A program made the position numbers and the translations under genes. From Eubacteriales bacterium (GTDB lineage: Bacteria > Bacillota > Clostridia > Oscillospirales > CAG-272): DNA of 64,000 nucleotides. Under the pieces are notes generated by a model. The model was not told the DNA's origin. It worked only from the letters and a program-made list of their open reading frames with translations, and did no database searches. How positions within the stretch are numbered: the first letter of the stretch is position 1; every line of letters begins with the position of its first letter. Shown here in pieces: positions 1-64,000 of this stretch. The DNA is taken from the NCBI GenBank assembly GCA_045121195.1, contig JBGVFO010000044.1:3899-67898 (forward strand), read 5' to 3'.

Positions 1-2430
1 TTCGTCGTGCAGGGTGAAGCCGATGCCGACCGTGGGGGCAAACTGGATCTTCTCCTTCTTGAAGGAGGTGTTGAATTTTCTTCCCGCGCCATAAAGGAAG
101 CAGACGGGGAATTCCAATCCCTTGGAGTGGTGGATGGAGATCAGACGAACGGCGTCAAGATTGGATTCGCCGTCTTCATTTGTGATCTTGGTGCCTGCTT
201 CGATCACCTGGTTGATATAGCGGATAAATCCGTAAAGACCGCGGAATCCACCCGATTCAAAGCCCCGTGCATATTCATACAGACGAAGCAGATTGCTCTC
301 GCGGGCGTCCTGCATCGCAAGGACGGCAAAATCACGGTACAGCTCCCGAAGAAGACGGTCTACGGGAAGGGCGCGCGCCCGTTCCCTCCAATAGGAAAGG
401 GAGTCGAGAAAGGCACAGCATTTTGCGGCAAGCCCGTCCTTGTTCTCGGCGTATGCCGTGAGTGCGTCAAAGAGGGATACCGTATCCTCCGTGCCGTGAC
501 GGAGCGTGACAAGATCGTCTAGGGTGAAGCCGTAGAAGGGAGAGCAGAGTGCGCCCGTCAGAGGAATGTCGCGCTGGGGGTTGTCGATGGTGGAAAGCAG
601 GGAAAGAAGAAGCAGAACGTCCGGATTTTCAAAGAAGTTTCTTTCCTCGGAGCTGCAGGCGGGAATTCCCTCGCGAAGAAGGGTATCCATAAGATCCGCC
701 ATAGGGCGCTTGCTTCTCATAAGGATAGCAATATCAGCAGGGCGGATAGGGGAGCCATCCGCCTTTGTCATGGTGAGAAGCCTTTTGATCTCATTTACGA
801 TGTAGCGTGCTTCATCGTCTTTCCCGGCGGCAACCTCGTTTTTCTCTTCCTCCTCTTGCGGCGGCTGTGCTACCGCAACCACAACCTTGGGGGATCGATA
901 GCCTTCATGGGGGATCGCCTTGGAAAAGATCAGATCGTCCTTCTTGGAATATTCAATGCTTTCCCCGCAATTTTTGAAAAGATAGGAGGAAACCAGGTTG
1001 GAGAAGCGGATAATGCTTTCGTCACAACGGAAATTGTTCGACATAAAGATGGAGCAGGCATCGGCGTCTTCCGTTCCGAGAAGGGGCATTTTTCGCTTGT
1101 AGGAGGCAAAGATCGTGGGCTCCGCGCCGCGGAAGCTGTAGATGCTTTGCTTGATGTCGCCGACCATAAAGCGGTTGGTAGGCTTGGCGATGGTGCTGAA
1201 GATGAGATCCTGCACCTCGTCGGTGTCCTGATACTCGTCGATGTAGATCTCGTCAAAGCGCTCGCGAAGATCCAGCGCCAAGGGGGTTGCGTTGCCGTCC
1301 TTGTCGATGATCAGCTCCATTACGAAGCGGCGAATGTCCGAGAACACGCAAATGCCACGCTGGAGCTTTTCCCGCGCCAGCCTTTGGTCGAAGGCGGAAA
1401 GAAAGCGGTGTGCTACGTGACAAACGTCCGCCGTTGCCTCCATATGAGAGGCGATCTCCTCGGGCGTATAGTCGAAAAATTCAGCCTTCATGGTACGAAG
1501 CAGCTTGTGGGCGTCGGTTCGCAGATCCTTGAGGCGAACGGTATACTCGTCGCAGTCGCTCACCTTTTTCAGAGCTACCGCCTTGTAAGCGAGGAGGTAT
1601 TCTCTTGCCTCGGCGTAGCGGTTTTCCTTTACCAGCTGAAGCGCCGTTTCCGCGGTGACGCGGTCGTGACGGAAGGAGGGGAGATATTTTTCGGAGAGCA
1701 GGGGATCGTTTTCAAAATAGTCCTCCGCCGTTTGCATCGTATTCCGAATATATGAAAGGGTGGCGCAGATCTCCTCCTGTGCCGCTTTTCCGTAAGGCGT
1801 TTCAAAGAAATCGCGGGCAACGGAGTCGCGGAGCTGTCTTTCGCAGGCGGTGAGCATATTCACGCCGTCGCGGAAGGATAGAAGGGTTTCATAGATGGAG
1901 ATGAAAATATCCGCCACGCGATCGGTGCTTCGGATATCGGCAAAGTGGTCGACAAAATCCTCAAACGCGGGATCGGCGGTATAGAATTCGTCTATGGTAT
2001 CCTCCATAACCGAACGGTAAAGGAGCGCCATTTCCGACGTTTCCGCAATGCGGAGATTTCCGGGAAGCCCCAGCTTTTGGAAATTGCCCTTCAGAATATC
2101 GTAGTAAAAGGAGTCAATGGTACAGATGGTGGCGCTTCCCAGAAGCATGATCTGAGAGGCGAGATGACGGTTGGTGGGATCCTTTGCCAGCGCGTTTGCC
2201 AGCGCCTTGGAGATCTTGGTTTTGAGATCGGAGGCGGCAGCTCTCGTAAAGGTGACCACCAGAAGACGGGAAAGATCGGCGGGATCGTTTTCGCGGGTAA
2301 GGCTTTGGATAATGCGCTCGGTCAGCGTCGCGGTCTTACCGGAGCCGGCGGCGGCACTGACAAGAAGCGTCTTGCCTCGCGTGTTGATCGCGGAGAGCTG
2401 GGCGTCTGTCCAGGTATGTGTATTTGCCAT
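1..2430 (-). CDS. addA: ATP-dependent helicase/nuclease subunit A (AddA), N-terminal about 810 codons; C-terminus lies beyond the window start
   Basis: Reverse-strand ATG at 2430 follows AGGAGAAG. Translation MANTHTWTDAQLSAINTRGKTLLVSAAAGSGKTATLTERII has a UvrD-type Walker A. The frame stays open to position 1, so it is absent from the ORF track (no stop in window). It starts 18 nt downstream of addB. Confidence 0.9.
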   Translation of the reverse strand, partial: MANTHTWTDAQLSAINTRGKTLLVSAAAGSGKTATLTERIIQSLTRENDPADLSRLLVVTFTRAAASDLKTKISKALANALAKDPTNRHLASQIMLLGSATICTIDSFYYDILKGNFQKLGLPGNLRIAETSEMALLYRSVMEDTIDEFYTADPAFEDFVDHFADIRSTDRVADIFISIYETLLSFRDGVNMLTACERQLRDSVARDFFETPYGKAAQEEICATLSYIRNTMQTAEDYFENDPLLSEKYLPSFRHDRVTAETALQLVKENRYAEAREYLLAYKAVALKKVSDCDEYTVRLKDLRTDAHKLLRTMKAEFFDYTPEEIASHMEATADVCHVAHRFLSAFDQRLAREKLQRGICVFSDIRRFVMELIIDKDGNATPLALDLRERFDEIYIDEYQDTDEVQDLIFSTIAKPTNRFMVGDIKQSIYSFRGAEPTIFASYKRKMPLLGTEDADACSIFMSNNFRCDESIIRFSNLVSSYLFKNCGESIEYSKKDDLIFSKAIPHEGYRSPKVVVAVAQPPQEEEEKNEVAAGKDDEARYIVNEIKRLLTMTKADGSPIRPADIAILMRSKRPMADLMDTLLREGIPACSSEERNFFENPDVLLLLSLLSTIDNPQRDIPLTGALCSPFYGFTLDDLVTLRHGTEDTVSLFDALTAYAENKDGLAAKCCAFLDSLSYWRERARALPVDRLLRELYRDFAVLAMQDARESNLLRLYEYARGFESGGFRGLYGFIRYINQVIEAGTKITNEDGESNLDAVRLISIHHSKGLEFPVCFLYGAGRKFNTSFKKEKIQFAPTVGIGFTLHDE

Positions 2431-2448
2431 AGTCACTTCTCCTTTCTC

Positions 2449-5400
2449 TTAAAACTCTTGTACGGATCCGTTCGTCGCATCCGCGCGGCAGATCATTCGC
2501 ATTTTACAGTAGGTGCAGGGCGCGTCCTCAAGAGAGGGATCGCAGGTAAGGGCGCTTCCCGATTTCATTTCCAGGGCAATATTTCGGATGGTCTCGTGGA
2601 GCTCCTCCTCAAGACTTGTCAGTCCCTGCTCGGTGATCAGCGCGTTTCCCGAGACCCCGTCGTCCTTGACGGTAATGCCAGCCAAAAGCTTTTTGTCGTG
2701 GCTTCTGCTGACGGCGTCAAGCACCTCGTCGCGATCCAAAAGGATTCCCGAGCGCTTCATCTCGGCGCCCGCAAGACGGAGGACGTCCTGCGCTTCCGTT
2801 TTGCGATCCAGCTTCAGGGTGGAAAAGGCGGTGGACATATACAGCGCACCCGCGGGGGCGAGGGTCGCGTCGGGCGCGACCTTCAGCTTTTCCCGAAGCG
2901 TGGGGGAGGTATTGCCGCAAACGGCAAACAGATACAAAAGCAACTGAGTATTCAGTCCCTTTTTGATGTCCTTGAGAGAGAACTGCTTGCTTCCCGTTTT
3001 GTAATCGACGACCTTGACGTAAACGCGATCGTCGGTGCGGAATACGTCAATTCGGTCCACGACGCCGTAGAGGCAGACGCGGCTACCGTCTTCCAGCTCA
3101 ATGGTGGGAGGCTCGATGCCGCCCCGACCGATCCTCTCCTCAAAGAGGGCAGGGACGAAGTCGCTGTCCTTGAATTCGCGGTAAAGATCCAGCGCGATGG
3201 CGACGGCAAGTCGGGAAAGGCGGGCGAAAAGATGCGCAAGACGGGCGCCGAGGGCGGTCTTGCCGTGGTTGATCTCGGCAATATATCGCTCGGTCTCCCG
3301 AATGACCAGCGTGCGGATCTCCTCAAAGGTAACGTCGGCGCGAAGACCGTTTTCATCGGTCACCGCCTTCATAAACACCTCAAGAATGCGGTGGATCAAG
3401 GAGCCGGAGTCGGAAAAACGGAAGCCTGCCTGTCCGTTCTCCATCAGCTTCAGGACATAATTGCAATAATAGGAAAACTGGCAGGATACGTATTTATCGA
3501 TACGGGACTGCGTAAGACTTATGTTGTCCCCAAAGATCTGCTTTGCGGTGTCCTTTGTTACGGAGCAGGAGCGGTTGCTTACGGGAAGACGGCTTCGCTC
3601 CAGCAGAGTCGCGTAGCGCGGATTTTCGGAAAGAACGGCGATGAGAGACTCATACAGATCGGTGTTCCTCAAGGAGGGAAGCGCTTCAAAGGCAAGCTCG
3701 GGACACATCAGCCGATGGGCGGCGTTCGTGTTGCCGTATTCCTCTACCGCCACGTGGGGAAGAAGCTCACAGATTCGCCGAACAGCAAGGGAGGGGTAGC
3801 AAGCCTTTCCCGAGGCATCGGTATCGTGATACATCACGACCATCTTTTCCGAGGGCAGGGTCATAGCCCGATAGCAGTAGAGGAGCTCCTCCGTGGCACT
3901 GTCCCTCTTGTCGCCGGACAGGGAGATGCCAAGATCGGAGAGTGCCTTTCGGTCGTTGTCGGAGAAGAAGCCGCGATCCGAGGTGCGGGCAGGAAATTCT
4001 CCGTCGCATACGCCAAGAAGGATGGCGCAACGGATGCCGCCTGCGCGAAGCATGGAGGCAGAGCCGATCACCACCTCGTCGGCGGCGGTGGGAATGGAGC
4101 CGATCTCGGTGTTGTTCAGTACCAGACGGAGGGCGGTCGCAAATTCCTCAAGGGACATTTTCTCGTCGCCGACGGTGGAGGAGATTTTGGCGAGAACGTC
4201 GATTACGGAACGGAAGGTAGCGGCGGTTTCCGCAGCCTCTTTCTTATCGCCTCTCTGCATAGCGCGAAGGGAAAATTCCTTCATGCGCTCGGCGACGTTC
4301 ATAGCTTCAAGGAATCGGCGGAGTGCTTCGCAAAGCTCGCGTACCGTTTCGGCGGCACCCAGATGCAAAAACAGCTCCAGCAGGGGGGCGGTCACTTCAT
4401 TTTTTACTCGATTTGCCGTTTCCAGCATTTCTTTACCGCGCTCGGACATAGGGGCGGTATAGCCCTCGGGATTCATGACCCAAAGGTCCTCAAAAAATTT
4501 CGCGCCGTTTATGTTCCAGATGCTGACGTAATTTTCGAAAACGTCTGCTTCTCTGGGCGAAATATAAGGAATTCCCGTTTTTACGTACGCCATTACGTCG
4601 TTCATTCTCCAATTTCGCACCTTGATATTGATTGCCGCAAGGAGCATGGCGACCAGAGGCTTTGTGGGAAGGTCGGTCTTTTCCGAGAAGAAGAAGGGGA
4701 TCTCCGCTTTTTCGAAGGCAGAGTCAATAATACCGCGATAGGTATCTGCGTTGCGTGCGATGACGGCGATCTCGCGGCGCCGATAGCCTTGGCGGAGAAG
4801 AGAAAGGACCGTGTTGGCGGCGGCTTCCGCTTCCTCATACGGCGTCGCGCACCGAAGGATCGAAACCGCACCTTGCTCCGACTCGGGAATTTCGGGAAGC
4901 GTTTTTGCCGTTGTCTCAAATTGCCAAAGGGCTTGTCCGATACGGCAAAGCTCGGGCGAAGAAAAGCGGTGGAAGGTATCCAGCAGGATAAGCTCCGTGT
5001 CCTTGCCCGCCTCGTTCATCAAACGCTTTGCGGTTTCCTTGATGCTGGAGAGGGCGATGGCGTCGGAATGGGGGGAATCAATGCCAAGCGTTACGGTTAC
5101 GTTGTCAGCCTGGGCAAACAGTCTGCAAAGGATACGGTATTCCTGCGCCGTAAAGCTGGTAAAGGAGTCTATGTAAATATTGTATCCGTTAAAATAGCGG
5201 TGCTTTTCGAGAAGATCGGCAAGCTTTCCAAGGTCGTCGGCGTTGTCGTCGAAGGCGTTGCTGACCATGCCCTCGTAGGCGGCATAGATCAAGGAAAGAT
5301 CATCCAGCTTTGCGCGCAGGGCACTACCGTCGGGAAGCTTGTTCACGGCGTTTGAGAGCGCTACGGGGCTTACGTTGTATGCCTTGAATTCGTGTATTTG

Positions 5401-5766
5401 CGAGAGCATCATGGCGGGGAGCGCCGTGTCGGTTGAGGCGCGCGCGCCGTATTCGGTCAGCATTCCCGTAAGCTCGCGAAGGGTCTGCCACATAAGAAGA
5501 TGCTTGATTCCGGGCGTGATATAGTGATAGGAGAGCCCGCCGAACACGCGGAACAGCTTGTTGGCAAGACGGGTAAAGTTCAACACCTCAAAGGTCAGCT
5601 GAGCGGAGGCGGGAAGAAGGGAGAGCATAGTGCGCTCCGCCTCGACAGTTTGCTGCTCGGGGACGATGAGAAGGGACTGCTTGCCATTCTCAGCGTCTTC
5701 TTTGATTTTTTCGGTGATCCAGGCGGTCTTGCCTGTTCCGGGAAGACCAAAAACAAAACGAATCAT
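2449..5766 (-). CDS. addB: ATP-dependent helicase/nuclease subunit B (AddB/RexB)
   Basis: 1105 aa. N-terminal GLPGTGKT P-loop. C-terminal Cys cluster (CTYCKMRMIC) typical of the AddB Fe-S nuclease domain. Sits immediately upstream of addA. Confidence 0.9.
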   Translation of the reverse strand: MIRFVFGLPGTGKTAWITEKIKEDAENGKQSLLIVPEQQTVEAERTMLSLLPASAQLTFEVLNFTRLANKLFRVFGGLSYHYITPGIKHLLMWQTLRELTGMLTEYGARASTDTALPAMMLSQIHEFKAYNVSPVALSNAVNKLPDGSALRAKLDDLSLIYAAYEGMVSNAFDDNADDLGKLADLLEKHRYFNGYNIYIDSFTSFTAQEYRILCRLFAQADNVTVTLGIDSPHSDAIALSSIKETAKRLMNEAGKDTELILLDTFHRFSSPELCRIGQALWQFETTAKTLPEIPESEQGAVSILRCATPYEEAEAAANTVLSLLRQGYRRREIAVIARNADTYRGIIDSAFEKAEIPFFFSEKTDLPTKPLVAMLLAAINIKVRNWRMNDVMAYVKTGIPYISPREADVFENYVSIWNINGAKFFEDLWVMNPEGYTAPMSERGKEMLETANRVKNEVTAPLLELFLHLGAAETVRELCEALRRFLEAMNVAERMKEFSLRAMQRGDKKEAAETAATFRSVIDVLAKISSTVGDEKMSLEEFATALRLVLNNTEIGSIPTAADEVVIGSASMLRAGGIRCAILLGVCDGEFPARTSDRGFFSDNDRKALSDLGISLSGDKRDSATEELLYCYRAMTLPSEKMVVMYHDTDASGKACYPSLAVRRICELLPHVAVEEYGNTNAAHRLMCPELAFEALPSLRNTDLYESLIAVLSENPRYATLLERSRLPVSNRSCSVTKDTAKQIFGDNISLTQSRIDKYVSCQFSYYCNYVLKLMENGQAGFRFSDSGSLIHRILEVFMKAVTDENGLRADVTFEEIRTLVIRETERYIAEINHGKTALGARLAHLFARLSRLAVAIALDLYREFKDSDFVPALFEERIGRGGIEPPTIELEDGSRVCLYGVVDRIDVFRTDDRVYVKVVDYKTGSKQFSLKDIKKGLNTQLLLYLFAVCGNTSPTLREKLKVAPDATLAPAGALYMSTAFSTLKLDRKTEAQDVLRLAGAEMKRSGILLDRDEVLDAVSRSHDKKLLAGITVKDDGVSGNALITEQGLTSLEEELHETIRNIALEMKSGSALTCDPSLEDAPCTYCKMRMICRADATNGSVQEF

Positions 5767-5779
5767 AGTATCTCCTTTA

Positions 5780-6424
5780 TCAGTATATGAAAATCAGTTG
5801 CTTGATCAGGGGGAGGAGGACGTGTTGTCTCAAGGAAAAAAAGTAATGTCTGCGGACGAGATAGACGTTGCTTTTCTCGGCACGCAGGTTGAAATAAAAG
5901 CGCTTTCCTCCGGGGCCCTTTGCGGAAAGAAAATAGGGGGAAACCACAATGACGCACGCATCGCGACGCAAGGCGAGATCAAGGACGTTTGCCAGCCAGA
6001 AGGCGCCGCGTGCAAATTCACGGCGCTGGGGAAACACAACGTAGATCTTTTTCCCGAAAAGGCGCTCTGCCATACGCGCGTTGACCTCTCTGTAGCGGAG
6101 AGGCGCCGACGCGGCGAGGGAAAAGACCGCGATCACGAAAACGGGGATCAGGAAGACGGCAAGGGCTACCGCCGCGTACAGTAAGGTGTTCGTGCTGATC
6201 AGAAGAAGGATCCACGGAAGCAGTCGGACCGCCGTGGTAACAAAGCGAAATCGGCGAAAAAATCTGACGTATTTTTCCCACAGCCGGAACAGGCGTGAGC
6301 TCTTGAAAAGTCCGACGGAGAAGGAAAAGTAGCTTTGTCGCTCGGACAAATGGCTGAAGGTTCTTCGGAAAATGAGGTCGTCCTCATATCTCCTCGTTGG
6401 CTTTCTTCGGCGTAGCGCTCTCAT
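5780..6424 (-). CDS. hypothetical membrane protein
   Basis: 214-aa ORF with two clear hydrophobic helices (LLPWILLLISTNTLLYAAVALAVFLIPVFVIAVFSLAA). Lies between queG-like and addB on the same strand. The annotated ATG overlaps the upstream gene by 41 nt, so the start is uncertain. Confidence 0.45.
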   Translation of the reverse strand: MRALRRRKPTRRYEDDLIFRRTFSHLSERQSYFSFSVGLFKSSRLFRLWEKYVRFFRRFRFVTTAVRLLPWILLLISTNTLLYAAVALAVFLIPVFVIAVFSLAASAPLRYREVNARMAERLFGKKIYVVFPQRREFARGAFWLANVLDLALRRDACVIVVSPYFLSAKGPGGKRFYFNLRAEKSNVYLVRRHYFFSLRQHVLLPLIKQLIFIY

Positions 6425-7253
6425 TGCTTTGCTCCGTTACCGATAGATTGCGGAGGATGACGTGACGTCCGCGCCAGGCATAGGCGCGCTCGGAGAAGCT
6501 CTCGTCGGTCATGTCTTGGATCCGCCGGTATGTAAGAGCGGGAATGGGGTTTTCGTGGAAAAAGGGAATGGGTGAGGTTACCGTTCCGTTTCGTATTGCT
6601 CGTTTTGTGTGGGGACAGACCTCCTGACAGCGGTCGCAGCCCCAGACCGAGCCGAGGTCGGCGAGCTGCTTTCGTTCTCCGGCGGAAAGCTCGCCCTTCC
6701 TCTGTGTCAGGGCGGACAGGCATTCGGCGGTTTCTCCGCGCAGCATAGGACACGCAGAACGGCACGCGCCGCAGTCCTCACAAAGCGGAGGTGTGTCGGG
6801 AACGGAAAGTGCCAAAGGGGGAGGGGCGCTTGTGATCAGCTCTGCGAGGAAAACGTACGAGCCGTATGCTTCGGTGATCAGAAGTCCGTTTCTTCCGAGA
6901 ACGCCGAGCCCTGCCCGCGCCGCCGCGTTCCTCTCGTCAATAGGCGAGTGGTCGGAGAACATAGCGAAGCGCAAAGAAGGATATTTTTTCCGTAAAACGG
7001 GAAGGATCCGCTCGGATAATTGCTCGACGAACAGATGATAGTCCCGACCTACCGCATAGCGCGAGCAATTCCGTTCGGGGACTTCGCAGGCAGGGGTATG
7101 ATAGGGAATGGCAAAGAGCACGGCGGTGCCGTCGCAGCCGATGCCCACACGGTCCAGCAGATAGGGACGGGGAATCAGACAATCCGCAAGGGCAATGGGC
7201 GCGGAAAGCGCAATGCCGTTTTGCAGAAGCAGCGTTTTTATTTCATTCAGCAT
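6384..7253 (-). CDS. queG: epoxyqueuosine reductase-like 4Fe-4S protein (short QueG form)
   Basis: Motifs YAVGRDYH, GLGVLGRNGLLITEAYGSYVFLAELIT, CEDCGACRSACP and CDRCQEVCP match the QueG family as I recall it. I chose ATG 7253 (MLNEIK) because GGAGGG lies upstream; the track start at 7343 adds 30 poorly supported residues. Confidence 0.65.
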   Translation of the reverse strand: MLNEIKTLLLQNGIALSAPIALADCLIPRPYLLDRVGIGCDGTAVLFAIPYHTPACEVPERNCSRYAVGRDYHLFVEQLSERILPVLRKKYPSLRFAMFSDHSPIDERNAAARAGLGVLGRNGLLITEAYGSYVFLAELITSAPPPLALSVPDTPPLCEDCGACRSACPMLRGETAECLSALTQRKGELSAGERKQLADLGSVWGCDRCQEVCPHTKRAIRNGTVTSPIPFFHENPIPALTYRRIQDMTDESFSERAYAWRGRHVILRNLSVTEQSNESATPKKANEEI

Positions 7254-7442
7254 AGGATCCCTCCTTCCCGATCTTCTTCTGTTATATCTATTATACCATA
7301 TTCTTGCGTCACAATTATACCATATTGCGGTGGAAAATGCCATTCCTCTGTGAATTTTTCAAAATAAATTTTTATTCTTCAAAAAACTGTCACAATCAAG
7401 GTGTATAATGAGCCCGTAAACCAAAGGAAAGGCGGTTGACGT

Positions 7443-8780
7443 ATGAACCAAAATAATTTTGACAACAATTCGTCGGGACAAAACCCCTTTGACGGATATG
7501 ACGTATATTCCAAGCAGTACACACCCAACAAGGAGGGCTATTCCGAGCATAAGCAGCATCGGGGAGGTACCTCGGGGCGAAGCAAGGGAAGAAAACTCAG
7601 AGTCCTTGCCGTGATCTGCATTACGCTGGCGTTTGTACTCCTTTGCTCCGTTGCGGCGGTAATTTCGGCAAAGGTGGCGTTTTCTTATTACAGCAGCCGC
7701 TTTGAGAAAGAGCAGGCGGCACAGGACGCAGAGCGGGAAACCGAGGGGAAGGATACGCAAAGGCTTCCCGCAGAGGAGGCCGATCCGCCGTCCGAAACGG
7801 AAAATTTCTTTTTCTCCTCGGACGAGGACACCGAGATCAAGCTGTCCGACTCTCCCGCCATTCCCGTTGACGGCCAGGTAGGGGATCCCGATCTTACCAA
7901 GGCAGAGGTGGCGGCTCTCGTGGCGGCTTCCGTGGTAGAGATCACGACCTCTGAGACCCATTGGAACGGGCTGGCATATCAGAGCGGCGCGGGAAGCGGC
8001 GTCATCGTAAACGCCAGCGGTGTGATCATTACCAACAATCACGTGATCGAGGCGGCAACCAATATTTCGGTTCGTCTGACCAACGGTAACGTGTATAAGG
8101 CACTTCTCGTTGCAACCGATGCCGAGACCGATATTGCCGTTCTCAAGATTGAGCCGAATGAGGAGCTGACGGTTGCCGTTCGCGGAAACAGTGACAACAT
8201 TACGGTCGGTGAGGAGGTGCTTGCCATTGGCAATCCTCTCGGCGTTCTCGGCGGGACGGTGACCGACGGCATCATCAGCGCTCTTGGCCGCGAGGTGACG
8301 GTAGAGGGCGAAACCATGACGCTTCTTCAGCATAATGCCGCCATCAGTCCCGGTAACTCGGGCGGCGCGCTTTTCAATATGCGCGGCGAGCTGATCGGTA
8401 TCGTAAACGCTAAATATTCCAGTAGCGGCGCCGAGGGGCTTGGCTTTGCCATTCCCATGAACACCGTGATGGAGGTGTATGAGGATCTTTGCGAGTTTGG
8501 CTACGTAAAGGGACGCGCCGATCACGGCCTTACCATTACGACGGATCGTTATTATATCTTCCAGGGCTATCTCTACATTTACAGCTCCCGTTATACCGAT
8601 GAGCTGCAATACGGAGATCGCTTGCTGGCGATCGGGGACGAGTATCCCACAACGGTTGACGAAGCATACGCCATGCTCGATCAATACGAGATCGGCGACA
8701 CGGTTGAGATCACCGTTATCAGAAACGGAAAGCAGGTCAAGGTAAGTCTTGCCATCCGTGAATACGAGCCACAATCTTAA
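7443..8780 (+). CDS. htrA: HtrA/DegP-family trypsin-like serine protease, membrane anchored, C-terminal PDZ-like region
   Basis: 445 aa. N-terminal TM helix (VLAVICITLAFVLLCSVAAVI). Catalytic-region motifs TNNHVI, DIAVLKI and GNSGGALFN. Confidence 0.85.
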   Translation: MNQNNFDNNSSGQNPFDGYDVYSKQYTPNKEGYSEHKQHRGGTSGRSKGRKLRVLAVICITLAFVLLCSVAAVISAKVAFSYYSSRFEKEQAAQDAERETEGKDTQRLPAEEADPPSETENFFFSSDEDTEIKLSDSPAIPVDGQVGDPDLTKAEVAALVAASVVEITTSETHWNGLAYQSGAGSGVIVNASGVIITNNHVIEAATNISVRLTNGNVYKALLVATDAETDIAVLKIEPNEELTVAVRGNSDNITVGEEVLAIGNPLGVLGGTVTDGIISALGREVTVEGETMTLLQHNAAISPGNSGGALFNMRGELIGIVNAKYSSSGAEGLGFAIPMNTVMEVYEDLCEFGYVKGRADHGLTITTDRYYIFQGYLYIYSSRYTDELQYGDRLLAIGDEYPTTVDEAYAMLDQYEIGDTVEITVIRNGKQVKVSLAIREYEPQS

Positions 8781-8787
8781 ATATGGA

Positions 8788-8822
8788 GAAAAGCCGCGGA
8801 CAATAAATTTTCGCGGCTTTTC
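8788..8822 (+). terminator. intrinsic terminator after htrA
   Basis: GAAAAGCCGCG ... CGCGGCTTTTC inverted repeat ending in a T-rich run. Confidence 0.6.
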
Positions 8823-8889
8823 GCAAAGGCATTGCAAAAACGGGCAAAATATTATATAATATACATATTCTGAAAGGAAGGGGAAAGCG

Positions 8890-9579
8890 ATGTATCACAT
8901 TCTGGTGGTGGACGACGAGGTCAGGATCCGAAGTATGATCCGAAAGTATGCCGAGTTCGAGGGGCATACCGTTACCGAAGCAGGCGACGGCATGCAGGCG
9001 GTGCTTTTGGTAAGAGAAGGCGGATACGACATCGTAATTATGGATATTATGATGCCGGAGCTTGACGGCTTTTCCGCGTGCCGCGAGATCAGAAAGCGGT
9101 CGCAAATTCCTATCATTATGCTTTCCGCGCGCGGCGAGGAGTATGATCGGATCAACGGCTTTGAGGTCGGCATTGACGATTACGTGGTCAAGCCCTTCTC
9201 GCCCAAGGAGCTGATGCTTCGGGTCGAGGCGGTCATGAAGCGGACCAGACGGGGAACCGAAAAGACGGGGCAGGTTAACGAGATCGTTGAGCTTGACGGA
9301 GGCGGACTTCGCGCTGACCTTACGGCACGTATCGTCTGGGTGGACGGGGAACGGGTAGAAATGTCCCCCAAGGAGTACGATCTATTTTTCTACCTGCTGA
9401 CCAATAAAAATATTGCGTTGTCAAGAGAAAAGCTGCTCTCCGAGGTATGGGGATATGACTTTTACGGCGACGCGAGGACGCTTGACACACACATCAAGCT
9501 TTTGAGAAAAAGCCTTGGCAGATATGCGGATCGCATCGTGACGCTTCGCGGAATCGGCTATCGGTTTGAGGGAAGATAA
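8890..9579 (+). CDS. OmpR/PhoB-family response regulator
   Basis: 229 aa. Receiver domain (ILVVDDE ... DIVIMDIMMPELDG ... KPF) plus winged-helix C-terminus (LRGIGYRF). Confidence 0.9.
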   Translation: MYHILVVDDEVRIRSMIRKYAEFEGHTVTEAGDGMQAVLLVREGGYDIVIMDIMMPELDGFSACREIRKRSQIPIIMLSARGEEYDRINGFEVGIDDYVVKPFSPKELMLRVEAVMKRTRRGTEKTGQVNEIVELDGGGLRADLTARIVWVDGERVEMSPKEYDLFFYLLTNKNIALSREKLLSEVWGYDFYGDARTLDTHIKLLRKSLGRYADRIVTLRGIGYRFEGR

Positions 9580-9600
9580 CGAAAGCAAAGGAGGCGCGAT

Positions 9601-11115
9601 ATGCGGAAGACCGATCAAGGAAACAACAAAAAAACGATCAGCATCGGTTGGAAGCTGTTTGCCTTTTTACTTGCCTTCGTTCTTTTGATGCTGGGGGGGA
9701 TCTGGCTCTTTCAGATCCGCCTTTTGGACCATTTTTATCAAAAAACAAAATATAAGGAGCTTGAAACCATCTCAAGCATCCTTTCCGACTACGTGGGTAC
9801 CGATACGCTGGACGATGCCGTCTATTCCTGCGCGGTGGACTACTCCACCTGTATTCGTATTTTTCGGCAGAGCAATAACATTGCCGTAGAGGTGGCAAGC
9901 GCCGACGTGGCGAAGGATTGCCTCATACACAATATCTCGCAGACACGATTGAACGAATACTACCGAAACGCCAAGGAAAACGGCAACGTATATGCGGCAA
10001 CGCAGGAAATGACGCCCCAGATCGGCACCTTCTGGAGCGGGAGCGATCCCAAGACCACCCATTTGTTTGATCTGATCCGTGCGGACAGTAAAACGGTGGG
10101 AATGGTGTATAACGTTATCGTTACGGATGCTGTCGGTACCGAGTATATGATCATGCTCAATTCCGAGCTGACGCCGGTGGATGCGACGGTCAACACCCTC
10201 AAGACGCAGTTTGTTTGGATCGCGTGGGTCCTTGCCGCGGCGGCGCTCCTTCTTGCCGCTTTGATCTCGAGAAACATCTCCAAGCCCATCGAAAAAATGA
10301 ACCGTTCCGCGAAAAAGCTTGCCGAGGGCCGGTACGACGTGGAATTTGTCGGTCGGGGCTATAGGGAGGCAAGAGAGCTGGCGGATAGCTTGAACTTTGC
10401 GGCGGCGGAGCTTTCCCGTACCGATTCGCTTCAGCGGGAGCTGATCGCCAACGTATCTCACGATCTCCGTACGCCTCTGACGATGATCAAGGGCTATACC
10501 GAGGTCATGCGTGATATTCCGGGAGAAAACACACCGGAAAATCTGAACGTGATCGCGGAGGAGGCAAACCACCTAGGGGAGCTCGTCAACGATATGCTGG
10601 ATCTTTCCCGTATCCGTTCGGGCGTCCGCACACCGCAGATGACGGAATTTTGCCTGACCGACGCGGTTCGCGAGGTGATGAAGCGATACGATGCGCTGAT
10701 GAAAAATGACGGGTATACCATTGATTTTTCCGCGGATTGCGATGCGTGGATTACAGCGGATCGAATGATGATCCTTCAGGTGGTTTATAATCTCATCAAT
10801 AACGCGATCCACTACATTGGCGAGGATAAAACGGTGACGGTGATCCAGAGGACCCACGGGGATACCGTCAGACTTTCGGTCATCGATCACGGCGCAGGAA
10901 TCGCCCCCGATCAGTTGGATAGGATCTGGGACCGTTATTATAAGGTGGATCGCGTGCATAAGCGCGCCGCCGTGGGAACGGGACTCGGTCTTTCTATCGT
11001 AAAGGGGATTCTTGAATGTCATCGGGCAACCTACGGGGTGGAATCGGCGCAGGGTGTGGGAAGCTGCTTCTGGTTTTCCTTACCCGCTGAAAAAAGAGAG
11101 GAGGACACGGAATGA
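9601..11115 (+). CDS. sensor histidine kinase (two TM helices, HAMP, HisKA, HATPase)
   Basis: 504 aa. H-box ANVSHDLRTPLT, N-box LINNAIHY, G-boxes DHGAGI and GTGLGLSIV. Confidence 0.9.
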   Translation: MRKTDQGNNKKTISIGWKLFAFLLAFVLLMLGGIWLFQIRLLDHFYQKTKYKELETISSILSDYVGTDTLDDAVYSCAVDYSTCIRIFRQSNNIAVEVASADVAKDCLIHNISQTRLNEYYRNAKENGNVYAATQEMTPQIGTFWSGSDPKTTHLFDLIRADSKTVGMVYNVIVTDAVGTEYMIMLNSELTPVDATVNTLKTQFVWIAWVLAAAALLLAALISRNISKPIEKMNRSAKKLAEGRYDVEFVGRGYREARELADSLNFAAAELSRTDSLQRELIANVSHDLRTPLTMIKGYTEVMRDIPGENTPENLNVIAEEANHLGELVNDMLDLSRIRSGVRTPQMTEFCLTDAVREVMKRYDALMKNDGYTIDFSADCDAWITADRMMILQVVYNLINNAIHYIGEDKTVTVIQRTHGDTVRLSVIDHGAGIAPDQLDRIWDRYYKVDRVHKRAAVGTGLGLSIVKGILECHRATYGVESAQGVGSCFWFSLPAEKREEDTE

Positions 11116-11948
11116 AACGAATCGGTTTTATCCTTCGTATTCTTCTGCTCGCAATATGCGCGGCGGTCGTTCTTATTTGTCTTGGTCTGCTTGTCAGGAT
11201 CATAATGGGGTACCAAGAAGCCGACAAAACCTACGAAAGCATTAACGAGGGCTTTGAAACCCTTCCGCCCGAAACGGAAAGCGAGACCGAGTCCGAGGAG
11301 ACTGAGGAACCCGAGGAGCCCCGCGTGACCTACCGCACCGATATGACCGAGCAGATGAGAAAGCAGTACGAGTATCTGATGAAATTGAAGGCGCAATACC
11401 CCGACGTGGTGGGCTATATCAGCGTGCCGTCTGTTTCCATCAATTATCCCGTCGTGCAGACGAGCAATAACGATTACTATCTCAACCATCTGATCACGGG
11501 GGAAGAGAGCACCAGCGGTGCCGTCTTCCTCGACTATCGATGCGATCCTGACGCGCTGACCGCGAAAAACAGCGTGCTCTACGGTCATAATATGAATAAC
11601 GGCTCTATGTTTCATAACCTTGAGGCGCTCTTTGTGATCGACGCCTTTTTGGACGCCGAGGTGGAGTATATCTGTGAGGCGGGCATCTTTTTGTACAAGC
11701 CCCTTTCGGTATACCGAGCCGATGGGACCTACCCCTTTGCGCGGTATTTCTTTGCCGACGACGAGGCGTATCTGTCCTTTTGCCGTGCCGCAGAGGAAAG
11801 CTCTCGCTTTGCCAAGGGAGAGGACGTGACCTACGGCGCGGATTCCTCGGTGATCACGCTGATCACCTGCACCAATTCGATTACTTCGAAAACGGGTCGG
11901 TACGTATTCCAGGCGGTTCTTGACACCGTATATCTTGTGGAGGAATGA
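11112..11948 (+). CDS. class B-type sortase
   Basis: 278 aa. N-terminal TM anchor, acidic linker (ETESETESEETEEPEEP), YGHNMNNGSMF and catalytic TLITCT motifs. ATGA overlap with the kinase stop. Confidence 0.8.
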   Translation: MKRIGFILRILLLAICAAVVLICLGLLVRIIMGYQEADKTYESINEGFETLPPETESETESEETEEPEEPRVTYRTDMTEQMRKQYEYLMKLKAQYPDVVGYISVPSVSINYPVVQTSNNDYYLNHLITGEESTSGAVFLDYRCDPDALTAKNSVLYGHNMNNGSMFHNLEALFVIDAFLDAEVEYICEAGIFLYKPLSVYRADGTYPFARYFFADDEAYLSFCRAAEESSRFAKGEDVTYGADSSVITLITCTNSITSKTGRYVFQAVLDTVYLVEE

Positions 11949-11949
11949 C

Positions 11950-12801
11950 GTGAAGCAAATTTTTGAAGCGCTGATCTGTCCCGTGTGCGGCGCACCCGTG
12001 ACGAAAAGCGAGGACGCAAAAAGTATTATCTGTGAGGGCGGAGCCAAGGGGAACCGCGCCTGCCGCCGTCATTGCTTTGATTTTGCGGCGAGCGGCTACG
12101 TAAATCTTGCGCTCCCGTCCCAAAGCCTGTCGGGGGATTCCCGTGAGGCGGTACGCTCGAGAACACGATTCCTTGACGCGGATTATTACGCCCCCATCAG
12201 GGATGCGGTCTGTGAAATGATCGACACACACTGTCCGCGCGGCTTGGTTGTGGACGCGGGCTGTGGCGAGGGCTATTATACCGCCGCGATGGCAAAGCAC
12301 GCGGCGTCTGTGGTTGGATTTGACCTTTCCAAGTTCGGAATTGACGCGGCGGCGAAGCGCGCGCACCGCGAAGGTCTTGAAAACGCGCTGTTCGCCGTTT
12401 CGGGCATCTACGCTATGCCGCTTCGCGACGGTTGTGCCGACGGGATCGTCAGCCTGTTTGCGCCTTGCGCGGAGGAGGAGTTTTCCCGCGTTCTCCGTTC
12501 GGGGGGCGTTGTGATCGCCGTAGGAGCGGGGGAGGATCATTTGCTCGGTTTGAAAAAGGCGATCTACAACGAGGTCTATAAAAATACGCCCCGCGAGGAT
12601 ATGCCGAAGGCCATGAAAAAGCGGGAGGAGAAGCGCGTGTCCTTTTCGATCTCTCTCGAAAACAACGCCGCCATTCGCGATCTTTTTTCCATGACGCCCT
12701 ATTATTATCGGACGAGCGAGGAGGATCTTGGAAAGCTTTCCGCCCTTGAACACCTTGAGACCGAGGTGGACGTAACCGTTTCCGTTTATCAAAAAGCTTG
12801 A
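11950..12801 (+). CDS. RlmA-like SAM-dependent (rRNA) methyltransferase with N-terminal Zn-ribbon
   Basis: CPVCGAP ... C ... C N-terminus followed by the VVDAGCGEGYY SAM motif. GTG 11950 preferred over the track start at 11920, which lies inside the sortase gene. Confidence 0.65.
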   Translation: MKQIFEALICPVCGAPVTKSEDAKSIICEGGAKGNRACRRHCFDFAASGYVNLALPSQSLSGDSREAVRSRTRFLDADYYAPIRDAVCEMIDTHCPRGLVVDAGCGEGYYTAAMAKHAASVVGFDLSKFGIDAAAKRAHREGLENALFAVSGIYAMPLRDGCADGIVSLFAPCAEEEFSRVLRSGGVVIAVGAGEDHLLGLKKAIYNEVYKNTPREDMPKAMKKREEKRVSFSISLENNAAIRDLFSMTPYYYRTSEEDLGKLSALEHLETEVDVTVSVYQKA

Positions 12802-12816
12802 TCAGAGGATAGTAGT

Positions 12817-13536
12817 ATGAAATTTTCCCTTTGTATTCCCATGTATAATGAATCGTCCATCATTGCCGAAACCGCAAAGACCCTTTCGGCTTTTATGGAC
12901 GAGCATTTTGACGAGTATGAAATTGTGTTCTCGGATGACGGAAGCACCGACGGCTCCGCGGATCTCGTCCGTGACCTTGCGCTTTCCCATATTCGCGTGA
13001 TCGGCTATTCGCAGAACCGGGGCAAGGGAAGCGCCGTGCGCGAGGCTATGCTTGCCGCAGAGGGTGACGTGGTGATGTTTACCGATTCCGACCTTGCCTA
13101 CGGCACGGACGTGATCCTTGAGGTTGCCCGTCGGATGGCAGAGGAGGACGCCCCCGCCGTGCTCGTTGGTTCCCGCAATCTGTCCGAGGACGGTTACGAG
13201 GGCTATACGCCTGTGCGAAAGTTTGCTTCCAAGGCGTACATCAAGCTGCTTTGCGCCGTTGGCGGTCTTCGGCTTTCCGACTCCCAGTGTGGCTGCAAGG
13301 CGTTTTCACGGAAGGCGGCCGACGCCATCTTTTCCCGCGCTGAGGTCAACGGCTTTGCTTTTGACTTTGAGACCATTTTGCTGGCGGAAAAAATGGGCTT
13401 TTCCATCGGAGAATTTCCCGTCAAGGTGATCAATCACCGCGCCTCCAAGGTGCATCTGATCTCGGATGCCGCCCGTATGCTGAAGGAGCTTGGCGCCATC
13501 AAAAAAAGGGTGAAAAGACTGGATCTTGAAGGTTGA
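12817..13536 (+). CDS. family 2 glycosyltransferase (polyprenyl-phosphate hexosyltransferase-like)
   Basis: 239 aa. IPMYNE ... DDGSTDGS ... FTDSDL (DXD) motifs. Confidence 0.8.
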   Translation: MKFSLCIPMYNESSIIAETAKTLSAFMDEHFDEYEIVFSDDGSTDGSADLVRDLALSHIRVIGYSQNRGKGSAVREAMLAAEGDVVMFTDSDLAYGTDVILEVARRMAEEDAPAVLVGSRNLSEDGYEGYTPVRKFASKAYIKLLCAVGGLRLSDSQCGCKAFSRKAADAIFSRAEVNGFAFDFETILLAEKMGFSIGEFPVKVINHRASKVHLISDAARMLKELGAIKKRVKRLDLEG

Positions 13537-13578
13537 TGTATAATTTCCGTTTTTTTTGAAAAAATATTCAGAATTCTA

Positions 13579-13607
13579 TTGACAAACCCACGAGAAAGTG
13601 CTAAAAT
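13579..13607 (+). promoter_or_regulatory. sigma-A-type promoter of the T-box operon
   Basis: TTGACA (13579-13584), 17-nt spacer, TAAAAT (13602-13607), preceded by a TGC extended -10. Confidence 0.6.
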
Positions 13608-13635
13608 ACGACCATAGTTTCATATTCAATTCAAA

Positions 13636-13904
13636 GGCTATGACCGAAGAGAAGTAAGTGAGAAGAACACGCATAGAGAGTTGTCGGTTGGTGTAAGACA
13701 ACGGTGCCTCTTGCCGAAATACATTTCGTGAGCCGCACACCCAAAGGAACCAACGGGAACCGAGTAGGCTGTGACGGGTGCGCCCGTGATCGCGCTGGGG
13801 TATTTTTGTACCCGATAAGGCCGTTTGCCGTGAGGCGGCGGTGAATTGAGGTGGTAACACGGATTTTATTCGTCCTCTGTAACATTTTACAGGGGCGTTT
13901 TTTA
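13636..13904 (+). promoter_or_regulatory. T-box riboswitch leader, probable Tyr (UAC) specifier
   Basis: - K-turn halves AUGA 13640-43 and UGAGC 13729-33.
- Lower helix CGAAG 13645-49 / UUUCG 13724-28.
- S-turn AGUA 13653-56.
- AG bay AGAGAG 13675-80.
- Distal helix UUGUC/GACAA with loop GGUUGGUGUAA.
- Specifier loop GAAA-UAC-A (UAC = 13720-22).
- T-box sequence AAUUGAGGUGGUAACACGG 13845-62.
- Antiterminator helices GAGG/CCUC and ACGG/UCGU around a UGGUAAC bulge.
- Competing terminator 13874-13895 plus a U-run. Confidence 0.85.
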
Positions 13905-13930
13905 TAGCCCCGGAAAGGGAGGTACTCGAT

Positions 13931-15472
13931 ATGGTACTAAAAGTTGGTTTGTTGGTCGTTTTCTTTAGTGTGATGGTAGCCGTTGGTCTGTATTGTCGCA
14001 AAAACTCTACCGATGTCAAGGGTTTTGTTCTCGGCGGACGCGCGGTTGGACCGTGGCTTACGGCGTTTGCATACGGTACCTCGTATTTCTCCGCGGTTAT
14101 TTTTGTCGGATACGCGGGACAGTTCGGCTGGAAATTCGGTATTGCCTCTACCTGGATCGGTATCGGTAACGCAGTGCTTGGCTCTTTGCTTGCCTGGATC
14201 GTTCTCGGTCGCCGCACCCGCTTGATGAGTCAGCATCTGGAAACCTCTACGATGCCCGAATTCTTTGGAAAACGATACGGAAGCCCGGCGCTGAAGATCG
14301 CGGCGTCCGTGTTGGTCTTTATCTTCCTGATTCCGTATACCGCGTCGCTGTATAACGGTCTTTCACGCCTTTTTGAAATGGCGTTTCCCGGTGTCAGCTA
14401 CAACGTGTGCGTCATCGTAATGGCGGTACTGACGGGAATTTACGTCATTGCGGGCGGTTATATGGCAACGGCGATCAATGACTTTATTCAGGGCGTGATT
14501 ATGCTTGTGGGTATCGTCTTGGTCATTGCCGCGGTTCTCAATACGCAGGGCGGATTTGTGGAAGCGCTGAACGGTCTTGCCAATGTGCAGGTAGGCGAAA
14601 ACGCTCCCGGCGCGTTCAACTCCTTCTTCGGTCCCGATCCCTTGAACCTGATGTTCGTTGTGGTTCTTACGTCCTTGGGAACTTGGGGTCTTCCTCAGAT
14701 GGTGCAGAAATTTTACGCGATCAAGAGCGAAAATGACATCCATAAGGGAACGGTGATCTCCACGCTTTTTGCCGTTGTGGTTGCCGGAGGATGCTACTTC
14801 CTCGGTGGATTTGGTCGACTGTTTGCCGATAAGCTGAACGTTTCCGGTGATATGCCGGCAGGCGGTTACGACTCGATTATTCCCGCTATGCTGGAAAATC
14901 TTCCTAATATCGTGATCGCGGTTGTTATCGTCCTTGTTCTTTCGGCGTCTATGTCAACGCTTTCCTCCTTGGTTCTTGCCTCCAGCTCCACGTTGACGCT
15001 GGATATGATCAAGGGGCACGTGGTCAAAAAGATGACCGAGAAGAAGCAGGTGCTGATTATGCGCGCACTGATCGTTGTGTTTATCGTGATTTCCGCGGTG
15101 ATCGCGATCAACAAGGATAAGCTCGGCTATATTGCCGATATGATGGGAATTTCCTGGGGCGCCCTTGCCGGCGCGTTCCTCGCGCCCTTCCTTTACGGCT
15201 TGTACTCCAAGAAGGTCACCAAGGCGGCGTGCTGGGCGAGCTTTGTGTTCGGTGCCGGTCTTATGGTTGCCAATATGCTGTTCCGCGGCTCGTTCCCCGC
15301 GATCCTACAGTCTCCCATTAACAGCGGCGTGATCGCTATGCTGGGCGGACTTGTGATCGTTCCCATTGTCAGTCTGTTGACACCGAAGCAGGAAAAACGG
15401 GCTGTCGATGAAATGTTTGAATGTTACCAGAAAGAGGTAATGGTAACGTCCAAGGAATCCTTGGGCAAATAA
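13931..15472 (+). CDS. sodium:solute symporter (SSS) family transporter
   Basis: 513 aa, about 13 hydrophobic segments. N-terminal region resembles PutP/PanF/ActP-type SSS carriers. First gene after the T-box leader; RBS GGAAAGGGAGG. Confidence 0.85.
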   Translation: MVLKVGLLVVFFSVMVAVGLYCRKNSTDVKGFVLGGRAVGPWLTAFAYGTSYFSAVIFVGYAGQFGWKFGIASTWIGIGNAVLGSLLAWIVLGRRTRLMSQHLETSTMPEFFGKRYGSPALKIAASVLVFIFLIPYTASLYNGLSRLFEMAFPGVSYNVCVIVMAVLTGIYVIAGGYMATAINDFIQGVIMLVGIVLVIAAVLNTQGGFVEALNGLANVQVGENAPGAFNSFFGPDPLNLMFVVVLTSLGTWGLPQMVQKFYAIKSENDIHKGTVISTLFAVVVAGGCYFLGGFGRLFADKLNVSGDMPAGGYDSIIPAMLENLPNIVIAVVIVLVLSASMSTLSSLVLASSSTLTLDMIKGHVVKKMTEKKQVLIMRALIVVFIVISAVIAINKDKLGYIADMMGISWGALAGAFLAPFLYGLYSKKVTKAACWASFVFGAGLMVANMLFRGSFPAILQSPINSGVIAMLGGLVIVPIVSLLTPKQEKRAVDEMFECYQKEVMVTSKESLGK

Positions 15473-15496
15473 ATAACGGATACGAAAGGAAACGTC

Positions 15497-17131
15497 ATGC
15501 CGATTACCGAAATTTTACAAAAGAATGCGGATTTCTATCCCAACGATGTGAGCCTTGTGGAGATCAATCCTCAGCTTGAGAAGCAGACTCGTATGACGTG
15601 GAGAGAGTACTCTCTGATCGAGTCGAATCCCAACGAGGCGTACCGTCGCGAAATTACCTGGGGCGAGTTTAACAAGAAGGCGAATCGCTTTGCCAATCTT
15701 CTGCTGACGCGAGGCGTAAAGAAGGGCGATAAGGTTGCTATTCTTCTGATGAACTGCATTGAGTGGCTTCCGATCTATTTTGGCGTTCTCAAGGCGGGCG
15801 CTATGGCGGTGCCCTTGAACTACCGCTATGCCTCCGATGAGATCAAATACTGCCTTGAGCTTTCCGATTCCGATTTTATCGTTTTCGGTCCCGAGTTCAC
15901 GGGACGTGTAGAGCAGATCTGTTCTCGCGTGAAGCGCATCAAAACCTGGTTGTATGTGGGTGAGGACTGTCCCACCTTTGCGGAGAGCTACGACAGTCTT
16001 GTTTCCTACTGTTCCTCCAAGAGTCCTGCTATCAAGCTGACGGACGACGACGACGCGGCAATCTACTTCTCCTCGGGAACAACGGGCTTCCCCAAGGCGA
16101 TCATCCATAAGCACAGGAGTCTTGTTCACGCGGCAATGGTAGAGCAGAATCATCATTCCCAGACCAAGGACGACGTGTTCCTTTGCATTCCGCCTCTGTA
16201 TCATACGGGTGCGAAGATGCACTGGTTCGGCAGCTTCCTCGTTGGCGGTAAGGCGGTTCTTCTCAAGGGCATCAAGCCCGAGTGGATCCTTAAGGTCGCC
16301 TCGGAGGAAAAATGCTCCATCGTATGGCTGCTTGTGCCGTGGGCGCAGGATCTTCTGGATGCTGTGGAGCGCGGGGAGCTGAAGCTGGAGGATTACGATC
16401 TTTCACAGTGGCGCTTGATGCATATCGGCGCACAGCCCGTTCCCCCCAGCCTGATCCGTCGTTGGAAGCAGTACTTCCCGAATCACGCCTACGACACCAA
16501 CTACGGTCTTTCCGAGTCCATAGGCCCCGGTTGCGTACACCTTGGCGTGGAAAACGAACATAAGGTTGGCGCCATCGGTAAGGCAGGCTTTGGCTGGGAG
16601 ACCAAAATCGTTGACGAGCAGGGAAACACCGTTGCGCGCGGCGAGGTTGGCGAGCTTGCCGTCAAGGGCCCCGGCGTTATGACGGCGTACTACAAGGATG
16701 AAAAGGCGACTGCCGAGGTGCTTCGCGACGGCTGGCTCTTTACGGGCGATATGGCGACGGAGGACGAGGACGGCTTTATCTTCCTCGTTGACAGAAAGAA
16801 GGACGTTATTATTTCGGGCGGTGAGAACCTGTATCCCGTTCAGATCGAAGATTTCCTGCGCCGCAACGATAAGATCAGCGACGTAGCGGTGATCGGTCTT
16901 CCCGACGCGCGCCTTGGCGAGATCGCCACGGCGATCATTCAGGTCAAGGAGGGAATGACCCTGACCGAGGAGGAGGTCGAGGACTTCTGTCTTGACCTTC
17001 CCAGATACAAGCGTCCTCGCAAGATCATTTTCGCAGACGTTCCCAGAAATCCTACGGGAAAGATCGAGAAGCCCAAGCTTCGCGAGATCTACTGCGGCGG
17101 AAGTCTTGTAGCACAGCAGAACGAAATTTAA
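15497..17131 (+). CDS. AMP-forming acyl-CoA synthetase/ligase (FadD/ANL superfamily)
   Basis: 544 aa. YFSSGTTGFPKAI AMP-binding motif, TGD, and a C-terminal PRNPTGKI motif. Confidence 0.85.
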   Translation: MPITEILQKNADFYPNDVSLVEINPQLEKQTRMTWREYSLIESNPNEAYRREITWGEFNKKANRFANLLLTRGVKKGDKVAILLMNCIEWLPIYFGVLKAGAMAVPLNYRYASDEIKYCLELSDSDFIVFGPEFTGRVEQICSRVKRIKTWLYVGEDCPTFAESYDSLVSYCSSKSPAIKLTDDDDAAIYFSSGTTGFPKAIIHKHRSLVHAAMVEQNHHSQTKDDVFLCIPPLYHTGAKMHWFGSFLVGGKAVLLKGIKPEWILKVASEEKCSIVWLLVPWAQDLLDAVERGELKLEDYDLSQWRLMHIGAQPVPPSLIRRWKQYFPNHAYDTNYGLSESIGPGCVHLGVENEHKVGAIGKAGFGWETKIVDEQGNTVARGEVGELAVKGPGVMTAYYKDEKATAEVLRDGWLFTGDMATEDEDGFIFLVDRKKDVIISGGENLYPVQIEDFLRRNDKISDVAVIGLPDARLGEIATAIIQVKEGMTLTEEEVEDFCLDLPRYKRPRKIIFADVPRNPTGKIEKPKLREIYCGGSLVAQQNEI

Positions 17132-17150
17132 CCACGGAAAGGGTACACAT

Positions 17151-18884
17151 ATGAAGAAATTGATGCTTGGTAATGCGGCGGTGGCGCAGGGAGCATATGA
17201 AGCAGGCGTAAGCGTTGTCGCCTCCTATCCCGGCACCCCCAGCACCGAGATTACCGAAAATATCGTAAAATACGACGAGATCTACGCCGAGTGGTCGCCT
17301 AACGAAAAGGTGGCGGCAGAGGTTGCCATCGGTGCCGCCATCGGCGGTGCGAGAAGCATGTCCTGTATGAAGCACGTAGGTCTTAACGTTATGGCTGACC
17401 CCGTATTTACCGTCAGTTATACCGGCGTCAACGGCGGTCTGGTTTTCTGCGTAGCGGACGACCCCGGAATGCACTCCTCCCAGAACGAGCAGGATTCCCG
17501 ACACTACGCGAAGGCGTCCAAGATCCCTATGCTTGAGCCTGCGGATTCCTCGGAATGTAAGGAGTTCACAAAGCTTGCCTATGACCTCTCCGAGCAGTTT
17601 GACACGCCTATGTTCCTCCGTCTTTCCACCAGAGTTTCTCACTCGCAGAGCCTTGTGGAGATCGGCGAGAGAGCAGACGTGGCGCTTAAGCCTTACGAAA
17701 AAAATATCGGAAAATACGTGATGATGCCCGCCAATGCGGTCAAGCGTCACGTTGAGGTAGAGAAGAGAACCGACGCCCTCCGCGCGTTTGCGGAAAACTG
17801 CGAGCTCAATACCGTTGAGGATAACGGCGCCAAGATCGGCGTGATCTCTGCGGGCATCTCCTATATGTACGCCAAGGAAGCCCTTGGCGACAAGGTGAAT
17901 TATCTGAAGCTCGGTATGGTATGGCCGCTTCCCGAAAAGCTGATCCGTGAGTTTGCCACAAAGGTAGAAAAGCTGTACGTCATCGAGGAGCTGGATCCCT
18001 TTATCGAGGAGCACTGCAAGGCGCTTGGTGTAGAGGTGATCGGCAAGGATGTGTTCACCCTTCTTGGTGAGTACACCCCCGCAATGATCGCAAAGGCGAT
18101 CCTTGGCGAGGAGCCTGCTCCCTTCGCGGCGGCAGAGGAGACGATCCCCAACCGTCCTCCCGTTCTTTGCGCGGGCTGTCCTCACCGCGGAACCTTCTAC
18201 GTTCTGAAAAAGCTGGGTCTTGTGGTAAGCGGCGACATCGGATGTTATACTCTCGGTGCCGTTGCTCCCTTGGCTTCGGTAGATACCACCATTTGTATGG
18301 GGGCCTCCGTCAGCGCCGCCCTCGGTATGGCAAAAGCAAGAGGCGCGGAATTCAACAAAAAGCTGGTTTCGGTCATTGGTGACTCCACCTTTATGCACTC
18401 GGGTATTACGGGTCTTGTAGACATCGTATATAACAAGGGCGCCAATACCGTTATTATTCTCGATAACTCCATTACGGGTATGACCGGCCACCAGGACAAT
18501 CCCACCACGGGAAGAACCATTCGTGGCGAGGCAACCAAGCAGGTCGATCTGATCGCCCTTTGCAAATCCATCGGTGTGGAGCACGTCGTGGTTGCCGATC
18601 CCTTCGACGTAAAGAACTTTGAGAAGGTGGTCAAGGAAGAGGTGGATCGCGACGAGCCCTCGGTTATTATCGCCCAGCGTCCCTGCGCTCTCCTCAAAAC
18701 CGTTAAATACACCGGTTACTGCGAGGTGACCGATAAGTGCCGTAATTGTAAGATGTGTATGAAGCTTGGTTGTCCCGCCATTACCGCGGACGAAAAGGGC
18801 GTACATATCGATCCCAATCAGTGCAACGGATGCGGACTTTGCGTAAACGTATGTCCCTTCGGTGCCATTGAAAAGAAAGCGTAA
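17151..18884 (+). CDS. iorA: indolepyruvate:ferredoxin oxidoreductase subunit alpha
   Basis: 577 aa. TPP-enzyme architecture with a C-terminal 2x[4Fe-4S] ferredoxin motif (CRNCKMCMKLGCP ... CNGCGLCVNVCP). Followed by iorB. Confidence 0.9.
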   Translation: MKKLMLGNAAVAQGAYEAGVSVVASYPGTPSTEITENIVKYDEIYAEWSPNEKVAAEVAIGAAIGGARSMSCMKHVGLNVMADPVFTVSYTGVNGGLVFCVADDPGMHSSQNEQDSRHYAKASKIPMLEPADSSECKEFTKLAYDLSEQFDTPMFLRLSTRVSHSQSLVEIGERADVALKPYEKNIGKYVMMPANAVKRHVEVEKRTDALRAFAENCELNTVEDNGAKIGVISAGISYMYAKEALGDKVNYLKLGMVWPLPEKLIREFATKVEKLYVIEELDPFIEEHCKALGVEVIGKDVFTLLGEYTPAMIAKAILGEEPAPFAAAEETIPNRPPVLCAGCPHRGTFYVLKKLGLVVSGDIGCYTLGAVAPLASVDTTICMGASVSAALGMAKARGAEFNKKLVSVIGDSTFMHSGITGLVDIVYNKGANTVIILDNSITGMTGHQDNPTTGRTIRGEATKQVDLIALCKSIGVEHVVVADPFDVKNFEKVVKEEVDRDEPSVIIAQRPCALLKTVKYTGYCEVTDKCRNCKMCMKLGCPAITADEKGVHIDPNQCNGCGLCVNVCPFGAIEKKA

Positions 18885-18897
18885 GGAGGGAAAGAGC

Positions 18898-19470
18898 ATG
18901 ACAGATACGAAAAAGATCATGATCGTCGGCGTTGGCGGACAGGGAACCCTCCTCGCCAGCCGCATTCTCGGAAACACCGTGATCGGTGAGGGATATGACG
19001 TAAAGGTATCCGAGGTTCACGGAATGAGCCAGCGCGGCGGAAGCGTCGTGACCTACGTGAAGTACGGTGAAAAGGTCTGGTCTCCCATCATCGACAAGGG
19101 GGAGGCGGATCTGATCCTCGCCTTCGAGATGCTGGAGGCGTACCGTGCGTTGCCCTATCTTAAGAAGGGCGGCAAGATGATCGCCAACACCCAGGAGATG
19201 TCGCCGATGCCCGTGATTACGGGTGCGGCAAAGTATCCCGAGAATATTGCCGAGAAGCTTTCTTCCGCGGCGGATGTGACATGGATAGATGCCCTCGCCC
19301 TTGCCCGCGAGGCAGGAAACACCAAGGCAGTCAACGTGGTTCTTATCGGTCTTATGGCAAAGAACACTGAGATCCCCTATGAAAAGTGGGTCGAGGCGGT
19401 AAAGAAGACGGTTCCCGAGAAGTTCCTTGAGGTCAATCTCAAGGCGTTTGATCTCGGTTACAATCACTGA
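18898..19470 (+). CDS. iorB: indolepyruvate:ferredoxin oxidoreductase subunit beta
   Basis: MTDTKKIMIVGVGGQGTLLASRILG is the gamma-type oxidoreductase fold. ATG 18898 follows AAGGAGGG; the track start at 18862 lies inside iorA. Confidence 0.85.
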   Translation: MTDTKKIMIVGVGGQGTLLASRILGNTVIGEGYDVKVSEVHGMSQRGGSVVTYVKYGEKVWSPIIDKGEADLILAFEMLEAYRALPYLKKGGKMIANTQEMSPMPVITGAAKYPENIAEKLSSAADVTWIDALALAREAGNTKAVNVVLIGLMAKNTEIPYEKWVEAVKKTVPEKFLEVNLKAFDLGYNH

Positions 19471-19500
19471 ATTTTACAAAAAAAGAAAGGACTGATCCCT

Positions 19501-20811
19501 TTGGCATTCTATCAAAAAGAAATCGAATGTATGCCCCGTGAGGAGCTTCGCAAACTGCAAAGTGAGCGCCTCTGCTGGCAGGTAAACCGTATGTACGAGC
19601 GTGTTGAGCTGTTCCGCAAGCGTATGGATGAGCTTGGACTCAAGCCCTCGGATATCAAGGGTGTAGAGGACCTTCCCAAGCTTCCGTTCTCCTATAAGCA
19701 GGATCTGCGTGACTATTATCCTTACGGACTGTTCGCAGAGCCTATGAAGGACATCGTTCGTGTCCACGCTTCTTCGGGTACGACGGGAAAGAAGATCGTT
19801 GTCGGTTATACCAAGAAGGACCTTGAGGATTGGGCGGACGGTGTTGCCAGAATGCTGATCGCCATCGGCGAGGGAGCGGATTCCTTCGCGCAGGTCTCTT
19901 ACGGCTACGGTCTGTTTACCGGCGGTCTTGGCGCACACGGCGGCGCGGAGAAGATCGGTGCGACCGTGATTCCCACCTCTGCGGGCAATACCCAGATGCA
20001 GATCCAGACCATGATCGACTTTGGCTCAACGGTGCTGTTCTGTACCCCCTCTTACGCGCTTTACCTTGGCGAAACAGTTGAGGAAATGGGTGTGAAGGAT
20101 CAGCTTTCTCTTCGCGCGGGCGTGTTCGGTGCAGAGCCCTGGACCGAGGATATGCGCCGTGCCATTGAGGATAAGCTTGGCATCAAGGCATACGATATTT
20201 ACGGACTTTCCGAGATCATGGGTCCCGGTGTCAGCGGTGAGTGCGAGTACCAGTGCGGCATGCACGTTTGGGAGGATATGTTCATCCCCGAGATCATCGA
20301 TCCCGAAACCCTTGAAGTTCTTCCTTACGGAGAAAAGGGAGAGCTGGTATTCACTACCATTACCAAGGAGGGATTCCCCCTCATTCGCTACCGTACCCGT
20401 GATATCTGCTCTTTGAATGCCGAGCCCTGTAAGTGCGGCAGAACCCATATCCGTATGGCAAAGCCTACGGGACGAAGCGACGATATGCTGATCATTCGCG
20501 GCGTCAACGTCTTCCCGTCCCAGATCGAGGAGGTCCTCATCAAGTTCGGTGAGGCGTCAGGCATCACTCCCAACTATCAGATCATCGTTGACCGTGTCAA
20601 CAATAACGATACCTTTGACGTTATGGTAGAAATGAGCGAGCATCTGTTTGCCGATGACGTCAAATCCATCGAGAAGGTGGAAAAGACGCTGACCGAGCAG
20701 CTTCGCTCCACCCTTGGCATCGGCGCCAAGGTTCACCTCGTTAATCCCAAGTCGATCACGCGCAGCGAGGGAAAAGCAAAACGCGTTATCGATAAGCGTA
20801 AGCTTTCGTAA
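19501..20811 (+). CDS. paaK: phenylacetate-CoA ligase family protein (PaaK-like)
   Basis: 436 aa. N-terminus [18 protein letters not shown] and [14 protein letters not shown] are typical of PaaK-type ligases. TTG start; ATG 19531 is possible. Confidence 0.85.
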
Positions 20812-20823
20812 GGAGGAACCGAT

Positions 20824-21225
20824 ATGCTTGTAAAACAGCTTTCTATTTTCGTAGAGAATAAGCCCGGCAGACTGTCGGCTATTATCAATCTTCTTGGACA
20901 GCATCACGTAAACCTGAGCGCCCTGTCGCTGGCGGATACCACCAACTTCGGTGTACTGCGTCTGATTGCTGACAAGACCGACGTGGCGCAGGAGGTCCTC
21001 CGCGAGGAGGGCATCGTATCCAAGTGCGCCGACGTTCTGGCGGTTGCTATTGACGACACCCCCGGTTCGCTGACGGGAATTCTCGATCTCTTCAATGAGA
21101 ACGGCGTTTCCGTTGAGTATATGTACGCCTTCAGCGCAAAGCAGGAGGGCAAGGCACAGATGGTGGTCAAGACCGACTCCCTGGAGAAGGCGGAAGCCCT
21201 TCTTAAGGACTATATTGCAAAATAA
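20824..21225 (+). CDS. ACT-domain protein (tandem ACT)
   Basis: 133 aa. MLVKQLSIFVENKPGRLSAI and a second repeat VLAVAIDDTPGSLTGIL. This is the small ACT protein that commonly follows PaaK-like genes. Confidence 0.75.
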   Translation: MLVKQLSIFVENKPGRLSAIINLLGQHHVNLSALSLADTTNFGVLRLIADKTDVAQEVLREEGIVSKCADVLAVAIDDTPGSLTGILDLFNENGVSVEYMYAFSAKQEGKAQMVVKTDSLEKAEALLKDYIAK

Positions 21226-21231
21226 AATTTG

Positions 21232-21263
21232 CCCCGAGGCAACGCCTCGGGGCTTCTTTTTTT
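21232..21263. terminator. bidirectional intrinsic terminator between convergent operons
   Basis: CCCCGAGGC-aac-GCCTCGGGG (9 bp) followed by a T-run. A-rich on the other side. Confidence 0.7.
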
Positions 21264-22260
21264 ATGCCATCGTTTCCAGCATTTTGAGGGTGACCTCATA
21301 CTGACAGGGCTCGCCTGCGACGAAACGGTCAAATTCTTTCGCCATATATTTCGCCATACGGCAGGTCTCGGGACCAAGGCTTCCCGCGATATGAGGAGTC
21401 AGGAAGCAGTTGGGGAGAGAATAGAAGGGGTGTCCCTCGACGGGGGGCTCGGGAAAGGTAACGTCAAGCACTGCCGTAAGATCGGGGCGTTCCCGGAGGA
21501 TGCGTACGAGATCGTCCTCGACCACCTGCGCGCCACGACCGGTGTTTATGAAGGTAGCGCGGGGAAGCATCCGCTTGAAGCAATCGTAATTCAACATTCC
21601 CTGGGTCGCGGCATTGTTGGCAAGATGGTTGGAAACCACCGAGCAGGTGGAGAACAGCTCTTCAAGAGAGCAAGGGAATACGCCCAGCTCCTCGGCGCGC
21701 TCCTGTGACAGGAAGGGATCAAAGACCATGACCTTGAGATCAAAATTTCGGAGATGCTTCGCCACAAGAGAGCCGATCATTCCCGCACCGATGAGTCCCA
21801 CTCTTTGGCGGAAGTTGCCGGGAAAGGCGTCACGGATCGCTTGCGCCTCCGCTACGTTTCCACCCGACATAAGGGCGCTGTGCGTGTAGAAGCCCTTACC
21901 GGCAAGAAGAATTTGCGAGAGAGCGTACTCGGCAACGGGAACGGCGTTTGCCGCCCAGGCGCTGAATACGTGAACGCCGCAGTTCAGAAAGGGACGGGCA
22001 AAGCTTTGCACGGTACCCGCGGCGTAAAAGACGGCGCGGAGCTTCGGGAAGCAGCGCGTGATCTCCTCCTCGGAGAATCGGGGCATCCCCCAGGTGGAGA
22101 AAATAAATTCGGTGTCGGCAAAGCGTTCAGGCTCCGTCAGTACGTCCTCCTTGGAGAAGATGGTTTCACAGAGATCGGCAAAGCCCTTCAGATATGCCCT
22201 TGTATCTTCGTCGTATACGGTGGGAATGTGCTTGGTGCTGCCCAAAAAGATCGATTTCAT
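21262..22260 (-). CDS. D-isomer-specific 2-hydroxyacid dehydrogenase family protein
   Basis: 332 aa. NAD-binding VGLIGAGMIGSLVAKHL, and RGAQV ... TPHIAG catalytic region. Confidence 0.8.
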   Translation of the reverse strand: MKSIFLGSTKHIPTVYDEDTRAYLKGFADLCETIFSKEDVLTEPERFADTEFIFSTWGMPRFSEEEITRCFPKLRAVFYAAGTVQSFARPFLNCGVHVFSAWAANAVPVAEYALSQILLAGKGFYTHSALMSGGNVAEAQAIRDAFPGNFRQRVGLIGAGMIGSLVAKHLRNFDLKVMVFDPFLSQERAEELGVFPCSLEELFSTCSVVSNHLANNAATQGMLNYDCFKRMLPRATFINTGRGAQVVEDDLVRILRERPDLTAVLDVTFPEPPVEGHPFYSLPNCFLTPHIAGSLGPETCRMAKYMAKEFDRFVAGEPCQYEVTLKMLETMA

Positions 22261-23012
22261 TTTCTGTTTGCTCCTTCCATCAGCTTGTGAAGCGTTTCCG
22301 CCTCTTTCTTAAGGGATTCCGGCTTGTTGTCCGGCATAAATTCCAAAAGAAGCGCTTGCGAACCGTCAAAGCATGACAGATATTTTTCCCAAATCGCCAT
22401 CCCGTCGGCGAGGGGGAATTTCTCCTTTTCCTTCCATTGGAATACGTGAATATTCTCGGTATAGGGCGCGATCGCCTTCGCGTAGGCGAAATTGACCTCG
22501 TCGGTGCGGAACTGATTGGGCTGCCAGTACATACGAAGGGCGGGGGAGTTCACCGCCTCCATCAGCGTAAGTGCGCCTTTAAGGCAGTTGGTAAAGGTAT
22601 TGTTATGACATTCCATACAGAGAACTACGCTCTCCGCTTCCGCGATCTGTGCCGCCTTTTTTGCCTCGGTGAGAAGGTGATCTTTTTGCTCGGCGGTCAT
22701 ATCCTCATAGTTTTTGTCACCGCACCAAAGGCGAAGAATATGTGTGCCGAGGATCTTTGCGGCGGCAATATAGCCGTGAAGCTCGTCGGTATCGTGTACG
22801 CCAAGCTTGAAATAGGTTCCGTAGGAGGAGCAGGAGATCCCCGACTCCTTCTGCAAGGCTACGATATGGCGAAGCCGTTCCGTGTCGGCGTAAGGTGCGT
22901 GAACGTCACTCCCCCATTCAATAGCGGAGAGTCCGGCATCACGGCAAAGAGCAACGATCTGCTCGGGGGAAAGGGAACGGAAGGATATGGAAACAAGTCC
23001 CGATTGAAACAT
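22257..23012 (-). CDS. sugar phosphate isomerase/epimerase (xylose-isomerase-like TIM barrel)
   Basis: 251 aa. AP-endonuclease-2/TIM-barrel-type sequence (IEWGSDVHAP ... LCMECHNNT). 4-nt overlap with the downstream gene. Confidence 0.7.
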   Translation of the reverse strand: MFQSGLVSISFRSLSPEQIVALCRDAGLSAIEWGSDVHAPYADTERLRHIVALQKESGISCSSYGTYFKLGVHDTDELHGYIAAAKILGTHILRLWCGDKNYEDMTAEQKDHLLTEAKKAAQIAEAESVVLCMECHNNTFTNCLKGALTLMEAVNSPALRMYWQPNQFRTDEVNFAYAKAIAPYTENIHVFQWKEKEKFPLADGMAIWEKYLSCFDGSQALLLEFMPDNKPESLKKEAETLHKLMEGANRK

Positions 23013-23021
23013 GGTAGCCTC

Positions 23022-24890
23022 CTAATTTTCGATGGTTTCTCGGTATTCGCGCCACATGGACTCAAAGCAGGTATCGGCATTGGGAATGGGACGAACGTGG
23101 CGCCAGGTGATACGGCAGACGCCGTTGTCCATCCGCACCTCTTGAATACGCTCCCTTGCAGGTACCGCATCGGTAGCGCAGCTACATCCCTCATAGAGGG
23201 CAGAGCCACGGGAGATCCCCACGGTGTGGGCATAATCCAGCATGGCGGAGAGCACCGCTTCCTGCACCGTTAAGGTGTCGCGGAGACGGTAGCGCTGAGG
23301 AAGGGCGTCGTCCGCATGAAGAGCGGAGGGCAGGGCGTACAGACGCCGCGTCACAGCCTCTTTCATTGTCTGCATTTCTGCCGTGCTTCGTATTGCGGCG
23401 GCACAGCGACTCATTTCGTTTTGCGTCAAGGCAAGAAGATCCTTCGCGGCTTGACCGTCGGAAAGGCCGTCACGACAGAATTCTTGATTTTTTTCGATTG
23501 CCGCCGCGGCGATCCTGATAAATTTCGCTTCGTCGAGTAACGCCTTTGGTGCGCGGGAGATGTACTGTGCGGCGCGAAGCGCACCCACCTGTCCCGCATT
23601 CAAGGCGCTTCCGCCCGGGCGGGTCACACCGTGAGTGCCGGCGCACTCGCCAATGGCGAACAGTCCCTTGACGTCGGATTGCCAGTCGGCATCCACCGAA
23701 ATGCCGCCGTTATTATGCTGAGCGCAAAGAGCGATCTCAAGCGGCTCGAGGGTGAGATCCACGCCCTTTTCGGCATAAAGATCAATGGCGGGCTGATTCA
23801 TTTTGGAAAGCCGCTCGATGGGGGTACCAAAGCAGGCGCCCGCGTTTTTCAGGTAGACAAACGCTTCCTCCGACAGCTTTTCAAAGTCAATGCACTCCAA
23901 GCCGAAGGGGTTTTTTGTGAAATCAAGGAATACGCGCCGTCCCATGGACTGCTCACGGTGAACGAGAAGGTCGATCTGAGACGAGCCGCTTTTTGCTTTT
24001 CTTGCGTCAAAGGGCCACTGATAGCCCTTGAGGAAAAGCAGGGAAAGTGCTTCGTAAGGATCGGCAAAGGTATCCGCAAGGAACTCGCGCTCCTTGCCGT
24101 TTTCGTCCATCGCGATCAGACGGGGAAGTACCTGCCTATAGGTGCCGGATACGTTCCAGCGAGGCGCAACCGACGCAAGACCGTATTGCCATTCGGTCAT
24201 ATTCTGAAGGGATGCGCCTGCCGAGAGAGCCAGTCCCGTGGAGCCTGTTTGACTTTCGGGATACACGGTATTGGCATAGATGCCCGCAGGACCGCCCGTT
24301 GCCAAGATCACGTTTTCGCAACGGAACGTTACGAAGGTGTTGTCGGCAAGATTCAAGCAAAGAAGTCCGCAAGCTCGGTCGCCGTCCGTTAAGATCTCAA
24401 CGGCAAGAAGTCCGTCGTGAACGGGAACGCCGAGCGCCGCGGCTTTTCTTTCCAGTGCTTCGGTCATATACTTTGACGTGAGGGGACCTGCGCTTGTGGC
24501 GCGGGCGAAGGGATCGTGATCGGTCTTGTAGCCGATATACTCACCGTAAGCGTTGTGGGGAAAGGGAACGCCCGCCTCGCAGAGATAGTGGAAGCAACGG
24601 GCGGAGAGTGCCGCCTCGCAAAGGGCGTGATCCCCGTCGACACAGCCGCCGGCGAAAAGGTCGCTTGCCATAGCGCGGACGCTGTCTGGCGCGTCTCCGC
24701 CGAGCCCCAGCTTATAATAGGTCTGCTTGTCGCTTCCCGTGTTGCGGGAGGTGCCGCAACGGACGCCCTCGGTTACGATACAAACCGACTTGCGACCGTC
24801 CTCACGAATGCGACAAGCTGCGCTGAAGCCTGCGGCACCCGAGCCGATCACGACAGCGTCATATTGCAATATCATAGGATTCATACGCAC
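23022..24890 (-). CDS. FAD-binding oxidoreductase (fumarate reductase/succinate dehydrogenase flavoprotein-like)
   Basis: 622 aa. YDAVVIGSGAAGFSAA dinucleotide-binding motif. GLFAIGECAG ... HGVTRPGGSALN C-terminal FAD motif. Confidence 0.75.
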   Translation of the reverse strand: MRMNPMILQYDAVVIGSGAAGFSAACRIREDGRKSVCIVTEGVRCGTSRNTGSDKQTYYKLGLGGDAPDSVRAMASDLFAGGCVDGDHALCEAALSARCFHYLCEAGVPFPHNAYGEYIGYKTDHDPFARATSAGPLTSKYMTEALERKAAALGVPVHDGLLAVEILTDGDRACGLLCLNLADNTFVTFRCENVILATGGPAGIYANTVYPESQTGSTGLALSAGASLQNMTEWQYGLASVAPRWNVSGTYRQVLPRLIAMDENGKEREFLADTFADPYEALSLLFLKGYQWPFDARKAKSGSSQIDLLVHREQSMGRRVFLDFTKNPFGLECIDFEKLSEEAFVYLKNAGACFGTPIERLSKMNQPAIDLYAEKGVDLTLEPLEIALCAQHNNGGISVDADWQSDVKGLFAIGECAGTHGVTRPGGSALNAGQVGALRAAQYISRAPKALLDEAKFIRIAAAAIEKNQEFCRDGLSDGQAAKDLLALTQNEMSRCAAAIRSTAEMQTMKEAVTRRLYALPSALHADDALPQRYRLRDTLTVQEAVLSAMLDYAHTVGISRGSALYEGCSCATDAVPARERIQEVRMDNGVCRITWRHVRPIPNADTCFESMWREYRETIEN

Positions 24891-24894
24891 TCCG

Positions 24895-25644
24895 TTACAG
24901 TCGTCTTAAGTGGAAGCCGCCGTCAATATCGAGTGCCTGCCCCGTCATATAGGGGAGCCCACCCGAAAGAAGAGAAAATACGGCGGCGGCAATGTCCTCG
25001 GGGGTGCCCCATCGCTTGATGGGGAGCAAGCCGCCGTCAATCAGCGCATCGTATTTTTCCTTGACGCCGTCGGTCATATCGGTGGCGATGATGCCCGGAC
25101 GAATCTCGTTAACGGGAATGCCGTACTCCGCAAGGCGGTCGGCAAAGAGCTTCGTTATCATAGAAACTCCTGCCTTGGAAATGCAATACTCACCACGATT
25201 GGGGGAGCTGGTATAAGCGGACAGGGAAGAGATGTTACAGATCTGACCGCGAAGACCGTTTACGGGGGAATTGTTCCGCATCTCGCGTGCAACTGCTTGG
25301 GTGAGAAACAGCGTACCCTTGGTGTTGATGTCCATCACGTAGTCATAGCTTTCCTCGGTCATCTCCAGAAGATCGGCGCGGACGCGGGGGGCAACTCCTG
25401 CTACGTTAACAAGACCGTCGATCTGTCCGAAAGTGTCGAGGGCGTGCTTGACAAGCCGCGCCCTGTCCTCGCCGCAGGCAAGATCACCGGCGATGTATGT
25501 GAAATTCTCCGAGTTGAATTTCTTCGTAACGGTATCGGCGTCCGTACGGCTCATTCCCGTGACACGGTAGCCGTTATCAAGGAGAAGACGGACGACCGCC
25601 TCACCAATGCCGCGGGCGCAGCCGCTGACGATAATATGCTTCAT
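24895..25644 (-). CDS. short-chain dehydrogenase/reductase (SDR)
   Basis: 249 aa. SGCARGIGEA cofactor motif and YCISKAG catalytic motif. Confidence 0.85.
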   Translation of the reverse strand: MKHIIVSGCARGIGEAVVRLLLDNGYRVTGMSRTDADTVTKKFNSENFTYIAGDLACGEDRARLVKHALDTFGQIDGLVNVAGVAPRVRADLLEMTEESYDYVMDINTKGTLFLTQAVAREMRNNSPVNGLRGQICNISSLSAYTSSPNRGEYCISKAGVSMITKLFADRLAEYGIPVNEIRPGIIATDMTDGVKEKYDALIDGGLLPIKRWGTPEDIAAAVFSLLSGGLPYMTGQALDIDGGFHLRRL

Positions 25645-25645
25645 G

Positions 25646-27436
25646 TTATATTCTCCTTACGCGGATGGTAACGGTCTCTTGCTTTTCAAACGCGATATTG
25701 ATGCGATAGAGCACTGCGCTTTTCCAAGAGAGCTCCAGCTTTTTATTTCCGTCAAAGCGTACGTCCTCTACCGAGATCGCGCCGCCGTCGCAGGAAATTT
25801 CGTACTTGCCGTCAAGTATGACGACGTTGTCCTTGACCTCGGGGCAATAAGGTGTCATCAGATGCTCAACCACCGATCCGTTTTCGCCGACAAAGGTAAA
25901 GCGGTCGGTTACGGAAAGTTCCGCCTCGCCCAACTGAAGGGTTCTTGTGAAATCGCCAAGACCGCTTTCCTCGGGATAAGCCTTGGGCAAGGAAGTGGTA
26001 ACGCGTCCCTCCTCTGCAAGGAAGGAATCGGCACGGAATTTCCATCCGTCGTGTTGATCAATGCCGTTTACCGTGGGAAGATTATGGTAGCCCGACTGCA
26101 TCGTCCATATGGTATAACGTTCTTTTCCAAAGGTCTGACGGGTATAGTCGCCGACGCCCGCGTCAATAAGGACGGGCGTGCCGTTATCGTACAGAATAAA
26201 GTTTCCGACGTCGTTGTGATTGTGGAACTCTCCGTTATTTCCGCCCTTTGCTCCAAGAACGAATCCGTTGTTGCGGAGGGTCGCTACCTGAAGATCGGGG
26301 AGGTAATAAAGCGCGGGGGGCGCGAAGGGGGTATCGGTATTGAGGATCTCCTGTCGGAGAGAAAGATCAAGGAGAGCGCGGCGAATACAGATGGTGTCAA
26401 CGGAAAGACGGATATGAGAGACCTTTTTCTTAAGTTTGACGGCCTCCGCCGCAAGCGCGCACATTTGAGGCTGGTTGGTCTCCTTTCCGTAGGCGTAGAT
26501 CATCGTGATGGAGCTGAGATTTTGGCTGCCGTCACCGAAATTTGCCACCTTGCCGTTGCCAACGTATACCTTTGTAATGTAGGAGCCGATGTTTCGCACC
26601 TTCTCGTCAACAAACAGATCCAGCTTTCCGCCGGTTGCCACCTTCAGCTGATACAGGACCTCAAACAGGGAGGCACCTGCGCGGATCCAGTAGCCGGGAC
26701 CCTCGTCGCATCCACCGTCGGCGGGCATACAGTCGTAGTAATGGGTAACCTCGGTGAGGATCTTTTCAATCGCCTTGCGAAGACGGAGAGGATTATGCTC
26801 CAGAAGGAGAAAGGCGGAGAGAACGTTGGAGAGGATCCAAGGATTCCAGTTGTTTACCTTCTTGAAATATCCCATCCACCAGAAATCACGGTGAGTGAGG
26901 TAGGGAACGAAGATGCGGCGTTCCATTTCATAGTCAATTCGGTCGATGATCTCAGGGCAGAAGGCGAGAAGGGGGTCGCGGAGAAGCACGCTGATAAAGG
27001 CGAGATTTTCCGCCGTTTCTCCGGCGAACAGATCAATGTAAGGATATTCGGGACTCTGTATGTTGCCGGGAGCGCCGAACCAGTGTGCGGAAACACCCCA
27101 GTAGCTTTCCTCGCAGATGGTAAAAATGCCGTTGGTGATCTGAGGGAGGAAGCGTCCCTTGTTTTCCATCAATTCGCCGAGAGACAGACAAACGAGCGCA
27201 CGTCTGCGGGCGAAATGGATGTCTTCCATAATTATTCTGTCGCCCGTTTTTTTGAATTCCATATAGTCGGTCGCCTTGATGATGGGCCAATCGTATTCCA
27301 TATGCTTTTCCGCTTCGGCTATAATGACTTCGTCATAGTGAGCATCCCAGAAAGCACGGTCATTGACGTCGGGGAACAACCGGCCCGAAAAATCCAGGGT
27401 GGAAAGATCGGTATTTTTTATTATGGTCTTAAACAT
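25646..27436 (-). CDS. heparinase II/III-like family protein, no signal peptide
   Basis: 596 aa. HNHNDVGNFILY ... IDAGVGDYT ... SGYHNLPTVNG resembles the Hepar_II_III C-terminal region as I recall it. The N-terminus is not hydrophobic. Confidence 0.65.
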   Translation of the reverse strand: MFKTIIKNTDLSTLDFSGRLFPDVNDRAFWDAHYDEVIIAEAEKHMEYDWPIIKATDYMEFKKTGDRIIMEDIHFARRRALVCLSLGELMENKGRFLPQITNGIFTICEESYWGVSAHWFGAPGNIQSPEYPYIDLFAGETAENLAFISVLLRDPLLAFCPEIIDRIDYEMERRIFVPYLTHRDFWWMGYFKKVNNWNPWILSNVLSAFLLLEHNPLRLRKAIEKILTEVTHYYDCMPADGGCDEGPGYWIRAGASLFEVLYQLKVATGGKLDLFVDEKVRNIGSYITKVYVGNGKVANFGDGSQNLSSITMIYAYGKETNQPQMCALAAEAVKLKKKVSHIRLSVDTICIRRALLDLSLRQEILNTDTPFAPPALYYLPDLQVATLRNNGFVLGAKGGNNGEFHNHNDVGNFILYDNGTPVLIDAGVGDYTRQTFGKERYTIWTMQSGYHNLPTVNGIDQHDGWKFRADSFLAEEGRVTTSLPKAYPEESGLGDFTRTLQLGEAELSVTDRFTFVGENGSVVEHLMTPYCPEVKDNVVILDGKYEISCDGGAISVEDVRFDGNKKLELSWKSAVLYRINIAFEKQETVTIRVRRI

Positions 27437-27449
27437 AAAACGCCTCCTG

Positions 27450-28760
27450 TTATTTCTTGAAATACGTTTTGTAAAGCTCGGTATAAAGGGGATCGCGGAT
27501 CACGCAGCCGGGGGTGGAACCTCCGCGCATCAGCTCGGTGCACTTGGAGCAGCAGAGGCAAAGCTTTTCCTTTTTGAGCGTTCCGCAGGTCACGATATCC
27601 TCGGCAAAGCTGGGATATGCGAAAATCGTTCTTCCGAAGCCCGCAAAGTCAAATCCGCCGTTCTCGATCAGGGCGGCGGCAACGTGAGGTGCCGCAACGC
27701 CAAGATAGGAAAGTCCCGAGGAGATCAGCTTCATATCGGGAACTGATTTTTTCAGCTCGGCGGTACCGAGAAGCATTCGTGCCACGCCGGAAAGCGGATG
27801 CTCCTCAGGCTCGTAGCCGCCCTTTGCGAAGGGACGGTTAACGTGAGGATTGAAATAAGGGTTACCCATAGAAATATTCAAAAGCTTAACGCCGAGGGCG
27901 TCCAGCTCCTTAAGAAGCCACGTGGGCTCGGAGGGGTCAAAGGCGAGGCTTCCGTCCTTGGCAACGCCGAAGCCGTAGGGATAAGGAAAGCCGTCGTATA
28001 CGTTAAGACGAGAGGACACAAGGAAGTTCTGACCGCAAGCTTGCATAGAGCCCGCAATGCTTTCCCGTAGCAGGCGAGTGCGGTTTTCAAGGCTTCCGCC
28101 GTACCGCCCCTCGCGCTCGTATGCCGAAAGAAGCTCGGAGTTGAGGTAACGGTGACAGCACTTGATGTCGACACCGTCAAATCCCACCTCCTCGGCAAGT
28201 CTTGAGGAGTGAACCAGCTGCTCGCCGATGCGGTCAAGCTCGTCATCCGAAATGATGCGGCTCTTGTCGATGGGCGCATTCTTCTCAAAGATCGGATTGT
28301 TATAGGCAATGATGGGAGCAGGGGTGCCGTGGGGCTTACTGTATCTGCCCGAGTGGGTGTTTTGCATGATGATGAGGGGCGCGTGTCCACAGGCGCGTAT
28401 TGCCGTTTCCCGAATATCGTCCACGATCCTTTTGAAGTTGTCTTTGTTATTTTCGTGGAGCCAGAGCTGACGGGGATTGGCGCGTCCATCCTCGCGGCAC
28501 GCGGTTGCTTCGAACCAAATAATGCCCGCGCCACCCTCGGCAAAGCGGCGGTAGCGGCGCACGGTCAGTTCATCGGGGGAGCCGTCGGCGGTTCCGTCGC
28601 AACCTTCCATGGCTTGACATGCCAGTCGGTTCGGTGCGGTTTTGGTTCCTACCGTAACAGATTCTTTGAGAATCGCAGTATTCTCGGAAAAGGGGAGCCC
28701 GGTATTCAGGGCGTTGTTTTCTTCTAAAAATTCATTGTTGGTTGCATATACTTTTCTCAT
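27450..28760 (-). CDS. NADH:flavin oxidoreductase (Old Yellow Enzyme family) with C-terminal Cys-rich tail
   Basis: OYE-like TIM barrel (PNRLACQAMEG ... HSGRY ... GFDGVDIKCCHRYL). ATG 28760 lies 7 nt after AGGAGGG. The track start at 28928 adds 56 residues with no support. Confidence 0.75.
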   Translation of the reverse strand: MRKVYATNNEFLEENNALNTGLPFSENTAILKESVTVGTKTAPNRLACQAMEGCDGTADGSPDELTVRRYRRFAEGGAGIIWFEATACREDGRANPRQLWLHENNKDNFKRIVDDIRETAIRACGHAPLIIMQNTHSGRYSKPHGTPAPIIAYNNPIFEKNAPIDKSRIISDDELDRIGEQLVHSSRLAEEVGFDGVDIKCCHRYLNSELLSAYEREGRYGGSLENRTRLLRESIAGSMQACGQNFLVSSRLNVYDGFPYPYGFGVAKDGSLAFDPSEPTWLLKELDALGVKLLNISMGNPYFNPHVNRPFAKGGYEPEEHPLSGVARMLLGTAELKKSVPDMKLISSGLSYLGVAAPHVAAALIENGGFDFAGFGRTIFAYPSFAEDIVTCGTLKKEKLCLCCSKCTELMRGGSTPGCVIRDPLYTELYKTYFKK

Positions 28761-28896
28761 AATCATCCCTCCTGCCGCTATTATACCGCGTTTTGTGGAG
28801 CAGGTGTTATAAACATATTGCGTATTTTTATGTAAATCTTGCTTTTTTTCAAAAAATATGCTACAATGTAACCGAAAAGGAAGCGAGGGGTGAAAT

Positions 28897-29703
28897 ATGC
28901 GTATTTTATCTGTTAAGTACTCGGACAATCCGGTTCGGCTGAAGCGTCACTATCACGACGGTCATCAGATCCTGTACGTTGCGTCGGGAGCGGTGACGGT
29001 GATCATAGACGGGGAGGCGCATCGGGTAGAGGCTGGCTCACTGGTCATACTGAGCCGCTTTGAGGAGCATTCGATCCAGGTGGAGGCGGGGGAATACCGT
29101 CGCTATACGTTGCGTATTTCCTCCGAAGCATCTGCGAAATTTGCGGAGGATTATCTGCTGTCCTCGGTGCTTGTGAACCGTTCCTCGCGGTTCCGCCACG
29201 TGGTTGACGTGAGAGATATGCGGAATAAATTTGAAGGACTTCTTTCCGATATGGTTCTTGAGTTTGGAAAGGAGGGTGCGATGCGGGAGGAGATGCTGGA
29301 TCTTTACCTGAAGCAATTTTTCATTCTCCTGTATCGGTGCGCGCCCGATATCTTTCTGTCCGCGGTCAATCGGAATACTATGCTGGTTCGCGAGGTGCAG
29401 AGCCGTATGGAGCGGGAGTGCGGACAGCCCTTCTCCCTTGCCGAGCTGGCATCAGAGCTTCACGTAAGTGCCTCCTATTTTTCCCATCTTTTCAAGGACG
29501 TCACGGGATACGCCCCCATTGAATATCTGATGCTTTGCAGAATTTCTTCGGCAAAGCGATATCTCTGCGAAACCGATCTCTCCGTCAGAGAGCTCGTGGA
29601 GAGGTGCGGATTCGGCGATGAAAGCAATTTCAGCCGTACCTTCAAGGCAAAGACCTCGATGACGCCAACGGCATTTCGGCAAAAATTCCGCAGGGAACCA
29701 TAA
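28897..29703 (+). CDS. AraC-family transcriptional regulator (cupin sensor plus HTH)
   Basis: 268 aa. N-terminal cupin (HYHDGHQILYV), C-terminal AraC HTH (SASYFSHLFK ... GFGDESNFSRTFK). Divergent from the six-gene operon. Confidence 0.85.
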   Translation: MRILSVKYSDNPVRLKRHYHDGHQILYVASGAVTVIIDGEAHRVEAGSLVILSRFEEHSIQVEAGEYRRYTLRISSEASAKFAEDYLLSSVLVNRSSRFRHVVDVRDMRNKFEGLLSDMVLEFGKEGAMREEMLDLYLKQFFILLYRCAPDIFLSAVNRNTMLVREVQSRMERECGQPFSLAELASELHVSASYFSHLFKDVTGYAPIEYLMLCRISSAKRYLCETDLSVRELVERCGFGDESNFSRTFKAKTSMTPTAFRQKFRREP

Positions 29704-29712
29704 AATCAGCAA

Positions 29713-29749
29713 AAACGCTCTATGGAAGCAACCGTTCCACAGAGCGTTT
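29713..29749. terminator. hairpin between convergent genes (probable bidirectional terminator)
   Basis: AAACGCTCTATGGAA ... TTCCACAGAGCGTTT, one mismatch. Confidence 0.55.
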
Positions 29750-29754
29750 CGTTC

Positions 29755-31788
29755 TTATATATCCGCGTCCTTTACGTACTCGCTTCCGTGCTCGGTAATA
29801 AAGCGCTTCCGCGCCTCCAGATTGTCGCCAAGAAGGGTATCGAAAATTTCAAAGGTCTTCTGCGCGTCGGTTGTGGTGACGGCGATCAGACGGCGCGTTT
29901 CGGGATTCATGGTGGTCTTCCACATCATATCGGGCTCGTTCTCACCCAGCCCCTTGGAGCGCTGGAGTGTGTATTTCTTGCCCTCAAGCTTCTTCAGGAT
30001 CTCCGTCTTTTCAAACTCGTTGTAGGCGAAGTAGATATCGTCCTTTACCGTGATCTCAAACAGGGGGGATTCGGCGATGAACACCTTTCCCGCAGACAGG
30101 AGAGAGGGGAGCAGACGGTAGAAGATGGTGAGGAGAAGGGTTCGGATCTGGAAGCCGTCCTCGTCGGCATCGGTACAGATAATGATCTTGGACCAACGAA
30201 GATTTTCCATATCGAAGGCGGGCATATCGGTCTTGACCTTGCCGTGGATCTCCACGCCGCAGCCGATGACGCGAAGCAGATCGGTGATGATCTCGCTCTT
30301 GAAGATCTTGTCGTAGGTGCTCTTCAGACAGTTCAAGGTCTTTCCGCGAACGGGGATGATCGCCTGGTATTCCGCGTTACGTCCCAATTTACAGGACGAA
30401 AGCGCAGAGTCACCCTCCACGATGTAGAGCTCGCGGATGGCGGGGTCCTTGGAGCGGCAGTTGACGAATTTCTCCACGCGGTTGGCGATGTCGAGGGTAC
30501 CCGTCAGCTTCTTCTTGATGTTCAGTCTTGCGCTCTCGGCGGACTCGCGGCTTCTCTTGTTGATCAGGACCTGATTGGCGAACGCCTCGGCGTAGGTAGG
30601 ATTCTCGGTAAAGAAGATCTCAAGATTGGTCTTGATCGATTCGCACATTGCCTCGTAAATAAAGGCGTTTGTGATCGCCTTCTTGGTCTGGTTCTCGTAG
30701 GAGGCGATGGTGGAGGAGCTGTTGATGACGAGGATCAGGCAGTCGCTGATATCCACGAAAGTGATCTTAGACTCGGTCTTATTGTATTTTCCGTTGTTCT
30801 TGAGATATCGGTCAAGAGCGTAAACGAAGGCGATCTTTGCCGCCTTGTCGGGGGCGCCGCCGTGCTCCAGATAACTGGAGTTGTGGTAATATTCAATGGT
30901 GTTTTCGGTGTTGGAGATACAGAAGGAAAAATCAGCCTTCAGCTTATATTCAGGCTTGTCCTCGCGGTCGCGTCCCTTTGCCTCCAGATGCCAGGTGTAG
31001 GGAGGTGTCAGCGCCGACTCGCCCGCGATCTCGGTTACGTAATCGGTGATACCGTTTTCGTAGTAAAACTCTTGGGTCTCGAACTTTCCGTCTGCCTGCT
31101 CCAGGCGGAGGACAAAGCGGATTCCCGTGTTGACCACCGACTGACGGCGCATAGTTTCAATGAAAAATTCGGCGGGGATATTGATGTCAGTAAAGACCTC
31201 AATATCGGGGCGCCAGCGGATGGTGGTACCCGTGCGGCGATTGCGCTTATCCAAAAGCTCCTCGGAAAGCTCGGAGCACACCTCGCCCTTTTTGAAATGG
31301 ATGGAGCGAACGTAGGTGCCGTCGTAGGAGGTAACGTCCATAAATTCCGAGCTGTACTGGGTCGCGCAGGCGCCAAGACCGTTCAGACCCAGAGAGAACT
31401 CGTAGGAAGCACCCTCCTCGTTGTTGTCGTATTTACCGCCTGCGTAAAGCTCACAGTAAATGAGATCCCAGTTCCAACGTCCCTCCGCCTCGTTGTAGCC
31501 AAGGGGAACACCGCGTCCGTGGTCGTCAACCTCAATGGTATGGTCAGAAAAGGCAGTAACGGTGATCTCTTTTCCATAGCCCTCCTTCGCCTCGTCAACC
31601 GAGTTGGAGAGGATCTCAAAGAAGGAATGCTCGCAGCCCTCAAGTCCGTCCGAGCCGAAGATAACGCTGGGGCGTTTCCTGACACGGTCGGGACCCTTCA
31701 GCGCCTTGATGCTTTGATCGTTGTAGCTTGCTTTTGCTTTTTCTGTGTTCTTTACTGCCACGGTAACAGTTCCTTTCATGGGTTTCAC
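29755..31788 (-). CDS. type IIA DNA topoisomerase subunit B (GyrB/ParE family)
   Basis: 677 aa. GHKL ATPase (EILSNSVDE ... DDHGRGVP ... GLNGLGA), Toprim (ELYIVEGDSA ... IIICTDADEDG) and a C-terminal tail. No A subunit adjacent. Confidence 0.85.
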   Translation of the reverse strand: MKPMKGTVTVAVKNTEKAKASYNDQSIKALKGPDRVRKRPSVIFGSDGLEGCEHSFFEILSNSVDEAKEGYGKEITVTAFSDHTIEVDDHGRGVPLGYNEAEGRWNWDLIYCELYAGGKYDNNEEGASYEFSLGLNGLGACATQYSSEFMDVTSYDGTYVRSIHFKKGEVCSELSEELLDKRNRRTGTTIRWRPDIEVFTDINIPAEFFIETMRRQSVVNTGIRFVLRLEQADGKFETQEFYYENGITDYVTEIAGESALTPPYTWHLEAKGRDREDKPEYKLKADFSFCISNTENTIEYYHNSSYLEHGGAPDKAAKIAFVYALDRYLKNNGKYNKTESKITFVDISDCLILVINSSSTIASYENQTKKAITNAFIYEAMCESIKTNLEIFFTENPTYAEAFANQVLINKRSRESAESARLNIKKKLTGTLDIANRVEKFVNCRSKDPAIRELYIVEGDSALSSCKLGRNAEYQAIIPVRGKTLNCLKSTYDKIFKSEIITDLLRVIGCGVEIHGKVKTDMPAFDMENLRWSKIIICTDADEDGFQIRTLLLTIFYRLLPSLLSAGKVFIAESPLFEITVKDDIYFAYNEFEKTEILKKLEGKKYTLQRSKGLGENEPDMMWKTTMNPETRRLIAVTTTDAQKTFEIFDTLLGDNLEARKRFITEHGSEYVKDADI

Positions 31789-31955
31789 AATATCTTGTGT
31801 GTATCATTCCTATTATAGCAAATATTTTCCGTTTTGAAAAGGGGGTATCGGTAAAAAACTTTCGGTTTTTTGAAAATAATTTCCCGATATTTGTTGCAAG
31901 TTTGAGGAAAATATTATATAATAAAAAAGTATATATTCGGAGGGAGGTTGACCGT

Positions 31956-33377
31956 TTGAAAAACATACAGCTTCTTGAAAAAATAAAAGAGAGTAAATGC
32001 GCCGTGCTTGGCTTCGGCGTTTCCAACCGTCCCTTGCTCACCTTTTTGCTGGAGCTTGGCGTCAAGGATATTACGGTGCACGATAAAAAGAGTGTCCGTG
32101 AGCTTGGCGACGAGGCAGAGCGGCTGATGGAGCAGGGAGTGAGATTTGTTACGGGTGACGATTATCTTGCCGTGATCGACGCGGAGGTGATCTTCCGCTC
32201 GCCCGGGATCCGCGACGATTTGGAGGGAATTGCCCGCGCCGTGAAGGACGGAGCGTGGCTGACCTCGGAGATGGAGCTGTTTTTCGCGCTCACGCCCGCC
32301 ACGGTGATCGGTATTACGGGTAGCGACGGAAAAACGACGACCACCACCCTCTGTGCCAAGATCCTTGAGGAGGAGCTGACGGGGAAGGATGCCCGTGTTT
32401 ATCTAGGCGGTAACATTGGAGAGCCTCTTCTCCCCCACGTAAAAAAGATGACCGAGCGGGATTTTGCCGTGGTAGAGCTGTCAAGCTTTCAGCTTAAGAC
32501 CTTCTGTCAATCGCCCTCCCGTGCCGCCATTACCAATCTGTCGCCCAATCATTTGGACTGGCACACGGGTATGGAGGAGTACGTAGAATCCAAATTCAAT
32601 ATTTGCAGGTATCCCGAGCTTACCCGACTGGTTACCAACGCGGAGAACGAAACCACGTTGCGGCTGGCGGAGCGGTTGGGTTCCCGCGTTACGCTGTTTT
32701 CCTCCAAGCGGAGCGACTATCGGGAGATCTGCGGCGATGCTTCGGGACGCAAGGCGGTATTTGAGCGCGACGGCGAGATCGTCCTCAGCGACGGAACGGT
32801 AGAGCGCATCATTATGAAGACCTCGGATATCAAGCTTCTCGGCCGTCATAACGTGGAAAATTATATGACGGCGATCGGTATGCTTGACGGATGGGTGACG
32901 GCAAAGAGCGTCCGTAACGTGGCGCGTACCTTTGGCGGTGTGGCTCACCGAATGGAGTTCGTTCGCACCCTTGACGGCGTTTCCTATTATAACAGCTCTA
33001 TTGACTCCAGCCCCACGAGAACGGCGGCGGCGATCTCTATGGTGGACCGCAAGCCTATCGTGATCTGCGGCGGCTATGATAAGCACATTCCGTTCGCCCC
33101 TTTGGGCAAAACACTTTGCGAGCGGGCGAAGGGCGTGGTGCTTACGGGTGCTACCGCGACGGCAATAAAAGAGGCGATCGAAAACGCCGAGGGCTATGGC
33201 GAGAGCGGACTTTCCGTTGTGAGCTGTCCCGTATTCGAGGATGCGGTCAATGCCGCAAGACAAATGGCGAAGGAAGGGGATATCGTGATGCTTTCTCCCG
33301 CTTGCGCAAGCTTTGACGCCTTCCGCAATTTTGAGGAGCGGGGCGAGCGCTTTAAGGATATTGTAAATCGTTTTTAA
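31956..33377 (+). CDS. murD: UDP-N-acetylmuramoyl-L-alanine--D-glutamate ligase
   Basis: GITGSDGKTTTT P-loop and overall Mur ligase layout. TTG 31956 lies 8 nt after GGAGGGAGG. The track start at 31797 falls in the intergenic promoter region. Confidence 0.85.
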   Translation: MKNIQLLEKIKESKCAVLGFGVSNRPLLTFLLELGVKDITVHDKKSVRELGDEAERLMEQGVRFVTGDDYLAVIDAEVIFRSPGIRDDLEGIARAVKDGAWLTSEMELFFALTPATVIGITGSDGKTTTTTLCAKILEEELTGKDARVYLGGNIGEPLLPHVKKMTERDFAVVELSSFQLKTFCQSPSRAAITNLSPNHLDWHTGMEEYVESKFNICRYPELTRLVTNAENETTLRLAERLGSRVTLFSSKRSDYREICGDASGRKAVFERDGEIVLSDGTVERIIMKTSDIKLLGRHNVENYMTAIGMLDGWVTAKSVRNVARTFGGVAHRMEFVRTLDGVSYYNSSIDSSPTRTAAAISMVDRKPIVICGGYDKHIPFAPLGKTLCERAKGVVLTGATATAIKEAIENAEGYGESGLSVVSCPVFEDAVNAARQMAKEGDIVMLSPACASFDAFRNFEERGERFKDIVNRF

Positions 33378-33395
33378 GAGGAAAGAGAAGACACT

Positions 33396-34652
33396 ATGGA
33401 TTTTTCGAAAAAAATAAAAGGATTGGTCTGCGAGGCGGAAGGCAAGCTTGCCGCGCGCTTTGCGGAGATCGAGGCGATCTCCCTTGCCAATACGGCGCGC
33501 GTGATGGACGCTTTCCGCGAGCATCGCGTCAGTGAGGCAATGTTCAATCCCACGAGCGGATACGGATACGACGATAAGGGTCGGGATACCCTCGACGAGA
33601 TCTGGGCAGAGGTGATGGGTGCCGAGGCGGCATTCGTGCGCCACAATATCGTCAGCGGCACTCATGCTCTTACCATCGCGCTTTTCGGTCTGCTTCGCCC
33701 CAATGATATTATGCTTTCCATTGCGGGAAAGCCGTACGATACGCTGGAGGAGGTCATCGGCATTGCGGGAACGCCGGGGGACGGATCGCTTCTCGATTTT
33801 GGTGTGACCTACTCCCAGATCGATCTGCTTGAAGACGGCTCCTTCGATCTGCCGAGGATCGAGAAAGCACTTCACGAAAACGGAAACCGCGTCAAGGTGG
33901 TCTTTATTCAGCGCTCCAAGGGATATCTGAATCGCAAGACCCTCAGCGTTGACGAGATCGGTGAAGCGGTGAAATTTGTGAAGGCAATTTTACCCGATTG
34001 CTACGTTGTGGTTGATAATTGCTACGGCGAATTTGTAGAAGAAAAGGAGCCGACTGCGGTGGGCGCCGATATGATCGTCGGCTCCCTGATCAAGAACCCC
34101 GGCGGCGGAATGGCGGAAACGGGCGGCTATATCGCGGGAACCAAGCGCGCCGTCGAGCTTGCCTCTTACCGCTTGACCTCGGTTGGCGTTGGCTGTGAAA
34201 CAGGTGCCACCTTCGGCTTCAACAAGAGCCTTTACAAGGGACTTTTCTATGCGCCTCACACCGTGGCGCAGGCGATCAAGACTGCACACCTCGCCGCCTA
34301 TATGTTTGAGGCGCTGGGATATGACGTGGAGCCCCGATATGACGAGCCCCGTCACGACATTATTCAGAGTGTGATCACCCATTCTCCCGAGGCGCTTTGC
34401 GCCCTTTGCCGCGGCATTCAGAAGGGCTCCCCCGTGGATGCCTATGTGACCCCCGAGCCGTGGGCAATGCCGGGATACAGCGATCCCGTCATTATGGCGG
34501 CGGGTGCGTTTACCCAAGGCTCATCCATTGAGCTTTCGGCAGACGGACCGCTTCGCGAGCCGTACACTGCCTTCCTGCAGGGCGGTCTTACCTATGAAAG
34601 CGGCAAGATCGGCATTATGTGCGCGGCTGAGGAGATGGCAAAGCTGTCATAG
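33396..34652 (+). CDS. PLP-dependent Cys/Met-metabolism family protein (methionine gamma-lyase-like / YnbB-type)
   Basis: 418 aa. SGYGYDDKGRDTLD ... SGTHA ... SLIKNPGG resembles the aluminium-resistance/YnbB group. Confidence 0.65.
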   Translation: MDFSKKIKGLVCEAEGKLAARFAEIEAISLANTARVMDAFREHRVSEAMFNPTSGYGYDDKGRDTLDEIWAEVMGAEAAFVRHNIVSGTHALTIALFGLLRPNDIMLSIAGKPYDTLEEVIGIAGTPGDGSLLDFGVTYSQIDLLEDGSFDLPRIEKALHENGNRVKVVFIQRSKGYLNRKTLSVDEIGEAVKFVKAILPDCYVVVDNCYGEFVEEKEPTAVGADMIVGSLIKNPGGGMAETGGYIAGTKRAVELASYRLTSVGVGCETGATFGFNKSLYKGLFYAPHTVAQAIKTAHLAAYMFEALGYDVEPRYDEPRHDIIQSVITHSPEALCALCRGIQKGSPVDAYVTPEPWAMPGYSDPVIMAAGAFTQGSSIELSADGPLREPYTAFLQGGLTYESGKIGIMCAAEEMAKLS

Positions 34653-34741
34653 CTCCGATTTGTTTACAAAAAGGTAGTAGACAAAAGACAGAGTTTTTGG
34701 TATAATACTTTAGAACCATAAAAGAAAGGTTGGTAAATCCA

Positions 34742-35746
34742 ATGAAAAAGATTCTTGCAGCACTTCTCGTGCTTATTATGCTGGTGGGAGCGGTCGGATG
34801 CTCCTCGGATAAGGCTCCGGAAGGATATATGCTGGTCTCTCTTGAGGACGAGATCTTCAATCTTTACGTTCCCAAAACGTGGCAGAACAACGCCTCAAGC
34901 GGCATTTCCAGCGCTTACTACGCCCAGGGAAGCGGCATTATCGTAAGCGCCACCTCCCAGCGGTCTGGCGTTCTGGGCGTTGAGCTTTCCGATTATATCA
35001 ACGCGGTGCTTGACAGCTATGAGAGCACTCTTGTGGATTACGAGCAGGTTACCGAGCCCAAGAGCACAACGCTGGATTCCTTCGCGGCATATACCTTTGA
35101 CTACAAGGCAAAGGTGGCGGACAAGACGGTTCTGTTCCGTTGCGTGATCGCCAAGAATGAAAATATGTTCACGACCCTGACCTACTGCGCGCCCGAGGAG
35201 GAGTTTGAGTCCCTTCTTTCGGACTTTGAGGGAATCGTTGACGCGTTCCGCTTCCGCAAATTCGAGGTCGAGACCGACGAGCCTTTTATCTTCAAGGATG
35301 AGCATACCCCCGATGGCTTTAAGATGGCGTCCGGAAGCAAGTACGAGTTCCGCTTCTTCGTTCCCGAAAGCTGGGACGTTGATGTAAGGGCAGCAATTCC
35401 TTCCGCCAGCTATTCGGAAACCGAGCTTTCCAACGTCAGTCTGAACTCCTTTATGGTAATGGAGAACATCAAGAACGGTAAGCAGTACTGGGAGGCGTTC
35501 AAGGAAAACTACGACTATGAGCTGACTGAGATTTCGAGAAACGAAAACGCCAAGATGGGCGGCTTCGACGCGTTTGAGGTAGAGTACGTTTCGAAAATCG
35601 CGGACTTTGAGTACCATATCAAGCAGGTGTTCATCACCACCTCTAATATGATCTATATTTTCACCTATACCTCCGACGCGGAGAATTACGCGCTCCATAT
35701 GGACGACGTGAATTCGATGATCGAGGTCTTCGAGTTCAAGAAATAA
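34742..35746 (+). CDS. putative lipoprotein, function unknown
   Basis: MKKILAALLVLIMLVGAVGCSS is a signal peptide with a lipobox (VGAVGC). Confidence 0.65.
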   Translation: MKKILAALLVLIMLVGAVGCSSDKAPEGYMLVSLEDEIFNLYVPKTWQNNASSGISSAYYAQGSGIIVSATSQRSGVLGVELSDYINAVLDSYESTLVDYEQVTEPKSTTLDSFAAYTFDYKAKVADKTVLFRCVIAKNENMFTTLTYCAPEEEFESLLSDFEGIVDAFRFRKFEVETDEPFIFKDEHTPDGFKMASGSKYEFRFFVPESWDVDVRAAIPSASYSETELSNVSLNSFMVMENIKNGKQYWEAFKENYDYELTEISRNENAKMGGFDAFEVEYVSKIADFEYHIKQVFITTSNMIYIFTYTSDAENYALHMDDVNSMIEVFEFKK

Positions 35747-35758
35747 AATACCGACGCG

Positions 35759-36925
35759 ATGAAAGAGATCTATCTTGACAACAGCGCCACAACGCCGCTT
35801 TGCACGGAGGCTATCGACGCGATGACCGAGGCGATGGCGGTGTACGGCAATCCCTCGTCCCTCCATTCGGTAGGACTGGCGGCAGAGCGTCTGTTGGATC
35901 GCGCAAGAGAGGCCATTGGAAGTGCGCTCGGGGTTCGGGTCATGAAGCCGGGGCAGTTGATCTTCACCTCCTGCGGGACCGAGGCAACGAACCTTGCGAT
36001 CCGCGGGTGCGTATACGCCAAGACAAGACGGGGTGCCAATAAGATCATTACCACCGATTCCGAGCATCCCGCCACGGAAAATACCCTTCACGCCCTGGAG
36101 TCGGACGGTTTCCACGTTGTTCGGATCGCCACCCGAGGCGGCGTGCTGGATATGGCGCAGGTAGAGAGGGAATTGGACGCGGAGACCCTGATGGTAACGA
36201 TGATGCTCGTGAACAACGAAACAGGTGCGCGGTACGATCTGGAAAGGGTATTTGCGTTAGCAAAGCAGAAAAATCCTCAGGTCGTTACCCACTGTGACGC
36301 GATCCAGGGCTTTATGAAATGCAAATTTACCCCCGCTTCTCTCGGTGCCGATCTTATCAGCATCAGTGCCCACAAGGTTCACGGACCCAAGGGCGTGGGC
36401 GCGTTATACGTGAGCGCGGACGTTTTGAAGCAGAGAAGGCTGACCCCCATTCTGCACGGCGGCGGTCAGGAATTCGGTTTCCGTTCGGGAACCGAAAATG
36501 TCATCGGAATTACAGGCTTCGGTGCGGCGGTCAAAGCGGTGTTGCCCACACTGGGGGAAAGCATTGCGAAAATGGCGGCGCTTCGGGAATATACGGTTCT
36601 GAAGCTGTCAGCGCTTGACGTGCGCTTGAATATTCCGCTTGGAGCTGCGGCACCGCATATTATCAATTTCACGTTGCCCAACATCAAGAGTGAAACGATG
36701 CTCCACTATTTATCGGGAGAGGGCGTGTTCGTTTCCAGCGGCTCTGCCTGCTCCTCCCATTCCCGTGAGCCAAGCAGAGCACTGACGGCGTTCGGTCTTT
36801 CGGCACAGGATGCCGATTGCTCGATCCGCGTCAGCCTTTCGGCGGAAAATACCGAGGCGGATATCGATACGTTTATTGAGCGCCTTCGCAACGGACTTTG
36901 TGTTCTGGTAAGAACCAAGCGCTAA
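35759..36925 (+). CDS. cysteine desulfurase (NifS/IscS class V aminotransferase)
   Basis: 388 aa. LDNSATTP ... SAHKVHGPKGVGALY (PLP lysine) ... SSGSACSS (active-site Cys). Confidence 0.85.
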   Translation: MKEIYLDNSATTPLCTEAIDAMTEAMAVYGNPSSLHSVGLAAERLLDRAREAIGSALGVRVMKPGQLIFTSCGTEATNLAIRGCVYAKTRRGANKIITTDSEHPATENTLHALESDGFHVVRIATRGGVLDMAQVERELDAETLMVTMMLVNNETGARYDLERVFALAKQKNPQVVTHCDAIQGFMKCKFTPASLGADLISISAHKVHGPKGVGALYVSADVLKQRRLTPILHGGGQEFGFRSGTENVIGITGFGAAVKAVLPTLGESIAKMAALREYTVLKLSALDVRLNIPLGAAAPHIINFTLPNIKSETMLHYLSGEGVFVSSGSACSSHSREPSRALTAFGLSAQDADCSIRVSLSAENTEADIDTFIERLRNGLCVLVRTKR

Positions 36926-36926
36926 A

Positions 36927-36970
36927 AAGAAAAGACGGAAGCAACCCTTCGGTTGCTTCCGTCTTTTTTA
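36927..36970. terminator. bidirectional intrinsic terminator
   Basis: AGACGGAAGCAACC-cttc-GGTTGCTTCCGTCT (14 bp) flanked by an A-run and a T-run. Confidence 0.8.
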
Positions 36971-37831
36971 TTATTTCGTCGCTTCATAAAGCCTGTCGGC
37001 AAGATCAATGAACATATTGACGTCCAGCTTTTCTCCGCGGATGTCGGGGCGGTGACCGCCTGCGGCGATCGCGTCGGCAAGCTGCTCCTTCGGGATCTCG
37101 GGGAAGGCGAAGGACAGGGCGTTCAGAAGGGTCTTGCGTCGTTGCTCAAACGCTGCCTTGATGACCTTGAAAAAGAGTGCCTCGTCAAGCGGCTTTCTCG
37201 GCGGCTCCTTGTAAAGCTTGATGCGAACCACGCTGGAGTTGACCTTGGGCGGGGGAACGAATCTGTCGGCGGGAACGGTAAACAGCTTTTCCGCTTCTCC
37301 GTAATAGGCAAGAACGGCGGTGATCGCCCCGCAGTCGCGGCTGCCCGGCTTGGCACAAAGTCGGTCTGCCACCTCGGATTGGATCATCAGGGTGATGTAA
37401 TCAAAGGGGAGGCGAGATTCCAACAGCTTCATCAAAATCGGCGTGGTGATATAATAGGGAATGTTGGCGCAGACCGAAACGCCCTCCGCAAAGAAGGGAG
37501 CAAGGATCGACTCAAGGTCTGCCTTCATCACGTCCTCATTGATGACGGTTACATTTTTGTAGCTGTCCAGCGTATAGGAGAGGACAGGGATCAGTCCCTT
37601 GTCAATTTCCAGGGAAATAACACGCTCGTAGCGCTCTGCGAGAGCGGCGGTCAGGGTTCCGATGCCGGGACCGATCTCAAGAATGGTCTTCGAGTCGCCG
37701 TTACAGCAATAGTCGGCAATGTCTTCGACCACCATTCTGTCGGTGAGAAAGTTTTGCCCGAACTCCTTGTGAAATTTGATGCCGTAGACCGACATGATCT
37801 GTTTTATGGTTTTAATATCGCAAAGATTCAT
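36971..37831 (-). CDS. rsmA: 16S rRNA (adenine1518/1519-N6)-dimethyltransferase
   Basis: FGQNFL, LEIGPGIGTLT and NIPYYITT motifs. ATG 37831 has better SD spacing than 37840. Confidence 0.9.
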   Translation of the reverse strand: MNLCDIKTIKQIMSVYGIKFHKEFGQNFLTDRMVVEDIADYCCNGDSKTILEIGPGIGTLTAALAERYERVISLEIDKGLIPVLSYTLDSYKNVTVINEDVMKADLESILAPFFAEGVSVCANIPYYITTPILMKLLESRLPFDYITLMIQSEVADRLCAKPGSRDCGAITAVLAYYGEAEKLFTVPADRFVPPPKVNSSVVRIKLYKEPPRKPLDEALFFKVIKAAFEQRRKTLLNALSFAFPEIPKEQLADAIAAGGHRPDIRGEKLDVNMFIDLADRLYEATK

Positions 37832-37989
37832 TGATTTCATCCTTTATTATGTTCTTTTTTTATTCTATCACAAATTTCCGAGAAATGCAACAGCAAATAT
37901 TTTGGCGCAAAAATCGCAAGATACGTCTTGAAATATTGAAAAAAAACTGCTATAATGGTGAAAGATTATCATGAGGAAGGAGAAGCGGT

Positions 37990-39774
37990 ATGCTGGAAAG
38001 AAGAAAGCTGCAGACCGAGCTGTGCGTGATAGGCGGCGGTCTTGCCGGAATGTGTGCGGCGATTGCCGCGGCAAGGGAGGGACTTCAGGTAGTCCTGATG
38101 CAGGAGCGCCCCGTGCTGGGTGGAAATACCTCCTCGGAGATCCGTATGTGGATCTGCGGCGCTCGTGGCTTTGGCAATCGGGAAACGGGAATTATTGAGG
38201 AGATCCTACTTGAAAATCTTCGCAGAAATCCCACCAAGAATATATACGTTTGGCAGATGGTCCTCAATGAGTTTGTCGAGCGTGAAAAAAACATCACCCT
38301 TCTTCTCAACTGCACCTGTAACGATGCCGAGGTGGAGACGGGCGAATTTGAGGACGGAAGAACGGTCCGCATCAAACGGATCAGCGGTTATCAGATGACT
38401 ACCCAGCGCTTTATCGACGTAGAAGCGAAGCTGTACGCCGATTGCTCGGGTGACAGTATTCTGGCCCCCCTTACCGGGGCAGAGTTCCGCATCGGTCGCG
38501 AAAGCGCCGAGGAATTTGGCGAGGACACGTCGGTTACCGTTGCCGATAAGATGACTATGGGTAACAGTTGCCTTCTGCAGGGCAGAGAAACCACGGGAAA
38601 GATCCCCTTCGTGACACCGCCCGACGCCGTGCAGTTTGAACCCGAGGTGATTGCCCGCCGAAAGCCCAAGATGGAGCGCAATATCGAAAACTTCTGGTAT
38701 CTGGAGCTTGGTGGCGATCGGGATATCATTGCCGATGCCGAGGAGATCGCGGCAGATCTGGTTCCTCTTGCCAAGGGAATGTGGAACTACGTGAAGAACT
38801 CGGGTGAGTACGAGACAGACAACTGGGATCTTGAATTTTTCGGATTCCTTCCCGGAAAGCGCGAATCCCGCCGTATGATGGGCGAATATATCATAACCGA
38901 GCGGGATATTGCAGGGGATACGATCTTTCCCGATACCGTCGCCTTTGGCGGATGGGGACTTGACGATCACTATCCTGCGGGCTTCTACTATGCGGGTCAC
39001 CCCAATAAAGACGTAAAAACGCCTGCGCCCTATTGTATCCCGTACCGCGCCCTGTATTCGAAAAACGTGGAGAATCTGTACTTTGCGGGACGCAATATCA
39101 GTATGACGCATATGGCGATGAGCAGTGTTCGCGTGATGGCGACCTGCGCGCTTCTCGGTGAGGCGGTGGGAACGGCGGCGTCGGTGGCGGTTCGTCACGG
39201 CGTAACTCCTCACGGCGTGTATAAGGAGCATCTGGAGGAGCTACAGGGCATTCTTATGAAAAACGATTGTTTCCTGCCGCATTTTGAACGGGAACGCGCT
39301 CCTATCTGTATGCTTACCCCCGTGGAAAACGGAGAGGATTCTCTCAAGGACGGACAGGACCGACCCAATCATATATATGGCACCGAGACCTGCGGCTGCA
39401 AGGTAAAAAACGGAACTCCCGTTGCGTATCGGTTCTGGAACGCCGTGCAGGTTCATTCGGTACATATCGTCTTTGACAGTGACCTTGAGCGAGAGACGCT
39501 CCCGGGCGACCGTTGTGAGCAGACCCATTCGATCCGCTGTAATATCCATCTGGATAGCCCGATGAACTTCTCGCTCCCCGCGACCCTCTGCCGCAGCTTC
39601 CGTCTTGACATAGTGACGGAGGAGGGAAGACGGACGGTTGCCGAGGCGAAGGAAAACGTTCGCCGTGCATACGATTTTGTTATCGATGAGAGCGTAACCG
39701 CCATCGAGCTTACCGTGATCGATAACTATGGAGATACGGATACTACGGGTCTTTTCTCCTTTGATTTCCAATAA
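37990..39774 (+). CDS. FAD-dependent oxidoreductase (FAD_oxidored family)
   Basis: 594 aa. CVIGGGLAGMCAAIAAAREG dinucleotide-binding motif, then ERPVLGGNTSSE. Confidence 0.7.
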   Translation: MLERRKLQTELCVIGGGLAGMCAAIAAAREGLQVVLMQERPVLGGNTSSEIRMWICGARGFGNRETGIIEEILLENLRRNPTKNIYVWQMVLNEFVEREKNITLLLNCTCNDAEVETGEFEDGRTVRIKRISGYQMTTQRFIDVEAKLYADCSGDSILAPLTGAEFRIGRESAEEFGEDTSVTVADKMTMGNSCLLQGRETTGKIPFVTPPDAVQFEPEVIARRKPKMERNIENFWYLELGGDRDIIADAEEIAADLVPLAKGMWNYVKNSGEYETDNWDLEFFGFLPGKRESRRMMGEYIITERDIAGDTIFPDTVAFGGWGLDDHYPAGFYYAGHPNKDVKTPAPYCIPYRALYSKNVENLYFAGRNISMTHMAMSSVRVMATCALLGEAVGTAASVAVRHGVTPHGVYKEHLEELQGILMKNDCFLPHFERERAPICMLTPVENGEDSLKDGQDRPNHIYGTETCGCKVKNGTPVAYRFWNAVQVHSVHIVFDSDLERETLPGDRCEQTHSIRCNIHLDSPMNFSLPATLCRSFRLDIVTEEGRRTVAEAKENVRRAYDFVIDESVTAIELTVIDNYGDTDTTGLFSFDFQ

Positions 39775-39844
39775 AAAACACAAAAGGGCGGTCTTTTTTG
39801 AGGCTGCCCTTTTTTCAGAACCTGTTTATTTTGATAAAAATCTC

Positions 39845-39873
39845 TTGACAAAATATGGAGGGAAGCGTATAAT
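39845..39873 (+). promoter_or_regulatory. sigma-A-type promoter of the riboswitch-ATPase unit
   Basis: TTGACA (39845-50), 17-nt spacer, TATAAT (39868-73). Confidence 0.6.
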
Positions 39874-39891
39874 AGGAGCATACTCATAGAC

Positions 39892-39984
39892 CGTGGGGGA
39901 GTAGTTCGCGCGCAAGCGAGGTATGTCAACAGCTCTGCTCGAGTAAAGGCTCGAACTGGCGTACCGTAAGGAACGAGACCCATG
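39892..39984 (+). promoter_or_regulatory. yybP-ykoY-like (Mn2+) riboswitch aptamer
   Basis: Closing helix CGUGGG (39892-97) / CCCAUG (39979-84). Conserved GGGGAGUAG (39896-39904) and the 3' GAGACC box (39975-80). Internal helices UUCGC/GCGAG and GGUAUG/CGUACC. Located in the 5' leader of a P-type ATPase, a known genomic context for this class. Confidence 0.6.
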
Positions 39985-40018
39985 TACAGATTCTGTACAG
40001 TCCCTTGCGGTTGCAGGA

Positions 40019-40050
40019 CCAAGTACAGGAAGTACTTGGTATTTTTTTTT
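40019..40050 (+). terminator. intrinsic terminator of the riboswitch expression platform
   Basis: CCAAGTAC-aggaa-GTACTTGG followed by a run of 9 T. Lies 18 nt upstream of the ATPase start. Confidence 0.7.
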
Positions 40051-40068
40051 GCAGAAAGGAAGAAAACT

Positions 40069-42708
40069 ATGAACTTCTATTCGGACGCTAAGGAAGCCGT
40101 TCTCAAGGAACTTTCCGCCACAGAAGAAGGTCTTTCTTCGGCGGAAGCGGCGGCTCGGCTTGAAAAGTACGGAAAGAACAAGCTGAAAGAGGGGAAGAAG
40201 GACGGCATCGTCAAGATGTTCTTAAAGCAGCTTGCCGATCCCATGATTATCGTGCTTCTGGTTGCGGCGGTTTTGTCAGCGGTCACGGCAATCTACAGCG
40301 GTGAATCCTTGGCGGATGTCTTTATTATTCTTTTTGTCGTGATCCTGAACGCCGTTCTCGGTGTCATTCAAGAGAGCAAGGCGGAAGAAGCGATCGAAGC
40401 GTTGAAAACCATGACGGCATCTACCTCAAAGGTGATCCGTGACGGAAAGCTTTGTATTATCAAGAGCGAGGATCTCGTAGTCGGTGATATCATTCATCTG
40501 GAGGCGGGTGACGCAGTTCCCGCGGATGCGCGAATTCTGGAATGCGCCTCTATGAAGATCGAGGAGGCGGCACTGACGGGCGAGTCGGTTCCCGTCCTCA
40601 AGACCGACGAAGCACTGGAAAGCGCCGAGGTACCCCTCGGTGACCGAAAGAATATGGTCTATATGGGTAGCACCGTGGTTTACGGACGCGGTACTGCCGT
40701 CGTTACCGGCACGGGTATGAGCACGGAGATGGGGAAGATCGCAGATGCGTTGACCCAAGCGAAGGAGGAGGCGACTCCCCTTCAGGTCAAGCTGGCAGGT
40801 CTTAGCCGTACGCTTACCAAGCTGGTCCTTATCATCTGTGTTCTGATCTTCGCGGTCAACCTGATCCGTGCAGGCAGCTTTGGCATAGATGTGGCGTTGG
40901 ATTCCTTTATGCTTGCCGTCAGCCTTGCGGTTGCGGCAATTCCCGAGGGACTTGCTACCGTGGTCACCATCGTGCTTTCCATCGGGGTTACCAAGATGTC
41001 CAAGAGAAATGCGGTGATCCGCAAGCTTACCGCGGTGGAAACGCTGGGATGCGCGCAGGTTATCTGCTCGGATAAGACGGGAACGCTGACGCAGAACAAA
41101 ATGACGGTTGTAGACGAATACGGCGCGGCACAGGAAAAGCTGGCGCACGCCATGGCGCTTTGCTCGGATGCTGAATTCGACGAGCAGGCTGGAACCGCCG
41201 TGGGTGAGCCCACCGAGTGTGCGCTCGTCAACTACGCACATAAGCTGTCCTATAACCGCAATCAACTCAAGGTCGAATATCCCCGCGTCAGCGAGGCACC
41301 CTTCGATTCTATGAGAAAGATGATGTCCACGGTGCATCGGGATATTCACGGTTTCGTGCAGTATACCAAGGGCGCTCCCGATGAGGTCCTGAAGCGATGC
41401 ACGCATATCCTTACGGAAAACGGTGTAGAGGAGATGCGCGAAGAGCACGTTGCCGCGATCCGCGAAAAGAACAAATCCATGGCAGATAACGCGCTTCGCG
41501 TTTTGTCCGCCGCGTACCGCACGTATGAAGCGATTCCCGAGGATTGCTCCGCAGAGGTGCTTGAACGGGATATGATCTTCTTGGGGCTCTACGGTATGAT
41601 CGACCCTGTCAGACCCGAGGTAAAGGCGGCGGTCGATCAGTGCCGAACGGCGGGCATTAAGGCAGTTATGATCACGGGCGACCATATTGATACTGCCGTT
41701 GCCATCGCAAAAGAGCTTGGTATCATTAACGATGCCTCCGAAGCAATCATGGGACAGGCGCTTGACGCGCTTTCCGATGAGGAGCTGGAGGAGCAGATCG
41801 ACCAATATTCGGTTTACGCCCGCGTTCAGCCCGAGCACAAGGTCAGGATCGTTGCCGCTTGGAAGAAGCGCGGAAAGATCACCGCAATGACGGGTGACGG
41901 CGTCAATGACGCTCCCAGCATTAAGACCGCCGATATTGGCGTTGGTATGGGTATCACGGGTACCGACGTTACCAAGAACGTGGCAGATATGATTCTTGCC
42001 GATGATAATTTTGCTACTATCGTTTCCGCGGTAGGAGAGGGAAGAAAGATCTATGCGAATATCCGCAAGGCGATCCAGTTCCTTCTGTCCTCCAACCTGA
42101 GTGAGGTTCTCGGTGTGTTTGCCGCTACTATGATGGGCTTTACCCTGTTTAAGCCGGTTCATATTCTTTGGATCAATCTGATTACCGACAGTCTTCCTGC
42201 CCTTGCACTCGGCGTGGAGCACGGGGAGGCAGACGCGATGCAGAAGCCTCCCAGAGATTCCAAGGCAGGAATCTTCGCGGGCGGTGTCGGTCTTGATATT
42301 GCGTATCAGGGACTTATCGTTACGGTTCTGGTTCTCGTATCCTACTTTGTTGGACACTTTATGGAGTCGGGTCTTTGGGAGATCGCCGAGAGTCCCGACG
42401 GTATGACGATGGCGTTCCTTACCATGTCGATGGCAGAGATCTTCCAATCCTTCAATATGCGATCGCGTCGCGGATCGCTCTTTACGCTCAAAAAGCAGAA
42501 CGTAATGCTTTGGGGTGCGGCAGGGCTTGCGTTGCTCTTGACGACGGCGGTGATCTACGTTCCGTTCCTCAAGAATCTGTTCGGATTTACCGAGATCTCC
42601 CTTGCTGAGTACGGTATGGCGTTGGCGCTTGCGATTTTGATCATTCCTGCAGTTGAGCTGGTGAAGCTCTTCCAGCGTCTTGCGGCAAGGCTCCGCGCCA
42701 AGAAATAA
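40069..42708 (+). CDS. cation-translocating P-type ATPase (P2-type, Ca2+/Mn2+-like)
   Basis: 879 aa from ATG 40069 (RBS GAAAGGAAG). TGES, CSDKTGTLT, MITGD and GDGVNDAP motifs. Confidence 0.9.
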   Translation: MNFYSDAKEAVLKELSATEEGLSSAEAAARLEKYGKNKLKEGKKDGIVKMFLKQLADPMIIVLLVAAVLSAVTAIYSGESLADVFIILFVVILNAVLGVIQESKAEEAIEALKTMTASTSKVIRDGKLCIIKSEDLVVGDIIHLEAGDAVPADARILECASMKIEEAALTGESVPVLKTDEALESAEVPLGDRKNMVYMGSTVVYGRGTAVVTGTGMSTEMGKIADALTQAKEEATPLQVKLAGLSRTLTKLVLIICVLIFAVNLIRAGSFGIDVALDSFMLAVSLAVAAIPEGLATVVTIVLSIGVTKMSKRNAVIRKLTAVETLGCAQVICSDKTGTLTQNKMTVVDEYGAAQEKLAHAMALCSDAEFDEQAGTAVGEPTECALVNYAHKLSYNRNQLKVEYPRVSEAPFDSMRKMMSTVHRDIHGFVQYTKGAPDEVLKRCTHILTENGVEEMREEHVAAIREKNKSMADNALRVLSAAYRTYEAIPEDCSAEVLERDMIFLGLYGMIDPVRPEVKAAVDQCRTAGIKAVMITGDHIDTAVAIAKELGIINDASEAIMGQALDALSDEELEEQIDQYSVYARVQPEHKVRIVAAWKKRGKITAMTGDGVNDAPSIKTADIGVGMGITGTDVTKNVADMILADDNFATIVSAVGEGRKIYANIRKAIQFLLSSNLSEVLGVFAATMMGFTLFKPVHILWINLITDSLPALALGVEHGEADAMQKPPRDSKAGIFAGGVGLDIAYQGLIVTVLVLVSYFVGHFMESGLWEIAESPDGMTMAFLTMSMAEIFQSFNMRSRRGSLFTLKKQNVMLWGAAGLALLLTTAVIYVPFLKNLFGFTEISLAEYGMALALAILIIPAVELVKLFQRLAARLRAKK

Positions 42709-42734
42709 TCGAATACAAAAAGGGGATGCACTTG

Positions 42735-42767
42735 GCGCACCTGCGATAAAGCAGGTGCGCCATTTTC
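42735..42767 (+). terminator. intrinsic terminator after the ATPase
   Basis: GGCGCACCTGC-gataaa-GCAGGTGCGCC followed by ATTTTCTT. Confidence 0.7.
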
Positions 42768-42796
42768 TTGACTTTACAGTGGATTTATGATATAAT
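42768..42796 (+). promoter_or_regulatory. near-consensus promoter of the AT-rich orphan gene
   Basis: TTGACT (42768-73), 17-nt spacer, TG-a-TATAAT (TATAAT = 42791-96). Confidence 0.6.
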
Positions 42797-42826
42797 AGAT
42801 ATTAAAATGAGGAGGTGACAAGGAAT

Positions 42827-43270
42827 ATGGAATATCGAGGATTCTTGAATCTATCCGTACTTGATGATCTTATAGCTGTGCCTATTGTCATTACACATAA
42901 AGAGTTGAATGTTGGTGCAGAAGTTGTTATAAAAATAGAATACAAAGAGAATACATATTTAGGAACAGGAAAAAGTCTCGAATGGACAGATGCCTTTGCA
43001 AATCTTCAAAAGGCTTTGCCGGACGGTGTGAATATATGTTGCTGTATGACATGCAAACATGGAACACTATGCCCATACGGAAACATTCCTGACTATATTC
43101 TTTGTTCGAAAAATGTAGTAATCAATGACAAGAACGATGTCATTGATTGGCTTGACAAGGCAGACGTAGAAGCTATTAAAAAATCTTCTTTGGGTTTATG
43201 TGAGCAATATGAGGCTTCAAATGTAAATGACTACACCTATAACGACTACTCATACTATCTAAATTATTAA
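42827..43270 (+). CDS. hypothetical Cys-rich protein (147 aa), AT-rich
   Basis: ATG 42827 follows GAGGAGGTGA. Central Cys cluster ICCCMTCKHGTLCPYG ... ILC ... LC. C-terminal Tyr/Asn-rich tail. I recognise no family. Confidence 0.55.
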   Translation: MEYRGFLNLSVLDDLIAVPIVITHKELNVGAEVVIKIEYKENTYLGTGKSLEWTDAFANLQKALPDGVNICCCMTCKHGTLCPYGNIPDYILCSKNVVINDKNDVIDWLDKADVEAIKKSSLGLCEQYEASNVNDYTYNDYSYYLNY

Positions 43271-43354
43271 AAGGTGTAAATTGAAATTAGCTTTGTGTCC
43301 ACAAAAGCAGTGCTTGTCAGGAAATTTGACAAGGCATAGATGAACATAAAGAAA

Positions 43355-43477
43355 GGCTCCCTTGTGTAAAGGGAGCTGTCACCGAAGGTGACTGAGGGAT
43401 TGTTTTACGATGAAATTTTTGCTTTTACAATCCCTCCGTCTTGCTTCGCAAGCCACCTCCCTTTACACAAGGGAGGC
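43355..43477. repeat. inverted doublet of two ~50-nt hairpin-containing units (REP/BIME-like)
   Basis: - Left unit 43355-43403: GGCTCCCTTGTGTAAAGGGAGC-TGTCACCGAAGGTGAC-T-GAGGGATTGT.
- Right unit 43427-43477, read as reverse complement: GCCTCCCTTGTGTAAAGGGAGG-TGGCTTGCGAAGCAAGAC-G-GAGGGATTGT.
- A 23-nt AT-rich spacer separates them. Confidence 0.7.
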
Positions 43478-43542
43478 TCATTACCTCCCGACAGTAAAAC
43501 TATAAGGTGTAACACACTATACCTTGAAGATCAAGGCGTGTG

Positions 43543-43580
43543 AAAAAAGACAGAGAATTTTCACATTCTCTGTCTTTTTT
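43543..43580. terminator. bidirectional intrinsic terminator
   Basis: A-run, then AGACAGAGAAT-tttcac-ATTCTCTGTCT (11 bp), then a T-run. Sits between convergent transcription units. Confidence 0.7.
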
Positions 43581-43582
43581 CC

Positions 43583-43630
43583 GTAGGGGCGAACTGCGTT
43601 CGCCCGCGGGCGTTCACAGAACGCCCCTAC
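43583..43630. repeat. 48-nt twin-hairpin repeat element, copy 1
   Basis: GTAG-GGGCGAAC-tgc-GTTCGCCC-GC-GGGCGTTC-aca-GAACGCCC-CTAC. The second copy is at 56159-56206. Confidence 0.8.
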
Positions 43631-43712
43631 GAGGATGATTATCCATCGGCAAGTAAAACCTGCTTTATGGAAGACACCCATTGTGCATTCCCTTTTTGAT
43701 TGACAAATGGAT

Positions 43713-43847
43713 TTATTTGCGGTTGTTGCTCTGATTCTGATTGTTCTGGTTATTGCTCTGGTTTTGATTGTTGTTCTGATTCTGATTGTTATTCTGGTTC
43801 TGGTTATTGTTCTGATTCTTATTCTGGTTCTGATTGTTGTTCTGCAT
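43713..43847 (-). CDS. candidate micro-ORF encoding a 44-aa Asn/Gln-repeat peptide
   Basis: MQNNNQNQNKNQNNNQNQNNNQNQNNNQNQSNNQNNQNQSNNRK. AAAGGA lies 9 nt upstream of the ATG. Same strand as, and directly downstream of, the secA-linked membrane genes. Coding status unproven because the DNA is a degenerate tandem repeat. Confidence 0.35.
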   Translation of the reverse strand: MQNNNQNQNKNQNNNQNQNNNQNQNNNQNQSNNQNNQNQSNNRK

Positions 43848-43948
43848 AGAGAGATTCCTTTCGACTCTGTACTTGGTTTTGTAATCTTGGATTACACCCA
43901 TAGTATGTCCGATTTTGAAATCTGTATACAGATAAAAGGAAAATTTCG

Positions 43949-45433
43949 TTAAGCCAGCAAATATTTGTATTCAACCTCTTGCGTAATGGCATTCAGGGTA
44001 AGAATGGCATAAATCGCGAGGGCGGTGCAGATCAGAAAATCTACGATCCACATAAAGGTCACCGCCTTGACGAGCAGGATATAGCAGACGCCGCTGACAA
44101 GGCAAAGGGCAGAAAGGATCGCAAGAACAACAAGACGTTTGCACAGCATATTGTGTACGTACCGTATTTTGTCATCCATCTGCACGTTTCCGTCTCTGAC
44201 GGGCGCAAAGCCGGTATATTGCTTGATAACGGCAGACAGAACGGGAAGGAGAGAGATCATCATCGCGAAGAAGAGAAGGGAATCGGCGATCTCTACCACC
44301 TGAAGCTGACGGAACGCCTCGTACGATTCCAACCGAATATCGGTCAAGCTCAAGGTGTGCTTGAGGAAAAACTGTGACGAGGTGATCTGTGTAAATACCG
44401 AGAACACACCGTATACGGCACAGAACACGTAGGAATATACGGGAATCTTCACCAGCTTTTTCAGAAGAAGAAGGGCAACCAATATCAGCGCGGCACAAAT
44501 CACGTCGGGCAGAATATTGACGGTGTTGCTTTCCATATAGATGTCTGCGCAGAAGACAAGTCCTACGCTCATTACGAGGAAGGCGAACTTTACGGCGCGC
44601 TGAATGAATATGTAGGTTTTCGGTTCTACCTCGGTGACGTATTTTTGGATGAGTGCCTCCATGAAGCCCCGATCCTTCATGATAGAAAAGACGTATCGAA
44701 GAACACGGATCAGCCAAACGATACCGAAGGGAAGAACCAGGAAAATGGCAAAGGTACGGAACATTCCGATAAAATCGTAGAGGAAGTTGAAGCGGCTGGC
44801 TTCGTCATAGGACGAGAGCGTCAGCGCGGAGAACTCGGGCAATACGGTTATGAGGGCACGGAATACGATAAAGAGCGTCGTAAGGTGCGCGGTTCCCACC
44901 GTAGCGTTTTTCGGCTTGGGAATCTCCCGTATCGGGCGTTCGGGCAAGCCCTTCTGTCGGCGGCGTCTGTTTTCCGCTTCAAGACGCCGTTCCTCTTTTG
45001 CGCGTCGCGCTTCGTAGCGTCGTTTTGCGCCCTCGGAGATTCTGAATACGGCGGACGCCTCCATGCGAGAGCCTAAATAGAGAAAGCCCTCAAAGAATTC
45101 ATTGTAGGCACGAAGCAAAAACAGGATCTCAACGGCGGCAAAAATGAAGGAGAGAAGAAGAAACGTGGTCGGACGTTCTTTTCCTGTTACCATTCCAAAG
45201 AGAAGGAAGATCGAGAGAAACTGAACGACGCTTGCGATCAGCATCCTCTTGAAATATTTTAAGGATTCCTCAAAATGATAATTCATATCGGCAAGCTGCG
45301 TGACGCCGATACAGATCAGCCAATAGCCAATGAAGTCGGGAAGGGGATCGATGATACTTGCCGTAGGGTTAAAGAGGAACAGAAACGCCGCCAAGACGAA
45401 TCCGAGTCCCAGATTTTTGCGAGCTTTTCCCAT
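43949..45433 (-). CDS. hypothetical polytopic membrane protein (494 aa) with internal Arg/Glu-rich helix
   Basis: About 10 hydrophobic segments. Charged insert RRYEARRAKEERRLEAENRRRRQKG. The N-terminal region resembles the upstream 245-aa protein. Confidence 0.6.
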   Translation of the reverse strand: MGKARKNLGLGFVLAAFLFLFNPTASIIDPLPDFIGYWLICIGVTQLADMNYHFEESLKYFKRMLIASVVQFLSIFLLFGMVTGKERPTTFLLLSFIFAAVEILFLLRAYNEFFEGFLYLGSRMEASAVFRISEGAKRRYEARRAKEERRLEAENRRRRQKGLPERPIREIPKPKNATVGTAHLTTLFIVFRALITVLPEFSALTLSSYDEASRFNFLYDFIGMFRTFAIFLVLPFGIVWLIRVLRYVFSIMKDRGFMEALIQKYVTEVEPKTYIFIQRAVKFAFLVMSVGLVFCADIYMESNTVNILPDVICAALILVALLLLKKLVKIPVYSYVFCAVYGVFSVFTQITSSQFFLKHTLSLTDIRLESYEAFRQLQVVEIADSLLFFAMMISLLPVLSAVIKQYTGFAPVRDGNVQMDDKIRYVHNMLCKRLVVLAILSALCLVSGVCYILLVKAVTFMWIVDFLICTALAIYAILTLNAITQEVEYKYLLA

Positions 45434-45442
45434 AGAAGGACC

Positions 45443-46180
45443 TCACTTTTTCTTGTTCTTTTTGCGAGACGGTTTTTGTTTTGTCTCGCTTTTTTCTTCC
45501 AACTTTTGCTGATAGCTTTCCCGAAGCTTGCGAACCTCCTCCGCCTTTTGCTCCCGCTCCTCGCGCAGGCGGTTGACAAAGGCGAAGCGCGAAGGGCGTA
45601 CCGCCATTTCGGTGTCGTCGGGAGCGCATATTTTTGCGTAGCAGGAAAACAGAAAGGCAAGAACGACCACGGGATAGAGAAGGCTGGCGAGAGCCGCGCC
45701 CAGTGTCAGAAGACGGAAGGCGTTACTGCTCTCAACGGTCGGGATGGTGCCAAGCACCGAAAGCGCCAGCTTCCAGACGCCCACAAGACAAACGACGATC
45801 ATACACCAGACCGCCCGCGGAGGAATCCCGTCCGCTTCCGCATCCTTGGCGATCTCCCGAATTCCAACCAAAAGAAGCACTTGAAACAGGGTGGAAAGCA
45901 CCACGGACAGGAGGGAGACCAAGAACACGTTTTGCTCAGAAAAGAGGGAGAGCGGGAGCGACGTGAGCGTGGCAAGCAGGTGTCCTGCGTCAAACAGTGC
46001 ACACAGGGACAGCAAAAAGAGGGGAACGGTGGTGTGGGAAAGACGGTGCTTATACTCCGAAAGCTTTCCAATGGCGGAAAACATAATGGCGTAGCCCACG
46101 ATTCGGAAGGCAAAGCCGTAATTGTTGACCGACATCAGAAAGGCGATGAAATATCCGATAAATAAAAGTCCGAAGCCCAT
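45443..46180 (-). CDS. hypothetical membrane protein (245 aa) with C-terminal Lys/Glu-rich tail
   Basis: About 6 hydrophobic segments, then RLREEREQKAEEVRKLRESYQQKLEEKSETKQKPSRKKNKKK. Starts 9 nt after the secA stop. Confidence 0.6.
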   Translation of the reverse strand: MGFGLLFIGYFIAFLMSVNNYGFAFRIVGYAIMFSAIGKLSEYKHRLSHTTVPLFLLSLCALFDAGHLLATLTSLPLSLFSEQNVFLVSLLSVVLSTLFQVLLLVGIREIAKDAEADGIPPRAVWCMIVVCLVGVWKLALSVLGTIPTVESSNAFRLLTLGAALASLLYPVVVLAFLFSCYAKICAPDDTEMAVRPSRFAFVNRLREEREQKAEEVRKLRESYQQKLEEKSETKQKPSRKKNKKK

Positions 46181-46189
46181 AGTTTCTCC

Positions 46190-48955
46190 TTACTGTTGGC
46201 TATCCTTAAGACCACAGCACTTTTTGTACTTTTTGCCGCTTCCGCAAGGGCAGAGAGCATTGCGGTCGATCTTCTCCGAAGCCTTTTTCACTACCGTTTT
46301 CTTCGCGATTGCGCCTTCAAAGCCCTCGGTGGTAGGGGTAGCTACCGCTACGCGCTTGGTCATCGCGGTTGCGGGAACTGCGGTGAGGACGTTGCGAACG
46401 GTGGTTTCACGAATCTCATCCACCATCGCGTCGAACATATCCGAACCCTGAATGCGGTATTCAATGGCAGGATTTCTCTGGGCGTAGGAGTGCAGATTGA
46501 TAGAGGACTTCAGATCGTCCATCATATCGATATGCTCCATCCAGTTGACGTCGACGGCGCGAAGGAGGATAGATCTTTCCACCTCGCGGAAGATCTCCTC
46601 GCCAAACAGCGCGGGCTTGCCTTCGTAAAGCTCGATCGCCCTGTCGCACAACAGGTCGCGAAGCTCGGTTCGGTCGAGAGTCTTGAGCTCCTCGGGGGTA
46701 TATACAAAATCCTCCTCGGTGCAGAGAAGCCCCTTGTATTTGTCGCGAATTCCGTCGAGATTCCAGTTTTGGGGATCCTCGTCGACGGTGAATTGCTCCA
46801 CCGCCATAGAAATGGTGGTGATGATCATATTGCGGATCTTTTCGGAAATGTCCTCGCCGTCCAGCACCTCGCGTCTTTGCTTGTAGATGATGGTTCGTTG
46901 CTGATTCATCACGTCATCGTAGGTCAGCACGTTCTTACGGCGCTTGAAGTTGTTGTCCTCGATCTGCTTCTGCGCGCTTTCAATGGAATTGGAAAGAATG
47001 CGAGCGTCGATTTGGGTATCTTCCTCAAGACCGAGGCGCTCCACGATCTTCACGATGCGCTCGCTTCCAAAGAGGCGCATCAGATCGTCCTCAAAGGAAA
47101 GATAGAATCGGGATTCACCGGGGTCACCCTGGCGTCCCGAACGACCGCGGAGCTGATTGTCGATACGTCGGCTTTCGTGACGCTCGGTTCCGAGAATGAA
47201 CAGACCGCCCGCTTTGCGGACCGCCTCTGCCTCGGGCGCGATTTCCGCCTTGAATTTTTCATACAGCTCGCGGAAGATCCTGCGTGCGTTTTGTACGTTT
47301 TCGTCGTCGATCTCCGCCGTTCCCGTCGCCATCGCGATCAGATCCTCGTCGATCTCCATCTTCCGCATTTCCTTTTTTGCCATATGCTCGGGATTGCCGC
47401 CCAACATAATATCGGTTCCGCGCCCCGCCATATTGGTGGAAATGGTGACCGCGCCAAGCTTACCTGCCTGTGCGACGATCTCCGCCTCCTTCTCGTGATG
47501 CTTGGCGTTGAGGACCGCGTGGGGAATCTTGTGATCCTTGAGGGCTTTGGAGAGCTCTTCGGATTTTTCAATGGATACGGTACCCACAAGAACAGGCTGT
47601 CCTTTTTTATGGCAAGCGATGACCTGCTGGATGATGGCGTTATACTTGCCCTTTACGTTCTTGTAAACGGCATCCTCGTGGTCCTTGCGGATCATAGGCT
47701 TGTTTGTGGGGATCTCGATCACGTCAAGGTGATAGATGTCCTGGAATTCCGCCTCCTCGGTCAGCGCCGTTCCCGTCATGCCCGAAAGCTTTTCGTACAT
47801 ACGGAAGTAGTTCTGGAAGGTGATCGTCGCCAGGGTCTTGTTTTCCTTTTCGATCTTGACGTGCTCTTTTGCCTCGATCGCCTGATGCAGACCGTTGGAG
47901 TAACGGCGTCCCGGCATCAGACGGCCCGTGAAGGAATCAACGATCATGACACCGTTTTCGTTCACCACGTAATCTACGTCCCGATGCATAATACCGTGAG
48001 CGCGGATCGCTTGATTGATGTGGTGCGCCAGCTCTGCGTTTTCTGCCTCGGTAAGGGCGGATCTGCTCTCGTCGTCAAAGGTATCAAGATTGAAGAATTT
48101 TTCTGCCTTTTTTGTGCCGCGGGGGGTGAGGGTCACGTTCCGTGCCTTCTCATCCACGATGTAGTCCGCGTCGATATTGTCAACCTCTTCTTTGCTATCG
48201 GATTCTTTGATAACAAGCTTTTTCAGCGTGCGGACAAAGGCGTCTGCACGGTCGTAGAGATCGGTTGCCTTTTCACCTGCACCTGAAATAATAAGGGGGG
48301 TGCGTGCTTCGTCGATAAGGATCGAGTCCACCTCGTCCACGATGGCGTATACATGTCCGCGCTGTACGATGCGCTCGCGGTAAAGTGCCATATTGTCGCG
48401 CAGATAGTCAAAGCCGAACTCGTTATTGGTTCCGTAGGTGATATCCGCGTCGTATGCTTCGTGCTTTTCCTTTTGGCTCTGTCCGTGCACGACAAGTCCT
48501 GTCTTGAGTCCCATAAAGGCGTAGACCCGTCCCATTTCCTCACTGTCGCGGCGAGCGAGATAGTCGTTTACCGTGACGATGTGGACACCGCGCCCCGTTA
48601 AGGCGTTGAGGTAGGCGGGCATGGTTGCAACCAAGGTCTTACCCTCACCGGTCTTCATTTCCGCGATCCTGCCTTGATGCAGAATAATACCGCCGATCAG
48701 CTGGACGCGGAAGGGACGCTTCCCTAAGATTCTGTCGTCCGCCTCACGAACGGCGGCGAAGGCGTCTGGCAAAATATCATCCAGCGTCTCGCCTGCCGCA
48801 AGGCGGTCCTTGAGGAGAGACGTAGTCGCAGCAAGCTGCTCGTTGGTCATAGCGTTATATTTGTCGGCAAGTGCTTCGATCGCGTCGACCGTGGCGCGGA
48901 TCTTCTTCAGTTGCTTTTCACTGTACGTGCCGAAGAGTTTTGTTGCAAGTCCCAT
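46190..48955 (-). CDS. secA: preprotein translocase ATPase SecA
   Basis: DEAD-like motor motifs (MKTGEGKTL, DEVDSILIDEARTPLIISG, TNMAGRGTDI) and a C-terminal Zn finger CPCGSGKKYKKCCG. ATG 48955 (MGLATKLFG) preferred on SD spacing. Confidence 0.95.
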   Translation of the reverse strand: MGLATKLFGTYSEKQLKKIRATVDAIEALADKYNAMTNEQLAATTSLLKDRLAAGETLDDILPDAFAAVREADDRILGKRPFRVQLIGGIILHQGRIAEMKTGEGKTLVATMPAYLNALTGRGVHIVTVNDYLARRDSEEMGRVYAFMGLKTGLVVHGQSQKEKHEAYDADITYGTNNEFGFDYLRDNMALYRERIVQRGHVYAIVDEVDSILIDEARTPLIISGAGEKATDLYDRADAFVRTLKKLVIKESDSKEEVDNIDADYIVDEKARNVTLTPRGTKKAEKFFNLDTFDDESRSALTEAENAELAHHINQAIRAHGIMHRDVDYVVNENGVMIVDSFTGRLMPGRRYSNGLHQAIEAKEHVKIEKENKTLATITFQNYFRMYEKLSGMTGTALTEEAEFQDIYHLDVIEIPTNKPMIRKDHEDAVYKNVKGKYNAIIQQVIACHKKGQPVLVGTVSIEKSEELSKALKDHKIPHAVLNAKHHEKEAEIVAQAGKLGAVTISTNMAGRGTDIMLGGNPEHMAKKEMRKMEIDEDLIAMATGTAEIDDENVQNARRIFRELYEKFKAEIAPEAEAVRKAGGLFILGTERHESRRIDNQLRGRSGRQGDPGESRFYLSFEDDLMRLFGSERIVKIVERLGLEEDTQIDARILSNSIESAQKQIEDNNFKRRKNVLTYDDVMNQQRTIIYKQRREVLDGEDISEKIRNMIITTISMAVEQFTVDEDPQNWNLDGIRDKYKGLLCTEEDFVYTPEELKTLDRTELRDLLCDRAIELYEGKPALFGEEIFREVERSILLRAVDVNWMEHIDMMDDLKSSINLHSYAQRNPAIEYRIQGSDMFDAMVDEIRETTVRNVLTAVPATAMTKRVAVATPTTEGFEGAIAKKTVVKKASEKIDRNALCPCGSGKKYKKCCGLKDSQQ

Positions 48956-49119
48956 TTTGATTTCCTTTCTCATGAGGCGTTGTTACCTCTTATTATACTA
49001 CATTATTGATAATAAAGAAATAGATATTTGTAAATTTTATTGAATTCTTTCAAAATTCTCTTGAAAAGCGCCCCGAAAAATAATATAATAGAGGGGACAC
49101 CCGAAAAGGAGGGAAGGAC

Positions 49120-49629
49120 ATGACGAAACTTCATATTATTCTTCACGAACCGGAGATCCCTCAGAATACGGGGAACATTGCGAGAACCTGCGCGGCGACG
49201 GGGGCATCGTTGCACATTATCCGCCCCATGGGCTTTGAGATCGACGATAAAAAGCTGAAGCGCGCCGGACTTGACTATTGGCATCAGCTTGACATTACCT
49301 ATTATGACGATTTCGCGGATTTTTGCGCCAAGCATCCCGACGCGTCCATCTACTATTTTTCCACCAAAGCGCCCCGCGCTTACACAGAGATCCGTTATTG
49401 CGAAAGCGACGTCTTTTTGATGTTCGGTAAGGAGACCCGCGGGCTTCCCGAAGAGCTTCTTTACGCCAATCCCGACCGATGTGTTCGCATCCCTATGCGG
49501 GACAAGCTCAGAAGCCTGAATCTGTCCAACTCCGTGGCGATCGCCGTTTACGAGGTGCTTCGACAGCAGGACTTCGAGGGGCTTCGCGAGGACGGGGAAT
49601 TGACTCAATTTTCCTGGAGCGAGGGCTAA
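49120..49629 (+). CDS. trmL: tRNA (cytidine/uridine34-2'-O)-methyltransferase (SpoU/TrmL)
   Basis: 169 aa. LHEPEIPQNTGNIARTC ... GKETRGLP ... IPM ... RSLNLSNSVAI. Confidence 0.85.
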   Translation: MTKLHIILHEPEIPQNTGNIARTCAATGASLHIIRPMGFEIDDKKLKRAGLDYWHQLDITYYDDFADFCAKHPDASIYYFSTKAPRAYTEIRYCESDVFLMFGKETRGLPEELLYANPDRCVRIPMRDKLRSLNLSNSVAIAVYEVLRQQDFEGLREDGELTQFSWSEG

Positions 49630-49632
49630 CGG

Positions 49633-50667
49633 ATGAAGAAGGTTATGTTAGGAATGAGCGGAGGCGTTGACAGTACCGTCGCCGCTTATCTTGTTAAAAA
49701 AGAAGGATACGAGGTCGTGGGCGTGACCCTTTCTCTGTACCCGGAGAACGGTCTTGCCGAGGCGGAGGAGGCGCGTCGCGTTGCGGCGGCAATGGGGATC
49801 GCCCACGAAACGGTGGATCTTTCCGCGCCCTTTCACAAAGAGGTGATCGAACGCTTTATTTGCGCGTATCAGGCAGGAGCAACCCCCAATCCGTGCATCG
49901 ATTGCAATCGCTATATCAAATTTGGCGAGATGCTTCGTTATGCGGAGGAAAGAGCGGCTGATCTCGTGGGAACGGGACATTACGCAAGAATCGAGCGGGA
50001 TGCGAACGGCAGATATCTGCTCAAGCGCGCCGTGGATATTACCAAGGACCAGACCTACGTTCTGTATTCTCTCAATCAGCAACAGCTTGCCCATACCCTG
50101 CTTCCTCTTGGCGGATACCGCAAGAGTGAGATCCGCGAGATCGCGGAGGCGGAGGGATTTATCAACGCGAGAAAGCACGACAGTCAGGATATCTGCTTCG
50201 TGCCCGATGGAGATTATGCGTCCTTTATTGAGAGGTACACGGGCAAAACCTTTGCGGAGGGAGACTTTGTTGACAAGAACGGCGTCGTTCTCGGTCGGCA
50301 TCGCGGTATGATCCGCTATACCGTGGGACAGCGCAAGGGTCTTGGGATCGCGTTGGGTAAGCCCGCCTTCGTCTGTGCGAAATGCGCGGCGACCAACACC
50401 GTGACCCTCGGAGAGAACGCCGACCTGTTTTCAAAGGACTTGACGGCACATGACGTCAATCTGATCGCCTGCGATTCCATCCCCACGCCGATCCGCGTGA
50501 CGGCAAAGATCCGATACGGACAAAACGAAACGCCCGCCACGGTGGAGCAGATCGGGGAAGGGCGCATCCACGTAGAATTTGATACGCCCCAAAGAGCGAT
50601 CGCCAAGGGACAGTCGGTGGTGCTTTATGACGGCGATACCGTCGTAGGAGGCGGTATTATAGAATGA
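49633..50667 (+). CDS. mnmA: tRNA 2-thiouridine(34) synthase
   Basis: 344 aa. MSGGVDSTVAAYL PP-loop, NPCIDCN, KDQTYVL. Confidence 0.9.
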   Translation: MKKVMLGMSGGVDSTVAAYLVKKEGYEVVGVTLSLYPENGLAEAEEARRVAAAMGIAHETVDLSAPFHKEVIERFICAYQAGATPNPCIDCNRYIKFGEMLRYAEERAADLVGTGHYARIERDANGRYLLKRAVDITKDQTYVLYSLNQQQLAHTLLPLGGYRKSEIREIAEAEGFINARKHDSQDICFVPDGDYASFIERYTGKTFAEGDFVDKNGVVLGRHRGMIRYTVGQRKGLGIALGKPAFVCAKCAATNTVTLGENADLFSKDLTAHDVNLIACDSIPTPIRVTAKIRYGQNETPATVEQIGEGRIHVEFDTPQRAIAKGQSVVLYDGDTVVGGGIIE

Positions 50668-50685
50668 AAAGAAAAGGAAAAAGCA

Positions 50686-53085
50686 ATGACACTTGAACAA
50701 CGGTATATCAGCGTCAAACGGGCGCTTTTCGATAAAGCTTACAAAAATCTCAACGATATGCAGCGACAGGCGGTGTTCACCGTCAACGATCCGCTTTTGA
50801 TCATTGCGGGGGCGGGAAGCGGAAAGACCACCGTGCTCGTCCGCAGGATCGCCTTCATCATTAAATACGGAAACGCCTACATGAGCGAGGCGGTTCCTTT
50901 CGGAATTGACGAAACGCACGTAAAGGAGTTGGAGGAGGCGCTTGTCTCGCCTCTCGGCTTCGACGAGAAGCTGCTGGAGGGCTTTGCCTCCGATCCCTGT
51001 CCGCCGTGGCGTATGCTTGCCATCACCTTCACCAATAAGGCGGCGCGGGAGATCAAGGAGCGCTTGACCAAGGAGATCGGCGATCCCGATGTGTCCAAGG
51101 AGATATGGGCAGGCACCTTCCACTCGATCTGTATGCGGATCCTCCGCATCTACGGAGAGAAGGTGGGTTACCGTCCCGGCTTCTCTATTTACGATACCGA
51201 GGACTCCAAAAAAGCGGTTGCCTCGGCAATGAAGGCGCTGAACATCGATGATAAGGCGTTCCCCCTCAAGAGCGTGGTGAACGTGATCAGCGATGCCAAA
51301 AACCGCCTGATGACACCCGAGATGCTGGCAGAGGATGGCGCAAAGGACTTCCGAATCAGCAAGATCGCCAAGATCTATCAGCGCTATCAGGACGAAATGA
51401 TGAAGTCCAACGTTCTGGACTTTGACGACATCATTATGAAAACGGTGGAGCTGCTCAAAAAGCACGAGGACGTGCGGACCTATTATCAGAACCGCTTCCG
51501 CTACGTCTGCGTGGACGAGTATCAGGACACCAACACCGCACAGTTCGTGTTGACCGCCCTTTTGGCAGGTGGTTACCGCAACCTTATGGTAGTCGGTGAC
51601 GACGACCAGAGCATCTATAAGTTCCGCGGCGCTACCATAGAAAATATTCTGAACTTTGACCGCACCTTCAAGGGAGCCGCGGTTATCAAGCTGGAGCAGA
51701 ATTACCGTTCTACGCAGACCATTCTCGACGCGGCAAACGCCGTGATCGCCCACAACCTCGGACGGAGAGGAAAGAATCTTTGGACGAACGCGGGCGAGGG
51801 TGAAAAGATCCTTGTCAAAAAGGTGGACGATCAGAACGCGGAATCCCGCTTTATCGTAGACCGCATCCACGCGATGGTGGCGGCAAAGACGGCGGAATAT
51901 CGGGATTTCGCGGTGCTTTACCGCAACAACGCGCAGTCGGGTACCATCGAGCGTACCTTTGTAAAAAGCGGCATTCCTTACCGCATGCTTGGGGGAACGC
52001 GCTTCAACGAGCGTAAGGAAATACGGGATATCGTAGCCTACCTGCATCTGATCGAGAACCACAATGACCGCGAGCGACTTCTCCGTATCATCAATGAGCC
52101 CAAGCGAAAGATCGGCGACGTTACCCTTGCCGCCGTATCGGAGCTTGCCGCGACGGAGGGGGTCACGATGTTTGAGATCCTTGAGCACGCCGACCGCTAT
52201 CCCGCCCTCAAATCCTCCGCACCCCGTCTTATGGAGTTCGCGAATCTGATCAACTATCTGTCGGGCTTGCTTGGGGACGTTTCTTTGGAGACCCTCGTGC
52301 GGGAGACCCTTGACCGCTCGGGATACCGCCAGATGCTGATCGACGGCGGAGAGCCCGAGAAGGACCGCCTTGATAACATCGAGGAATTTGTGTCCAGCGT
52401 CATTGAGTATGAGCGCGCTATGGCGGAGGAACGCCCCGATGAGGCACCTACACTGACCGGCTTCCTTGAGGAAACCGCTTTGGTCGCCGACGTGGATAAA
52501 TACGACGAATCGGCAGACGCCGTCGTGATGATGACGGTACATAGCGCCAAGGGACTTGAATTTCCCATCGTCTTTTTGCCCGGTATGGAGGACGGGATCT
52601 TCCCCGGCTCTCAGGCGGTGATGGAGGGAGATAGCGAGATCGAGGAGGAGCGCCGTCTGGCGTACGTGGCGATCACGAGAGCCAAGCGAGAGCTTTGCAT
52701 CTCGTATGCCAACTGTCGCTTGCTTTACGGCAGGACGCAGTACAATCCGCCCTCTCGCTTTATCAAGGAGATTCCCGAGGCTTTAGTCAATAATCCCACA
52801 AAGGAACGTCGCCCGTATACGTCGGGAACGACGACCTCCTTCAGCGGCTTTTCTCCTCGGAGAGAAACACTCACCGTGGGCACAACGCCCGCCGTTCCCC
52901 GACCCGCAAGCGCTACGAGGGAGCGGTTCGCGGAGGGAGATCGGGTCTTGCATCCCACATTTGGAGAGGGCGATATTCTGTCCGCCAAGCAGCTTGGTGC
53001 TGATGTTCTGTACGAGATCGCTTTCGACCGCGCGGGGACCAAAAAGCTGATGGCAACCTTTGCCAAGCTGAAAAAGATCAACTGA
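50686..53085 (+). CDS. pcrA: ATP-dependent DNA helicase PcrA (UvrD/Rep family)
   Basis: 799 aa. AGAGSGKTTVL, VDEYQDTN, QNYRST, MTVHSAKGLEF, and the C-terminal Tudor-like HPTFGEG. Confidence 0.9.
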   Translation: MTLEQRYISVKRALFDKAYKNLNDMQRQAVFTVNDPLLIIAGAGSGKTTVLVRRIAFIIKYGNAYMSEAVPFGIDETHVKELEEALVSPLGFDEKLLEGFASDPCPPWRMLAITFTNKAAREIKERLTKEIGDPDVSKEIWAGTFHSICMRILRIYGEKVGYRPGFSIYDTEDSKKAVASAMKALNIDDKAFPLKSVVNVISDAKNRLMTPEMLAEDGAKDFRISKIAKIYQRYQDEMMKSNVLDFDDIIMKTVELLKKHEDVRTYYQNRFRYVCVDEYQDTNTAQFVLTALLAGGYRNLMVVGDDDQSIYKFRGATIENILNFDRTFKGAAVIKLEQNYRSTQTILDAANAVIAHNLGRRGKNLWTNAGEGEKILVKKVDDQNAESRFIVDRIHAMVAAKTAEYRDFAVLYRNNAQSGTIERTFVKSGIPYRMLGGTRFNERKEIRDIVAYLHLIENHNDRERLLRIINEPKRKIGDVTLAAVSELAATEGVTMFEILEHADRYPALKSSAPRLMEFANLINYLSGLLGDVSLETLVRETLDRSGYRQMLIDGGEPEKDRLDNIEEFVSSVIEYERAMAEERPDEAPTLTGFLEETALVADVDKYDESADAVVMMTVHSAKGLEFPIVFLPGMEDGIFPGSQAVMEGDSEIEEERRLAYVAITRAKRELCISYANCRLLYGRTQYNPPSRFIKEIPEALVNNPTKERRPYTSGTTTSFSGFSPRRETLTVGTTPAVPRPASATRERFAEGDRVLHPTFGEGDILSAKQLGADVLYEIAFDRAGTKKLMATFAKLKKIN

Positions 53086-53097
53086 CGGAGGTTCGTT

Positions 53098-53985
53098 ATG
53101 CGAGAATATCTCTCTTGGTTTTTCAAGGAGTTTGCCTATGCGGACGAGGCAGCCGCCGCTTTGAGGGCGGGATACGACGGCGTTTATGAAAATCCCGAGG
53201 CTGCCCGGATCTTTGACGGGATCCTTGCCGCATACAGGCAGGATTATTCCTGCGATTACAAGGCTCTCCTCTTGGACTGCGATAAGGCGGCGGCGCTTTG
53301 CGGCGTTCATTCTTATACCGTCCGCTTGCTTGCCTTTATCTGTATGAGCCGTCGCCTTCGGGAGCTGTATTGCGAGAAGGGATTTGACCTTGCCGTGTGG
53401 CACAACAGTATGCTGGATCTTAAATATAAGCTGATCGAGTGTAAGATGATTAAGGGAATTTACGGCTCCTTCGTGGCAAGCTGGTTCGACCGCTTCTTCA
53501 ATATGACGCGGTTTGCGCTTGGCAGATTGCAGTTTGAGGTGGTGCCATTCAAGCACGTCTATGAGAAGGACGGCAAGCGGCTTGCCCCCGATTCACCCGT
53601 TATCAACGTGCATATCCCCAGAACCGAAACCCCTCTGGACAGACAGAGCTGTCTTGACGCCTACGCTATGGCAAGGGCGTTTTTCAAGGATTCCTTTCAG
53701 GAAACGCCCATGGCGTTTGTGTGCGGATCCTGGCTGTTGTTTGAAAAGCTTCGCGAGCTTCTTCCCGAAACGGCGAACATCATTCGCTTTATGAATGATT
53801 ACGATGTTATTGAAACAACCTACGCCAAGGAGGGAGATTACGCCGGCATTTGGACGATCTTCGGAATGGATTGCCCCGAGGAGCTGGACGAGCTTCCCGA
53901 GGATTCCACCCTGAGAAGGAGATACAAGGCGTACCTCAAGGACGGAGGCTGTCACGGTCGCGGCTTTGGCGTCTTCTTTGCATAG
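53098..53985 (+). CDS. conserved hypothetical protein (possibly the acyltransferase-like DUF5596/GNAT-like family)
   Basis: 295-aa ORF with RBS GACGGAGG. Family assignment is from memory of similar sequences only. Confidence 0.45.
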   Translation: MREYLSWFFKEFAYADEAAAALRAGYDGVYENPEAARIFDGILAAYRQDYSCDYKALLLDCDKAAALCGVHSYTVRLLAFICMSRRLRELYCEKGFDLAVWHNSMLDLKYKLIECKMIKGIYGSFVASWFDRFFNMTRFALGRLQFEVVPFKHVYEKDGKRLAPDSPVINVHIPRTETPLDRQSCLDAYAMARAFFKDSFQETPMAFVCGSWLLFEKLRELLPETANIIRFMNDYDVIETTYAKEGDYAGIWTIFGMDCPEELDELPEDSTLRRRYKAYLKDGGCHGRGFGVFFA

Positions 53986-54016
53986 AAAAAAGCTGTCCTT
54001 GGGACAGCTTTTTTTA
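53985..54016. terminator. bidirectional intrinsic terminator
   Basis: A-run, then AGCTGTCC-ttg-GGACAGCT, then a T-run. Confidence 0.75.
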
Positions 54017-54973
54017 TCAGAATACCGTTTCGATCAGCTTCGACGAGCATTCGGGGGAATATCGCCAGTATGACATATGGCGGCAGGTCTCTCCGTCAAC
54101 GAAATACCGCAAGGGCATTTTTCGGATCTCGCCGTGATAGCAATCAACGAGAACAAGCTTCACCTTCATTCGCTCGGGAATGATGTTCTTTATGTAGACC
54201 GCCGTGTATTGTCCGATCAGATGCTCGGGGGAGGAAATGCTTCCGTCAGTGCGAAGCTCGGCAAGTCCCGCAAGATTGGGAGCAAGCTCAACAAAAATTC
54301 CGTAGGGCTCCACGCTTCTTACAATGCCCGCCACCGTTTGTCCCATCTCAAACTCCGCGGCGTTTTGCTCCCAGGTGCCAAGCAGCTCGCGCATAGAAAC
54401 GAAGATCCGCTTGTTTTCCTGATCGACGGTCTTTACCGCGACCCAGACCGACTGTCCCACCGAAAGGCGGTCGCGCGGATGGGAGATGCGGGATACCGAG
54501 ATGCAATCGATGGAGAGCAGGGAAATGATGCCGCATCCGATGTCGACGAAGGCGCCAAAGGATTCCATATGGGTGATCTTCGCGGGAATAATATCCCCGC
54601 AGGTAAGGCGCGAGGTGAAGGCGAAGAAGCACTCGCGCTGTGCTTCCTTTCGCGAAAGACGGGCAACCGTCCGTCCGCCGATCTGCTCAAAGCCCAGCAC
54701 CTTAAAGCAAACGGGCTTTCCCACCCGCGTGATCACGGCAATATCCTTGGAGGGCTCACCGTCGGGAGAAAAGACGGCTTGATCTTTTTCAATAATGCCG
54801 TCGATTCCGTAAAGATCCACGTGAAGACGCATTTGATTGTCGCAAAGAAGAACGGGGGCTTCCAGGATCTTCCCCGTGGCCATCGCCTTTTCAAGGCCTG
54901 CGAGAGAGGAGAGTCCTTCGGTGTTTTCCGGGGTGCCGATGCGCGTCCCCTCAGGCGTGTACGTGTTTGACAT
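54017..54973 (-). CDS. S1 RNA-binding domain protein (tandem S1 domains)
   Basis: GDIIPAKITHMESFGAFVDIG and GQTVAGIVRSVEPYGIFVELA S1 signatures. ATG 54973 follows AAAGGAAAGGAA. Confidence 0.75.
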   Translation of the reverse strand: MSNTYTPEGTRIGTPENTEGLSSLAGLEKAMATGKILEAPVLLCDNQMRLHVDLYGIDGIIEKDQAVFSPDGEPSKDIAVITRVGKPVCFKVLGFEQIGGRTVARLSRKEAQRECFFAFTSRLTCGDIIPAKITHMESFGAFVDIGCGIISLLSIDCISVSRISHPRDRLSVGQSVWVAVKTVDQENKRIFVSMRELLGTWEQNAAEFEMGQTVAGIVRSVEPYGIFVELAPNLAGLAELRTDGSISSPEHLIGQYTAVYIKNIIPERMKVKLVLVDCYHGEIRKMPLRYFVDGETCRHMSYWRYSPECSSKLIETVF

Positions 54974-55157
54974 ACTTATGGATTCCTTTCCTTTTTTCGT
55001 GATTTCTGCTATCACTATATTGAAAAGGGGTAGAGAATATGCCAACAAAAAATGAGATGGCGAGGGAGATATAATGCCAAAAACGCGAGAAAATCGAAGA
55101 AAATAAGAGGTTGCAATGCGCTAAATTAAAATTTTCAAACTTTTTTTCAAAAAGGGG

Positions 55158-55186
55158 TTGACAAAGATAGAAACCCATGATATAAT
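55158..55186 (+). promoter_or_regulatory. rplM-rpsI promoter
   Basis: TTGACA (55158-63), 17-nt spacer, TG-a-TATAAT (55181-86). Confidence 0.6.
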
Positions 55187-55236
55187 GACCGAGTCAAATT
55201 GAAAAAGACTGTATTTTACAAAGGAGAAAAGCAAAA

Positions 55237-55665
55237 ATGTCCACATTTATGGCTAAGAAAGAAACCATTGAGCGCAAGTGGTACGTCATCGACGCTGCCG
55301 ATAAGCCTCTTGGTAAGACTGCTGTTGCGGCTGCAAACATCCTCCGCGGCAAGCATCGTCCCGAGTTCACCCCTCACGTTGATTGCGGCGAGTACGTGAT
55401 CATTATCAATGCAGAGAAGGCAGTTCTCACCGGCAAGAAGCTGGAGCAGAAGTACTATCGCCGTCATTCCGGTTATATCGGAGGACTTAAGGAAGTTCAG
55501 TACAAGACCCTTATGGCAACCAAGCCCGAGCTTGCTATGGAGCTTGCAGTAAAGGGAATGCTTCCTCACAACTCCATCGGCGCAAAGTCTGCAACCCGTC
55601 TTAAGGTATTTGCAGGCGCCGCTCACAACCACGACGCACAGAAGCCTGTTGCCGTCGAAGTATAA
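55237..55665 (+). CDS. rplM: 50S ribosomal protein L13
   Basis: 142 aa. [20 protein letters not shown] ... [14 protein letters not shown]. Confidence 0.95.
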
Positions 55666-55687
55666 TTAGGAAAGGACGGACAAAGAA

Positions 55688-56089
55688 ATGTATACCAGTG
55701 CAAAGCCTTATTTCTACGGCACCGGCAGAAGAAAGAAGTCGGTTGCCCGTGTTCGCATCGTTCCCGGAACGGGCGTAATCACCATTAACGGCAGAGACGT
55801 TGACAACTACTTCGGTCTTGAGACCCTGAAGCTTATCGTAAACCAGCCCTTCGGCGTAACCGGTACTGCAGGCAAGTTCGATATCATCGCAACTGTTGCA
55901 GGCGGCGGTATCTCCGGTCAGGCAGGTGCTATCCGTCACGGTCTTGCAAGAGCTCTCGTTCAGTCTGATGAGGCTCTTAAGCCCGTACTCAAGGCTGCAG
56001 GCTTCCTTACCCGTGACCCCAGAATGAAGGAAAGAAAGAAGTACGGTCTCAAGGCTGCACGTCGTGCGCCTCAGTTCAGCAAGAGATGA
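55688..56089 (+). CDS. rpsI: 30S ribosomal protein S9
   Basis: 133 aa. [13 protein letters not shown] ... [19 protein letters not shown]. Confidence 0.95.
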
Positions 56090-56120
56090 TCACAGCCTTA
56101 CGGCGATTATTTCAATATAC

Positions 56121-56148
56121 AAAAAGCTCTGCTATGCAGGGCTTTTTG
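56121..56148 (+). terminator. intrinsic terminator after rpsI
   Basis: AGCTCTGC-tat-GCAGGGCT (one G-U pair) followed by TTTTT. Confidence 0.65.
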
Positions 56149-56158
56149 TTTTATATTT

Positions 56159-56206
56159 GTAGGGGCGACCATTGGTCGCCCGCGGGCGTTCAATGAACGC
56201 CCCTAC
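56159..56206. repeat. 48-nt twin-hairpin repeat element, copy 2
   Basis: GTAG-GGGCGACC-att-GGTCGCCC-GC-GGGCGTTC-aat-GAACGCCC-CTAC. Same length and flanks as copy 1. Confidence 0.8.
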
Positions 56207-56251
56207 AAGAACAATGAAAGGGCGGTTCAATTTGCAAAGAATTTCATCGTC

Positions 56252-56326
56252 CTATTTACTTTTGATGAAAATTATGATATAATGTAACTGTTAGATAAAC
56301 TTGAATTTGACGAGGTGATGAAAGTG
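56252..56326 (+). promoter_or_regulatory. promoter-leader module, copy A
   Basis: TG-a-TATAAT at 56278-83, leader GTAACTGTTAGATAAACTT, SD GAGG, GTG 56324. Aligns without gaps to 56963-57037. Confidence 0.55.
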
Positions 56327-56548
56327 AAATCTTACAAAAAGAAAATGATTGTACCAATTATAATCACTTTCATTGTGGTGTTATATTATGTTGTTTACTT
56401 TGGCTTTTTAATTTCACTGCTCAATACGGTATGGAAATATGCCTTTGGCATTATTCCACTTGTATTTTCAGTAATAATGGTCAAGGTTTGCATAGAAAGA
56501 ATAAATGAAATCAAGAAAGGTGAAGAAGATGATCTTAGTAAATACTGA
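56324..56548 (+). CDS. small hypothetical membrane protein (about 74 aa, two TM helices)
   Basis: IVPIIITFIVVLYYVVYFGFLISLL and YAFGIIPLVFSVIMVKV. AT-rich. Start ambiguous (56315/56318/56324); 56324 aligns with the start of module copy B. Confidence 0.45.
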   Translation: MKSYKKKMIVPIIITFIVVLYYVVYFGFLISLLNTVWKYAFGIIPLVFSVIMVKVCIERINEIKKGEEDDLSKY

Positions 56549-56846
56549 TTACATTAGCGGAAAAGAGTTGGAAACCCTTGCTCTGGTAAAGGGGAGTACA
56601 ATTCAATCAAAGCATATCGGAAAAGATATTGCACAAAGCTTTAAAACTCTGGTAGGTGGAGAATTGAAGGCCTATAACGAAATGATGAATGACGCAAGAG
56701 CACTTGCCACCAAAAGAATGGTCGAGGAAGCTGAAGCTCTGGGAGCGGATGCGATCATAAATATTCGTTATGCTTCCTCCGCTGTTATGCAAGGTGCTGC
56801 TGAGGTTATTGTTTACGGTACCGCGGTTAAAATTGTGAACAAGTAA
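56529..56846 (+). CDS. YbjQ-family protein (UPF0145)
   Basis: MILVNTDYISGKELETLALVKGSTIQSKHIGKDI ... GADAIINIRYASSAVMQGAAEVIVYGTAVKI is typical of YbjQ/UPF0145. The start overlaps the upstream small ORF by 20 nt. Confidence 0.75.
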   Translation: MILVNTDYISGKELETLALVKGSTIQSKHIGKDIAQSFKTLVGGELKAYNEMMNDARALATKRMVEEAEALGADAIINIRYASSAVMQGAAEVIVYGTAVKIVNK

Positions 56847-56962
56847 GCAAATTCCAATTTGTCGAGCAGAACAGCGTTGTATGCCTATGTGATCCTGGTG
56901 CAACATGATCTATGAAGCCAAACAACGCGCGTAAAGCTCCAAGAGATATTTTGTTTTTTCTT

Positions 56963-57037
56963 CTATTTATTTTTAGCAAAAATTGTGGTATAATGTAACC
57001 GTTGGATCAACTTAGCATTGAGGAGGCGAATGTAATG
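56963..57037 (+). promoter_or_regulatory. promoter-leader module, copy B
   Basis: TG-g-TATAAT at 56989-94, leader GTAACCGTTGGATCAACTT, SD GAGGAGG, ATG 57035. Confidence 0.55.
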
Positions 57038-57214
57038 GCAAAGAAAAAGAGATTTATAAAAGCCTATAGTCAGGATATGGGCTCCACTATGGTTTTGGTT
57101 GACAAGGAAACGGGAATCAATTATTTGTTTGCTTCAAGCGGTTATGCCGGCGGACTGACCGTTCTGCTTGACAAGGACGGCAAGCCCGTCGTCACGCCGA
57201 TTGAGGATCAATAA
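57035..57214 (+). CDS. small conserved hypothetical protein (59 aa; resembles the DUF6440-type family from memory)
   Basis: MAKKKRFIKAYSQDMGSTMVLVDKETGINYLFASSGYAGGLTVLLDKDGKPVV. Good SD 8 nt upstream. Confidence 0.55.
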   Translation: MAKKKRFIKAYSQDMGSTMVLVDKETGINYLFASSGYAGGLTVLLDKDGKPVVTPIEDQ

Positions 57215-57456
57215 AGCGCGGCTTGCCGAAAAAACGGAGCTGAAGCACTGACACTTTTTCGCAAACGAAACCCTCGGAATGCTCGTAGCTCCGAGGGCTT
57301 TCTTGTTCACGGATCCATCTAAAAAGAGGACAACGCTTGCAAAAAAATATAGAGCATATAATTTTGGGAATTCTGTTGACGGCAAGCGGGAAAAGATGTA
57401 TAATAAGGAAAACGACCGTCCGAAATGGGGCGGAATATTTCATTTCGGAGGAAAAT

Positions 57457-57942
57457 ATGAAAAAGATTGTTGTTTCCGTTCTCGCGTTGGTTCTTGCGGG
57501 GCTTCTTCTCGTTGGTTGCGCGGAAAAGTATGAGCCCAAGGATTTCATGTGCGGCGATCTTGAGATCGAGCTGACCGACGGCTTTGAAAAGAAGGTTTCC
57601 GAGAAGCATAAGGGCTATTATCTGTCCAAGACCATGGGCGTTTACGTTGACGAGTGGCAGTTTGACGATTTTGACGATCCGGAGGCGGCTGCGGAAATGG
57701 ACGTAGACGAGTTTGCGGAGGAGATCGTGGATGCCGGCAATTACCTTACCACGGTCAAGCTGGAAAAGGGTCTTACCACCTTCTCCTACAGAGAGAAGCT
57801 GGGCGGCGAGAAGTACACCTTCTGTGCCTTTGCGTACAAGAGTGACGAGGCGTTTTGGTTGGTAACCTTCTTTACCAGAAGCGAAGCCTTTAAGGATATG
57901 GAGGATACCATTTTCGACTACGCTTGGTCGGTTGAATTCTAA
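57457..57942 (+). CDS. putative lipoprotein, function unknown
   Basis: MKKIVVSVLALVLAGLLLVGCAEK is a signal peptide with a lipobox. Own promoter: TTGACG 57376-81, 17-nt spacer, TATAAT 57399-404. Confidence 0.65.
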   Translation: MKKIVVSVLALVLAGLLLVGCAEKYEPKDFMCGDLEIELTDGFEKKVSEKHKGYYLSKTMGVYVDEWQFDDFDDPEAAAEMDVDEFAEEIVDAGNYLTTVKLEKGLTTFSYREKLGGEKYTFCAFAYKSDEAFWLVTFFTRSEAFKDMEDTIFDYAWSVEF

Positions 57943-57945
57943 TAG

Positions 57946-57976
57946 AAAATCCTCCGCATTTGCGGAGGATTTTTTA
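57946..57976. terminator. bidirectional intrinsic terminator
   Basis: AAAA-TCCTCCGCA-tt-TGCGGAGGA-TTTTTT. Confidence 0.75.
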
Positions 57977-58852
57977 CAGATTCATCAGAACCACGGCGAC
58001 TGTTCCCACAAGAACGCCGATCCATTGACGAAGACGGATCCGCTCCTTGAGGAAGAGGATCGATGCGGCAAGGGTCATAATAAAATTCAGCACACTTAAC
58101 ACGGGGAAAAGCACTGCGCTTGTGAAATATGCCCGTGCCTGAACCTCGATGATCAGCGTGTTATAAAGACTCAGCGCCACGCCTATTATGGCAATGCCAC
58201 AGAAGAATTTAGGATCGACCTTGAAAAGGTCGGTCTTTTTTTCTTTTTTCATGGCAAGCGCTGTGATGAAGCTGAGGAGGGCGCCAATGACGTAGCCGAT
58301 AACGATGAAGCTATCCTTTTCCTCAGAGGGAAAATATTTTCCGTATGCCGATTGGAGAATCCCCGTGAAGCCGCTGGTGACCATCGTGAGCAGGGAAAGC
58401 AAGAGCCACTTGAAGCTTGCCTTCTTTTCGGTTCCGCTACTCGGCCTATTCAAAAGGATCATCGCAACGGCGACCAGAGCGAAGCCAACCCACTGATAGG
58501 GACCGATCTCCTCCTTGAACACGAGAGCGCCAAAGGGGATGATAACGATCATGTTGAAGTTACAAATGATCGAGGTCAGCGAGACGGGGCCCGCGCGAAA
58601 GGCAGAGGAATAAGATACCTGGTACACGTAGTTTACCACACCGAAGAGCAGGGCAAACAGCAGGGTGCTCGTTGAGGGAAGAGCTCGGAAGGAGAAAACG
58701 CCCGTGATAAGTGCGATGGCGGCGAAGATAAAGCCCGTGAGATAAAAGGTGTCAGCGAGGGATCCTACCTTGGATTTCGAATAATGTCCTTGAAGCAAGA
58801 CCTTGGTCGTAACTAGGATCGGCAAAAGCAGCAGAAAAAGATATTTTATCAT
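57974..58852 (-). CDS. EamA/DMT-superfamily transporter
   Basis: 292 aa, 10 hydrophobic segments in a two-fold EamA-like arrangement. Confidence 0.8.
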   Translation of the reverse strand: MIKYLFLLLLPILVTTKVLLQGHYSKSKVGSLADTFYLTGFIFAAIALITGVFSFRALPSTSTLLFALLFGVVNYVYQVSYSSAFRAGPVSLTSIICNFNMIVIIPFGALVFKEEIGPYQWVGFALVAVAMILLNRPSSGTEKKASFKWLLLSLLTMVTSGFTGILQSAYGKYFPSEEKDSFIVIGYVIGALLSFITALAMKKEKKTDLFKVDPKFFCGIAIIGVALSLYNTLIIEVQARAYFTSAVLFPVLSVLNFIMTLAASILFLKERIRLRQWIGVLVGTVAVVLMNL

Positions 58853-58948
58853 GGAAACTCCGTCCTTTCAGATTACGACGCTATTATAGCCGTTTTCTGA
58901 TGTGCCGTCAATGAGGAAAACAAACGGTTTTTTACGAAAAACAAACTT

Positions 58949-59686
58949 TTAATAAAGGAGAGTGACATCCTTGACCGAAAGGGGATCCGGCGGTGCCGCG
59001 TTGGTGACGGCGAGGTCGAAGTCGGAGAGTCTTGCAACTCTGTGAATGCCGCTTGCGTCATACTTGGAGGCGTCAAACACAAGAAGGCGAAATTTGCTTC
59101 GGGAAAAGGCGGCTGTTTTGATCTCCTTTTGCTCAAGGGACCGCTCAAGAGCCTCTCCGTTTTTTACGGCGGCACAGGAGCAGAGCATAAGATCAAAGGA
59201 AAATTCGCCAAGCTGACGCGCCGCGAGGCTTCCCGTTGCCGAAACCGTATTGTGCTGCACGCTTCCGCCCAGCACGATCAGATGAACGTCCCGCTTTTTG
59301 GAGAGCTGGATCGCCGCCTGTAGGTTGTTGGTTACCACGGTTTTGTGGGAAAGATCCATTCGCTCGGCAAGCGCCAGCGCGGTGGAGGAGCTATCCAGAA
59401 AGACCGATTGAAAGGGGGGGAGATGGGGCAGGGCGTTTGTGACGGCATGCTCCTTTTCCTGCGCGTTCTTGTTCATTCGAATAAAAATGGAAACCTCCTC
59501 GGCGTTCTCCGAGAGAATAGCGCCGCCGTGACTGCGCTCCAGAAGCCCCAGCCCTTTCATTTCCGTGAGATCCCGCCGTACGGTGGCTTCGCTTACGAAT
59601 AAGTGCTTCGCCAGATCGTTGACCGAGGCGGTTTTCGTTTCCTTCAGTATCGATAGGATCTTATTTTGCCGTTCGTTCAGATGCAT
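58949..59686 (-). CDS. DeoR-family transcriptional regulator
   Basis: MHLNERQNKILSILKETKTASVNDLAKHLFVSEATVRRDLTEM is an HTH followed by a DeoR C-terminal sugar-binding domain. ATG 59686 follows AGGAGA. The rest of the 559-aa track ORF is a shadow of rhaB. Confidence 0.85.
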   Translation of the reverse strand: MHLNERQNKILSILKETKTASVNDLAKHLFVSEATVRRDLTEMKGLGLLERSHGGAILSENAEEVSIFIRMNKNAQEKEHAVTNALPHLPPFQSVFLDSSSTALALAERMDLSHKTVVTNNLQAAIQLSKKRDVHLIVLGGSVQHNTVSATGSLAARQLGEFSFDLMLCSCAAVKNGEALERSLEQKEIKTAAFSRSKFRLLVFDASKYDASGIHRVARLSDFDLAVTNAAPPDPLSVKDVTLLY

Positions 59687-59824
59687 AAACGTTTCTCCTG
59701 CGCGATTTTGATCGTATTTGATTATATTGTACAACGAAAATGCTTTTTTGTCAAGTTTGCAAAAAGAGGTGGACGAAAAAAAGAAACTGTGGTACAATGA
59801 AAAAGAAGATAGGGAGGCGAAACT

Positions 59825-61204
59825 ATGAAATACTATCTTGCCGTCGATATCGGGGCTTCGTCGGGACGTCATCTTTTGGGATGGCTGGAGGGCGGACACC
59901 TTATCACCGAGGAAATATACCGATTTTCCAACGCGCCAAAAAGCGGCGCATCCGGTCTTGTTTGGGACGTGGAGCGCCTTTACGAGGAGATCGTAAACGG
60001 TCTTGCTAAGGCGGGAGAAATGGGATGCGTGCCGTATTCCGTGGGAATTGATACCTGGGGCGTGGATTACGTTTTGTTGGATAAAAACGATACCGTGTTG
60101 GGGGACGCGTTTTGCTACCGCAATCAACGAACCGCCGAGGCGGTGCCGAGGGTTCATGCCGTTCTTCCCTTCGAGAGCCTCTACGAAAAAACAGGCATTC
60201 AATTCGCAAGCTTTAATACCGTTTATCAGCTGTTTTGCGACAAGGAGAGCGGAAAGCTTGACCGCGCCGAGTCCCTTCTCATGCTTCCCGATTATTTCCA
60301 TTTCCGCCTGACGGGTGTGAAGCGGCAGGAGTATACCAACGCAACAACCACGGGGATGGTGAATGCAGAAACTCACACGTGGGACACGGACATCATAGAT
60401 GCGCTCGGTTTCCCAAAGAAGCTGTTTGGTCCGTTGACACAGCCGTGTGCCGACGTGGGTGAATTTACCGAAGCGATAGCAAAGCGGGTGGGGTATCGCG
60501 CGAAGGTAGTCCTTCCCGCCACCCACGATACCGCAAGCGCGGTGCTGGCAGCTCCGCTTTCGGAGGGGGCGCCGTACATTTCCAGCGGCACCTGGTCGCT
60601 TTTGGGTGCGGAACAGCCTATGGCGCATACGGAGGAGGGGGCAAGGCTCGCCAACTACTCCAACGAGGGCTCTGTGAACGGCACCTTCCGCTTACAGAAA
60701 AATATTATGGGGCTTTGGATGATCCAACAGGTGCGGCACGAAGCCGAGGATGTCTACAGCTTTGAGGAGCTTGCGGCAATGGCGCGCGCGTCGGCGGTGT
60801 CCGATACGGTGCGCGTCAACGACGGACGGTTTCTTGCTCCCGAGAATATGACGGAGGAGATCGCGGTGGCAGTCGGCAGACCTCTTTCGCTGGGGGAGAC
60901 CGCGTACATAATTTACGATAGCCTTGCCAGATCGTATGCCGAAGCCATGACAGAGCTTGAAGGGATCACGGGGCGTCAATATACTACGCTGAACATTATT
61001 GGCGGCGGCAGTAAGAACCGTTTTCTTAACGAGCTGACCGCAACCTACACCAAACGGAGGATCATCACGGGCCCTGCAGAGGGAACCGCTATTGGCAATA
61101 TGTTGATGCAGATGATCGGCGCGGGCGACGTCAAGGACGTTGCCGAAGGACGGAGGATCGTAAAGCGCTCCTTCGACATTGAAGAATTGGAGGAAAAGCA
61201 ATGA
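59825..61204 (+). CDS. rhaB: rhamnulokinase
   Basis: 459 aa. FGGY kinase with AVDIGASSGR ... GIDTWGVDYVLLD ... GIQFASFNTVYQL. Confidence 0.85.
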   Translation: MKYYLAVDIGASSGRHLLGWLEGGHLITEEIYRFSNAPKSGASGLVWDVERLYEEIVNGLAKAGEMGCVPYSVGIDTWGVDYVLLDKNDTVLGDAFCYRNQRTAEAVPRVHAVLPFESLYEKTGIQFASFNTVYQLFCDKESGKLDRAESLLMLPDYFHFRLTGVKRQEYTNATTTGMVNAETHTWDTDIIDALGFPKKLFGPLTQPCADVGEFTEAIAKRVGYRAKVVLPATHDTASAVLAAPLSEGAPYISSGTWSLLGAEQPMAHTEEGARLANYSNEGSVNGTFRLQKNIMGLWMIQQVRHEAEDVYSFEELAAMARASAVSDTVRVNDGRFLAPENMTEEIAVAVGRPLSLGETAYIIYDSLARSYAEAMTELEGITGRQYTTLNIIGGGSKNRFLNELTATYTKRRIITGPAEGTAIGNMLMQMIGAGDVKDVAEGRRIVKRSFDIEELEEKQ

Positions 61205-62442
61205 CAAGATACGAACAGGCAAAGAAGATCTATGCTGCTTACGGCGTGGATACCGAGGCGGCGCTTGCGCGTCTGTCCCGCATTCCCGTCAGCGTGCATT
61301 GTTGGCAGGGGGACGACGTGATCGGCTTTGACGGTGCCGCATCCCTCTCGGGTGGCATTCAGACTACGGGCAACTATCCCGGTCGCGCGCGGAGCAAGGA
61401 GGAGCTGTTCGACGATATCCGTCGCGCCTTCGCGCTGATGCCCGGCAAAAAGCGGGTGAACGTACACGCCTGCTACGCCGTTCTCGGAGAGGACGCGGGC
61501 AAGGTGGACAGAGATGCCTATACCTATAAGTATTTTGAGCCCTGGGTGGCGCTCGCCAAGGAGTGCGGACTTGAGGGCGTGGATTTCAACCCCACGTTCT
61601 TTGGACACCCTATGATGAAGGACGGTCTTTCTCTTTCCTCGCCCGATGAGGAAACCCGAAAATTCTGGGTGCGCCACGGACGCGCGTGCCTTGCCATCGC
61701 TGCCGAAATGGGACGCGCTATGGGTAGCCCCTGTATGGTGAATATCTGGATCCCCGACGGCTATAAGGATATTCCTGCGGACAGAGTCGAGCCTCGTTTT
61801 CGCCTTAAGAGATCTCTTGACGAGATGCTTGAGGGATACGATCGCGAATGGGTGATTCCCGCGGTGGAGAGCAAGGTGTTTGGAATCGGTATTGAAAGCT
61901 ATACCGTCGGAAATAACGAATTTTATCAGAACTACGCGGCGGGCGCGGGTATCTGCTGTCTTCTGGACACGGGACACTACCACCCCACCGAGGTGGTTTC
62001 GGATAAGCTGCCCTCGCTTCTCGCCTTCTACGATAAGGTGGCGCTTCACGTTTCGCGTCCCGTTCGTTGGGACAGTGACCACGTGGTCATTCTTGACGAC
62101 GAGCTTCGCGAGCTTGCCAAGGAGATCGTTCGCGGCGGTGAGGAAAAGGTTTTGATCGGGCTTGATTATTTTGATGCCAGCATCAACCGACTTCTCGCGT
62201 GGGTCATGGGCGTTCGCTCCATGCAAAAGGCGTTGCTTGCCGCGCTCCTTCTTCCTTCCGAGGAGATGAAGGCTTTGCAGGACGAAAACAACTTCACCAA
62301 GATCATGTACCTGAACGAAAAATTCAAGACTATGCCCATGGGTGACGTATGGGAAGAGTATCTTGCGCGAGAGGGCTTATCGGACGATTGGTTTGACGCC
62401 GTGGAAGCCTTTGAACGTGATGTGATCGCAGCGAGAAAATAA
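61201..62442 (+). CDS. rhaA: L-rhamnose isomerase
   Basis: 413 aa. SVHCWQGDDV ... typical RhaA. ATGA overlap with rhaB. Confidence 0.9.
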   Translation: MTRYEQAKKIYAAYGVDTEAALARLSRIPVSVHCWQGDDVIGFDGAASLSGGIQTTGNYPGRARSKEELFDDIRRAFALMPGKKRVNVHACYAVLGEDAGKVDRDAYTYKYFEPWVALAKECGLEGVDFNPTFFGHPMMKDGLSLSSPDEETRKFWVRHGRACLAIAAEMGRAMGSPCMVNIWIPDGYKDIPADRVEPRFRLKRSLDEMLEGYDREWVIPAVESKVFGIGIESYTVGNNEFYQNYAAGAGICCLLDTGHYHPTEVVSDKLPSLLAFYDKVALHVSRPVRWDSDHVVILDDELRELAKEIVRGGEEKVLIGLDYFDASINRLLAWVMGVRSMQKALLAALLLPSEEMKALQDENNFTKIMYLNEKFKTMPMGDVWEEYLAREGLSDDWFDAVEAFERDVIAARK

Positions 62443-62457
62443 ACGGAAAGGAAAATC

Positions 62458-63267
62458 ATGAAAAATATCTTGAAAGCGCCTTTTTTGCGCGAAATGTGTG
62501 ACGCTACGGCGAATATGTACCGCCTCGGCTGGGATGAGCGAAACGGCGGAAATATCAGCTATATGCTGGACGAGAGGGAAGTGGCAAAGTATCTTCGCCT
62601 TGACCGCGTTATCCGTACCATTCCCACAGGCTTTGACGCCCATGCCCTGATCGGTAAGCTCTTTATGGTGACGGGAACGGGAAAATATTTCAAAAACGTA
62701 GAAAAGGATCCCGAGCGCAATCTCGGAATCGTTCGGATCGCCGAGGACGGAACCACCGCAGAGCTTCTTTGGGGCTATTCGGACGGCGGCAGATTCACCT
62801 CGGAATTTCCCGCCCATATGATGAGTCACATTTCCCGTCTTGCGGTAGATCCCGAACACCTCGTGGTGATGCATACCCATCCTACCTATACCATTGCTAT
62901 GAATACCGTTTGTCCTCTCGATGAAAAGGACTTTACTCACAGACTCTGGCAGTCCAATACCGAGGCGGTCGTCGTATTTCCCGATGGCGTGGGCGTGCTT
63001 CCGTGTATGATCTGCGGAACTAACGAGATCGGTGAAGCCACGGCGGAGAAAATGAAGACCTTTCGCCTTGTGGTTTGGACCAACCATGGCATCTACGGAA
63101 CGGGAAAGAGCGTGGATGAGGCATTTGGCCTGATCGAAACGGTGGAGAAGACGGCGCAGATCTATATGCTGACCTTAGGGCACGCCGTGAACGTGATTCC
63201 CGACGAGATCATCAAAGGCCTTGCCGATCTTTGGAACCTTACGCCCTTGGACGGCATCTTGAAATAA
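62458..63267 (+). CDS. rhaD: rhamnulose-1-phosphate aldolase (class II aldolase)
   Basis: 269 aa. GWDERNGGNISYML ... HTHP ... fits RhaD. Follows rhaA. Confidence 0.85.
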   Translation: MKNILKAPFLREMCDATANMYRLGWDERNGGNISYMLDEREVAKYLRLDRVIRTIPTGFDAHALIGKLFMVTGTGKYFKNVEKDPERNLGIVRIAEDGTTAELLWGYSDGGRFTSEFPAHMMSHISRLAVDPEHLVVMHTHPTYTIAMNTVCPLDEKDFTHRLWQSNTEAVVVFPDGVGVLPCMICGTNEIGEATAEKMKTFRLVVWTNHGIYGTGKSVDEAFGLIETVEKTAQIYMLTLGHAVNVIPDEIIKGLADLWNLTPLDGILK

Positions 63268-63273
63268 ATCAAA

Positions 63274-63305
63274 GGGCCTGCGTGAATTTCACGCAGGTCC
63301 TTTTT
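63274..63305 (+). terminator. intrinsic terminator after rhaD
   Basis: GGGCCTGCGTGA-att-TCACGCAGGTCC followed by TTTTT. Confidence 0.7.
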
Positions 63306-63518
63306 ATAGAAATCGGGCGCTCGGGGAATACTAAATAATATAGAGGAATGTCCCGATGCGCCGAGAAAAATTTCTTCCGATAATATTATGCAAAAAGGTA
63401 AATTTCGGTTGACAAAATTTGCATTATGTGTTATGATGAAGTATAATCGGGGAAAAGTGGTATTCTTCAAAAAATACCGCGCAAAACTTTCCCAACAGAA
63501 CGAATTTGGAGGCTACTT

Positions 63519-64000
63519 ATGGAGAAAAGAAGCACGATAGGTGCAGAGAAGATCAACGCGCTTTTTGATGCGGGTACCTTTGTGGAGATCGGCTCCTACG
63601 TTCGCAGAAGCAATCGCGCCGAGGAATACGAGGGCGTGGTTTGCGGCTACGGCTCTGTGGACGGAAAGCTGGTGTTCGCCTTCTCTCAGGATAGCGACCG
63701 TATGAAGGGCGCATTCGACGAGGTTCACGCGAGAAAGATCGAAAAGCTCTACGAGATGGCAATTGCCAACGGCGCGCCCGTTGTGGCAATGCTGGACAGC
63801 GCAGGCGCTGTGATTTATGAAGGCTCGGCCGTTCTTTCCGGTTACGGCAGAGTGATGAAGTGTGTTTCCGAGGCATCGGGCATCATTCCCCAGATCGGCA
63901 TGATTACGGGCGTGTGCGCCGGTATGTCCGCTACCATCGCGGCAATGCTTGACCTTGTCGTAACGGTAAAGGATCAGTCCAAGCTTTACGTAAACGCTCC
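63519..64000 (+). CDS. acyl-CoA carboxyltransferase-domain protein (methylmalonyl-CoA decarboxylase/carboxyltransferase alpha-like), N-terminal part
   Basis: ATG 63519 follows TGGAGG. MEKRSTIGAEKINALFDAGTFVEIGSYV ... GYGSVDGKLVFAFSQD ... GAPVVAMLDSAGA. Open to the window end, so not in the ORF track. Confidence 0.8.
   Translation, partial: MEKRSTIGAEKINALFDAGTFVEIGSYVRRSNRAEEYEGVVCGYGSVDGKLVFAFSQDSDRMKGAFDEVHARKIEKLYEMAIANGAPVVAMLDSAGAVIYEGSAVLSGYGRVMKCVSEASGIIPQIGMITGVCAGMSATIAAMLDLVVTVKDQSKLYVNA

Follow-up and report, generated by a model that had tools for sequence, protein, structure and literature searches.

An inverted doublet of triplex-type repeats in a Clostridia contig and its probable kinship with DUF559 nuclease cassettes

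What kind of element the inverted doublet at 43352-43478 represents, and what its paired structures are for, is the question raised by this locus of the window (i.e., the whole 64,000-nt stretch of DNA that was analysed), in which the doublet of ~125 bp occurs as a single copy. Two ~50-nt units flank a 23-nt, AT-rich spacer (43404..43426) in opposite orientations, as the original prediction had it. Unit A (type A, closing pair G-C, y = T; 43352..43403, + strand) comprises, in order, an AAAG flank, a pyrimidine arm, a loop, a purine arm, an inner hairpin (hp2) and a third strand. Its outer hairpin (hp1; 43356-43376, + strand) is a perfect 8-bp stem, GCTCCCTT-GTGTA-AAGGGAGC, with the pyrimidine arm GCTCCCTT at 43356-43363, the loop GTGTA and the purine arm AAGGGAGC at 43369-43376. 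The variable hp2 (GTCACC-GAA-GGTGAC; 43378..43392, + strand) is the turn joining the purine arm to the third-strand box, T-GAGGGATT-GT (43393..43403, + strand), which is a mirror of AAGGGAGC. Unit B (type B, closing pair C-G, y = G; 43427..43478, - strand) has the same layout, with a perfect 8-bp hp1, CCTCCCTT-GTGTA-AAGGGAGG (43476-43456, - strand), an hp2 core of CTTGC-GAA-GCAAG (43440-43452, - strand) and the box GGAGGGATTGT (43427-43437, - strand). In full-length copies of the element, the place of the spacer is occupied by a DUF559 open reading frame (ORF), and the box of unit B stands directly before its ATG.

The outer hairpins and the divergent inner hairpins with a GAA loop are present as had been proposed, and so is a 10-bp helix between the two boxes (GAGGGATTGT, at 43394-43403 on the + strand and 43436-43427 on the - strand), whose possible pairing arms reach 14 nt (43390-43403 / 43427-43440, 93% complementary). 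The 19-mer CTCCCTTGTGTAAAGGGAG occurs once on each strand of the window versus 0.00 expected; the box by itself shows no excess there (4 matches at <=1 mismatch versus 4.35 expected). With folding tools that consider Watson-Crick pairs only, the doublet region as RNA gave z = -7.0 and -8.4 versus shuffles, and each unit also folded alone as DNA (unit A: two hairpins, -13.6 kcal/mol, z = -5.1; unit B: -12.9 kcal/mol, z = -5.2). A covariance model scored unit A at 82 bits (E 1e-26) and unit B at 61 bits (E 5e-19). An Rfam search of the region returned nothing at gathering score, with sub-threshold microRNA-like matches only, and nothing relevant for the doublet region at E up to 10; a literature search by sequence string found no match.

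We found that the doublet belongs to a family of hundreds of members, occurring as singlets and inverted doublets in Oscillospiraceae, other Clostridia, Patescibacteria, Arenibacter and IMG/VR viral contigs. A 22-base gapped pattern, for which ~1-2 chance matches were estimated per search, gave at least 120 matches in the genome collection and at least 120 in the viral collection, which bears out the suggestion, made in the original prediction, that similar sequences exist in other Clostridia genomes. The hmm search recovered 212 units in 121 sequences, arranged as 62 convergent doublets versus 4-5 of any other kind, and 47 of the 49 typed doublets were heterotypic (type A plus type B), like that of the window. 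Units are ~50 nt long and start with wAAG-G/C-CTCCCTT. No target-site duplication was found among 51 doublets, only the AAAG/CTTT belonging to the ends. Same-type unit pairs shared an identical hp2 in 29% of cases within one locus versus 0.6% between loci. In coarse, greedy ORF calls, units often lay between genes that converge or run in the same direction and seldom between divergent ones. The calls also placed many units "inside" long ORFs that we regard as largely spurious in GC-rich contigs; because the calls are crude, the orientation statistics are soft.

Conservation of structure without conservation of sequence, which had been claimed from the two window units, holds across the family. 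The stem sequence of hp1 is conserved, its closing pair covarying between G-C and C-G, and hp2 takes 127 distinct sequences among 167 units. In a 25-unit alignment, changes on both sides were seen at every pair of hp2, all 6 pairs covaried, and the covariation score of 0.291 (versus 0.077 shuffled) was reached by 0/500 shuffles. Triloops of hp2 were GNA in 77 cases versus TNC in 3, and 101/108 were closed by C-G. The linker from purine arm to box, which contains hp2, measures 17-19 nt.

The relation between box and outer hairpin is of another kind: the terminal box mirrors the purine arm of hp1, and each of 14 hp1 classes has its matching mirrored box. Across these classes, the rules of a purine-motif triplex (G*GC, A*AT, T*AT) hold at 110/112 positions, versus a mean of 75 and a maximum of 95 of 112 in a permutation test in which 0/100,000 permutations reached 110, and versus only 54/112 canonical positions when the box is set against the purine arm in direct register. 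Units A and B of the window follow the mirror rule at 8/8 positions each. An in-place class switch is found among orthologs of the window locus, one of which (L133) has GCTCCCTC/GAGGGAGC together with the box GAGGGAG. Since the mirror rule holds, the unit can be described as a class II intrastrand-triplex motif whose loop 2 accommodates a hairpin, and each unit would be able to form a DNA triple helix. The mirrored relation of box and purine arm, i.e., the triplex logic, had gone unnoticed in the original prediction. A riboswitch-like pairing of the box with the 5' arm was considered and rejected: its best antiparallel register explains one class change and leaves the y/z and T7 changes unexplained.

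According to Holder et al. (2015, PMC4666352), RNA does not form purine-motif triplexes, and the selected fold would therefore be that of unwound or single-stranded DNA running 5'->3' into the element at each end. Thus, of the earlier suggestion that selection acts on a folded RNA or single-stranded DNA, the folded nucleic acid stands, with single-stranded DNA as the better candidate. Mirror covariation over so many classes may be read as evolutionary evidence for a non-B DNA structure, the in vivo relevance of which has so far been hard to demonstrate.

The nature of the element becomes clearer from its full-length copies of ~0.5 kb, which consist of unit B, a gene for a 122-aa DUF559 (Vsr-like) endonuclease and an inverted unit A. 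The protein was assigned to DUF559 by Pfam (PF04480, E = 1e-30) and matches PDB 3HRL ("endonuclease-like protein", E = 5e-13). The box of unit B is the ribosome-binding site of the gene, unit A contains its stop codon, and the ORF sits exactly between B and A at loci L038, L115 and L121-L130. At a locus of Jacksonbacteria (Patescibacteria) the association is as in Clostridia, and at Saccharibacteria and Arenibacter loci the units are associated with DUF559 at a greater distance from the gene. In E. coli, the stop codon of ycjD falls inside an CCCTCTCCC arm, with TMECO #9 ~170 nt downstream. Furthermore, 10 DUF559 loci of other phyla were chosen independently, from plasmids and chromids; perfect motifs were present at 6/10 loci (17 motifs in total versus 0 in shuffles) and absent at 4/10. 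Only 2 motifs occur in 50 kb of Deinococcus sequence, and both abut the DUF559 gene, one per side. The association of gene and motif hence recurs in other phyla, and the overlap of units with the start signal and stop codon of DUF559 in several phyla points to co-evolution, not chance insertion. The motifs point inward relative to the gene in Clostridia and Patescibacteria and outward in Deinococcus, Synechocystis and E. coli, so one simple mechanism may not fit all lineages.

Most units, including all 189 at the viral loci, are without a DUF559 gene. A family search for DUF559 gave at least 8000 candidates, all significant, and many homologue clusters lie on contigs of 0.5-1.3 kb, as is typical of collapsed repeats. 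The doublets have the layout of empty sites, and no orthologous filled/empty pair was found. In E. coli, ycjD is present in 3378/5426 genomes; those without it have a different, larger segment in its place and offered no clean filled/empty allele pair. The 22-23-nt spacers of many doublets share AAAAG..ATTTCA..AAA, forming a conserved subfamily, and loosely resemble the ends of the DUF559 ORF; it is suggestive only that the 23-nt spacer might be the leftover of an internal deletion.

The window copy has surroundings of its own. It lies in the conserved block downstream of a Cys-rich ORF of 147 aa (42827..43270, + strand), homologues of which (64-93% identity) occur in differing gene neighbourhoods. 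The five aligned downstream regions of such homologues have a non-coding block in common, and at the equivalent position each shows a doublet or what is left of one. To judge from these alignments, the window doublet is old and travels with its neighbouring gene, and the copy may be immobile or kept for a host function. At 43542..43581, an A run and a T run enclose a perfect 17-bp hairpin, which is likely a bidirectional terminator for convergent genes, and for this reason the doublet is probably transcribed as part of a 3' untranslated region. Next to the doublet, at 43582-43631, we also noticed a GTAG-headed REP-like doublet that the first reading had missed; such GTAG-headed hairpins are a separate family (43583-43630 and 56159-56206). 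We rejected the possibility that the units act as intrinsic terminators on the opposite strand, where a terminator scan flags hp1 followed by CTTTCTTT: over 166 units the flank is only wAAG, and no T or A run extends beyond 3-4 nt.

Overall, we favour, with moderate confidence, the explanation that the doublet belongs, as a miniature without the gene, to a B-DUF559-A cassette family with class II triplex ends. The observations behind it are the anatomy of the unit, the covariation of hp2 and of the mirror, the rule that A is joined with B, the presence of DUF559 between the ends, and the recurrence of this gene-motif link in other phyla. Each unit would be built of a pyrimidine arm, a loop and a purine arm (hp1), an arbitrary hp2 turn and a mirrored purine-rich strand; this third strand would occupy the major groove, antiparallel to the purine arm, giving G*GC, A*AT and T*AT triples. 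What the BoxC/PIT/TMECO repeats are in E. coli, the unit would be in Clostridia, Patescibacteria and phage contigs, apart from its hairpin in loop 2. The DUF559 nuclease may recognise or cut the folded ends, and copies could spread and be homogenised via break-induced copying (homing/gene conversion) or via a transposition-like event; mobilisation by DUF559 is inferred. Doublets would be internal-deletion derivatives or empty target sites, acted on in trans, and the window copy would be passive, situated in a 3' untranslated region between convergent genes. A broader version, which we put forward tentatively and would sooner doubt than assert, is that DUF559 and its triplex ends form an unrecognised class of selfish elements in many phyla, with E. 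coli BoxC/PIT/TMECO as gene-less relics, an enzyme that would recognise a folded triplex in place of a duplex sequence, and spread or homogenisation through nuclease-induced copying. If this were true, mirror covariation would be the first comparative-genomic proof that purine-motif triplexes occur in living cells and matter there.

Other readings need to be weighed against the cassette explanation. That the element acts as RNA, in structured untranslated regions, appears unlikely to us. In the sense direction, unit B, whose box serves as ribosome-binding site, would control the translation of DUF559; units lying antisense at gene 3' ends would form, in the order box'-hp2'-hp1', a pyrimidine-motif (U.A-U, C+.G-C) triplex or stable hairpins that terminate or protect transcripts, and the doublet would fold as one long RNA hairpin, like ERIC, RUP and Correia elements. 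The position of the doublet upstream of a terminator, where it is probably transcribed, a fold of -67 to -72 kcal/mol and the rarity of the elements between divergent genes, i.e., in promoter regions, are in line with this reading, as is the antisense bias of viral-contig singlets between co-directional ORFs (24 antisense, 3 sense, by crude ORF calls). The antisense strand also fits a 6-triple pyrimidine motif, and triplexes of the pyrimidine type can occur in RNA (Holder et al., PMC4666352), although several of the C+ triples would need acidic pH. However, it is the unit-sense strand that carries the strand-specific signals (GNA loops, y/z rule, a T facing terminal A-T pairs), and at A ends and most singlets this strand is not transcribed in the sense direction. 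The flank is merely CTTT with no U tract, no Rfam family matches, and symmetric inverted ends on opposite strands follow a logic of DNA. We likewise assign a low probability to the view that these are triplex repeats kept by the host, which pause replication or transcription or serve as recombination hot spots, as Holder et al. proposed for TMECO, and that DUF559 genes merely insert into or adjoin them. Most units are indeed gene-less, the window locus has kept its doublet, with intact structure, among homologues 64-93% identical, and TMECO loci are reported to be more rearranged among E. coli strains than control sites (PMC4666352). Yet the co-evolution indicated by the overlap of units with both ends of the DUF559 gene speaks against simple adjacency, PIT elements had no promoter, terminator or in vivo polymerase-blocking activity (Hoyne and Maher, summarised in PMC4666352), and the change of hp1 class at an orthologous position (L133) resembles replacement by the resident family, not gradual conservation.

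The original prediction had likened the pair to REP/BIME doublets, which a RAYT transposase (Y1, IS200/IS605-like) encoded elsewhere would mobilise. The resemblance stands in so far as dispersed, intergenic singlets occur beside two-type inverted doublets and the hairpins suit single-stranded DNA, and genuine GTAG-headed REP-like elements, a family of their own, are found in the genomes that carry the units. Membership does not stand: the GTAG/CGTC head is absent, the unit of ~50 nt includes a mirrored third segment, the core is conserved across phyla whereas REPs are lineage-specific, DUF559 is the only gene found between the ends, and no RAYT gene was noticed among the loci viewed, which together leave this origin very improbable. 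We give hardly any credence to an ordinary MITE of a DDE transposon, with terminal inverted repeats, cut-and-paste movement and target-site duplications. Its size (~125 bp), inverted ends of ~50 bp, multiple copies and AT-rich core would suit such an element, but 0/51 doublets carry a target-site duplication, singlets are common, hp2 is hypervariable while the ends are constant, the mirror rule has no role in the recognition of double-stranded inverted repeats, and no DDE gene was seen between units.

If the cassette explanation is right, it has consequences beyond this locus. To our knowledge, no origin, mobilising activity or function has been assigned to the BoxC/PIT/TMECO repeats since their recognition in the 1990s. 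The DUF559 family, to which E. coli YcjD belongs, is very large and is classed as a "domain of unknown function". With the gene sitting precisely between two triplex motifs in several phyla, each of these orphans, the repeat and the protein family, gains a partner, and the long-known BoxC triplex repeats of E. coli would gain a candidate enzyme. The units are also of practical concern. Gut Clostridia and their phages carry many of them, and they can fragment assemblies, be mistaken for small RNAs during annotation and lengthen ORF calls (tails such as ...QSLSQPCG*).

Among known systems, the closest likeness is to the BoxC/PIT/TMECO intrastrand-triplex repeats of E. coli and other bacteria (Bachellier; Hoyne & Maher 2000; Holder et al. 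2015, PMC4666352). Both have the class II order of pyrimidine arm, loop, purine arm, loop and mirror purine strand, both are intergenic and multi-copy with A and B types that differ at the second loop, and both permit a pyrimidine-motif triplex on the complementary strand. Their inverted doublets join A with B, always in E. coli TMECO (5/5; PMC4666352) and in 47/49 here. For TMECO, triplex formation was observed in vitro by CD and NMR, an in vivo DMS footprint showed no protection, and Holder et al. found no transposase or integrase remnants nearby (PMC4666352). The differences lie in sequence (CTCCCTT/AAGGGAG/GAGGGATT here versus CCCTCNCCC/GGGNGAGGG/GGGNGAGGG in TMECO), in the number of triples (8 versus 9) and in the hosts, which here are Clostridia, Patescibacteria, Bacteroidota and phage contigs. 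The window units do not match the TMECO consensus CCCTCNCCC N3-6 GGGNGAGGG N3 GGGNGAGGG, and loop 2 in the family is a 13-25-nt hairpin (hp2), versus 3 nt in TMECO and 1-6 nt in the ITxF search. Because of this long, hp2-bearing linker, we regard the element as a variant of the triplex-repeat kind, not as TMECO itself. Additionally, a DUF559 gene is linked here, whereas Holder et al. found no mobility-related genes near TMECO.

With REP/BIME/REPIN sequences the family shares the format of short, structured intergenic repeats occurring as singlets and inverted doublets of two types, the doublet being the likely copying unit and single-stranded-DNA hairpins the presumed substrate. It differs in lacking a GTAG/CGTC head next to a 20-40-nt GC-rich palindrome, in its larger unit and in a core sequence that is conserved across phyla, and the gene associated with it codes for a nuclease of the PD-(D/E)XK type (DUF559) instead of a Y1 HUH transposase. 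Another parallel is with compact insertion sequences and the MITEs that belong to them, in that the inverted ends overlap the start signals and stop codon of a single ORF and gene-less miniatures outnumber full copies; in contrast to these, no DDE, HUH or serine/tyrosine recombinase and no target-site duplication were found here. The smallest insertion sequences known to us are ~0.6-0.7 kb, and a cassette of ~0.5 kb would be smaller.

Finally, VSR, DUF559, DUF2726 and a group I intron homing endonuclease fall into one PD-(D/E)XK group (Steczkiewicz et al. 2012). As in free-standing and intron-borne homing endonuclease genes of the Vsr-like group, a small nuclease ORF lies here between sequences that are also found ORF-less, and its presence is patchy. 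There is neither intron nor intein, in contrast to homing endonuclease genes, and the flanks are structured inverted repeats found at many loci. Cleavage and homing by DUF559 at the units are candidate activities.

The inverted doublet described in the original prediction, with its outer hairpins, boxes and differing inner hairpins, was recovered at 43352-43478 by sequence reading and by a repeat finder. Each unit of about 50 nt consists of an outer hairpin (hp1: pyrimidine arm, loop, purine arm), an inner hairpin (hp2) and a third-strand segment (the box). Unit A starts at 43352 on the plus strand and reads AAAG-GCTCCCTT-GTGTA-AAGGGAGC-T-GTCACC-GAA-GGTGAC-T-GAGGGATTGT; a 23-nt AT-rich spacer separates its box from that of unit B, which ends at 43478 and is the reverse complement of AG-CCTCCCTT-GTGTA-AAGGGAGG-TGG-CTTGC-GAA-GCAAG-AC-G-GAGGGATTGT. 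The repeat finder placed two 8-bp local hairpins in the doublet, one per unit, with outer 25-nt arms 92% and inner 14-nt arms 93% complementary, and a 19-mer from the outer hairpin occurs once per strand of the window vs 0.00 expected. A generic triplex-motif detector run over the 64-kb window returned exactly two motifs, namely the doublet's two units.

A gapped pattern of 22 bases covering the hp1 stem and box, for which about one chance match was estimated in 596 Gb, yielded at least 120 matches in the genome collection and at least 120 in IMG/VR viral contigs. Among the genome matches listed, most came from Oscillospiraceae, Acutalibacteraceae, Faecousia and other Clostridia MAGs, bearing out the original mention of similar sequences in other Clostridia, and a few from Patescibacteria, Elusimicrobium, Arenibacter and Coriobacteriaceae. 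With 25 units as its seed, a covariance model gave 343 matches in 764 kb, and an HMM derived from the 25-unit alignment identified 212 near-full-length units among the genome loci. Of these, 124 pair into 62 convergent doublets (hp1 outward, boxes inward; span 99-191 bp, median 124), with only 4-5 pairs in any other arrangement. The closing pair is G-C in type A and C-G in type B, and the base preceding the box is T and G, respectively; 47 of 49 typed doublets join A with B, as does the window copy, whose plus-strand unit is A and whose minus-strand unit is B. The units have only wAAG in common as flank, and the aligned flanks contain no T tract.

That the inner hairpin keeps its structure without its sequence, as originally noted, was upheld by the alignment. 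Changes occur on both sides at all six hp2 pairs among the 25 seed units, and the hp2 covariation score was 0.291, compared with 0.077 in shuffles (reached by 0 of 500) and at most 0.07 in slid controls. There are 127 distinct hp2 sequences in 167 units, yet the triloops are strand-specific (77 GNA vs 3 complementary TNC) and C-G closes 101 of 108 of them. Triloops of the form C-GNA-G typify DNA mini-hairpins of unusual stability, d(GCGAAGC) among them, and the heptamer GCGAAGC is the core of hp2 in window unit B; single units fold as DNA with z of about -5 each. Identical hp2 was found in 29% of same-type unit pairs within loci vs 0.6% between loci, which points to local copying or conversion.

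The box demonstrably covaries with hp1. A generic scan of the retrieved loci uncovered further hp1 sequence classes, in each of which the box was altered along with hp1 and followed the purine arm read backwards, not its complement (purine arm and box: AAGGGAGG and GGAGGGATT; AAGGGAGC and TGAGGGATT; AGGGGAGG and GGAGGGGTT; AAGGGGGC and TGGGGGATT; GAGGGAGC and TGAGGGAGA; AAGGAGGG and GGGAGGATT; AAGGGAGA and AGAGGGATT; AGAGGGGA and AGGGGAGATT). Scored as a mirror image with the triplets of the purine motif (G on a G-C pair, A or T on an A-T pair, and T on a C-G inversion), the boxes gave canonical triplets at 110 of 112 positions over 14 hp1 classes, and at 54 of 112 in direct register. Permuting boxes among classes gave a mean of 75 (sd 4.3, max 95) and 0 of 100,000 permutations reached 110, a figure that overstates independent events because the classes are phylogenetically non-independent; seven or more distinct substitutions are involved. 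An alternative in which the box forms antiparallel Watson-Crick pairs with the 5' arm was rejected: it fails at the closing position, where the closing pair and the base before the box are G-C/T, C-G/G and T-A/A, and it leaves the loop-proximal pair change unexplained (class scan; L133). A triplex geometry fits, in which the third strand would begin at the purine arm's end, with hp2 at that turn. In Arenibacter (L028 560-1720), doublets join two very different hp1 classes, CCTCCCTTT/AAAGGGAGG with box GGAGGGATT and TCCCCTCT/AGAGGGGA with box AGGGGAGATT; as each has its own mirrored box, doublet ends can diverge completely with the rule kept in each.

At the window locus, a 147-aa Cys-rich ORF (42827-43270, plus strand) ends 84 nt upstream of the doublet, a perfect 17-bp hairpin with an A run on one side and a T run on the other lies downstream (43542-43581), and ORFs on the minus strand face the doublet. 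One small minus-strand ORF (43713-43901) is almost all Asn and Gln (MQNNNQNQNKNQNNNQNQNN...), is encoded by an imperfect CAGAAC-type repeat and has no Pfam match; elsewhere in the window, a T-box leader (RF00230, 107 bits) lies at 13631-13880 (plus strand), upstream of an ORF starting at 13931. Homologues of the 147-aa gene (64-93% identity) occupy different gene neighbourhoods, and five aligned downstream regions have about 300 nt of non-coding sequence in common (window 43271-43581; counterparts L131, L133, L134 and L135), with a doublet or remnant at the same position, which indicates that the window copy is of long standing and travels along with its gene. At that position lie an A+B doublet whose hp2 stems are compensated differently (L131), a unit from a different class (GCTCCCTC/GAGGGAGC, with GAGGGAG as its box; L133), a degenerate remnant (L134) and a single hp1 hairpin left by collapse (L135). 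These class changes suggest replacement by the family resident in each genome.

In two loci (L038, L115), an ORF of 122-123 aa stands exactly between the ends, where the spacer would be. The unit B box GGAGGGATTGT is followed by ATG, directly or after one A, and would therefore serve as the ribosome-binding site; the 3' end enters inverted unit A, whose box encodes ..QSLSQ and whose hp2 contains the TGA stop. The ORF is a DUF559 gene (PF04480, E = 4e-30 and 7e-32), and 3HRL, an 'endonuclease-like protein', is the closest match among solved structures. VSR, DUF559 and DUF2726 share one PD-(D/E)XK group that includes a group I intron homing endonuclease (Steczkiewicz et al.). A homologue search gave at least 8000 scored candidates, all significant, among which many clusters lie on 0.5-1.3 kb contigs; ten samples show one homologue, P0105, at a fixed locus with the complete B-ORF-A layout. 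Further loci came from a pattern scan that selects for units and are not independent tests: a truncated DUF559 copy beside doublets (L021), an intact gene flanked on each side by units (L029), a Jacksonbacteria gene starting GGGAGGGATTT-ATG and carrying at its stop an inverted unit from a different class that has a mirrored box of its own, and Saccharibacteria and Arenibacter copies with nearby units. 'DUF559 domain-containing protein' is 14-fold enriched among predicted programmed-inversion targets (Milman et al. 2023), the expected product of genes flanked by inverted repeats.

Singlets predominate among the 189 units of the 120 viral loci listed (85 of type A and 44 of type B, compared with 18 doublets), and none of these loci contains a DUF559 gene. 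By crude ORF calls, which are indicative only, 24 singlets between co-directional ORFs lie antisense to transcription and 3 in sense, and some ORFs read into a unit, ending ...QSLSQPCG*. In L161 (1-351) and L177 (1361-1966), ORFs entering an antisense unit end ...EQSLSQPCG*, the tail given to DUF559 by the unit, so units can donate C-terminal codons and a stop to neighbours, or mislead ORF calling.

Because the loci considered so far had been picked for containing units, DUF559 genes were sampled independently. Around ten loci found by tblastn in PLSDB (Deinococcus, Photobacterium, Synechocystis, Sphingomonas, Novosphingobium, Sinorhizobium, Pseudanabaena, Picosynechococcus, Azospirillum, Neisseria), 400 bp on each side were scanned with a generic detector for Y arm, R arm and mirror strand. 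Triplex motifs proved enriched: 17 perfect motifs at 6 of 10 loci and none in 50 shuffles. Within 50-kb stretches, Deinococcus has only two motifs, which flank the gene immediately, one at each end; Sphingomonas has 13, of which 7 fall within 400 bp of the gene and the others form gene-less doublets with a separation of about 90-125 bp; in Neisseria and Photobacterium, arrays of motifs adjoin the gene and also occur elsewhere. Those arrays (L271 25247-26796 and 43526-44779; L270 23916-24610 and 32068-34303) are long, with motifs about 110-150 bp apart and one array directly beside the DUF559 gene, and differ from the Clostridia singlets and doublets. In Clostridia and Patescibacteria the purine-motif strand points into the gene, in Deinococcus, Synechocystis and E. 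coli away from it; in Deinococcus proteolyticus pDEIPR03 (L258 330-800), where this outward polarity is opposite to that of the Clostridial cassette, inverted repeats of about 60 bp flank the gene and reach past the motifs (GGGCCAGCGTTGCTG...). E. coli ycjD, whose product ends ...SPSP* within CCCTCTCCC-TGA, has TMECO #9 about 170 nt downstream. Its last ~50 nt are duplicated just downstream (GGAGACGGTGCTGGAGAATATTC...CTGAACCG; K-12, L256 4200-4440); the duplicate, between gene and repeat, looks like a relic of a second DUF559 3' end.

We infer that the units fold in vivo as a DNA triplex, that DUF559 would recognise or cut the folded ends, that copies may spread or be homogenised through its activity, and that the window doublet could be a gene-less derivative or empty site. 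A reading at the RNA level appears less probable. The doublet region folds as RNA with z = -7.0 and -8.4 against shuffles, and the block at 43271-43581 (hairpins CTTGTCAGGAAATTTGACAAG, CACCTATAAGGTG, CCTTG..CAAGG) may be a structured 3' UTR or small RNA; Rfam searches matched neither region to a family, and purine-motif triplexes are stated to be unable to form in RNA (PMC4666352). A host function, which the retention of the doublet with its gene would suit, is likewise given lower probability.

The proposed REP/BIME-RAYT likeness did not hold as family membership, as that reading fails its defining tests. The window's GTAG-headed, GC-rich hairpin doublets (43582-43631 and 56159-56206, e.g. 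CGTAGGGGCGAACTGCGTTCGCCCG and CGGGCGTTCACAGAACGCCCCTACG) do have the classical REP/REPIN layout and form a separate family, with 31 units in 19 of 135 other sequences scanned. A DDE-MITE reading also fails its defining tests, and comparison of doublet flanks revealed no target-site duplication. A 167-bp insertion at L123 1980-2147, which has GGCATCACCGCGCAATTC as its inverted ends and a duplicated target resembling TTAA, is absent in L121; since samples of this one species locus differ in carrying it, we regard it as an unrelated MITE polymorphism.

Judged by sequence, the window units are of a kind already known. 'Intrastrand triplex' repeats have been described, with TMECO, earlier BoxC and PIT, as the E. 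coli representative (Holder et al. 2015, PMC4666352). In searchable, non-subscription literature, we found no link between these repeats and DUF559. TMECO, CCCTCNCCC-N3-6-GGGNGAGGG-N3-GGGNGAGGG, belongs to class II, in which a pyrimidine arm is followed by a purine arm and then a reverse-Hoogsteen strand, and its triplex was demonstrated by CD and NMR; all 23 copies in MG1655 are intergenic, two types are distinguished by the second loop, and the five inverted doublets always combine type A with type B (PMC4666352). The window units resemble TMECO in segment order, triplet rules and the A+B doublet rule, but differ in sequence and in carrying a hairpin, hp2, in place of its 3-nt second loop.

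Follow-up and report, generated by a model that had tools for sequence, protein, structure and literature searches.

Tight heterodimers of GTAG-tagged REP hairpins in an Oscillospirales (Bacillota) genome

The two 48-nt elements and their surroundings

The 64-kb stretch of Oscillospirales DNA analysed here (hereafter the window; G+C content ∼53%) holds two closely similar 48-nt elements, one just beyond a terminator-like bidirectional hairpin and the other beyond the rplM-rpsI gene pair and its own terminator-like hairpin (Table 1). Each is a tight dimer of two inverted hairpins that carry the tetranucleotide GTAG on the outside, and each half has the make-up of a REP. REPs are well-known small repeated bacterial DNA elements that are handled by a domesticated transposase, the REP-associated tyrosine transposase (RAYT, also called TnpA-REP), which is a HUH/Y1 nuclease. 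The letters of both 48-mers agree exactly with those reported in the initial annotation of this DNA, as does its account of their differences, which are confined to the two loops and a single stem pair (A11-T17 in copy 1, C11-G17 in copy 2).

Table 1. Positions of the two elements, their REP units and the adjoining hairpins in the window.
Feature	Position (nt)	Strand	Description
Terminator-like bidirectional hairpin by copy 1	43543–43580	.	GACAGAGAAT-loop-ATTCTCTGTC; A6, 10-bp stem, T6
Copy 1	43583–43630	.	Tight inverted pair of GTAG-tagged REP hairpins with GTAG on the outside and a 2-nt GC spacer
REP unit 1a	43583–43605	+	GTAG + GGGCGAAC / TGC / GTTCGCCC, 23 nt
REP unit 1b	43608–43630	-	Minus-strand reading GTAG + GGGCGTTC / TGT / GAACGCCC, 23 nt
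Terminator-like hairpin after rplM-rpsI (55237–56089)	56119–56158	+	Hairpin 56119–56149, T-rich tail to 56158, then copy 2
Copy 2	56159–56206	.	48-nt tight REP dimer, second variant
REP unit 2a	56159–56181	+	GTAG + GGGCGACC / ATT / GGTCGCCC
REP unit 2b	56184–56206	-	Minus-strand reading GTAG + GGGCGTTC / ATT / GAACGCCC

The pattern GTAGGGGCG-N30-CGCCCCTAC occurs at these two sites only, with up to three mismatches allowed, and the outer-arm pattern gave no match in 100 dinucleotide-preserving shuffles of the window, so that none is expected by chance. A search of the window for half-units recovered four perfect halves, two per strand; all further matches carried two or three mismatches and were at chance level (10 observed against 6.8 ± 2.5). 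BLAST found a 48-mer identical to copy 1, in reverse orientation, at locus L119, and among the matches listed copies of 92–96% identity at ∼20 other loci. The listed relatives of copy 2 are 87–92% identical and include L109 (from Ruminococcus sp. JL13D9), L163, L185 and L026. The heterodimer with AAC and TTC upper stems recurs at many unrelated loci. The closest non-coding BLAST match of the window among those listed is an Acutalibacteraceae metagenome-assembled genome (MAG), with 80% identity over 432 nt.

The site of copy 1 is filled in three species, between a conserved downstream block and the terminator-like hairpin, which lies 2 nt upstream of the element and has been retained at the orthologous site of L026 and L083. 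The element itself varies among the three: AAC/TTC in the window, the flipped arrangement TTC/AAC in L083, and a copy-2-like TTC-ATT/ACC with a 3-nt deletion in L026. Such whole-unit differences are more readily accounted for if the element was inverted, replaced or re-inserted than if eight point changes arose in concert. A search with 282 queries that left out the element and joined its flanks found no orthologous site that was cleanly empty; it returned only a dimer-versus-monomer difference between the array units of L151 and L195 and a long-hairpin repeat whose paralogous copies either have or lack an insert. At the site of copy 2, a 598-nt metagenome contig (L121), 95% identical to positions 55563–56092 of the window, stops exactly where the element would start. 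The 48-mers probably break short-read metagenomic assemblies.

Several other features of the window were recorded. Upstream of copy 1, at a distance of 105 nt, is a branched long hairpin of ∼125 nt (43354–43478), with a 19-bp outer stem (GGCTCCCTTGTGTAAAGGGAG... / ...CTCCCTTTACACAAGGGAGGC), a minimum free energy (MFE) of −39.1 kcal/mol under DNA parameters and a z-score of −8.5. It matches no Rfam family, and its arms recur in L026, L029, L043, L101 and four contigs of a viral collection (L253–L256); it is probably a member of a second, unrelated, MITE-like repeat family of the same genomes. A related long-hairpin repeat with CCTCCTTTT..AAAGGAGG arms is found at L172 (1690–1900) and L178 (8676–8886), where a 48-mer occupies the apical region, and a paralogous copy without the 48-mer lies at L145 (6940–7140), its junctions too diverged to define. 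Imperfect short tandem repeats at 43700–43950 give a small minus-strand ORF (43713–43901) an Asn/Gln-rich tail of low complexity (NQNNNQNQ...); the ORF lies just downstream of a 494-aa gene that has no Pfam match. The plus strand also carries a T-box leader at 13631–13880 (Rfam RF00230, 107 bits against a gathering score of 93), as fits DNA from Bacillota.

Fold, tag and population of the element

Related copies were collected with an outer-arm scan of one genome per species, which gave at least 120 stretches, and with a scan of metagenomes, which gave at least 120 additional ones. Both returned blocks of a few kb around each match, and the element is thereby placed at more than 240 loci outside the window. 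As the scan patterns fixed GTAGGGGCG and CGCCCCTAC, those nine bases at each end owe part of their conservation to the way in which copies were ascertained, and the interior alone provides an unbiased test of the fold.

Predicted energies depend on the parameter set. With DNA parameters the MFE fold of the two copies is the twin hairpin, with GTAG and CTAC unpaired (−18.0 and −18.8 kcal/mol, z ∼ −5), whereas with RNA parameters it is a single long interrupted hairpin (−30.4 and −31.8). Since the energy models disagree in this way, the fold was decided by comparative data and not by energy alone. Among the matches listed, 60 of 124 outer-arm matches, the window's two included, are perfect twin hairpins, and in 58 of these 60 the distal stems of the two halves are unequal. 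Unequal distal stems are forbidden by a long hairpin and permitted by twin hairpins, and they therefore favour the twin fold. Of the 67 unique 48-mers among the matches listed, 53 have every one of the six variable positions paired when folded as twins, with 35 different distal triplets between them; under the long-hairpin model, the same six positions pair at chance level.

Covariation was measured on 60 distinct 48-mers from the listed matches. In the twin structure 98.5% of cells are paired, every one of the six variable pairs shows 22–35 double-sided changes, and the covariation score is 0.44, compared with 0.09 in shuffles, none of which reached the observed value, and at most 0.076 in slid controls. 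In the long-hairpin structure, columns 10–11 and 17–18 are unpaired in 29–47 of the 60. Within each listed half, the lower five base pairs of the stem (GGGCG/CGCCC) are conserved and the upper three are variable yet paired, G-U pairs are nearly absent (∼4 of 960 cells), and the first loop base is equal in the two halves of 52 of the 60 copies. Single mismatches occur in L004, L066 and L091. The alignment and covariation test that the initial annotation had proposed thus upholds the pairs of the two stems in the listed copies, together with its view that there are two independent 8-bp hairpins and not one long one. Relatives drawn from public genomes and metagenomes give the twin-hairpin fold strong support.

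Two units with different upper stems constitute a heterodimer, in which each unit folds alone and the pair yields no perfect 48-bp palindrome. Homodimers make up 5 of the 67 unique 48-mers among the matches listed, against ∼3.3 expected by pooled random pairing, and avoidance of homodimers is accordingly not demonstrable across genomes.

The initial annotation had also described the hairpins as closed by GTAG/CTAC, and this part of its description does not hold. When copies were retrieved via the internal core alone, leaving the ends unforced, GTAG...CTAC was present in 86 of the 89 listed, and the three tag variants (ACAG, GCAG) had no compensating change on the other side. Monomers at clostridial-type loci carry GTAG on a single side, with unrelated sequence past the hairpin and no CTAC partner. 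Together, the one-sided monomers, the core-only recovery and the uncompensated variants indicate that GTAG is a sequence tag and not an arm of a closing helix, and the two motifs are unpaired in the DNA MFE fold as well. Two dimers at L050 (2603–2654 and 7764–7815) have the left GTAG changed to ACAG and the right CTAC intact; natural tag variants of this kind could show whether both tags are needed.

In 548 kb around 84 clostridial-type loci, all 86 tight dimers among the matches listed have GTAG outside and a 2-nt spacer. The same loci hold ∼45 further GTAG-GGGCG units outside tight dimers, most of them monomers and some in wide-spaced dimers; L162 provides a wide-spaced, REPIN-like homodimer. 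Tandem arrays of a dimer plus spacer were found at L144 (3863–4008), L151 (2577–3058), L260 (142–410) and L195 (10800–11180), with periods of ∼94, 215 and 110 nt. The array units of L195 hold a monomer where those of L151 hold a full dimer and ∼30 nt more.

Relation to characterised REP-RAYT systems

The elements have the properties of GTAG REPs, a superfamily defined by Di Nocera et al. (2013; PMC3733652). In the window, GT[AG]G stands at the 5′ foot of the hairpin in all four halves, read on its own strand, and a stem of 8 bp and a loop of 3 nt lie within the 6–13 bp and 2–5 nt that characterise these repeats, with complementary changes in the stem. In the window and at the more than 240 other loci the elements are dispersed, multi-copy and mostly extragenic, with a bias towards convergent or tandem junctions, and the listed loci contain monomers, inverted dimers and clusters. 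In the same survey, dimers with GTAG outside are termed HH, heterodimers are often preferred, and a bias for positions downstream of genes is noted (PMC3733652). A close counterpart is the GTAG-17 family of Opitutus terrae, whose HH partners are 1–2 bp apart (PMC3733652). As described, it shares with our elements GTAG at the foot of a short perfect hairpin, inverted arrangement with GTAG termini outside, 1–2 bp spacing, heterodimers, intergenic location and a downstream-of-gene bias. The outer-arm scan also retrieved Opitutaceae and Verrucomicrobia loci with the same layout. Unlike GTAG-17, the elements described here reside in Oscillospirales (Bacillota); the published survey lists GTAG repeats for Proteobacteria, Cyanobacteria, Chloroflexi and the PVC group and nowhere mentions Firmicutes or Clostridia (PMC3733652).

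The geometry of the single unit is identical to that of the Stenotrophomonas maltophilia REP (SMAG; group-3 TnpA-REP, Corneloup et al. 2021), which has 23 nt, a perfect 8-bp palindrome, a 3-nt loop and a cut at CT (PMC8266576). That system demands a perfect stem, cleavage at CT depends on GTAG, and the first loop base is critical for recognition (PMC8266576); this is the base that is equal in both halves of most listed copies here (52 of 60). The stem sequence differs from that of S. maltophilia. In the structure of the E. coli RAYT, the enzyme recognises GTAG in a base-specific manner and leaves the last 5 bp before the tip uncontacted (Messing et al. 2012, PMC3479197), which matches the pattern in our copies, where GTAG and the GGGCG foot of the stem are invariant and the tip covaries freely. 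Pairs of two REP subtypes (Y and Z) in inverted orientation also form the E. coli BIMEs (PMC3479197; Ton-Hoang et al. 2012). However, a REP of E. coli is a longer palindrome that is imperfect and needs a bulge, and BIME linkers measure tens of nt, in contrast to the perfect stems and 2-nt spacer seen here.

The inverted doublet is likewise reminiscent of the REPINs of Pseudomonas fluorescens, in which the doublet is the replicating unit (Bertels and Rainey 2011, PMC3116915). The arms of REPINs pair into a long hairpin across the spacer, whereas the distal stems here are non-complementary in 58 of the 60 listed copies and only 5 of the 67 unique listed 48-mers are homodimers; identity with REPINs was rejected on these grounds. 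A combination of 5′ GT[AG]G and 3′ C[TC]AC on a single compact element is shared with the 'double foot' REPs of TnpA subclass 2.4, for which an origin by deletion of the centre of an inverted REP dimer has been proposed (Quentin et al. 2018, PMC6006769). Compared by motif, the RAYTs found beside GTAGGG-type REPs in this study (DHVH...WQ...YIxxNP) are unlike those of subclass 2.4 (NH[IFV]H...YIxNNP).

The initial annotation had suggested looking for RAYT-like genes, and the outcome was divided: RAYTs flanked by GTAGGGGCG-class REPs were found in other phyla, but none in the window or in the clostridial surroundings. Among the flanks of all listed loci, RAYT sequence occurs only in L051, L063 and L098, apart from a weak N-terminal remnant in L239. 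At L098, a Y1_Tnp ORF (Pfam, 28.2 bits against a cutoff of 23) abuts the twin hairpin. Its relatives are ∼152 aa long, are called RayT by their sources, contain HUH, WQ and YxxNP motifs, and score 105.8 and 90.5 bits against the NCBIfam REP_Tyr_transpos cutoff of 80. One of them, P0168 (L251/L252; 105.8 bits), has GTAGGGGCGGCCCTCGCGGCCGCCC on both sides, a sequence that the twin hairpins of L053 and L059 carry, letter for letter, as their left half, and the RAYT P0185 of L264 is flanked by GTAGGGGCGGGGCTTGCCCCCGCCC. As P0168 and P0185 are thus flanked by GTAGGGGCG-class units, this class of REP has cognate RAYTs, and L251/L252, L264 and L098 each place a RAYT beside the matching REP type. At nearly all of the relatives' contigs examined, GTAG hairpins lie within ∼150 nt of the gene, the layout of a REPtron; L262 was the exception, with no GTAG hairpin detected near its RAYT.

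No RAYT or other Y1 transposase is encoded within the 64 kb of the window, and a phmmer search, a scan for the HUH...YxxxNP motif and a subfamily HMM detected no RAYT in the 548 kb around the 84 clostridial-type loci. A RAYT gene is normally single-copy, so that missing it in a sample of few-kb blocks is to be expected. None of the listed relatives of the L098 RAYT subfamily, gathered by profile search and look-up of cluster members, was labelled Clostridia, and the viral-contig scan gave no RAYT relative. An alignment-based search that included E. coli RayT (a query 99% identical to the database RayT) was dominated by Enterobacteriaceae and hence uninformative for Clostridia. Group 1 RAYTs have been noted in Clostridia (Bertels et al. 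2017), and no REP association was found for that group (PMC6006769). A full-text literature search found no paper that treats REP, RAYT and Firmicutes together.

The remnant at L239 (3501–4091) resembles the N-terminal part of a RAYT, with an NHLH HUH motif (20.7 bits against the REP_Tyr_transpos cutoff of 80). Its reading frame continues into GDRKGLI(H/Y)QT repeats, for which GTAGGGGTTTGAT-type REP hairpins are the coding DNA, and there is no C-terminal RAYT half downstream. Similar insertions of REPs into tnpA-REP genes have been reported for subclass 2.4. A GGGCG twin hairpin lies at 6442–6489 of this locus.

We consider it likely that the 48-mers are GTAG-tagged REP heterodimers worked on by a RAYT as in the characterised REP-RAYT systems. 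By analogy with those systems, such an enzyme would be acting, or would formerly have acted, in the organism of the window. It would bind one hairpin, on the GTAG strand, in transiently single-stranded DNA, would recognise GTAG, the lower stem and the loop, and would cleave and rejoin at a CT dinucleotide; a CT is present within the CTAC that lies 3′ of each unit on its own strand. The expected outcome would be that REP units or dimers are copied or moved into intergenic DNA, mainly downstream of genes.

A possible, if doubtful, alternative is that these are true GTAG dimers whose cognate RAYT has been lost, or was never encoded, in these Clostridia. They would then be immobile relics, or have been acquired together with a RAYT that was later lost, and would persist either neutrally or to the benefit of the host. 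The absence of RAYT from the window and the clostridial-type flanks is in keeping with this, as are the decayed copies (the 3-nt deletion of L026, the mismatches of L004, L066 and L091, and the altered tags of L050), and REPtrons are missing in some REP-bearing species and strains (PMC3733652). Nevertheless, most copies have kept perfect stems through many compensatory variants, both the variant and its orientation have turned over at the orthologous site of copy 1, and a single-copy gene is easily missed in blocks of a few kb.

Gene ends, alternative readings and implications

The REP heterodimers favour the 3′ ends of genes. At the listed loci, their flanking genes are convergent in 20 cases, tandem in 23 and divergent in 3, compared with 103, 184 and 65 among all intergenic gaps, and this preference for 3′ ends is a family trait that is classic for REPs. 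Both copies in the window adjoin terminator-like hairpins, as originally noted (2 nt away at copy 1, directly at copy 2), but direct contact with terminators, when examined across the listed loci as had been proposed, did not prove to be a property of the family: a terminator lies within 12 nt of 7.7% of elements and of 10% of random intergenic positions, and with this intergenic control terminator contact was rejected as a family trait. Within 60 nt, a terminator-like hairpin is present for 32% of elements and 17.5% of random intergenic positions. In eight cases of the GC-spacer class, the TAG within GTAG ends a long ORF (distance −4); stop codons may occasionally come from the element, or those eight ORFs may be spurious.

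Such positions raise the question of whether the 48-mer is a structured 3′-UTR module that stabilises transcripts or aids termination and is conserved for that function. The adjoining terminators in the window, the excess within 60 nt and the enrichment at convergent and tandem genes speak for such an RNA-level role, and for REPs in general there are documented contributions to mRNA stability and termination (PMC3733652; PMC6006769). As a primary explanation we nonetheless find it quite unlikely. Copy 2 lies after the rpsI terminator and before a promoter-like site (56255–56283), so that there is probably little transcription of it. The letters that follow the copies, GAGGATG at copy 1 and AAGAACA at copy 2, form no T-run, which argues against the element itself being a terminator, and a terminator scan at copy 2 calls the neighbouring hairpin and not the element. 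Moreover, the predicted RNA fold is the long hairpin rejected by covariation, G-U pairs are nearly absent from the listed copies, and an invariant single-stranded GTAG on opposite strands has no RNA-level rationale. Rfam 15, searched with the whole window, gave no gathering-level match at either copy, and permissive Rfam scans around both returned only generic hairpin matches far below threshold. An effect of the REP heterodimers on mRNA 3′ ends at the level of the host may exist beside their handling by a RAYT.

Some copies are embedded in larger structures. In Faecousia-type loci (L002 at ∼5970–6130, L046, L048, L100, L125, L130 and L200) the dimer sits inside a longer imperfect palindrome, with the layout ..CTAC-N-ATAGAATCT [dimer] ATCC-N5-ATGTAG.., 25–45 nt from a conserved terminator hairpin, GGGCGCGTTGCA...TGCAACGCGCCC. 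At L172 and L178 the 48-mer is in the apex of another long-hairpin repeat of ∼125 nt, and two copies in L095 have extended flanks in common. These cases would suit a 48-mer that is no more than the centre of a larger mobile unit (a MITE bounded by its own terminal repeats, for example, or a piece of an IS or a prophage), yet that reading appears very improbable. In the window, the sequences on either side of the two copies bear no relation to each other, even directly beside GTAG and CTAC, BLAST alignments with other loci end within a few nt of the 48-mer, and REP dimers nested within longer palindromes are described as known REP behaviour (PMC3733652). In addition, BLAST found no element match among 72,556 plasmids and only two weak matches in phages, both to unannotated faecal phage records, and only nine element-bearing stretches were found among 2.9 million viral contigs. 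Finally, a double-stranded palindromic operator for a dimeric regulator, which the overall dyad symmetry and the invariant outer and central blocks might call to mind, can practically be dismissed, because covariation is intrastrand, within each half and not across the dyad, monomers are common, and 3′ gene ends are favoured and divergent promoter regions avoided.

The novelty of a tight GTAG-outside REP heterodimer in Oscillospirales is modest. The element is of a known kind, in a host clade without an earlier description, and reveals no new mechanism; what is new is the gut Clostridia host. A more far-reaching reading, which we regard as rather improbable, is that gut Oscillospirales harbour a thriving population of GTAG heterodimers without a RAYT, or else that one REP-RAYT system has spread horizontally across phyla. 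If the former were true, another enzyme would copy the dimers or host selection would maintain them. If the latter were true, it would explain the near-identical core, GTAGGGGCG...CGCCC-GC-GGGCG...CGCCCCTAC, in Clostridia, Acidobacteriota and Verrucomicrobiota, and would contradict the prevailing view that REP-RAYT systems are vertically inherited.

To our knowledge, REP and RAYT biology has been worked out almost wholly in Proteobacteria, and the phylum Bacillota is missing from the published REP surveys that we examined. The copies described here extend GTAG-tagged REPs to gut Clostridia, namely Faecousia, Acutalibacteraceae, Oscillospiraceae and Ruminococcus MAGs, with element-bearing MAGs derived from human, ruminant, rabbit and termite guts. 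The 48-mers could act as strain-typing markers in these organisms, and their natural stem variants offer a ready mutational series for the recognition of hairpins by RAYT.
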